A stretch of DNA of 64,000 nucleotides from Paramoeba atlantica (taxonomy: Eukaryota > Protista > Discosea), in NCBI GenBank assembly GCA_977017575.1, contig CDRNVI010000025.1:62001-126000 (forward strand). Direction: 5' to 3'. Below the pieces are notes generated by a model that had not been told where the DNA came from, ran no database searches, and saw nothing but the letters and a program-made list of their open reading frames with translations. The position numbers and the translations under genes are program-made. Position 1 is the first letter of the stretch. Each line of letters opens with the position of its first letter. Below are positions 1 through 64,000 of the stretch, piece after piece.

Positions 1-569
1 CCTCCGCGACCAAGTATAATGTTACAATTTTCATATGCATCCATCGCTCGCAACAAAATTGAGACTCTAGCAGGTCGAGTACAGGGATCAGTGACGTATC
101 CTGCAGTCTTTATAAAGTTTCATAAGGTTCATCCCCAGTTAATACGTATAATATAGTGTAAATAGTATTATGATGAGTAAACTTCTCTAACAATACACGA
201 AGATACCATTACGGAAAAGGAAAACGTTAAAATTGTAAGCAAGACAAGAACATAAAGATAAAAAACTCTAGTGCTGCGAGAAGTCTTAATGAGATGAAAC
301 CTCCGTTTCGATCTTTTAAGTCATTGTTTCAAAAAGAACGAAGCAGGAGGGACAGCTACATGCTGTATTGGGCTTTACCTAAGTACTAGACCTGTCTAAC
401 GTTGGCTAATCCCTTTTTTGACCCAGTATTTCAGATACAACTTGTACATGTCACGTTCAGTACTTTCTTTAGGTAAACGGACGAGATCTGTGAGCTCTTC
501 TCTGGGAACTCGAAGGTAAATAATGCACTACCTCACAAGAGAATATCCCGTACAGAAAAGTCTGAAAAT

Positions 570-1181
570 TCAAACAAGTGATTTGAAAAGAAAACTTAAA
601 TGTGGTGCTGAAAAATAGCGCGTCTGCTCCTGTGACTTCTGCGCTTGAGGATTAATACATACCAATTTCTTTACGTAGGGTTCTAGATAATCCAAAACAG
701 AGAGATCCGAGTCAATGTAAAGCGAAGGAGTAAGGTGACGCATCATCGCCTGTTTTCCCACATCGGTTTTATAACACAATATATTTTTTCTGGGTGTAGC
801 TCCTTTAAGCGTGGTCATCCACTTGTCCTCAACATTTCCACGTTCTTCTTCCGAGGAGACACGTACTAAAAGTATGCAATTGCAGTGTGAAGATAGATAC
901 TGTAGAGCTTTCTGAGAAGCTTCATCCGGGATATTGTTGTCAAAGATTAAGCAACTCACTGCGACAGTTTCTCCGAAATAATCTTTTGGATCCCACACGC
1001 TTTTTGATTTAGTGTTCAAACGTGTCTGAGAAATTTTCTTGGGGAAGCCTGGCACTCGGAATCCATTTGCATTACACGCATATTTGCAGAGGTACGAACA
1101 AGTGACGGCGACACACAGGGCAAAAAACATCCCTGTGTGTGTGAATAAATTTGCGATCACATTAAAAAAAGACGTGTACAT
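570..1181 (-). CDS. PEX22: PEX22-like peroxin (plant/trypanosome type)
   Basis: N-terminal hydrophobic anchor. C-terminal NILCYKTDVGKQAMMRHLTPSLYIDSD resembles the KVLFCST.GR..FVRQLEPDWHID pattern of plant-type PEX22. Confidence 0.6.
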   Translation of the reverse strand: MYTSFFNVIANLFTHTGMFFALCVAVTCSYLCKYACNANGFRVPGFPKKISQTRLNTKSKSVWDPKDYFGETVAVSCLIFDNNIPDEASQKALQYLSSHCNCILLVRVSSEEERGNVEDKWMTTLKGATPRKNILCYKTDVGKQAMMRHLTPSLYIDSDLSVLDYLEPYVKKLVCINPQAQKSQEQTRYFSAPHLSFLFKSLV

Positions 1182-1478
1182 GGCAAATTTACAAATACAA
1201 AGTATAAAGGATTAAATAATGTCTGAACCAGAAAGCTAAAGTGTGAAAGCCAGAACGATAATAGCAGGGGGTCTTCCAAGGAAAATAACATTTGTTAAAA
1301 AGCCCGTCACTCGCACGTTCTCCCCTTTTATGATCTTTCAAAAACGAGACATAAGATTAGATACAAATTTCGAACAAAATAAAAGACAGATCCTGTTGTG
1401 CTGCAGTACCATACACGCTACAACACGCTACCCCTTTCGAGGAGAACAACGGGGTCGCTAAAAAACCGAAACCCCTCC

Positions 1479-2453
1479 TCACAACCCTTTATTAAAATAC
1501 AACTTATCCACAGGCGTCCCATCCCGCATCCGTGCCCCATGAAACCGCGACTCCAACACCCCCGGCACCACACTCGCCCGTTGCGGAAACAACCCCAACG
1601 CACACGGAACCCCGACCAAAATCCCCACCGTCATCAACCCCAGCTCCGTCACCGCACGGTTCCTTTTCACCACCCCCACCCTTGCCAACGGCACCATCGC
1701 CAGCAACGGCAGCGTCATAATCGGCACATTCCACGCCAGTCGCGTCACACAGCACTGGGCAATCCCCTGTCGTCCCGCCACCCTACTCCTCCCGTGCTCC
1801 CCCCCCTCGCTGTCCACCACCCCCACGCCCTCATCCCACCACTCCAGCCGTCGCATCAGCGCGACGTTCGCCATCCCGGCCAGAGAGACCGCCAGCATGG
1901 GGAGCGTGGCACGGACGGCGGTGGCGCGTAGGGACCCGCGGGGGAGTTGGTTCATCGCAGCTGTCGTGGCATAGGCAATGGAGAGCGAGAGGGCGCAGGC
2001 CGCGACGTAGGTCTGGGCCACGGTGGCTAGGGGGACGGGGCTGGAGGCGTTGCGGTGGGCCAGGTTCAGGGCGGCGTTGTAGGTTTGGTTGATCCAGTGG
2101 ACAAGGAGGGAGCGGGGGGCGGAGGTGACGGTGGCGGGGTGGAGCATGATGGCACAGCCCAGGATGTTGAGAGGGATGAAACCGCTGAAACGGAGGAGGG
2201 GGGGGATGAGGTCTCCGGTGTCGGGGTGGGTGCAGAGACGGAGGGTGCGCTGGGCGTCCCAGAGGGAGGGGGGGGAGGGGTGGGTGTGGGGGAGGTCGTG
2301 GACGACGTGGCGGGCGGTGTCGACGTCGGAGGGGGTGAGGAGCAGGGCTCGGGGGTCGAGCATGTCGGAGAAGTAGTGGACGCGACCGAGGTAGGTGTCC
2401 ATGGGGTACGGGGGGTCGCCGGTACCGGAAGGGGAGGGGTAGGCGCTAGGCAT
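1479..2453 (-). CDS. SFXN: Sideroflexin (mitochondrial tricarboxylate/serine carrier family)
   Basis: YLGRVHYF..DP, HPDTG, WINQTYNAALNLAHRNA and CALGLFPQ motifs; multiple TM segments; 324 aa. Confidence 0.9.
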   Translation of the reverse strand: MPSAYPSPSGTGDPPYPMDTYLGRVHYFSDMLDPRALLLTPSDVDTARHVVHDLPHTHPSPPSLWDAQRTLRLCTHPDTGDLIPPLLRFSGFIPLNILGCAIMLHPATVTSAPRSLLVHWINQTYNAALNLAHRNASSPVPLATVAQTYVAACALSLSIAYATTAAMNQLPRGSLRATAVRATLPMLAVSLAGMANVALMRRLEWWDEGVGVVDSEGGEHGRSRVAGRQGIAQCCVTRLAWNVPIMTLPLLAMVPLARVGVVKRNRAVTELGLMTVGILVGVPCALGLFPQRASVVPGVLESRFHGARMRDGTPVDKLYFNKGL

Positions 2454-2746
2454 GGGGTGAACGAGGGGGAAACTACAGGAGTGTCTTTGTGGTACGATGA
2501 CAAGTTATACCAAAAATAGGGCTAGACATTAAGAAAAAGATACACAAGGAGCTGAAAAGCTGAAGAGACAATAAAGATGGATGAAAGTTTTTTTCGAATG
2601 AGAATAGCGCAGTTCAAGTGCCCATTGAGCAAGCGGGTAAAACAGTATCTTAAGTAGGACGTTCAGACTGACAACTCGGTTGTGCTCCTAGGATACACAC
2701 GTTTTCGATTGTTTAACGTTTATCGTCGTAGAAACAGGATTGTGTG

Positions 2747-3124
2747 TTAGTCTTTGCCAAGAATACGATTTACTTTTTCTAAAATGGGATCTGTAGAAAG
2801 TTTATAGCCCATGTCTTTCGATGGTATTTCCAGTACAGAAGGAAGAAGTTGGTCTGCATATCTGTTCATTACCTCTCGGATAGATTCTGCGATATGTTGG
2901 TTCAAAAAAAGGACACCAATATCCTTGCGGCGCATCAGTCGTTCGAAGGCGTCGATGATATTTTCCAAAGGCGTAGTCGGCTTGATTACCATGATATTAC
3001 TATGCTCAGAGTTCGTCTCAACTCCATGTTCTGCAATACCAATAAGCAAGAAACTTGAAACAGTGTCTTCGTCTCCAATTAGCCCAATTAGATTCCTCTG
3101 CCCTTTGCCGCGAAAAGCAGACAT
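2747..3124 (-). CDS. VMA7: V-type ATPase subunit F
   Basis: LIGLIGDEDTVSSFLLIGI and PSVLEIPSKD...DPIL motifs; 125 aa. Confidence 0.95.
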   Translation of the reverse strand: MSAFRGKGQRNLIGLIGDEDTVSSFLLIGIAEHGVETNSEHSNIMVIKPTTPLENIIDAFERLMRRKDIGVLFLNQHIAESIREVMNRYADQLLPSVLEIPSKDMGYKLSTDPILEKVNRILGKD

Positions 3125-3245
3125 AGAAAAGTATCAAATAGGTTAGCACGATTCCATTCAAATACCAGATTTTGCTATACACAATTATTAGACTATAGGC
3201 GCGCTATAGGAGTACTTTGAGAATGGATTGACTTGAGAGAGATAA

Positions 3246-3888
3246 TTGCGGTGGTTGTATAACTACCGCTCTACCCTCGATTATTGCAAAAAGTGAATAA
3301 AAACAGTGAAAATATAAATATAACAGTAATATAATAGAAGAAAAAAATATAAAAAGGGGCTCCGGTGGTCCAAAATTGAAAAAAAAATTAAAAAAAATGG
3401 GAGGTCCATGGGGGGGAGGTGTCCAGAGGGGGTCCAGGGGGGGGCACACCCCACGAATTTTTTTTGAAAAAAATATTTTTCGAAACAAACCAGAAGGGGT
3501 AGCCGAGGTCTTGGTGCGCATTTTCCACCCCCCCCTACCCCGGGGTGATCCCTCTGCGTATCCGCAGGACGGTTCCGACAAGTTCGGAGTTTTTTTAAAT
3601 ATTCAAATTGGCGAAAAAAATCGTAATATTTTTGTTCTCCAAAATCGTGTCCCCTATTGTATTTAGAGAGTTTGAGACTTATACTAGCTTTCTGCGCCGT
3701 CGCTTTCGCAAGATACACTTGCGACCACTTCTTTCGTACCACTTCTTGAAGCCGAATCTTGGCCGAATTTTCTTTTTTATACTCTTCGTTAAATGCGGTG
3801 GTAGTTTTCAACGCGAAGCGCGCACGAGTGACTTCTAAGTTGAAAACAACCACCGTGTTTAACGAAGAGCCTAATATTTTTTTATAGA
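3246..3888. mobile_element. Non-autonomous DNA element with hairpin head, palindromic tail and 11-bp flanking direct repeat
   Basis: GAGAGAGATAA at 3235-3245 and 3889-3899. Head GCGGTGGTTGTATAACTACCGC; tail palindrome ~3775-3875. Internal part homologous to ~63440-63790; head and tail recur at 13097-13170, ~33295-33330 and 60368-60600. Confidence 0.6.
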
Positions 3889-3916
3889 GAGAGAGATAAC
3901 ATTTGTTAGAGAGTAA

Positions 3917-5041
3917 TTAGGAATTATGCGTCGTTGTATGGTCTGTCTGTAAAGCATTAAAAAGCACCCCCATCGCTTCTATATGCTCATTTTTATGTGA
4001 TGCCAACTTGATGGTCGCAGCGATGTTTTCTCTTGTAAGCCTATCTAATAAGACAACTGCATGCTCCTGAAGAACTATTCCTAGTGATGTGCTCATCCGA
4101 AGCTGTTTTCGGTTGTTTTCTAGGCTTGTACACTGGGTAGTAACAAGCGGAATGTTCGTGCTATAGGGGAAACTCACGGAAGAAAGGAGGGTAGGGATCA
4201 AACTCAAGTCCCATCGATTGAGAGTTTCATACGGATTGTAGGCGAGACTCATCAAGGTGCTTAATATCGCAGAAACACCGGTCATGCTTTGGACAAAAGC
4301 ACATGCGCACATAGTCCCACGATGTTCTCTTTCAGTTAGATAACTAAAAGACGTTTGTGAATTGAAGTTCTCCATTGTTTCTTTGTCACGTGTTTGAGTT
4401 TCACTATTTCTTTGCGCGTAAATTATTTCCTTAATTACTTTGGCTAGACTTTTACAACTTGGGTCGAAACTCATGCGCAACATCTTATGCGTAGGTTCCA
4501 CCCAAAGAGCAAACGTCTTCCACGTAGGATGATTATGAAGCACTAATGAGAAAGGAGCGACGGAGCACTTTGATGACTCACTTGTGGTATTCTTAAGAAA
4601 GTGACACACCGCGTTGCATAGTTTACAAAACTGATCCATCCACTGATGCCGCTGAACCATTCTCGGCTGTATAACACCGGGTCGTGTCATTCCCTCTCCC
4701 TGAGTAAGACTGAATACCTTATCCGGTGAAACATGTTGCTGTGTAGGAGTGGAAAAATAATCGTCAAAAAGGGTAATCCCACCTACAGCGTACAATGGGT
4801 ATTGATTTAGCAAAACTCGAACTGCTTTATCTGTGGTTACCGTGCTGTCGTAGGTCAACCAAAGAGAGGATAAAAGAGGCATTTTTGAAAAGAATTCTTT
4901 ATGCTCAGAATTTTCCTCTGACTTGGAATCCACAATTGCCTTCTCATGTGGCTGATACAGGGAACTTATGTTGTGTGTAACAATGTTGGGATCAAAAGGA
5001 TCTGGCGAAGGCAGATACTCAGAAGACGAAGTGAGAACCAT
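3917..5041 (-). CDS. Hypothetical protein, 374 aa
   Basis: Long ORF on the same strand as neighbouring genes; no family recognised. Confidence 0.6.
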   Translation of the reverse strand: MVLTSSSEYLPSPDPFDPNIVTHNISSLYQPHEKAIVDSKSEENSEHKEFFSKMPLLSSLWLTYDSTVTTDKAVRVLLNQYPLYAVGGITLFDDYFSTPTQQHVSPDKVFSLTQGEGMTRPGVIQPRMVQRHQWMDQFCKLCNAVCHFLKNTTSESSKCSVAPFSLVLHNHPTWKTFALWVEPTHKMLRMSFDPSCKSLAKVIKEIIYAQRNSETQTRDKETMENFNSQTSFSYLTEREHRGTMCACAFVQSMTGVSAILSTLMSLAYNPYETLNRWDLSLIPTLLSSVSFPYSTNIPLVTTQCTSLENNRKQLRMSTSLGIVLQEHAVVLLDRLTRENIAATIKLASHKNEHIEAMGVLFNALQTDHTTTHNS

Positions 5042-5427
5042 AGCAAAAACTTCGAAGAACTTTATTAAAATAAGAGCCTCGTAATGTGTGATGACTGAAC
5101 AGTTGTAGTTCTTTTTCTCTAACTATTGTCAAAAACGATCTCGTTTCTCCCGTAAGAGTATGAAAAACAACCGTCTGATAAAAGACAAAGCGAGAATTGG
5201 GTATCTTGACAGACTTCTAGTGAGGTAATATTCAGAATACAGTTGACAGGATTCCTCCAATTTTTTGTTTTGTAGGAATTGCGCGTTGTCTATGTACATG
5301 TGTATAAGGCATACTTATAAAATAACATTCACATGATTTTATGATCATGACCACGTTGCGCCTCTGTAATGTTCAATATGTTTCTGTATTTTTTAAATAT
5401 GCTCAGTAGAGTTTAGGAGTCCTGGCT

Positions 5428-6495
5428 TCATTGCCACATATGTACAGAATCAATATGTACATTTGGTGGTATTTGCTGCGGAATGGTACTTCTAATAGGA
5501 TTTCCGATAAGCCCAAGCTCAGTCTCGGGTGACATAAGGGAAAAATCAACGCCACTAAATTTATTATAATCCAGTGAGAGGGTAACAAGAGAGGGAAGGA
5601 TTTTATTTAACTGAAGGTCTCCTTTGAAAGAATTGGAGCTCAGATTAAGCTCGCTCAAGGAAGGGGGCAAATTGGCCAGACTGAGTGTCCCAGAGAATTT
5701 ATTTCCATTGAGAAGCAACGCTTCTAGCCCGTGGGGAAGCTTTCCGAGGTTCAGTTCTCCGCTAAGCTGTGTACTGCTAATCACAAGAACACGAAGCCCT
5801 TGTGGCAATAAATCAATTTCCAAGTCCCCTGTAAACAAATTGGCACTGAGGTTGAGATATCGTAAAGAGGAGGGTAGCTTGTGCAACACCAAATGACCCG
5901 ACAACTTGTTGTGCTCAAGCGAGAGTCCTGAGAGTCCTGGAGGGAGATGGAGCAAATCTACAGGCCCACTGAGTTTGTTGTGGTTAAGATGTATTTCGTC
6001 CAATCCTTGTGGCAACTCTCCTAATCCCACGGGGCCTTGAAATCCATCATATTGTAGGTTGACAGTGCGTAGACTGTGTGGTAATGAGTCCAGAATAAGC
6101 TCACCAGTACATTCCTCACTGCACAGATACAACATAATGAGCTCCCCCGGTAGTGCGTGAAGTGAGGCATTGCCATGAAAGCCGTTGGAGCCCACGTGGA
6201 GGATTTGCGTAGTGGGGGGAAAACAATCCCACGCGAGATAGCCTCCAAGGTTCTGATGCGACCAGTGCACCCTTCGCACCACGCCTTGCTCATCACATCC
6301 CACTCCAAACCAACGGCAGGCAGGAGTCGAGTGCGTCCAACTTTCATGGGGAGTGTGTACGTGTTGAATCACACGGAGAAGAGAGAGCTCGGCGGAGAGC
6401 ATTGCCCCGCGCACTTTTTGTGGTTTTCGTGTAGGGCTGGGGGTATCCCTTGCAAAACACAATCCCGAAGAAGGAAAACAAAAGCTTGCTGACAT
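5428..6495 (-). CDS. Leucine-rich repeat protein
   Basis: CRWFGVGCD cap followed by about 10 LxxLPxxLxxLxLxxNxLSG repeats. Confidence 0.85.
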   Translation of the reverse strand: MSASFCFPSSGLCFARDTPSPTRKPQKVRGAMLSAELSLLRVIQHVHTPHESWTHSTPACRWFGVGCDEQGVVRRVHWSHQNLGGYLAWDCFPPTTQILHVGSNGFHGNASLHALPGELIMLYLCSEECTGELILDSLPHSLRTVNLQYDGFQGPVGLGELPQGLDEIHLNHNKLSGPVDLLHLPPGLSGLSLEHNKLSGHLVLHKLPSSLRYLNLSANLFTGDLEIDLLPQGLRVLVISSTQLSGELNLGKLPHGLEALLLNGNKFSGTLSLANLPPSLSELNLSSNSFKGDLQLNKILPSLVTLSLDYNKFSGVDFSLMSPETELGLIGNPIRSTIPQQIPPNVHIDSVHMWQ

Positions 6496-7432
6496 GAACC
6501 GATACTAAAATTACCAAAACAAAACAAAATTACACAATAGAGTAACAGAATTCAGAAAATGTATTAAAAATTTACCTTAATGTAGCGTAGAAAAAGACGA
6601 AAAAAAGATCCCGGCTTATTGTGCTGGGTCCTCAAAAAATAGTGCTAAAAATTGTCCAATTTTCGCAATAAAGATGGTCTGAGAAAGGCTTAAAAAGTAC
6701 CCCTTTCCATTTTCGAAGGGACAACTCTGACTTCTATGTCGGGTGGGGATCATGTATGTCTTGTATGAGCTTCGCAAACTCGGCCTCTACGGGCAGTGAC
6801 ATTCCGCGTATTTTTCCAAGACGCGTTTTGGGATGGGCTTCTTCGGATGCTATAACACAGAGCATCAGCAAAAGTTTTAGGAAAAGTATAGGTCGTCGTG
6901 GAACGCATAACATTTTTCAGATGATTTTTTACATTTTCCACTCATCTACTCGCTTCATGCATAAATGTATTGTGCGTGTGTTTCCTTCTTGGTTATATTC
7001 CTTCTTGGTGTATTTTGATGAGTGTTTCACCATTTCCATGGTAGTAAATTCCCATTTAAAGTTTAGACATAAGATTCGTCAGAAATTTTAGGATAGCACC
7101 AAAAAAAGAACTTTAGGATAGTATCAAAGCGTTCGGCAACACGTCAACGAATGGATTTAAAGTCCATTCAAAGTCACTTTAGAGAAGAGGAGTACAAGCC
7201 GATCTTTCTCTTGGCAACATGTTTTTGCAATAAAGTAATCGGTGTGGTGAGTGTTCAGAAAGACATTGTTCGTTCTAAACTTCCTTTAAAAGCCCTAGCG
7301 TAGTTGCGAAGGACCTACACCTGTTTGTTGTCCAAACACTCACCAAATTTTAGTGAGTGTTTGTCAAACATTCTCTCAAGTTTGTCTGAAAAACGACGCA
7401 TCGGAATATAATATGCACTTTATGCCGGCGGC

Positions 7433-9442
7433 TTAAATCAGAAACGGCTTCACAATGCTGCCATCATGGCTAAAAAACATTGTTGAAACTGTAGGCAAAG
7501 TTGAAACTGACCCTTTTAACAGCGAAGTGTCTGAATCTTCGTCAAGACTTCCGGGTGATAATGAAGAAAACGGCTTCTTCGGGTCTTTGTTTATCGCCTC
7601 AGAAATGTGATGCGTCCAATTCGGAAGACACGTGGGCCAACTGTAACTGGGTAGTTGGTCACGTATTATGTTATGTCGGTCCCATTTTTCTGTATTCCCT
7701 ACTTCGCGATGAGGAAAAATATGCTGATATGCCGTCGAATCGGCAGGAGGACATTCTTTCCAAACGGAAAATTCCTTTTCAAATTTGAGCAAAAGGTATT
7801 CACCAGGACCATTTTTCCGCGCGTAGTTTATCGTTTGTTCAAGAACATACGCAAGTGATGCAAAAGATTTCTCTATTAAATCGCGCTTAACATCGTCTTC
7901 CATGTTGCCAGTGTTGTGGGGAAGTCGGACTATGTTATCTGAATTGGATTCACAATAAAATGTCTCTACATGCAAAACACTAGACGTATATGCATTTACT
8001 CGAACGCAATGAGTTTGAGGATAAAAGGGAATGACTGTGTGCAATCGAATACGTTCTGCCAGCGACAATATTTCGAATTGAAAACCTGTTGGATCATCCG
8101 GAATTTGATTGTACATTTTGTTGTGGTATTCCATCTTCACCAAGAGGTATTCGAAATATACAACTTGGCGCACCAATAATTTCACAGGACCGACTTGCAC
8201 AACACGATACACGAATTCTCCGCTCGAATCATCCACCTGTCGAAGCCCTTCTGCTCGAATAGCGTTTCGAAAAAATATACGATTTTTATTCCGCGCAGAG
8301 CATGCGACTCTTGAAAGCGGCTTGTCCAAATAAAGAACCCCATCACGAGACACATGCGTGGGTACCCGCGCTCGGCTCGTCTCCACATCCGCCACCAGGT
8401 CACACAGCAGCGTGAGAAGCGTACCGAGTGATAGCACGACGTGACAACCCAACGCTTTGGCTTGCTCCCAACACTTCGGGTCCTTACTCACGGGAGGTCG
8501 GGTGAGTGGCTTGCGAAAACATTTCTTGGTCTTCGGCTTTTGATTTTCTTTAATTTCTGTGTTATTCCCATCCGTGGCGACGCTCTCGTGGTTGTACCGA
8601 AGACAAGGAGTAATCCCACTGGGGGAGAGGTTCACGTGCTGTCGTGGAGGTCCATGCAGGAAGGGGTTGAGTGTAATATCCATTTGATGAGGCGGTACGG
8701 TCTGAGGGAGTTGCAGAGGCTTTACGTGGGGAAGTGAAGCGTAGATCTGATGGGTAGTGGGGCCAAGCAGCTCCCCGTGTAACGGTGGCAATTTCTTCCA
8801 AATCTCCGGGCTGACCTCAAGGTTCGCTTTGGTGGCGCGGTTGTAATGGGTAGGATATTGCGAAAGTCGTTGTTTTCGGACTTCCATAAGGTTATCGATC
8901 GCGCTAATTACATGCGGAAAGACACCCAAACAGGTTTGACAAACATGCTCTTTAATTTTATGCTCACACATACGGCAACGCCGGAAAGAACGCTTTTGCT
9001 CTTCAAAGTATTTGGGGTGCGTTCCATGTATCGTTTTCTTATCGGATGGCTCATTTGTAGCTGTACTCAATGATCTCTTCCTGGCGTGTGTATCGGCAGG
9101 TGTCATTTTTCTGCTTTCTGTTTCAGTGTGTAGTGCATCATTCGGGAGCAATTTGCGAAGTATTTCAACGGTATGTTTGGGAATTTCGGAAGTAATCTCG
9201 CGTGGAGGAGGAAATGATGCATAATCTTGCCATGAAATAAGAACCTTTTTTGCCGCCCGGGAAGCTTCATGTCCCGGAAGTTGAGTTCCAAAATGAACAT
9301 GATCGCTCCGATTTAATTGCGAAGGGCCTGGTGGGAGTGCACGAGGAACTTTTGTCGGCAACGACCATTCCTTCCACAAACTTTCAACGGGGGGAGAACT
9401 TGAGTTCATGTTGTCGTCGGCATTCTCTTCCGTATCACTCAT
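7433..9442 (-). CDS. 669-aa protein with possible NARG2/ICE2-like C-terminal domain
   Basis: Long ORF. LYLDKPL..RNKNRIFF..VYRVVQVGPVKLLVR..LVKMEY resembles the NARG2_C pattern from memory; domain call is tentative. Confidence 0.45.
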   Translation of the reverse strand: MSDTEENADDNMNSSSPPVESLWKEWSLPTKVPRALPPGPSQLNRSDHVHFGTQLPGHEASRAAKKVLISWQDYASFPPPREITSEIPKHTVEILRKLLPNDALHTETESRKMTPADTHARKRSLSTATNEPSDKKTIHGTHPKYFEEQKRSFRRCRMCEHKIKEHVCQTCLGVFPHVISAIDNLMEVRKQRLSQYPTHYNRATKANLEVSPEIWKKLPPLHGELLGPTTHQIYASLPHVKPLQLPQTVPPHQMDITLNPFLHGPPRQHVNLSPSGITPCLRYNHESVATDGNNTEIKENQKPKTKKCFRKPLTRPPVSKDPKCWEQAKALGCHVVLSLGTLLTLLCDLVADVETSRARVPTHVSRDGVLYLDKPLSRVACSARNKNRIFFRNAIRAEGLRQVDDSSGEFVYRVVQVGPVKLLVRQVVYFEYLLVKMEYHNKMYNQIPDDPTGFQFEILSLAERIRLHTVIPFYPQTHCVRVNAYTSSVLHVETFYCESNSDNIVRLPHNTGNMEDDVKRDLIEKSFASLAYVLEQTINYARKNGPGEYLLLKFEKEFSVWKECPPADSTAYQHIFPHREVGNTEKWDRHNIIRDQLPSYSWPTCLPNWTHHISEAINKDPKKPFSSLSPGSLDEDSDTSLLKGSVSTLPTVSTMFFSHDGSIVKPFLI

Positions 9443-9882
9443 GGAGTACGTGTATGTGTGAGTCTAGAAATCAAACCTTTAAATACAAAGAGATGGTCTC
9501 CTCAACTCAGAGTTCACTGTTTTAGTTTGGGATAAAACAATTTACTACATTTACAAAATAAAATGTATTAATACGCACGGAGATGAAATCTGACAGTGCA
9601 TCAAAGCACATACCCCGCACATTCATTTTCTATATGTATTTATACACTTTGTGCATCCATTTTAAATAATGGCCGTCTGGAAATATTGAGTCTTGATCAC
9701 TGACTATCCGCTAAATGCGACACTTGTTTTTACAATGAAGGCAACCTCTCTGTGCCTTGCAGATTGGAAGCCATTGTGCTTCTATATTGAAGAGTCCTTC
9801 TACCATTTAAGAGTGGTTGCATAAAGGTCTCTGAGAACAGAAAAAATTATAGCTTAGCACTCTGCGAACCAGAATTCTTTCT

Positions 9883-10281
9883 CTATACGTTCCATTTCCA
9901 ACCGGCAAAAAAGTTAAGCACACCCAGTACAGTTAGGTAGGCAGCAATAATAATACCCCACCCTTTCCACATTAACCCCGCAAGAAAAATATAGAAGAGC
10001 CCACGACCAGTGCGGGTTGTGAGAAATTTACAGTAAACCTCAAAGCGAGGTGTCCGAAGAAATCCAAGTTCGGCTACCAGTGATATCATAGCGAACACTA
10101 TGAGATAGAAGTGTACCAACGTCCATCGTAGTGATGTAAAGTGGCATAACATATACGCGTTGTATGCAGCAAGGCCCAGCCCACCAATAGCTCCGGCAAT
10201 GAGCAGAACCCACCGAATGGACTGTAGACTGCGAGGCCTGGACTCTACAGTGGTGCGATACTCCGATGAGGAATCCTCCAT
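9883..10281 (-). CDS. COPI-associated / TVP15-like Golgi membrane protein
   Basis: Four hydrophobic segments and FLTTRTGRGLFYIFLA motif; 132 aa. Confidence 0.65.
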   Translation of the reverse strand: MEDSSSEYRTTVESRPRSLQSIRWVLLIAGAIGGLGLAAYNAYMLCHFTSLRWTLVHFYLIVFAMISLVAELGFLRTPRFEVYCKFLTTRTGRGLFYIFLAGLMWKGWGIIIAAYLTVLGVLNFFAGWKWNV

Positions 10282-10558
10282 AAAGGTTCAGTAAAGTAAG
10301 TAGAAAGCAGCAATCTAAAAAGTACTTTGTGAATCCTCTACTTATACGATGAAAAATTTGAGTACGCGTTGCGTTCCTTCTCAGGCTCCAATAACACACC
10401 TTTCAGAAAGCAAACAACCCAACAGATGATCATGTTTCATTGTCTATACTTCAGGGGAATGACTGTCACATTTTCGAAAGTTAGTAGAACACAGCGCATC
10501 AGTAAAAACATGTACAGTGATACCCATAGTCTCGAAGAGAAAATTCAGAAGATACATA

Positions 10559-11512
10559 TCACCCCACCACCTCTGTTTTATACTTTTCAAACGGCAGAAC
10601 GCTTAAAGCGTTTAGAGCTGTGTTTAAGCCTAAATCCATTGTTTCCGTAAGCATGTTCTCCGCTAAATTTTGCAAATGTAGTCGAGCATTCGGTTTGCCA
10701 ACGTTGCTTACGTCATCCTCTTCTTTTCCACTGCGCAGTGCCTTTTCATATTGCAATGCAAGGGAAGCCATCTTCTTGAGATTTTCCACGCGGTTTTTGT
10801 TTTTCACCACTCTCGAACCTTCTCGCAGGGCGTTCTCCCACCCCTTTTTGTACACATTCTGCAACATATTCATCTCGTGCTCATTTTTACGATACTCCAC
10901 GGGCATACTATAGTACTGTCGATTAAGATTATGCATCAGCGCCTGTATGGAGGGAGGGTTAAGAAACCCCACGTTGGAGGTAGTCTGTCGGGGCTCCTTT
11001 CCCGTCATCATCGCACTCTGCGGAATACACCGAAACGCGTCCATCACCACTCTCCCCCGGACACTCTGAATCGGATCCACCACCACCGACACCGACCGCG
11101 GGTTGAGCTGCTCAAAACTCTGCGCCGTACTCACATCCACCCCTGAGAGCCAGCACCCGAACCCGGGGTGGGAGTGGTACCACCCCACCACCTTCTCCGG
11201 GCGCCCCACGAGCTCCAGCTTGGCCAGCATCCCGGCCTGGTACTCCGGGTCCACGGCCTCGACGGAGATCCCGGTGCCGCTCTGGGGCATGGAGAACACG
11301 TCGACGACCCGCACGGTGTACTCGTCGAGGAACTCCCCGACCATCAGCCCCATCACCTCCATCGGGACCCCCGCGCGCCCGTGCAGCAGCATCTTGAGGA
11401 GCGCGAGGGGGGAGAGGTGGACGGTCTCGGCGGTGTCCGCGACCGGGAGGTCCACCCCCTCGGGGGAGCCCCGCGACCCCTGGAGCTGGCGCAGGATCGC
11501 GTTCAGATCCAT
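10559..11512 (-). CDS. RPN11: 26S proteasome deubiquitinase RPN11
   Basis: GRAGVPMEVMGLM and JAMM motif VVGWYHSHPGFGCWLSGVD. Start placed at MDLNA (11512), after a polypyrimidine tract. Confidence 0.95.
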   Translation of the reverse strand: MDLNAILRQLQGSRGSPEGVDLPVADTAETVHLSPLALLKMLLHGRAGVPMEVMGLMVGEFLDEYTVRVVDVFSMPQSGTGISVEAVDPEYQAGMLAKLELVGRPEKVVGWYHSHPGFGCWLSGVDVSTAQSFEQLNPRSVSVVVDPIQSVRGRVVMDAFRCIPQSAMMTGKEPRQTTSNVGFLNPPSIQALMHNLNRQYYSMPVEYRKNEHEMNMLQNVYKKGWENALREGSRVVKNKNRVENLKKMASLALQYEKALRSGKEEDDVSNVGKPNARLHLQNLAENMLTETMDLGLNTALNALSVLPFEKYKTEVVG

Positions 11513-12693
11513 GGGGAAAAGGAAAAGGAGGAAGAGAGGTAAAAAAATAAAGGCCGGTGAAAATGGTGAAAAAAGTGAGAATCTCGTTTTTGATTGCACA
11601 CAAAAATATTTACCGTCCCCCCATTTACTGTGACTCCCCCTTTAATATGCACAAAATTGAAGCTGAAGAAAGTTCGTGTAGTGAGACCGATTTGATTTTT
11701 TTCCTTTTTTATTCTGTTTGGAAAGTCACTTAGGATACCAACTTCCAACATTATGTTACTCAATACTGTAGACTTTTTAGCTTTCTCTATCTGCTTCTCT
11801 ATCCGCTTAAAATCTTCTCTATCTGCTTCTCTTCGTCAACACATGTCGCACACGGACGGTGTACCGACAACCGTTCATAGAATAAAAGGTCCGCTGTCGA
11901 GTTGGGCTGGGTCATCGCCACCTTCCCTACAGGTAGGGGAACGGGCACCTGTTCTACAAACTAATGCACCTCCAACGCCGTTGGAGGTTGTACCGTTGAA
12001 CTGTAAAAGAAAAAAAGCGGCAGCGAGTTGAACTCACAATTTACGACAAACGCGAGATTTGTCGATCCCAGGACTCAGTGAAGGCTATTCGAGAAAAGTA
12101 CGGGATATCCATACCCCAACAGTTAATTTACCAATTAACCAATTAACCGTGTTAATTAACCATTAATTAACCAGTAGTTAATTTGGTTAACCACAAAGCG
12201 GTTTCGCGGATGCGCGCACAGCGAGGTGTAAGAATGTGTACGTTTTGTGTACTCAGCGAGAGGTGGAGTGAAGAGGTGAATAGGCAGCGACTTTGAGGGG
12301 CGGAAAGGGGTGAGATCTCGCATTTTCATTGGAAAGTATGCAGCAGGTCTAAGTTCGTGTTGGTCCGTGATGAGGTGTGTGGTAATCCGTGTGGATTCGT
12401 GTAGAATTTGTTTTGGCATTCTTTGAGAGAGGCTCAATGGCTCGGCCGCTAGGAGGAAGGTATAGTAGACCAGGGATAGAATTAGTTAAACCACCCTTTA
12501 TGTTCCTGATCTAAGTCGTCTTGATCTAAGTAACTTTATGTTGCTGGTCTAAGATGTCGTAATGGAGTCTGTATCAGTCATCATTATTTGCTGGTTTGAA
12601 TCTCTGCTTGAACATACTGGTTTGTTTTGGTTTTTGTTTCGTTTTGCTGCGATCTCGGGATACACTTGAGGGGCTGCGGGTGAGGCCCAATAT

Positions 12694-12750
12694 GAGATCA
12701 CGCGAGATCATGCGACATCACGTGAGATCATGCGAGATCACGCGAGATCT
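12694..12750. repeat. 10-bp tandem repeat (GAGATCACGC, ~5.7 copies)
   Basis: Directly visible; a second 10-bp array (TTCGTGTAGG-like) lies at ~13230-13275. Confidence 0.8.
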
Positions 12751-13096
12751 CACTAAAGTGGATTTGGCTCGGGACGGTGGTCGGACGATATCATATCTCG
12801 AAGAACAGTTTACGACATCCGTGCGACTGGGATTTACCCGGACAGTGGTTTAGTTAAAACACGTCACTTGAAAGAAAAGTTGAATAACAGCTGAAAGAAT
12901 ATCAACTGAAGGAATAAACCCGCTTAGGCACATACTAATAATCCTTATGATGGTAATGGTCGTTCCCACACGAAAATATCGGATTTAGCGCTCTCAGAAC
13001 AAAAATACTCAAAAACGCCCCCATTTTTACCTAAAAATCGGCGATTTTTGGTTCAAATCCTTCCGGTTTTTTCGGCCTCCTTTTTTTCCTTTTTTC

Positions 13097-13170
13097 GCGA
13101 AGCTCGCAACATGAGGGACTTCTAACTTGAAAACAACCACCGCGTTTAACGAAGAGCCTAAAAAAGAAAA
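13097..13170. repeat. Tail fragment of the 3246-3888 element family
   Basis: GCGAAGC...GACTTCTAACTTGAAAACAACCACCGCGTTTAACGAAGAGCCTAA matches 3813-3875. Confidence 0.7.
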
Positions 13171-14118
13171 ATATTAAGAATGAACTAGATAAAACTACTA
13201 TAAATCGGGGAAAAAAGTGTTTCTGTGTAAGTCTGTGTGAATTCGTGTACATCCGTGTAGGTTCGTGTAGGTTTTTTTGAACCCCAACCTAGCCCATCTG
13301 CAGACTCTCCATTGTAATCGATCTAATACCCCAAAAAACAAAGTTGACTTCGGGTTCAGCATTGGAAGACACATATGCATGCTTTCGAAAGCTTTCGTTA
13401 GGAGAAGATGGGGAATGATACAGTGCCTGTCTCCGGCAGACGTGGAACATAGGATCTCAGTGTTTCTCACAGTTTACCTTCAGAATGCCGTTCGGAAACT
13501 CGTTCTGCTTTTTTCGGGGATGAAACGGCGATGTTGGTAAACGGTGAGGTACAAGGATATACGCTAGAGCAGATCGGATACCCGCAACCGAAGGTGGTCG
13601 ACACAAATCCCAAGGAAACTGTTACCGTCTTCCTGGCTGGAATATATGACTTTGCCCTAGATAAAGTTTACCCTCTTTACCCAACTGATATATTCAACCA
13701 CAGCGCCAAGAATCGTGAGAGTTCTAGCATTTATGCTGAAATGACGCGCCAGGCTTCCGCTCTTACTGGAATATACGCGGATGTTAGTCAATCTGGTTGG
13801 GTAAAGGGAGATAACCCCCCTCTCATTAATAATTATAAACCTCCAAAAATCATTAACATGTTGGTTTATAGGAAATTAATTAGACTATAATTCTGAGTCT
13901 CACTTTAATAATTATAAACCCCAAATTCTTCATTTTTTATCTAGAAAGTCATCTGTACCACATGCTTTGCACTAAAAACTGCTTCCAAGTTGAGTAAAGT
14001 GTCTTGAAAATCAAGAATTTGAAGCCCATAATAAGAAAAATTCACTTAATAAGTGAATTTTTATTGATGAATTTTTATTTCCATTGATGATTTCTATTGA
14101 TGAATTTTCATTTTAATA

Positions 14119-14223
14119 CGGTCCCCCCACTTAAGCGCAACCAGGTTTTGGCCTAAAATTGCGCATAAGTAGCCGGGTCAATAAAAGGGGTGAAAAAAAA
14201 TTTTCGCGCCGCTTCGCGGCGCG
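14119..14223. mobile_element. TA-flanked MITE left end plus GC hairpin
   Basis: TA-CGGTCCCCCCACTTAAGCGCAACC is the inverse of 21293-21316 (22/24) and related to 34305-34463. Confidence 0.55.
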
Positions 14224-15032
14224 TGTTTCAATCATGAGTTATGTATGCGGGGTGCCCCGGGGGGCTGCTTTTTATACACTCCCCCTCTAATTTCTATAAA
14301 ATATATTTTATAAAAAAAAATGAGTTATAAAACCCACACAGCGAATAAGCCACCCCCACGAGGCTTAGGGGGGTTGCGGCACCACTTTTTCGTTCAAAAA
14401 ATTGAGATCTGCACGTTCCCGCTGTTTTTAGACCTCTTCACAGATAACAAATTAAAACTCATTTTTTTAATGACGTTTTTACATAGTCATGCCAATATTA
14501 CCTGAAAAATCTCATGTTCCTCGACCAGGGGGGAGAAGGGGGTCAACATGAAAATAGTGTCACAGATCTTCGCTAGGGGAACGAGATCTCTCGATTGCAA
14601 CAAAAATGATGAAAAACAGGTAACAAACATTCAATTTGTCACGTGGTGGAATATTTGTCTTTGATTGGTTCTTTCTTGAAACGGTGATAAATCAACTTTT
14701 TTAAGCTGTCCCCTTTACTTTTTGCTTGAAGGGGCCTAAGGGGGTCAAGATATCATTTTCTCGTTCAAAATTCTGAGATCTACACGTTCCCACCATTTTT
14801 AGATCATTTTAGAAACTGAAAAAGAAAATTGTTTTTAGGTTCTATTTTTTTGCATCGTCATACCACACTAATTTAAGAAAACAAAGGTGAAACTGAAACA
14901 AAATTCGTTTTTTCAGCTTTTGTCTATCAAATTCTCTGATTGTAGAAAATACTTCTCCAGAGATCGTATTCATATTTTCTTGCGTTTTTCGCTATTCTTT
15001 TCGCCATTTTCAGTTACTTGGTCTATCTTTCC

Positions 15033-16746
15033 ATGCCTTGCACGGGGTGTGTTGGGTTTTTTTGTCGGCGAAAGCTGACAATAAGTAAGATTGCAACTTG
15101 GACTGAAAAGCAGTGTGTGGAGTGGCTACAAGATCATAAGTTGGTGGCACAAAAGGTCATATGTTGCAAGCGAAATCACACGAGTGACCACACTATGGAA
15201 ATGAATGGTGAAAAATGGAAGTGCACGAAGTCTTGCAAAGGGATACAGTGGTTTCAGTTGATCTTGCCCCCCCCCCTCGGAATTTTGATTTTTTTTATCC
15301 GTTTTTGCTCATCTTTGCAGCATTGGAGAGATCTCGTTCCCCCAGCGAAGAGCTTTGGCGCCTTTTTTTCATAGAGACCCCCTGGTGCCCCCTGGGTGAC
15401 CCGAAAGTTGACCAAAATAAAACAAATGATATTTTTTTACCTATGAAAAATAGAGAAAAAAACGGATTTTATGTCCAAAAGTTACCTCTGAAGGCAAAGA
15501 ACTAGTATCCGGAATGGCTTCCATTGTTTTGCAACACGCTTCGAAGTCTATTTGGGATCGAATTTAATTGTGTCGCACACATTGTGGGGTTGTCTTCTCT
15601 TTTGTCATTACTTTGTTCGACGTACTCCCCCTGTTTGGGGTATGAGGGTCTGATCTTCTTAATGTAGAGGTGTTGACTAAATTGAACTATGCAATAGAGA
15701 GGGTACTAGACATAGAGCGTTCAAATTATCAATTTAGAACGCTATCACACGTACTTACAAGTGCAAAATACACAGAAAATCGGGAAAATGTGGCAAAAAA
15801 TGGTTGTGTACACAGAAAAACTCCGCAAAAACAGTACTTTTTGAACCCAGGGGGCTCCAGGGGATCTCTATGAAAAAAAGGCGGCAAAGCTCTTCGCTAG
15901 GGGAATGAGATCTCTCCAATGCTGCAAAGATGAGCAAAAACGGATAAAAAAAATCAAAATTCCGAGGGGGGGGCAAGATCAACTGAAACCACTGTATATG
16001 AGAAGACGGGTCCACTGTTGCCGGGCAGGGTGCAGCGAAGCGCTAAACAAACACTGAAGTACATTGTACTTTACGTTCGGAGGAATAGACATGAGGTATC
16101 TGTTGCAGAGACGGAGCTCAGTGAGAAAACAATTATATCACTACGTCAGTGGATTGATTCCATCATGGCAACTTGTCATGTGCGTCGACGCGCCCGACAA
16201 AGAGGGAGCGTCCACTCGATGCAGTGTGATGAAACTTTTTTCTCGGTTCGGAAACGTCACCGAGGTAGTCACGGTTCGAGGAGCGTGCGCGCAGAAGGTA
16301 CGCAAGTAGCCCAAACAGTTGCGGCGACGACTCGAAACAACAAGTTATCCGAAATTTTAATGCAAGTAGTACCAGATCGCACTGCTGGTTCTCTTGTCCC
16401 CGGAATTACAGAACTAGCCACAGGAGAACGTACCAGAATTTGGACAGACGGCGCTCGTCACAATATTCGTCTCGGGCAGAACTACAAGTGGGAAAGCGTC
16501 AACCACCGTCGACAGTGGGTCACAAAGGAAGGTGTGCACACAAACACTGTGGAGTGTGCGAACTCAATCGTCAAGAAGCGTTCAAAGCGTGAAGGTGGTG
16601 TGTTGGGCCGGAAAGGCGCCCGGAGAGATGATCGGGTGCAGGCCTACGCAGAGCAGGGAAGCGGAAGTTTGAAGTGTAATGGGGGGGATGCTTTGTTGCG
16701 CGTGCTTGAAAATATAAAAGAGCATTGCGCTTGCGTATACGTATAG
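15033..16746 (+). pseudogene. Merlin (IS1595/IS1016-like) DDE transposase interrupted by a MITE
   Basis: Cys-rich N-terminus 15033-15245; catalytic part QCDETFF, IWTDG, VNH, GVHTNTVE. Removing 15246-15996 restores one in-frame 320-aa ORF (...KGI-YEKTGPLLPG...). Confidence 0.85.
15246..15994. mobile_element. Tc1/mariner-type MITE, ~150-bp TIRs (CAGTGGTTTCAG...), TA target duplication
   Basis: TA at 15244-15245 and 15995-15996; TIRs ~15246-15397 and ~15845-15994. Confidence 0.9.
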
Positions 16747-17061
16747 TGTCCGCTTTTTAAGTCTAAAGTTGTGAGTTTAAGTTTTTCAACATTTTTTGAG
16801 CAATTTTTGAACAGATTTATGAAAAAAACAAAAAAAAGAATTTTACTTCAGTTTAGCCAGTTTTTTTCATTGAATATAGTTACTACATAGTACTATATTT
16901 ACTATATTTTACTATATAACTATAAGAAAACTATAAAGTTTTTTTTCACACTACAAGTGATATTTTTTGAGGCCTCTCCGCTTGTGAAGGACATACACAC
17001 GCCTCTACATGCGTTCTTACACGCTTACATACGTATGATATGATAAGAAATTCTGAAAAAA

Positions 17062-17259
17062 ATGTAACCCAAGCTAAAGTGGACGAGGGAGATACTAAAA
17101 GCACCTTTGTCAAACCACCATAAAAATGGAAGGGTATGTCCCTTAAAGATTCTTTTGGCACGTCGGAATCCTTTACAAACCGGGAGATATCATTCCATTT
17201 TTGTGGTGGTTTAAAGGTGCTTTTAGAACCTCCCTCGTCCACTTTATCCTGGGTTACAT
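17062..17259. mobile_element. Foldback MITE (AAAGTGGACGAGGGAGATAC family)
   Basis: Arms ATGTAACCCAAGCTAAAGTGGACGAGGG... and ...CCCTCGTCCACTTTATCCTGGGTTACAT; relatives at ~20030, 48622, 51355 and 55747. Confidence 0.8.
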
Positions 17260-17828
17260 ATCTATCGAAACATCCTCCCTCTTCCCCGCGATTCCATCAC
17301 CGCCGAAAAATATCATCAACTAGTGTGTCATCTCCTCGGAAATAGCAATGAAACGCATGCGAAAGGAGTGACGATAGGAAGTACAAACTCTCCACTCGAC
17401 AACACACCGCGTAATTTATTCAGACTCATATGATTGTATTTATTCAAACTCATAGAATTGTGAGCAGCAGTTATTCAGTCCCAAGACATAACGTCGGTGG
17501 CTCCAGCCAACGCGCGGCGACAGCGATGCAGTGAGAAGATGTTCGGGACGCAAGGTTCGCACAAGGCAATCTGTCAAGGCCACGCGATGGGACTGCGGTA
17601 CGTCCCCTCCTGACACAAGTTACATTCAACCGCTTGTTTACTTCCCTCCGTGTGCAGCAGTTCAATAAAATAATCTTTGCAGAAACTATCCCTCGTAAAT
17701 TTAATTTCGGGCATCAATTTTCGGGTTTAAAAATAAGAAAAATCGTACACAAATGAATTCGCCGTGTATTTATGGCGTGTTGGTGAGCTTCGGAGTGCTT
17801 AAAATGTGAAACAAAAAAATATAGTTTT

Positions 17829-19781
17829 TTATAGGTTATCTACCCCTTCCCGAGCAATAAGATCCGCACACTTACGTACAGACTGACAAACTCGGGGGTT
17901 TTCCAGTTCTTGCTTCAGGAACGCGACAACAGTAGGTAACTGAGTAGAAAAGAAGGAAATGCTGCTGAACTTATCATGGCACCAGCGAGTAACTCCCCCT
18001 AACTTAGGAGCCGTAATGCCGTGTACATCCTTTGCTCTACGAACAGCTTCAATTACTTGAGGTCCATACAATGAAAGTGCGTCACGACAGCGAGGAATAT
18101 TTTCATGCTGAGCGTTCAGTTCCGCCAAAATTATATCAGCTTCATCGGGCGCATATTGTTTCAAAATTTGTACGCTGCTGCGAAGCTGACACACCAGCTC
18201 TGTCTGATATTCATCGTCCAGTTTATTGCTAGACAGCCCCCCATACCATTGAGTGAAAAATTGTTCCGCTTTGTTAGTTTCTTCGTCGAAAGATCCAAGA
18301 AGAACGTCTAGGGCCACACCACGATACCGCCCCTTCTTCGTACAGATCTTGTCATGTCCATAAAATGTTTGTCTGAAGAGCTTTTTAAGTTCAAAAAGGG
18401 GTGTTTCCTGAAAGGGTTTCATCGCATCCATCGCGAGGTTATTGAGAAAATGACCAAAGCAAGATAGTAAGGAGACGTGTGGCATCATGTCCACGGCCCG
18501 GTTTCCGAAGTTTATCCAGTCCGACTCCCCAATTCTTTGAACGCGATCATATATTCTTTTTAATTCTCCTTCTGCCTCATCACGGGCCACGTGGTTAACG
18601 GCACAGCCATCCACCATTAAAAACCTCATTTTTCGTACCAGGGTAATGCCGAGAATAGAATTCAATGTATTAACCAAACTCTCAGCTGTTTCTTTGCCGT
18701 TGAATGCCTTCCGCTTCGGATGATACATGGGTGGTAATAGATATTGCTCATCTGAAACATACACCACCCCTACTAATACGTGCTCGTTGAGCACGGAATC
18801 AACCCCAGCATCCACAGCTACCCCGAAGAAAGGATGAATATCGATTTTTGAAATCATTTTTTCCCATATTTCGTTGGCCAAGTCCTTCTCCCAATCACGC
18901 ATGACCCTGTGATTGTTGCCGAGTGCATTGAGAATTTCTTCAGTATTTGCTCGCTTGGGGCGTAATTCTTCATAGTTACGAAGTAAAGCGTGTGCAGCTT
19001 TGCATGACAAGTTCGTCTTTGCCACAAGACAGGGAACGCAGCGACGAACAAAAACATTTACACTCATTGAATTGTCGTTCGGGGTCAGTGAAAAAAGTTC
19101 CGGTTCGTTTGCGATTCTCTGTCCCTCGCGCACTAAACAAGTGTGATTGATATGGTGATAGTAATGGTTGTTATGGAGCGAATGACTCCACCACGGACAG
19201 TCGCGACACTTTATGTGAGTCCGCTGGCCCATGGTATTCACGAGATGGGGCCGAGGATATTTCTCGGCGTATTCGCGACACTCTTTGTTTTTCTTCTCCA
19301 AATCTTTCGTTCTACCAGGCGGGGTATCCATTCCCAAGCAGCGTTCACGAAAGAATTTTGTCGAAATACGGGGAAACCGCATTGGGTCCTGTACAAGCTG
19401 TTTTCGAACTACTTGCCTTACAGAGCTTGCCTGTTGTGATGGAGAGGACGACATTTCCTCTTCAAGCCTCGCGGTACACTCTCGTCGTACTGAGACAGGA
19501 ACATAACTCCCTGACGGAACGTTATCGGAAATTTCAAATCTGCTCTGGGTAGGACCATCTGCTGCTTCCGTGGAAGCATCTCGCTGCATGGCAGTTCTAT
19601 TCTTCTTCGCCGAATTGGTTCTCTTGGCACGAACCGAAGTAACTGAAGGAGTAGTAGATGAAACAGATTCGGAAGAATTTGCTTCAGCTAAAGTTGGCAC
19701 GATTGCATCTGATGAAAGAGCTGGGGGAGAAGGTATGCGGATAGGAATCATGCGCCCTCTTCCTCGAACAGAGGTGTGCAT
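17829..19781 (-). CDS. hAT-superfamily-like transposase, apparently C-terminally truncated
   Basis: VAVDAGVD (D1), MVDGCAVN (D2), SCFGHFLN (CxxH) and GVTRWC motifs. ORF stops before any ERxFS catalytic-Glu motif. Confidence 0.7.
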   Translation of the reverse strand: MHTSVRGRGRMIPIRIPSPPALSSDAIVPTLAEANSSESVSSTTPSVTSVRAKRTNSAKKNRTAMQRDASTEAADGPTQSRFEISDNVPSGSYVPVSVRRECTARLEEEMSSSPSQQASSVRQVVRKQLVQDPMRFPRISTKFFRERCLGMDTPPGRTKDLEKKNKECREYAEKYPRPHLVNTMGQRTHIKCRDCPWWSHSLHNNHYYHHINHTCLVREGQRIANEPELFSLTPNDNSMSVNVFVRRCVPCLVAKTNLSCKAAHALLRNYEELRPKRANTEEILNALGNNHRVMRDWEKDLANEIWEKMISKIDIHPFFGVAVDAGVDSVLNEHVLVGVVYVSDEQYLLPPMYHPKRKAFNGKETAESLVNTLNSILGITLVRKMRFLMVDGCAVNHVARDEAEGELKRIYDRVQRIGESDWINFGNRAVDMMPHVSLLSCFGHFLNNLAMDAMKPFQETPLFELKKLFRQTFYGHDKICTKKGRYRGVALDVLLGSFDEETNKAEQFFTQWYGGLSSNKLDDEYQTELVCQLRSSVQILKQYAPDEADIILAELNAQHENIPRCRDALSLYGPQVIEAVRRAKDVHGITAPKLGGVTRWCHDKFSSISFFSTQLPTVVAFLKQELENPRVCQSVRKCADLIAREGVDNL

Positions 19782-21228
19782 TGTGAAAAAAGAAGTAAAT
19801 TAACACAAAAAAGTAGAAGACTGGTTGCAAATACATTTTTTAAACATTTTATAAACATATATTCTGTTGAAAAAAATTCTTTCAGAAACCACACAAGCAC
19901 TCAAAATGTTTCGACCTTTCGACCGTCGAACGACGTCGAATTCGACGTCGAATGACAGCTATGTATATAGTACTATATTGATAGTTTTGTAGTTTCTGCG
20001 AACCCTGGTAAATTTTACGAGCACACCCCAGACTAAAGTGGACGAGGGAGATACTAAACCGCAGTCCGGTTTAACATTCCGGGGGGGGTAGTTAAGTAGC
20101 TACAGGAAGGTTAACTTTTTTTTGAGTTTGTAAATCATCTTCTTGAAAAAAAGGATGACATAAAAGTTAACATACCTGTGACAAGATAACGTACCGGGGG
20201 GGGTATGTTATCCTGTAACACCGCTTACAGGATAAGGACCGTGTACGGGATAAAGAGACGTTTCCTTCAGGAAGTAAAACGTTCAATTATTTGCGCGCGT
20301 CGCCTTTTTCCGATATACCGTAGACCCACCAGTAATAGACCCCTCATTAACAAGGATTTCGCTCGGGAGGGTGGCTCAAGGGGGGAGGGGGATTTGGGAG
20401 GGGTAAGGGTGGTTGCGCGGGAGCGAGTGTTCTTCTTTTACCCTGAATGGGGTACCCGGGCGGCTCCGATTTTTCATGCACTGATAAGTGGTCCTATACT
20501 TTGCTTTGTATGCCAACGGAAGGCAGTATCATATTCCGGATTAAAAATCATGCTCTTATGCATGAGGCCACTACTTGCTCGAAAGGTCATGAGCCACGGG
20601 TATGTACTCTTAAGGAAGAGCATTGGTTATGCTCCGATAGAAAGTGCCTCGGTAAACCTTATTTTTTGGAACCTCTTCTTACGGCCGCACGTGGGCGCAC
20701 CGGAAACCAGGTTTTTAAAGTCTTATACGGTATCACTTCTGCAGCCGGCTACAGATCTCAAAGGTAAACGGACTTGGGGCAAAAGCGATCACTCCGCTGA
20801 CAAACATCCCTTTGAGTCGTGCTCTCGAACAATGAAAATCGAAGAAACGAAAAAATGAAAATCGAAACTTTTTCCAATTTCCTTCCAAAAAAATTCAAAA
20901 AAATCCGCATTAAAGGGGGGGATCAGGGGGGTCCGTATTAAAGGGGGGGGTCACAGTAAGTGGCTTGGTTAGATTATCGTGGCCTGTACTATAGTACAGT
21001 ATGTAAAAAAGTATAGAAGTAAAAAAATGGTAATCACCTACTGTATTCGTATTTAAAATAATTTTACAAGGTGTACAAAGTCCATTCACTCAGATCTACA
21101 GTGTCACAAGAATTCGCTCAAACGGACTTACTATACTAATTTTAGAGGGGGTGTCTTATCTTGTCGAGGGGTTTACATGTATGGAGAGTAGCGATATAAA
21201 CGATAAAAACAATCCTCAAAATAAAAAT

Positions 21229-21316
21229 CGCACCGCTTCGCGGCGCGGTGTTCGTCATGCCTCAATATTGCGCTTAAGTAGCCGTGTCAAACGGTTGCGC
21301 ATAAGTGGGGGGACAG
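21229..21316. mobile_element. GC hairpin plus MITE right end followed by TA
   Basis: GGTTGCGCATAAGTGGGGGGACAG-TA, inverse of 14119-14142. Confidence 0.55.
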
Positions 21317-22159
21317 TAACTATCCGGAGTAACGAGTCACACGATTTCAGTTTTAGTATCTTTCCAATGAAAGGGAACCCAAAGAAGAAATATGAAAACA
21401 AAGGAATTATCAGAACGGTCTTGAAACAGTTTGACTTCAAGGAAACGTTTTTCAATTGGAATTCAGAGAGCTGGGTTTGGATATCATCATATCAAATGAA
21501 GCTAACATAATTTTTAATAAATTATTTATTATTTAGCAATTTATCTTTCACGATTTCAGAACATGAAAATAATTGAGGGAAAGCTACTGGGGTGTGCCGT
21601 TAACGCAGCTAGAAAAGCATTCAAAAATAATATTCTACTGTAGTTAGAAAACGGGGGAAGAAAACGTTCTGTCATAAGAATAAAGGAATTTGAACACTTG
21701 CTCCACTTTATTATCAATATTATTTATTTAATATCTATTTATTCAACATTTATTTATTCAATATTTATTTATTTATTTAAGATATAATATCTTAATAGCG
21801 TTTCAAAGTCATACGGTCGTACTTTTTATCCAACTTCTTACTATACTCCACACTTTTCCCATGCTGTTAAACAGCGGGTGGTTGATGGACCAAGCCAATT
21901 AAGCTTCACCACAATGAGACAGGTCACGGATATTTCAAGCAATGAAAAGAAAGTTCAGGCTAAAGCAGTCCACTGGGACACAGACCCGGGTAATTACCCA
22001 TTTACACGGCAGGGGCATGTTATTAAGTAGGGGGGATAGTAGATGATAAAAAACATACTTTCATCCAAGACTTTTGACACGTAAAGTAGCAGTTTTTCAG
22101 CTTGTGTCGTAAGTGGTGCAAAGGTCTCCCATCCATCTTACTGCAGGAACACTATTAAG

Positions 22160-22900
22160 TCAGCTTAGTATAATTTTTGTATTTCGAACATCCATATAGA
22201 GTATATGTAAAGTCTTAGGCATAAGACTTTTCTTCACCTCACCTTGAAGATCTACATTACCGTACAGGCGTAGAGCTGACAGGCCTGGAGGTAACGAGTC
22301 TAATTGTACCCAACCGTCGAACTGGTTTCTGTGAATAGCCAGACTCCACAGACGTGGTGGGAGACAACGTAGATCCGGAGTTCCTGTAAAGGCATTGCAG
22401 CCCATGGCTAACGTCTCGAGCTCTGGAGGAAGATGACTTAAATCAGCGATTCCTGATAGATCATTTGCCGTTAGACATAGGTGAAGCAAAGTTTTCGGTA
22501 AACAAGTAAAATCGATTGACCCAGTGAAAATATTATGAGCGAAGTTAGCGTCCATGGTTTGTGGCGGTAATTCATTGAGAAGTAACTCCCCAGTAAGCTG
22601 ATTGTTAGAAACAATAATTTGGAGCACTGAGCATGGGAGATATTTTAAATGGATACGGCCGTACAGTTCCATGTCAATGCCCCAGTCAAGCTTAGATGTT
22701 TTATTTCCCTCATCACATATCACATTCTTCCACTCACATGCTGCCGTGTTGGCATTCCAAGAGGGATCGGTATTTCCGACGTCTTTGATAAAATTTGCAA
22801 GTTCGTATTCTTGTGGGACGTTGGCGCTACGAATCCGACCGCGACGTGATGATGGAATGTCCTCAGCACACAGAATGTGTAAAAAAGTCCTGTGAATCAT
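22160..22900 (-). CDS. Leucine-rich repeat protein (close paralogue of 38764-39510)
   Basis: CEWKNVICD cap and LP-type LRRs. Start placed at MIHRT (22900) by comparison with the paralogue. Confidence 0.85.
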   Translation of the reverse strand: MIHRTFLHILCAEDIPSSRRGRIRSANVPQEYELANFIKDVGNTDPSWNANTAACEWKNVICDEGNKTSKLDWGIDMELYGRIHLKYLPCSVLQIIVSNNQLTGELLLNELPPQTMDANFAHNIFTGSIDFTCLPKTLLHLCLTANDLSGIADLSHLPPELETLAMGCNAFTGTPDLRCLPPRLWSLAIHRNQFDGWVQLDSLPPGLSALRLYGNVDLQGEVKKSLMPKTLHILYMDVRNTKIILS

Positions 22901-23151
22901 GGAGTGTTGTATACTTTGCAAAGAATGACTTTGAAACCATAAGGATGAATACTTTTTAAGTATGTATGTTAAGTATGTACTGTATGTAATTACCGTATGT
23001 AGTAATGTTTGCTTCAGAAAATATATGAGCCTTAGACGGTGAATATGGCTTAATAATTGGGTAAATGAGGATTTGAATTTGTGTCCTGTAATACATCCAT
23101 CCAAAGAATCCTCCGAAGCTTTCTGTATTAGAGAATGTACTGCGATGTCGA

Positions 23152-24231
23152 CTACACAATAATCCAGTTCTTCTCGAAGAGGGACCTCATTTCGTTTGGC
23201 TGCTTGCCCACAAACCAACGGGATGGAGCGATCACGCGTTTTCTAGGGGCTTCGGAGAGATAAGCACCCCACCAGCTAAAAGAGCTGTTTGCTATAATAA
23301 GGTCATGACAGTGAGCCATAGCTGCCATTTCGACGTAGTCTTCTTCATCGCTTAGGGCCACTTGTAGCCCACTAATTGTCTTCATGGCCCCGGATTCGTA
23401 TTTCCACGTGTGAGTGGAAAACATAGAGCGAAGCATAGAGCAGAACAATTCCCCATATATTTTATCACCACTAAAAACAATGATACGTAGAGTGTTGGAC
23501 ACAAAATCGGGTGTATGAAGGAGCTCGCCATAAAGCTGACGTAGCGCTAGGTCGTAATAATTCTGGAACGTTTGAATATGAAACTGCTCTGGAAGCTTCA
23601 TATAGTCTCCACGACGGATATGAATGCCCAGAATGTGGTACGGTAGCTGCGCTTCCGAAGACTCTAATGGAGTCGTGGTCTCACACTTGGAGTTGCACAG
23701 ACGATGAAGAACTTGTAATCCCTGTCTCCGTATCGACACTGGAAACAACAAGCGCGAAATTTGACTATGAAAATCTGAAAAATATGCGGAAGATTGAAAG
23801 AAACCACGAAGCACATGTGTGGAGGATTGCCCTTTTTGCTTCTCTGATAATTGAATTGGTTGCGGAGTCGATTGCTCGGCGATGACATCACATTTGGACA
23901 AATCCATTTCATGTATCGTCGGAGACGTAGGAGAGGGGAGGAGCATCGAAGCTCCGTCGTGTTTGCGAAAATAGTTCGTTTCTGAGAGAGACTCGAATTG
24001 TGTTCGCCAGTACACTGGACGCGGCTCAAAGCAGCTGTCACTGCAGGGATAGTGTGGAATGTAAAGATCAAGTTCGTTTCGTAGCGCTGTAGCAATCCCG
24101 GTGGCAAGTATGAACATTTGATTTCCCAAACCCCCAACAATAGGAGCAACAATTCGAGGACGCGTTGGCGTTTTTTGCGAAAACCGTACATTGGAGCGAG
24201 TATGAAGCGAACGGAAAGAACGGACCAACAT
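23152..24231 (-). CDS. FUT1: GT11 alpha-1,2-fucosyltransferase, FUT1-like, probable mitochondrial presequence
   Basis: GGLGNQMF, GFFQS, HIRRGDY and IIANSSFSWWGAYL GT11 motifs. Start placed at MLVRSFRS (24231). Confidence 0.85.
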   Translation of the reverse strand: MLVRSFRSLHTRSNVRFSQKTPTRPRIVAPIVGGLGNQMFILATGIATALRNELDLYIPHYPCSDSCFEPRPVYWRTQFESLSETNYFRKHDGASMLLPSPTSPTIHEMDLSKCDVIAEQSTPQPIQLSEKQKGQSSTHVLRGFFQSSAYFSDFHSQISRLLFPVSIRRQGLQVLHRLCNSKCETTTPLESSEAQLPYHILGIHIRRGDYMKLPEQFHIQTFQNYYDLALRQLYGELLHTPDFVSNTLRIIVFSGDKIYGELFCSMLRSMFSTHTWKYESGAMKTISGLQVALSDEEDYVEMAAMAHCHDLIIANSSFSWWGAYLSEAPRKRVIAPSRWFVGKQPNEMRSLFEKNWIIV

Positions 24232-24509
24232 GTTTTCCCTCAATATTACTCTTGAAGAACACCTCCGAGAATTCATTCCGTTGAAATCTAGAAAATAACA
24301 CAACACTATCCTACTCTCTTTTGATAACAAACACCAAATACACCCTTAAAAAGGGTTATCTTCTACATTTCTAACCTCCATGTTTCTCCTACAAGCTTTC
24401 ATTCCTTTGACCAAAAGAGGCAAACAAAAGATGAGTACGGTACCCAGTAGTAAATGTTACTGAAAAAAAATCCCTCCCATTTTCACACCCTTCTCCCCCC
24501 CTTTCTCTT

Positions 24510-25598
24510 TCACAACCGCATCAACGCCACCGGAATCGCCTCCGGCGCGTACGCACTCCCCCGCGGGATCACCAAATAGTGCGCCCCGGGGGTTACCTCC
24601 TCCAGGGAGCCCACCCGGCCTCCCGCCACGGTGTACAGCCCCGTGGGGTAGGGGTGCACCCCGGTCGCGCGACACGCCTTGGCCACCAGCTGCCCCATCG
24701 TGCGCACGTCCTGGAGCAGCACGCGGGTGCCGGTGGCACGACGCCGCAGACCCGGCCACACGGTGACCCAGAACGGCCCGTCGGCCTGGGTGCCGAATTT
24801 CTGGACCGGGGCGGCGGTGAACCCACGGGGGTGACTGAGCGCGTGGAACGTGTGGCGGGGAGGGCGAGGGGGTTGTTGTGGGGAAGGGGAAGATTGTTGT
24901 TGGGAAGGGGAAGATTGTTGTTGGGAAGATTGTTGTTGGGATTGGGAAGGTTGTTGTTGTGAAGATTGTTGTTGGTAATGGGAAGACTGTTGTTGGGAGT
25001 GGAATGGGGGTGGAGGTGGGAGGGAATGAGAAGGGGGTGGGAGGGGTTGTTTTGAATGTTGTTGTGGTTGCCATTCCTGTTGTTGTGAAGTTTGCTGTTG
25101 GGAAGGGGAAGGGGGAGGAAGGGAGTGGGAAGGGGATGGGAGGGGATGGGAAATGGGATGTGAAGGAATAAGAGGTTCTGGCTCCGATTCGTGGGGATGG
25201 GATATTGTGCTACTATTGCTGTTATGTGTGGGGAAGTAGGGTACACCTACGTCGGGGGTGGGGTTTTCCGGATCCTGGGTGGAAAAGCAATGGGATAATG
25301 GCGCTGTGGTGTGGGAGAAGGGAGGGGGGTGGGGGGAGTGCTCTTGTGGGGTACATGGTTGGAGAGATTCCCACGCAGCGCTCATGTGGGATCTCCAATG
25401 TGCTTGTTGGGTGAGGAATTCTTGCTTTTGGCGTTCGAGGGTGCGCCGCTCTTCGTCGATTCGCTGTAATCCATCTTGAAGCTTCGCTTCGCGCTCCACG
25501 AAATCTTTCTCTACGTCTCGTATGGCAGTGCGAAAATGAGAGACATACTCGTCTAAAATGGAATAAAGTTTGTTTTCCACGAATCTCGCTTCAGACAT
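24510..25598 (-). CDS. Protein with N-terminal coiled coil, Q/P/S-rich linker and C-terminal ubiquitin-like (DCX/KHA-like) domain
   Basis: Coiled-coil-like N-terminus and low-complexity middle. C-terminal LYTVAGGRVGSLEEVTPGAHYLV resembles beta-grasp DCX/KHA domains (tentative). Confidence 0.5.
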   Translation of the reverse strand: MSEARFVENKLYSILDEYVSHFRTAIRDVEKDFVEREAKLQDGLQRIDEERRTLERQKQEFLTQQAHWRSHMSAAWESLQPCTPQEHSPHPPPFSHTTAPLSHCFSTQDPENPTPDVGVPYFPTHNSNSSTISHPHESEPEPLIPSHPISHPLPSPSHSLPPPSPSQQQTSQQQEWQPQQHSKQPLPPPSHSLPPPPPFHSQQQSSHYQQQSSQQQPSQSQQQSSQQQSSPSQQQSSPSPQQPPRPPRHTFHALSHPRGFTAAPVQKFGTQADGPFWVTVWPGLRRRATGTRVLLQDVRTMGQLVAKACRATGVHPYPTGLYTVAGGRVGSLEEVTPGAHYLVIPRGSAYAPEAIPVALMRL

Positions 25599-26496
25599 AC
25601 CAGAACAAAAAGCAAAAAAGGTACGTTAAAGATAGAATACTTTTGCCTGCGTTTTGAACGAATTTGCTTAAATAAATTATAGTATGGTGACTTTGCAGAA
25701 CTTGACGTGTAGTAATAACTCCATGCATTTCGGTCAATCCGATTGACATCCGTCATAGTACATACAGGGGTGCGGCTCTCTCAAGGGCTTCCCGTGGCGT
25801 ACTGAGCGAGATCACATTCCTCCCCCGCCCATGTCTAAGAGAGTCACCGCATACTTTTTGTGGCGGAAGACGAGCGCACAGGATACTCCGCTGCATGTGG
25901 TCTGTGATGGAAACAGACAAAATATTTGTTCGACTCCGAAATCGACAACAATTAGAAGCCGCTATTGAGGGGCTTTCCTTGAATTGAAACAGACCCACTC
26001 TGCAACGGTCCAGAAAACGGTGAAGAGTTTCAGGAAACGTTATGAAATTGTTATTAGTCGGGACGGGGGGCACTGTGGTTACTAATTACATACCTTTTAG
26101 TTTGCTGGTGTGTTCGCTGTGTTCGCTGGTTCAGTGAACAAAATAGCGAGCACAGCGAACCACTTAACTCGGCTCTTCAGAAGTTGAACTTCAAGATGGT
26201 CGAAAGCGTTACAGAAACTGTATCTCTGGAAGGATTATTCCCTTGCATGCATTAGTTTTCATCACCCAAAAGAATTTTTTTTATTTTTTTTGGCCAGTTA
26301 AGTTCATCGAGTCTTGGCAAAGAAAGAAAGAAACAGCGAAAATTCATCTTAATAAAAAAATCATACAAGCTTTATCAACGATTGCATCGATTTGAGGATC
26401 CAAACGTTTAATATTGCATTGTACGAAAATACATACTGCCATGTTTTCCGGAGACATGCTAGCCTGTCCACTGCAGTACTTACAGTACCGTTAGTA

Positions 26497-26575
26497 CCCC
26501 CTGACTTTGCACCCCCCCCTGACTTTGCACATTTTTCTGTTTTTTAAAATTTCCTGATGTGCAAAGTCACGGGGG
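26497..26575. mobile_element. 79-bp TA-flanked foldback element
   Basis: TA-CCCCCTGACTTTGCAC ... GTGCAAAGTCACGGGGG-TA; related motif at ~27121. Confidence 0.65.
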
Positions 26576-26858
26576 TATCAAAATTTCCAAAAATGCTGAA
26601 AACTTAGATTTGCTAATTTTTTGTAAAAGACATGTAAAATATTTAACCAGCCGTACAAATGTAAATTGCATTGTTTACTTTCTGTCATTTTTAACATTTT
26701 GATTCCTCTTTCTCATTTGGCATTCAATGCCAACTATGTTCGCCAACGATTCTTACCACAGGAACACGTCGTCGTGATTCCGTCAGCTGAAGAAGTCAGT
26801 GCATCCTTGGTTCAGGTTGATACACTACAGCGAGAGAAAGAGGCTGTAAACGAGAAGT

Positions 26859-27105
26859 GTTGTATGTAATACTTCGCACACTGTAACCTTTAAGAGCTTC
26901 AACGATCATGTCAGCCACATGTTCTGACTTTTTGCTGTCAAGTTTATGCAGTTCGGAATGTACTTTTCCGCTCGATGAGGCATAGAAGATATCCGCTGTG
27001 TTTGGCGCCTTCGATAAGATCAGCTTCCCGATCTCCATATCGCTCTCTGTTGTTTATTACCTCAGGGAGTTCGGAAATATCGACACGATTGGGAATACGA
27101 AATTC
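26859..27105 (-). pseudogene. IS30-family transposase remnant (core around first Asp)
   Basis: IPNRVDISELPEVINNRERYGDREADLIEG...LIERKS, a frameshift, then SKKSEHV...VRSITYN. Confidence 0.85.
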
Positions 27106-27804
27106 AAGCCACTTTACACATCCCCTCACTTTGCACAAAAACCTGATTTTACGCTGTTTTCGTCGTGCGAAGTCAGGGAGTACTAACGGTATGTCCCTTG
27201 TTGTACAAGTTTATTATTAGTACAAAGATTTTATGATGAGCAATTCTACATCGCTTCGACGAAGTATGGGCCTTGCTAACCGGACTTCCACAAGAATCAT
27301 CGAAATCTAATACGTTGCAAGGGCTGATGTCCGTTTACAAACCGATCAAGGTATCGTATGCCACGTGGATAGCACGGATTTGGATAGTCGTCTAATGATT
27401 CAAGAGGTGATTCCGTTCTCCGTCGTGGAACGGACGGACGATGGGACGACCGAGCGGCGTTGGTTTATAGCATGGACAACGGCTGATAATATTTCCTTGT
27501 ACTTTGTTGACTTGCTTTCGAAAAGCTTATACATCATTTTCAAAAGGGGGGATGCGTTGACCTGTTCATCGATATTACGCTTTGCAAAACAGCCTTTAAT
27601 CCTTTTCGCCACCCATTCCCCCTCTGCTCCCCCCTTCTCACCTTCTCACCTTCCCTTCATCCCCTCCGCCACCCCCTTCATCGTCTCACCACCCTGTCCC
27701 CCCTACTTCTTGTCTCTATTCCAGAGCTCGATCCTTCGCCTTGTCGTGGCGCTCTGGCTTAACACCTTCGGGTGATCCAAGAAAGGATTACGGGTAATCA
27801 ACTT

Positions 27805-27985
27805 CCTGTAGAGTCGCGCGAGTGTCTTTAGGGCACACTAGGGTGAGCGACGCCCTGTAGAGTCGCGTGAGTGTCTTTAGGGCACACTAGGGTGAGCCAC
27901 GCCCTGTAGAGTCGCGTGAGTGTCTTTAGGGAACACTAGGGTGAGCGACGCCCTGTAGAATCACGTGAGTGTCTTTAGGGCACAC
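27805..27985. repeat. 49-bp tandem repeat, ~3.7 copies
   Basis: Units start at 27805, 27854, 27903 and 27952 (CCTGTAGAGTCGCGTGAGTGTCTTTAGGGCACACTAGGGTGAGCGACGC). Confidence 0.9.
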
Positions 27986-28257
27986 ATTTTTTTTTAATGT
28001 TCTGATGTCTTCCAGTTTACTGGGTGCATCACTTAGCAAGCCGGCGGATCTCGCTGGAATAGAGACAAGAAATGCTTCTAGGCTCAGCTCTGAAGACTAG
28101 AAGCTAACTTCTTGGCTCGTTTTCAGAGTGTAAATCCATCTAATGTATCAGATGATGAAGTAAGCAAGGGGATCTAGGTCCTTCCAGCGCATAATATTGA
28201 GGAAAGCTTTGTCGTGTAGTACTTTCTATAACAATTATCTTCTAAAGTGATCATTCC

Positions 28258-29265
28258 ATGTCTGATTCCGAAACGGACTCAACTGTATTAAATTCCTTGG
28301 AAGGTGAGTACAAGGTCGCTGAGAGGTACGCGATGCTGAAAATAGTGGAGAAGAAAAAGTGGGTCCCATTATTTCAGGCTTCGCATGAAGGTTGGCTCAG
28401 CCAAGCTGACTTCATCCCGGCTATGCTGAAAGCAGTCGGAGAGAACGTACATGAAGCCGAAAAGCTGGAAGTTGTCCGGCTAATTGAGGAGAAGCGGTAC
28501 GAGGACAAGAAAATTTCTGGAAAGCTGCTTCTCGAAATCGCGACGCATTACATCGCTAACAAAAAGGAAGAGGTGGGAGCCGCTAAAGAGGAGAACGTCA
28601 AAGATTCCGGTCCCCAGGAAACGGAAGGAACGCTATCTGCCCTTATAGGCACCTTCTCAATGCCATTTCTATCGGAGACGTTCGTCAACTCAATAGTTCC
28701 CCGCGGAAAAATAGTAGCGAAGCAGGAAACAAAGGTGGCGAACGCAGTGGCTGAAGTGCTCGCGAAAGGCGAGGAGGTAGTTTTGGAGGAGTTAGTGTCG
28801 GGGGGGCCTGGCTCTCTAAAAGAAAAGTGGCTCGTGCCAGGCATACACGTCATGGTTTGGGAGCTACTTGAGAAGGTAGCGGGAAGAGTGATGACCGAGC
28901 TGGCTGCCGATTTGGGGGCCGAGGTTGATTTCACCGGAAAGTCACTCTTACATGGCATCATGGCAGGGGGGAAGAGTGCCTGTTTGGTACGAGAAGCCAT
29001 TCAAAAGAAAGCAAGGATTATGTCCGCAACCGAGAAGCTGCAATCCAAGGCTCGTGTTGCGAAGCACGGGATCTACCGCCCTCAAGGAGGTTCGCCGTTT
29101 ACACCAACGAAACATCACCTGCGGGAGAACGAAGGTATAAAATGTTATAACTGCAAACGGATGGGCCACTTCGCGGCGAGCTGCCGCTACAAGACGTATT
29201 GTTATAAATGTAAGGCTAACGCGGGACATAAGGGTGATGACAAGTCCTGTCCTAAAAATCGATAA
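28258..29265 (+). CDS. Gag-like protein with two CCHC zinc knuckles
   Basis: CYNCKRMGHFAASC and CYKCKANAGHKGDDKSC at the C-terminus. Confidence 0.85.
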   Translation: MSDSETDSTVLNSLEGEYKVAERYAMLKIVEKKKWVPLFQASHEGWLSQADFIPAMLKAVGENVHEAEKLEVVRLIEEKRYEDKKISGKLLLEIATHYIANKKEEVGAAKEENVKDSGPQETEGTLSALIGTFSMPFLSETFVNSIVPRGKIVAKQETKVANAVAEVLAKGEEVVLEELVSGGPGSLKEKWLVPGIHVMVWELLEKVAGRVMTELAADLGAEVDFTGKSLLHGIMAGGKSACLVREAIQKKARIMSATEKLQSKARVAKHGIYRPQGGSPFTPTKHHLRENEGIKCYNCKRMGHFAASCRYKTYCYKCKANAGHKGDDKSCPKNR

Positions 29266-29595
29266 GCTGAAAGGGAGAAAGTTCCTCTGAAGTGAGAAAG
29301 TTTAGAGAGTAAAGAGAGAAAAGATAATGACGCATTTTGTAGATGCAGGAGCGAGATGAATGACGGCAAATAAGTAATAAATTTCTTACTATAAATTACT
29401 ATAAATTCTTATTGTAGACAGTGCTTTTTCCCCTCTTATTGTAAGTAAAGAGGGATCATATTTCGCCTCAGTTGCATTTTAGCCGAACGGTGCCAGAGTT
29501 CTGACCTGATAAAGTAGTAATTCGGGTTTACCTTTGTATGGTAATAGAGTCTCTACTGGTATTATTGTTATTATTATTATTTCTAGCCGTCCAGA

Positions 29596-30522
29596 ATGAA
29601 GGTGTCATTGAGCGAGTTAAAAGAACTCATGACAATACCCGAAAGCAGATCACAGAACAGCGAGGCCCTGGCAAATGCAGCGGTGAAGCCAGCGACTGTC
29701 CGTGAGCGTACAAGAGACTGGGACTCCCTAAAATATATCCTAGACGTCGCTGACGTCCGAGCTGTAAAGATGAATGATTTTTTGGGGGTAATGGAACTTC
29801 TAGCCGAGCAATACAGTCCATCTCGGTTGGAGAAATTCCGGGCTGCCTTGGTCCACAGACAGATTCTGGACCTCCCCGAGGCCGAAAGATGGAGTCGTGA
29901 CGAGCGCTTCAAAATACAATTCAAAGGCCTTTTGGCTAACTGTACCCGGAAGCGAAAGCAAGAAGCAAGAGAAAAATATCAGTCATCAGGCGAGGACGCA
30001 GGAACTAGGGGTGCGATTTTTGGTCAAAGGCTTCGCGAATTGCTGAGGTGGTGTGCGGAACGACAAAAGGGGTTTTACGCCGCTTCCATGAAGATGTGCT
30101 ACGAGGGATTGCTTCGAAGTTCTGAAATTCGGAATCTTCGGAAAAGGGACCTCATAAAGGAGTCGAACGGACGTTGGTATGTCCGCATAGTCGGAGGTAA
30201 ACATCGCTTGGAGGATAAGGTAGAGGTGGTTCACCTCAGAAACACAAATGAACAGCTAGAAAAGATGTGGGAACTCCTACACAGAGGTGATCCAGAGAAC
30301 CATGTATTTCCAAATTGGAGTGCTAAAGAAGCAAATTCGCTCATAAAGGAAGTATCAACAAAATTTTGTTGGGAAGAGGGTCGATTGTGGTCGATGCACT
30401 CGTTGAGGCATGGGAAAGCCGCAGCTTTAAAGTTGCATGGAGTTACAACAGAAGATCGATTGGCACTAGGTCGATGGAGGAGTCAACATATCGAAAAGCA
30501 TTATAGTCGGCACTCTAAATGA
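29596..30522 (+). CDS. Tyrosine recombinase of the retroelement
   Basis: Full catalytic set: LLRSSE (R), GGKH (K), HSLRHG (HxxR), GRW (W), EKHYS (Y). Confidence 0.9.
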   Translation: MKVSLSELKELMTIPESRSQNSEALANAAVKPATVRERTRDWDSLKYILDVADVRAVKMNDFLGVMELLAEQYSPSRLEKFRAALVHRQILDLPEAERWSRDERFKIQFKGLLANCTRKRKQEAREKYQSSGEDAGTRGAIFGQRLRELLRWCAERQKGFYAASMKMCYEGLLRSSEIRNLRKRDLIKESNGRWYVRIVGGKHRLEDKVEVVHLRNTNEQLEKMWELLHRGDPENHVFPNWSAKEANSLIKEVSTKFCWEEGRLWSMHSLRHGKAAALKLHGVTTEDRLALGRWRSQHIEKHYSRHSK

Positions 30523-30681
30523 GAATATGAGAATCTCTATGTAAGGTAAAGTCTCTATATAAAGAGACAAGAACTTATCATAGCATAGTGAATAAGGTGA
30601 ATGATTACTCAACAGGGATGTGCTTAATTTTAGGCTACCATTTTGGACTATTTGACACGTTTCCTTTAAAGAGAAATACTG

Positions 30682-31944
30682 ATGTCTGACGAGCCATCCT
30701 TGCTGATTACTCTAGGTTACAAAATATCAGCCGAAGCTTCCTCGCTTCCCCTGGATCCAATTGCAAAAGTAGGTAACCTGAATCTTAGCCGGTTGCGTCG
30801 GTGGGCCCTCCAGGAGGGTTGCCAATGGGTGAACGAAGCGCTCGAAACCATAAGTTGTAACAAAACGTTTTGCGACTTACTGGAGCCCCGCGGGTCTAGT
30901 AGACAGGTCGATACAAGGAATAATCTGTCCCAAGAAGATCTGAATACCTTAAAAGCGACGAGGCTGATTCGGAAAGCAGCATCGAAGGATGTAATTAGTT
31001 GGGCGAAGATTTTCAAGATCCCGAAAACGAATCTCAACTCACGCTTAATTATAAACGCAATAGACGCAAACGCACAGGCAAACCCACCTCCAGACCTGAT
31101 TTTGCCGCGATTAAAGGAAATCATACGAGAACTGCAAGAACTGGGACCAGCCCATTATATTACCGCCGACCTCCGGCATTGGTTTTTCCAAATACCAATC
31201 TGCGATAATTTCTCCCGCACAATGGGATTGCGAGTCCAGGGTTCGACCTGGATACCATGCGTTCTGCCCATGGGTCACTCCTGGTCAGCCAGCTTGGCTC
31301 ACAGATTATGTTGGGCTATAATCTTGTACCGTCAGGAAAGGGTTATTTCCATGCTGGAAATAGAGCGAACGGACCTTGAACACACACCTAAGATACTTTT
31401 CCTAAAAAACCATCATAAGAATGTAGTAGGACTAATTATGGTGTATTACGATAATGTGGTCATAGCAACAAAGGACCTGGGCTTAGCCAAGCGGTGGGAG
31501 GCACGACTGATAAAGAATGCCCGAGCCCTGGGCGCCATATGGAAAGATCCACAACCCAGAATTTCAAGTGGGAGGGTTACATACCTGGGGGTTGAGTACG
31601 AGTGGGACTGTAATTTCCTTCGGTCCCGCATATCGGAGGAAAAATTCAGCAAGTGGCATTCCCGGATATCACTTTGGAAATTGGCACACGAGGATAAGAT
31701 TAATATTACGGCTAGGGAGGGCGCTCAATGGATATCGAGACTGGTATGGGCAACAAGGGTCGCTAACCTACCCCTACACGAGGCAGACTACGCGTTGAGA
31801 CTTTTAGCCGAGTGGGCACCCGAGACAGAGCTCCGGGGTTGGGAAAGAACTCTGAGCACGGAAGAGACAATAGTCTGGGGGGGATTGACGATCGTCTTTT
31901 CAGTACACTGGGTTCCCGGGAGTGGCACTACGCCCCGATCATAA
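30682..31944 (+). CDS. DIRS-type reverse transcriptase
   Basis: ADLRHWFFQIP, VLPMGHSWS, VYYDNVV and YLG motifs. Confidence 0.9.
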   Translation: MSDEPSLLITLGYKISAEASSLPLDPIAKVGNLNLSRLRRWALQEGCQWVNEALETISCNKTFCDLLEPRGSSRQVDTRNNLSQEDLNTLKATRLIRKAASKDVISWAKIFKIPKTNLNSRLIINAIDANAQANPPPDLILPRLKEIIRELQELGPAHYITADLRHWFFQIPICDNFSRTMGLRVQGSTWIPCVLPMGHSWSASLAHRLCWAIILYRQERVISMLEIERTDLEHTPKILFLKNHHKNVVGLIMVYYDNVVIATKDLGLAKRWEARLIKNARALGAIWKDPQPRISSGRVTYLGVEYEWDCNFLRSRISEEKFSKWHSRISLWKLAHEDKINITAREGAQWISRLVWATRVANLPLHEADYALRLLAEWAPETELRGWERTLSTEETIVWGGLTIVFSVHWVPGSGTTPRS

Positions 31945-32444
31945 ATGACTGCGGAATCACCATCCGTGGCGCCGTCGATGCAGCGCAGTCGACAGGAAAA
32001 GGGGGTCTATTCTTCACAGAAGAGGGGGGTCATTTTGGGACATGGTTCGTAGAGAACGAATCGGGAACTAAGAACAGCGCATTTCACCTCGAGCTTCAAG
32101 CGATTGAGCTCGGGTGTATGCAAGCAGTGCAGGGGAGGGGAACAGACGAGATAAAAAGGGTCATTTTAGGAACCGACTGCCAACCAGCGCGGAGCTCGGT
32201 TACTAATGGATACAGCAGGTCGATGGAGGCAGTGCACCGAATTAAAAACATCTGGAACTTGAAGAGAACGTTCAATTTTTCCTTGGAGCTAAGATGGCTA
32301 CCAGGTAAAGATAATGCGGCAGATCCCATTTCCCGGCGATTGCCCATAGACCCAGAACGCAATATCAATACTTTTGACATCTTAATCCAGAACGTGGATC
32401 TGTCTAAATCATCACGAATGTTTGAGCTCGGTACCGAGATTTAG
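31812..32444 (+). CDS. RNase H domain, frameshifted continuation of the RT ORF
   Basis: VDAA, ELQAI, GTDCQ and WLPGKDNAADPISR (DEDD). The frame change maps to the G7 run at ~31877-31883. Confidence 0.8.
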   Translation: MGTRDRAPGLGKNSEHGRDNSLGGIDDRLFSTLGSREWHYAPIINDCGITIRGAVDAAQSTGKGGLFFTEEGGHFGTWFVENESGTKNSAFHLELQAIELGCMQAVQGRGTDEIKRVILGTDCQPARSSVTNGYSRSMEAVHRIKNIWNLKRTFNFSLELRWLPGKDNAADPISRRLPIDPERNINTFDILIQNVDLSKSSRMFELGTEI

Positions 32445-33449
32445 GATACTGAATTCCACGTTAAACAGATATGACAGCACACCTCGCGCCCAAGGCGGGT
32501 ATACCCGCATTGGCTGCTAGGCGGTGCCGACGCATAGGCCACTTAGTGGTGCTATGCAAAAAAAACAACTAGGGTTGCGCTCCTTCCCACCTTCTTTGAA
32601 GGCGCGCGCAGGACTGTTGGCCCCTCTCGTAGGGATCGCAGGTCAGTGTATTGCTTAGCCTCACTGCGTCTCCGACTCCCGTCCTCGGTGAAGTGCCAGC
32701 CGTGGCTTGCTACGGGTGGCTTGCTCGCCGGTCCGCAAGGACCGGTCGTATGCATCGGAGCAACATCCGAGCCGTCGGGCCCCTCAAGTGGACGGCAGAG
32801 GGCCCATTGCCTGTCAAGGCCAAAAGGGTGCAACAAACAACAACACTTTATGGCCCATTACGAAAAGTACTGAATCACACTCTGTGACTGTCAAACCCAA
32901 AGGTCTCACCAAAAGGCTGTAGTAGGATTAAACAGTTTTTGCGGCCTTATGGACGTCGTCATCAAATTCTTCAAGACGCAAGTCCAGACCGATACCCCGA
33001 AATTCACCTTTCCGAACTGAAGTTTTCGCTCCACTGGAACCCATGCAGACCGCCACTGCCATCCAGTGCCAAATGCTACCAGCCACTGCGAGCCAAAAAC
33101 GTCCTCTCAGAGCCTTTCTCCCTGAAGCCAAACCATCTTGTTACCCGAACATGTAAGTCCTTCATGTCTTGAAGGTACGCTTCAAGGCAATAATAAACAA
33201 ATGTAAACTTTTGCCAGTTTTTGTATCTCTTTCCACCGAAAATACAAACCGCGGTCTCGGTGCGGTCTCGGTCGGAGTACCCGCAGCCCCTCAACTACCG
33301 CGTTTAACGAAGACCCTAAAAAAGAAATTTAATTTCTATATGTCATGTTTCTCAATTTTGTACCATACGCTGACATACTGCCGTACGCTGCCAAACGCTG
33401 CCAGCCACTGCGAGCCAAAACTGCATGGGTTCCACTATATAAAGTATTA

Positions 33450-33769
33450 CCGTGTACCCCCCCAGTAAGAGAATGGGTTTTGGGTCGAAATGGACAAATC
33501 TCTCTTACTGGGGGGGTATGCTTTTTTGGCCAGTTTCCTCTTTTCTCTCAACTTTGACTATTTTTTTGTATTTTTTCTTCGGAAAACGTGTTAAAACGCT
33601 TATTTGGGTTACCCCCGAGGCCCCCAACATGCAGACACCCACCCCCTACCCCCTATGCCCCTCCTGTGGGGCCACCGAGCCGAATCTCTCTTACTGGGGG
33701 GGGGGGTTATCTTACTGGGGGGTTATCTTACTGGGGGGGGGGGTTATCTTACTGGGGGGGGGTATACGG
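33450..33769. mobile_element. TA-flanked MITE with internal TCTTACTGGGGG repeats
   Basis: TA-CCGTGTACCCCCCCAGTAAGA ... TCTTACTGGGGGGGGGTATACGG-TA. Confidence 0.75.
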
Positions 33770-56700: not shown

Positions 56701-59307
56701 TATAAAACTTTTTTTCAAATTTGTATACCTTTTTTCATCCCCCCCTGAACTCCCCGCCCAGCTATCCCCGTATACCGCGGCGGTACCAGTCTTGTACCGC
56801 CGCCTCCACGATCTGGGCATTGCCCTTCTGAATGGCCACTCCCAAGGCCATCAGGAGGTGCGAAAGACATCCGTTTTTGTCGGACGTGTGGGCCCGGGCC
56901 ACCTTGTTAAGGAAGTTCAAGGTCTCTGGTCCCGGTATCCCGTATGTGGTGAAGGCTAGGGAGTAAAAGTCCATACCCCTAACGGACGCCACCTCTTCAT
57001 GAGTGCGCCGTTTTTTGGCCTCCGCCATCCTCAAAGTATGGGACGGCTCCGCGGCCTCCTTCTCCACATAGGACGGGGCCAGTGGGTTTACGATGGTGAC
57101 ATCTACCAGGGCGAGCCTCCGTCCCAGTTGGAAGCAGATGTCCGGCCCCCTGCGATTGTCGAACCTCGGTTCGCACAGATCGGGTTTGAACCCGTAGTGC
57201 ACCAAGAGGTTTCTGAAGGCCTCTTTGACCTCTTTGTGACGGGAGGCCTGTGTTTTACCCTTGACCTTCTTGCAGTCCAGTGTACGCAGAACTCCTTGTT
57301 GCGGAGGGTTGCACCGCACACGCACTGGAGCTCAGGTTCCGAGGTCGGGGCGAATAAGTACCGGAGGCGGGCCGCAGTTTCCCACTGCGGATCCCGCATG
57401 TAGTACTCCGGCCTATTGGGCCACGCGTTCATCCACTTAGTGGAGTTCTGGATCTGCCGCATGCAGACCAGTTGCGTGGTGGATGGGGCTTTCCCTAGGG
57501 CCGCCTCGCACAGATTGCGGCGCAGCTCCTTGGCTGACATGCCTGGGGGTAAGCCTTGCAGGGCGTTCTTAGCCTTGGCTTGCATCTGCTCGGCCTTGTG
57601 CTCGAAGGGGATGGTCCCCAGGAAATCTGCCGTGAAAAGATTATTTGAGAACGGCGTCTTCCCCAAGGGGCCCATCCCTCCGAGCAAGGCCTCGGCGCAT
57701 GCGAGGACGGCCTTATCGACCTGTGCATTGGCCACCTTGGTGACCGTAGGCTCGTGTGTCCGTACGATGTAGTTCCATCGTGGGCTCCCACAGAGCCGTA
57801 GGAGAGGCAGAGTACATTGCCTGTTGAGATTTTCCAATTTCTCAAGGAAGGACATTACTTTGGGGGTCTTAGATAGGACCCATTCTGCCTCCCTGTCCTC
57901 CGACTCCCCAATGAAAGCCCCCAGAAGTTTGACTCCCCCCGGGGAGTGAATCATTCTGGTCCCGGAGAACTCAGAGAAGAGGTTGCGCTGCCTCGTGGCC
58001 ACTTTGCATTTGGCCGCGTTTAGGCGCAACCCGAGATGCTGGAGTTTTCCCTTTAGAGCCTCCAGGGCCTCCCCGCATGTTTTGGGCTCACCCGCGAAGG
58101 TGACGTCGTCTAGGTAGGCCCACACTTGGAGTGAGCCTGTGAACTTGGCTGCCACCCTGGCAATCGCCCCTTGAATCCCGATGGCGAAGAGGATTGGGGC
58201 CATAGGGTCTCCTTGCTTCACCCCCCTAGAGCTCATAATGGAGGTGCCTTCCCCCCAAGTGTAGGGTACTCGGCCTCCCGTAACTAAAGAGGGTGATGCC
58301 CTCAATGGGAAGTAGCTTCGGGTCCCCCCTTATGGCCCTGAATATGGCCGACCTCGAGATGCTGTTGAACGCGTTCTCGAGGTCTGCCGCCACTACGACC
58401 TCCTTGGGCCTGTCCCTGAAGTGTTGTCGCACATTGTAGATAATGTGCTCGCACCCTTGGGTGTATTGGGCTCCGAACTGGAGCCCTTGAAAGTATGTGG
58501 GGAGATGTTCGCGGACTCTTTCCAAGGCGAGCAGTCCTGCTACCTTAAGAAAGCACTCCCCCATGGCTATGGGTCTATATGAGAAGTGGTGTCCGGCCGG
58601 GGCGTCCGGTTTAATAAATAGTTTCAGGGCCGCCCCTGTTAGTAGCTCCCTCATAGAGGGGGGGAGGGAGTTAGTCACTATGCCCTGGATTATCCACGTA
58701 ACACAATCCCGGGGTCCCTCCTCCAAGTGGACTGGGATCAGAAGCTCCTTGGTCCATCCTGTGGGACCAGGGGCACGGAGAGGTGCCAGACTTTGGTCCT
58801 TCCTGGCCACGTCCGCTGGGGAAGGTAGAGGGCCGTGACGGTCTTTATTGTATTGGAATAGCCCCGCAGTGTAGGGCCCTCCCGTGGGGTGGAGTCGCTT
58901 CGCCTGTTCTAGAGAGGCCTGGGGGTTGGCAGGGGTTTAAGAGGTTCCTCGAGGGTTTTAGCAGCTCTCGAGAAGCATCCTGCCCTGGAAAGCTCCTCCA
59001 CCCGTTTTTTGACCGACATGGGGGAGCCGTTGGCGGGGTTGGGAGTCGGCGCCGAGGTTTCAGACCCCTCGAGGTGTGCTCGCATTCGTAGTTCGCGTGC
59101 GAGTTGCCGTTGAGTTAGTTTGTCCTCGGGGTAGAAGAGGAAGCGCTTGACCGCGAGTAGGAGGTTCCACGCTACTTCGGTTTTACCCTCGACTGTCTTG
59201 TCTAGGAAGCCGTGGCAGACGTTGGCTACGTACTCCCTCCAGGCTGGGGTTTGGATGGCGTAAAGTTTACGCAGGGTCCCCCTCGCCAGTAACTCTGCCA
59301 GATGTTC
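50524..59307. repeat. Near-perfect 4392-bp tandem duplication
   Basis: Identical ORF sets offset by 4392 (e.g. 52370/56762); junction at ~54915; only a few differences seen. Confidence 0.95.
52370..54915 (-). mobile_element. 5'-truncated copy of the CRE-like non-LTR retrotransposon, made by the duplication
   Basis: RT and RLE ORFs identical to 56762-59307; breaks into the microsatellite at 54915. Confidence 0.9.
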
Positions 59308-60058
59308 AGGGGACGGGGCTTGTCCTCTCTCCTCGGTTTGAGCGACTTGGGTTTGAGGGGTCAAGGTCCGTTTGGGTCCTGATCTGAGGGCTGACTCCCC
59401 GTCCTTCGTCGTAGTTTCCGGGGTGCTGGGGCCCTTAGCTGCCGATGCAATGCGTTCCATCATCGTCCCGCAAGAGTGCGGTTTGGACCCCCCATTACAA
59501 TGGGATTTTGGATACGGGTCCGCTCTGAGGCTGCCAGCCTCGGCGCTAGTCTCGCGGGCTATCTGCTCGCCCCCCCCTGGGTAGGGGATATAGGTTTAGG
59601 GCCCGGTTGGTTACTAGGGAGCTTGGTAGGCCCCCCTCAGACGGGGCTGTTGATTTCGGGATCACGCTGGGGCTGCCCGCCTCGGGGATCGGTTTCCGAG
59701 ATAGCGTTTCCGTTAGGAGGCTACCGTCCCTGGCTGCTGCTGCCATGTTGACAAGGAAGTCCTGGCTTTCTTGGGGTTTGTGGCTCCCCGGGCTCCGAGT
59801 CTCAGCGTCGGTGACCACGAGTGGGCTGGGTGGGCCTTTTCTAGTTCTGGGGCCCGGATTCGATTTTATGCACCCACGAAGAAGATTGCATTGCACTATG
59901 TGTTTAGACCATCCTGTCTCGCTGATCAGGGTCTCGGTCGGCAAGAAGGTCCACAAGGCTTCGTCCTCGTATTTCGTGGGCTTCCAGGCGCCCACGAGGC
60001 GTTCGGGGATACCCAGGCTGTGATTTAGGAAGGTGGGGATGGCGTTCACGTCGCCCAT
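56762..60058 (-). mobile_element. CRE/SLACS-clade non-LTR retrotransposon (RT + CCHC + restriction-like endonuclease), frameshifted
   Basis: APGPTGW, YRPIAMGE, ADLENAFNS, GVKQGDP, AYLDDV, CVCG...H..DC and RGPDI...VDVTIVNP motifs across five ORF pieces. Confidence 0.9.
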
Positions 60059-60367
60059 GTCGGGTGCGAAGATGCACCTGTGAAAAGAAGCCTTTCCTTT
60101 CCTTTTTCATCAAATCGGTCGAAAGCGGCATTCCGAAAGTATGGGGAATGCTGATGCTTTCACCATCGTCGGTAAAAGTAGGGGAAGTAGAAAATTGAAG
60201 GAAGTAGGGGAAAAAAATTTGCGCCGCTTCGCGGCGAATATTTTACTCTTCTACGATCTGCTATTATTGTTTTTGTGTAAGCCTAGGCCTAACGGACATA
60301 CTATCATGCAAAACGTAGGCTTGTGTTTACAGAAACAGTATCATTATCGTTTCGTGGGAAGTTCGCC

Positions 60368-60600
60368 AATAATTATTCATGATATTTTGGCAATTTTTCT
60401 TTTTTAGTCGCTTCGTTAAACACGGAGGTAGTTTTCAACGCGAAGCGCGCAGCATGAGTGACTTCTAAGTTGAAAACAACCACCGCGTTTAACGAAGCGA
60501 CTAAAAAAGAAAAATTGCCAAAATATCATGAATAATTATTGCGGTTGTTGTATAACCACCGCTCTACCCTCGATTATTGAAAAAAAAGTGGACAAAGACA
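60368..60600. repeat. ~170-bp palindrome joined directly to the head of the 3246-3888 family
   Basis: Arms ATAATTATTCATGATATTTTGGC... / ...GCCAAAATATCATGAATAATTAT, then GCGGTTGTTGTATAACCACCGCTCTACCCTCGATTATTG. Confidence 0.8.
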
Positions 60601-60780
60601 ATGAAAATCTAAAGAACAAAGTAATAAACCCCTCCCCCCCAATGAAAAGTGACCGACCCCCTTTTTTTTCGTAGTGTTCGTTTGAGCTGATTTTTGTTGC
60701 ATTTTGCAGATCTCAACACAAAGACTTTGCGCGAGAAGGAATGAAACTAAAAGAAGCGATAAGTTTAATTTAGAGAGAGA

Positions 60781-61200
60781 TTACCATTTTTTCATTTTTT
60801 CGCCGTTCAATTTTATACACTGTTTAAGGCGAGAGTCAAAGCTTAAGACCGTTTTGTCGATCACTTTTTGAGGCAAAGAAGACCATGCTTCACGTACACA
60901 TCGGATAAGTGAAGGTTTGTCCGATGGAGTTTGTTCGTCCACTGCCTCTTGAACCATAGACCAGACGTTTTCTATGGGGGAAAGGTCTGGTGAATTGGGG
61001 GGCCAATTTTTCAATACATCTTTCATTCTACTTGTAATGTAGTCCTTAGAGGCATGGGCGGTGTGTGCCGTGGCCCCATCTTGTTGAAAAATACAATTCA
61101 TGGGGAATGTTACCTTTTTGAGCGTCTCTATGTAGGAAATACTCGTGATAGACGAGTCAGAATCCAGAATAACCAAGTGTCTCCACCCTACTCCTATGGC
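60781..61200 (-). pseudogene. Tc1/mariner-type transposase, C-terminal half
   Basis: AIGVGWRHLV, IFQQDGATAH and WPPNSPDLSPIENVW; 35 residues between D2 and E. Confidence 0.85.
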
Positions 61201-61321
61201 AACACTGTTTTTTCGGTCGGACAGCACCACAAACGGACGCGGGATTGTATGAACCATGTTAAGAAAGAAACAATGGATTAAGAAAAAAAAATTATATAAG
61301 GAGAAGAAAAAAGGAGTACCT

Positions 61322-63078
61322 GGATAATCGATATTGACGGAACAACATAACGCGTTTCTTTAGTAAAGAGATAAACTTTTTACCTTTACTGCTTTACAAC
61401 TTACGGCTATACAACTTACTGCTTTCATGTATAGTACCGTCTCTTTATAGTAAAATTTGGCCTTCCAAGCTCTTTGGGGAGAACCATTTCAAGCACTTTC
61501 GTGGCCGTTTGTTCAGTTTGTTGGCCGTCTTACTAACTTCGCGCTGTGTCAACTCCTCAAAAGTATCTGACTTGGTGTGATACTGACGGACCAGACCATT
61601 CATGTTTTCAACGGCCCCCTTTTCCCATGAATGGTAAGGATGACAAAAGTAAGATTTGCATCCTAACTTCTTGTTGATGGCTTCATGATTGGTGTTTTCA
61701 GTTCCATTGTCATACGTTATGGTATGCACTTTGTATTTCTTTAAGGCTTTCAGCACCTGTGTTTCAACTTCTTTTGACTGCATGTAAATTCAAAATCAAT
61801 ATTGAAATCAAAATGATGCGCTGGACAATTCTTATCGTAAACTCTTAATCTTTATTTCCAACTTTCGGTAGCTACTGCAACACGTATGAACTACGGTTAA
61901 ATTTTTTTTTTTTTAGAGAAATAATATTTGATATAATCCGATCAAACTAGAAAATTCAACAATAACTAGATATATCACGCAGAACGAGTAGACGTTTTAT
62001 TGAATAGCACATTTTGAATATCAATTTTCAACCTAGAATAACAATCCTTCTAGGAAAAACGAGCAAACAAGTAAGCAAAGTAAGATGAATCATTGATGTT
62101 TTCAGGTTTCGAATAGACCAGCATATTTTTCTAGGGTAAGCAGCATAAGCTTCTAAGATATAGCGATGCTCAACAGCAACAGCCTCTCGTGAAACATCAA
62201 CATCATACCAAGAATGATTGAGAAATTTATTTTTGGAGTTCTTTTACTGCTTCATACCACCTACCCAATTCGCATCCGGAATGTAGTCTCGAAGCTGGGA
62301 CACCACCGTATACGCTGAAAACTTCTCAATCTCAAGCTGAAAGGCATCACGTTGACTGCTTGGATTGAAATACACGAAGGACAACAAACCTACTCTTTCG
62401 TTCACAAAGGGTCAGGATGAAATACCCACTTTTCTTTGCTCCCTCAATTAAATCGGCCTCCCAATCACCATACCGACGTCGTGTGTTTACTATTTGGGGA
62501 CGATGATCGATAGAAACCCGGTTTGGAATGGTACTTCGACCATGAATGCGTCGAACATAAGGCCGCCTTCCGCGGATCCGTAGGCACTTATGAATCTTCC
62601 CTCCATTATCTCGACGAACAAATCGATAGATCGTGGAAGTGGATGGTGAACCTTGTGAGCCGACAACAAGTGTATTAGCAACCTGCTCCGGGCTGTGAAG
62701 CTTTCGGAGACGGGTCTTTACACTTTTTTCAAGACTGGATCGAATTAGACGTGGTCTGGTTCCTTTATTAACCAGTCGTCTCTTGGCAACACGATGGGCA
62801 CGGCTGGAACGGTATTGCCCACCTCTTTTCCTGTTGCGTGCCAGCTCACGACATACCGTACTTGGGGACTTATCAATTGATCGGGAAATTTCCCTCTTCG
62901 TGGCGCCACTTTCAAACATCGTTTGAATATCTTTGCGATTGTTTTCAGATAATCTTCTGTACTTTGGCATGAATGAACTGAATTATGTAGAAATTAGTAT
63001 ATGAAGTGTATTATGTAGAAATTAACCTTTTGTTGCGCTGAGTATGACAAATTGTTGCACTGACATTGACAATCCACA
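61322..63078 (-). mobile_element. IS30-family insertion sequence with split 315-aa transposase
   Basis: HTH N-terminus (SPSTVCRELARN), WEADLIEG, ITYDNG, EKGAVEN and RPRKCL motifs. 26-bp IS30-like terminal repeat at 63053-63078; the other end (~61322-61347) is only a weak candidate. Confidence 0.9.
61782..62351. mobile_element. 570-bp unclassified insertion flanked by an 8-bp direct repeat
   Basis: TTGACTGC at 61774-61781 and 62352-62359; removing it restores the IS30 reading frame. Confidence 0.75.
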
Positions 63079-63215
63079 ACATCTTGGCGCCCAGCGTACT
63101 TTATGACGCGGGGCTGCTTTTTGACCGGGTGCTACCCACACATTCGCGGGATAGCTTCCTTTTTGACACACCCTGACCGTCCCTCATCCTTAACAAAAGC
63201 TTTCCGCTATTCGTA
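63079..63215 (-). pseudogene. Probable upstream piece of the same Tc1-like transposase
   Basis: AFVKDE, a frameshift, then NVWVAPGQKAAPRHKVRWAPRC, the segment expected just before (VWG)AIGVGW. Confidence 0.5.
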
Positions 63216-63275
63216 AGCCCCTCTTTCGGTAGCCGAAAAGGAGACTTCGGCATTTTTCCGAAAAAATGAAGTTTT

Positions 63276-63790
63276 TCAAAAAAAGAAATCAGTTTTTTTA
63301 AAGATTTTTAAAAGAGCTAAAAATAGCGGGAACGTGCAGATCTCAAAATTTTGAACGATAATGTGGTGCCGTAACCCCCCTACGCCCCCCTGTGCGAAAA
63401 ATAAGGGTGGGTCACTTATTCGTTGGGGGGGGGGGGTTATGATAGAAGAAAAAAAAATAAAAAGGATGCTCCGGTGGCCCAAAACAGAAAAAGAATTAAA
63501 AAAATGGGGGGTCCATGGGGGGTCCAGGGGAGGGTTCCAGGGGGGGGCATGGTCGAGCAAATTTTTTTGAAAAAAATATTTTTCGAAATAAATCCGCAGA
63601 AGGGGTAGCCGGGGTCTTAGCGAGCATTTTCCACCCCCCTACCCGGGGGTGACCCCCCCGCGTATATGCAGGATGGGTCCGCCTAGTTCGGATTTTTTGG
63701 AAAAAAAAATATTTTAAAAAAATTCAACTTGGCGAAAAAAAATGGCAAAAAAAATATTTTTCCAAAATCGATTCCCATAATGTGTTTGTA
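63276..63790. repeat. Dispersed repeat homologous to the interior of 3246-3888
   Basis: ~63440-63790 aligns with ~3360-3660, and ~63320-63385 with 14365-14430 (inverted). Pieces also at ~52100-52190 and ~56490-56580. Confidence 0.75.
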
Positions 63791-64000
63791 AAAATTAATG
63801 AGAGGGGTTAGAAAAAAGTCATGCTTGGTGGTCGTGCGCCGTGGAAAAATCGCTTGATCAGCGATAAGATGTGGCAAAAAGTGAAACTCAAGGCCCTTGT
63901 GCGAAGTGGGGGATGGTTCAGGAAAAAGTGCTCTATTAATGTTCACAAGGGCAGGAATCAGAGCAAAAGTATAAATTTTTGCAAAAAAGCGCCAAAAAGT

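Follow-up and report, generated by a model that had tools for sequence, protein, structure and literature searches.

Does the DNA examined here, a 64,000-nt stretch from Paramoeba atlantica that we call the window, hold a transposon of the bacterial IS30 family living in a eukaryotic genome? The original prediction, drawn up from the sequence alone, held that it does, and our analysis agrees: the element is integrated and multi-copy, falls into at least four lineages, and has relatives outside the host that are at most 48% identical. We put the probability at about 85% that window positions 63078–61199 (minus strand) are an inactive copy of a true DNA transposon of the IS30 family that resides in the nuclear genome of this protist. 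Read from its left end to its right, the locus is made up of the following features:

63079–63437, minus strand: 5' part of a Tc1/mariner-like host element (33-bp terminal repeat from 63437)
63053–63078, minus strand: left terminal inverted repeat, 26 bp (TGTGGATTGTCAATGTCAGTGCAACA), identified against sister copies and E. coli IS30
63030–63050, minus strand: subterminal direct copy of the repeat core (TTGTCATACTCAGCGCAACA), from repeat family D10 and alignment
62352–62970, minus strand: transposase gene, part 1 (residues 1–206 and the first base of codon 207; HTH_38, first catalytic D)
61774–62351, no strand assigned: nested insertion, consisting of a 570-bp unclassified insert (61782–62351) and the second copy of an 8-bp target duplication
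61445–61773, minus strand: transposase gene, part 2 (remainder of codon 207 to residue 315 and stop; second D, E)
61199–61444, minus strand: 3' non-coding part of the element, shortened, from homology to sister copy L001
60627–61198, minus strand: 3' part of the Tc1/mariner-like host element (DDE_3 remnant; terminal repeat to near 60627)

The transposase is read from two minus-strand ORFs, at 62970–62350 (207 aa) and 61783–61448 (112 aa). Joining 62970–62352 to 61773–61445, as first proposed, indeed gave 948 nt encoding 315 aa without stops, with an intact catalytic triad of D173 (in WEADL), D228 (TYDNG) and E262 (AVEN). The N-terminal ORF carries HTH_38 (Pfam, E 7.9e-13), and the two gene halves scored 119.5 and 117.2 bits against the NCBIfam model transpos_IS30 (NF033563), for which the curated cut-off is 80. 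Because the halves abut in this profile (positions 1–171 and 170–267, respectively), they represent one complete transposase with nothing missing at the break. BLASTP aligned the joined protein with E. coli InsI across the whole core (32% identity, E 2e-41), and the triad spacing was D-54-D-33-E, compared with D-55-D-33-E in InsI of E. coli IS30. Other models fell below their cut-offs, namely IS481 (22.9 and 31.6 bits; cut-off 224) and IS630 (17.9 bits; cut-off 100). We assign the element to the IS30 family because its transposase, its end repeats and the 3-bp target duplications of its sister copies all agreed with that family in the features tested. The frame of the window copy is open, with a 6-nt in-frame deletion relative to sister copies. 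An acceptor-like CAG had been noted just 5' of the ATG; it is present here, but three sister copies have GAG, and the AG kept as CAG or GAG among the closest copies is a candidate acceptor only. The single RNA-like public run contributed no contigs here.

Searching proteins with the N-terminal piece as query, we recovered close relatives (91%–95% identical) from ENA assembly ERZ24900291 alone, and all remaining matches were at most 48% identical. In this host, the IS30-like family encodes one transposase of 315–328 aa. At least four lineages (A–D), 40%–64% identical in protein, are present in one assembly. Lineage A contains the window copy, L001, L004, L092 and L093; lineage B (L003 and L005) is 64% identical to the N-terminal piece of the window copy, lineage C (L002) 54%, and lineage D (L095 and P0044) ∼40%. 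L002 is 1425 bp long and has an intact 315-aa ORF, both ends and a CCT duplication, and a second intact 315-aa lineage-C copy (P0113) is 98.4% identical to it; on sequence, lineage C looks potentially active. The triad residues are separated by 53 and 33 residues in lineages C and D. The lineage-D copy L095 has host repeats in common with other loci.

The window also contains two further IS30-like remnants. One, at 26858–27103 (minus strand), is 88.7% identical to lineage D (L095 6456–6703), and the other, at 37513–37780 (plus strand), matches lineage A in its C-terminal part at ∼76% identity. Directly 5' of the lineage-D transposase ORF we observed about eight tandem units of 21–22 bp (GCACCCTTATCTGTCATAAAT; L095 5815–5985). 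The end of this lineage appears to be built of multiplied motif copies, with a TGTCAT core in common with the lineage-A repeat.

Outside the host, the closest species-representative bacterial genomes reached 42%–43% identity, metagenomic relatives at 45%–48% sat in compact bacterial gene neighborhoods or operon contexts, and the nearest protein clusters were all bacterial. An NCBI match at 47% (P0060), considered as a second eukaryotic host, was ruled out by its bacterial context. The best full-length match in IMG/VR was only 40%–41%, from which transfer by a viral vector gains no support.

With E. coli InsI as the root, a maximum-likelihood tree built from 58 sequences recovered lineages A, B and C as a clade with 100/100 support, and a quick tree of 170 rows agreed with it. 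The A–B–C clade, lineage D and a group of 26 bacterial sequences formed a further clade (96/93), itself nested in wider bacterial IS30 diversity; the named members of the 26-sequence group are all Verrucomicrobiota. The DDE phylogeny proposed as a check at the outset thus places the host copies among bacterial IS30s, nearest to a Verrucomicrobiota-rich group. The simplest reading would be an old transfer from bacterium to protist followed by diversification in the host, as far as we can infer the direction and the number of entries. The host lineages could instead stem from at least two separate bacterial transfers. Lineage D is only ∼40% identical to the other lineages, and the free tree leaves it in a polytomy with the A–B–C clade and the Verrucomicrobiota-rich clade, as such a history would allow. 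Against this, holding the four host lineages in a single clade costs just 1.5 log-likelihood units and is not rejected by the AU test (p-AU 0.41), and the D-53/54-D-33-E spacing is common to all four, as are ends built of repeats that have a TGTCAT core. We consider separate transfers possible but the less likely history, and a single old transfer remains our preferred one.

We then asked what splits the gene of the window copy. The interruption is bordered by an 8-bp target duplication (GCAGTCAA; 62359–62352 and 61781–61774, minus strand). L001, L004 and L092 match its flanks at 95%–98% identity, lack the interruption and keep a single GCAGTCAA. It is therefore a later insertion and not an intron. 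The joint 61773>62352, with 8 shared letters, also appears in contigs from three public runs of this organism; these runs may be the source data of the assembly, so the empty forms read from them here and below speak for internal consistency and are not independent confirmation. A spliceosomal or non-conventional intron, with the window copy still coding for a working transposase, is highly unlikely. Removal of the gap does restore a perfect 315-aa frame, but in none of the nine registers in which the repeat would permit excision are the ends GT-AG, GC-AG or AT-AC, use of the one GT...AG pair in the vicinity would shift the reading frame and run into a stop, and the window copy lacks its right end and so would be unable to transpose itself regardless. 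With the gap absent from sisters, flanked by an 8-bp duplication and offering no splice register that restores the frame, we rejected the intron and treat the interruption as an insertion.

The 570-bp insert has no terminal inverted repeats and no Rfam match, and its ORF fragments have no Pfam match; a second copy was not found in ∼130 kb of host loci. An A13 run lies in its interior, and on the minus strand two short fragments of ORF share one frame that starts at its 5' edge. To judge from contig depth, the insert is likely repeated in the genome; it may be a retroelement truncated at the 5' end or filler DNA that was captured.

Uninterrupted copies with both inverted repeats and 2- to 3-bp target duplications, which had been named as something to look for, were found. 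L001 (1442 bp) and L092 (1447 bp) are full-length copies with inverted ends, 97.4%–97.6% identical to the window copy; L004 is a copy with an internal deletion, and L093 is a 5' fragment. With termini defined as N-G-[T/C]-GGATT...AATCC-[A/G]-C-N, the left and right flanks read ACT/ACT in L001, TCA/TCA in L092, CCT/CCT in L002 and CCA/CCT in L004. Three copies (L001, L092 and L002) thus carry 3-bp duplications, a length that fits the 2–3 bp of the IS30 family. The ACT duplication of L001 was confirmed by the periodicity of the surrounding host satellite. That of the window copy is unreadable owing to the deletion of its right end.

All lineage-A copies that we examined are dead. The window copy is split by the insertion and has no right end, the L001 transposase gene carries a TAG and two deletions that break the frame, L092 shares that TAG and is also frameshifted, and L004 combines a frameshift with an 18-bp duplication and a deletion. 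Synonymous to nonsynonymous differences between copies were 9:13, 8:14 and 7:14 (by codon position; small counts), a spread that gives no clear sign of selection on the transposase. The CAG>TAG stop common to L001 (5809–5811) and L092 occurs despite different loci and target duplications, which suggests either trans mobilization of a defective copy or an origin of the stop in a master copy. Joined-end intermediates (circles or dimers) are the transposition route of the IS30 family; we saw no IRR–IRL joined-end junction in nine host loci, which cover little sequence.

The ends of the element resemble those of bacterial IS30. The IS30 repeat quoted in the original prediction is the exact IRL of E. 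coli K-12 IS30A, and the 26-bp upstream end, likened to it there, matches at 17 of 26 positions for IRL and 19 of 26 for IRR (counted by eye on an alignment with the E. coli K-12 IS30A sequence). Conserved between the two are the tip, TGT.GATT, and the inner GTCA..GCAACA. The left repeat is the same in L001, L004, L092 and L093 except for the outermost base (T in the window, G in those copies), and it is found inverted at the right end of L001 and L092. Both terminal repeats are present in L001, L092, L004 and L002; the right repeat of the window copy is deleted. Complete copies have three copies of a 20-bp core (TTGTCATACTCAGTGCAACA) per end. The left end of the window copy has two, and the third, located between them in the sisters, is missing through a 33-bp deletion. 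The longer left-end form exists elsewhere in the genome, where run contigs show 63050>63029 with TTATTATTAA.

The right end had been placed near 61322 (61322–61345), and the net length estimated at ∼1.18 kb. Neither value holds: homology to the sisters runs ∼120 bp further, to 61199, and complete lineage-A copies measure 1442–1447 bp. Of what had been observed at the outset, then, the ORF join, the triad and the left end stand, and the right end and net length do not. Homology to L001 stops at window position 61199 (L001 6196), and the L001 element continues to 6301, leaving the window copy without its last ∼105 bp, which include the right terminal repeat and two more core copies. The letters between run-contig joints indicate that ∼11 nt of the Tc1-like target went along with the IS30 right end. 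The break falls in a shared TGC (61201–61199), which suggests a microhomology-mediated deletion of the right end.

The element is integrated in eukaryote-type DNA. It lies in a Tc1/mariner-like element with a DDE_3 remnant (Pfam E 1.9e-09), which in turn interrupts a further repeat whose uninterrupted form is found at window positions 3594–3242. The nesting is four levels deep: the insert lies in the IS30-like element, the IS30-like element in the Tc1/mariner-like element, and the latter in the outer repeat. Run contigs contain Tc1-like copies without the IS30 element (joints 61201>63079, 61201>63081 and 61201>63084, with 11–16 letters between) and the outer repeat without the Tc1-like element (joint 60586>63438). 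At the window junctions themselves, 61199 and 63079, none of the short run contigs listed spans either one. The eukaryotic nature of the host is judged here from eukaryote-type neighbors; contigs of other copies carry RVT_1, zf-RVT and DDE_3 genes, a tyrosine-recombinase retroelement and a eukaryote-type WD40/TPR gene.

It is extremely unlikely that a co-cultured or symbiotic bacterium was the source of the IS30 sequences and that assembly wrongly joined them to protist DNA: IS30 is otherwise known from prokaryotes only, every nearest protein cluster is bacterial and the assembly may have been made from these same public runs, but the near-identity to an insertion sequence of a co-cultured bacterium that the original prediction had named as fatal to it was not found (best relative 48%), at least eight separate loci in one assembly have copies flanked by host repeats, satellites and retroelements, copies are pseudogenized differently from one another, clean 3-bp target duplications lie within host sequence, and run contigs hold empty-site forms of the Tc1-like target. 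Identity, nesting, target duplications and decay largely refute contamination, which we rejected in favor of residence in the protist genome.

The host DNA around these copies has features of its own. The Tc1/mariner-like element is ∼940 bp long and internally deleted, with a TA-type target and 33-bp inverted ends that start with a C-run (ACCCCCCCCCCCCAACGAATAAGTGACC). The L001 copy is located in a satellite of ∼60-bp units (…CACTGCAGTCACTGCCTCACGTGG…; L001 4578–4860 and 6302–6760), which a prokaryotic gene caller reads as long ORFs. A ∼170-bp palindromic repeat, present at 60368–60541, 3767–3874 and 13096–13172 of the window, L001 2309–2453, L005 9431–9562 and L095 273–394, occurs in very many copies (summed contig depth above 100,000 in two runs). 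It matched Rfam MIR4208 on both strands at 60.8 and 59.8 bits, below the gathering score of 140. Rather than a microRNA, it is probably a MITE-like repeat that folds into a hairpin.

How does the element compare with known systems? Like bacterial IS30, it has one transposase with HTH_38 and an rve-type core (D-D(33)-E), 26-bp terminal inverted repeats, short target duplications (3 bp here) and a total length of 1.4 kb. It differs in its host, which is a eukaryotic nuclear genome and not a prokaryote, and in its layout, with the ORF taking up about two-thirds of the element, compared with 94% (1152 of 1221 bp) in IS30A. Each end has two or three direct core copies, or about eight tandem units in lineage D. 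The family has also diversified deeply inside one nuclear genome, with copies nested in eukaryotic transposons and satellites. Multi-site ends are known in some eukaryotic transposons, Mu and Tn7, and the multiplied subterminal repeats observed here recall them.

As with IS481EU and IS3EU, a prokaryotic IS family has become established in eukaryotes and forms its own clade among bacterial relatives. IS481EU has target duplications of ∼4, 15 or 25 bp, and IS3EU, with TA..TA termini, has duplications of 6 bp (PMC10045372). The element described here has 3-bp duplications, termini TGTGGATT and an IS481 score far below the cut-off, and model scores, duplication length and termini rule out identity with either group. 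Tc1/mariner identity was likewise discarded, as the DDE_3 match and the TA target belong to the surrounding element and the IS630 score is below its cut-off.

Movement of insertion sequences from prokaryotes to eukaryotes, with some intact copies, has been described for IS607-like and IS5-like elements (PMC3673617). What we report differs from those transfers in the family concerned, IS30, and in its amplification into at least four deep lineages in one host. When 430 eukaryote genomes were screened for every major IS group, IS607 was the only one recovered (Gilbert and Cordaux 2013; PMC3673617), IS30 is absent from the list of IS-related eukaryotic superfamilies of Kojima and Bao (2023; PMC10045372), and papers from 2026 still name IS481EU as the latest addition. 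We found no report of a eukaryotic IS30 lineage in the searchable literature (as distinct from Repbase, Dfam and ISfinder), which within that scope bears out the earlier statement that no such group is established.

The best-fitting history of the locus begins with insertion of the IS30-like element into a Tc1/mariner-like element already within another repeat. By analogy with bacterial IS30, the transposase would bind the 26-bp terminal repeats and the 20-bp subterminal copies, and insertion would produce a 3-bp target duplication. The right ∼105 bp and ∼11 nt of target would then have been lost at the 3-nt microhomology, and the gene would later have been split by the unrelated 570-bp insertion, in the order that we infer for these two disabling events. 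The locus is a fossil, but its four-level nesting, with empty sites, clearly documents the residence of an IS30-type element in a eukaryotic genome. Intact sister copies elsewhere may be active today, to judge from their reading frames and ends.

Going further, we lean slightly toward regarding these elements as an unreported eukaryotic superfamily derived from IS30, which would have entered once, long ago, from a Verrucomicrobiota-like donor and given rise to at least four lineages with repeat-built ends. It would still move today, given that there are intact copies that have both ends and target duplications. So far, just a few prokaryotic IS families have a known eukaryotic counterpart, and every further case shows that a transposase from bacteria is able to function in chromatin and that eukaryotic cells can express it. 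As a bacterial model, IS30 has been studied well, and a eukaryotic branch with intact copies would offer a system for studying the changes needed for nuclear survival, of which longer non-coding ends and multiplied putative binding-site repeats are visible here. It would also add a datable bacterium-to-protist transfer, and it gives genome annotators a new class of repeat that may otherwise be overlooked or flagged as contamination.
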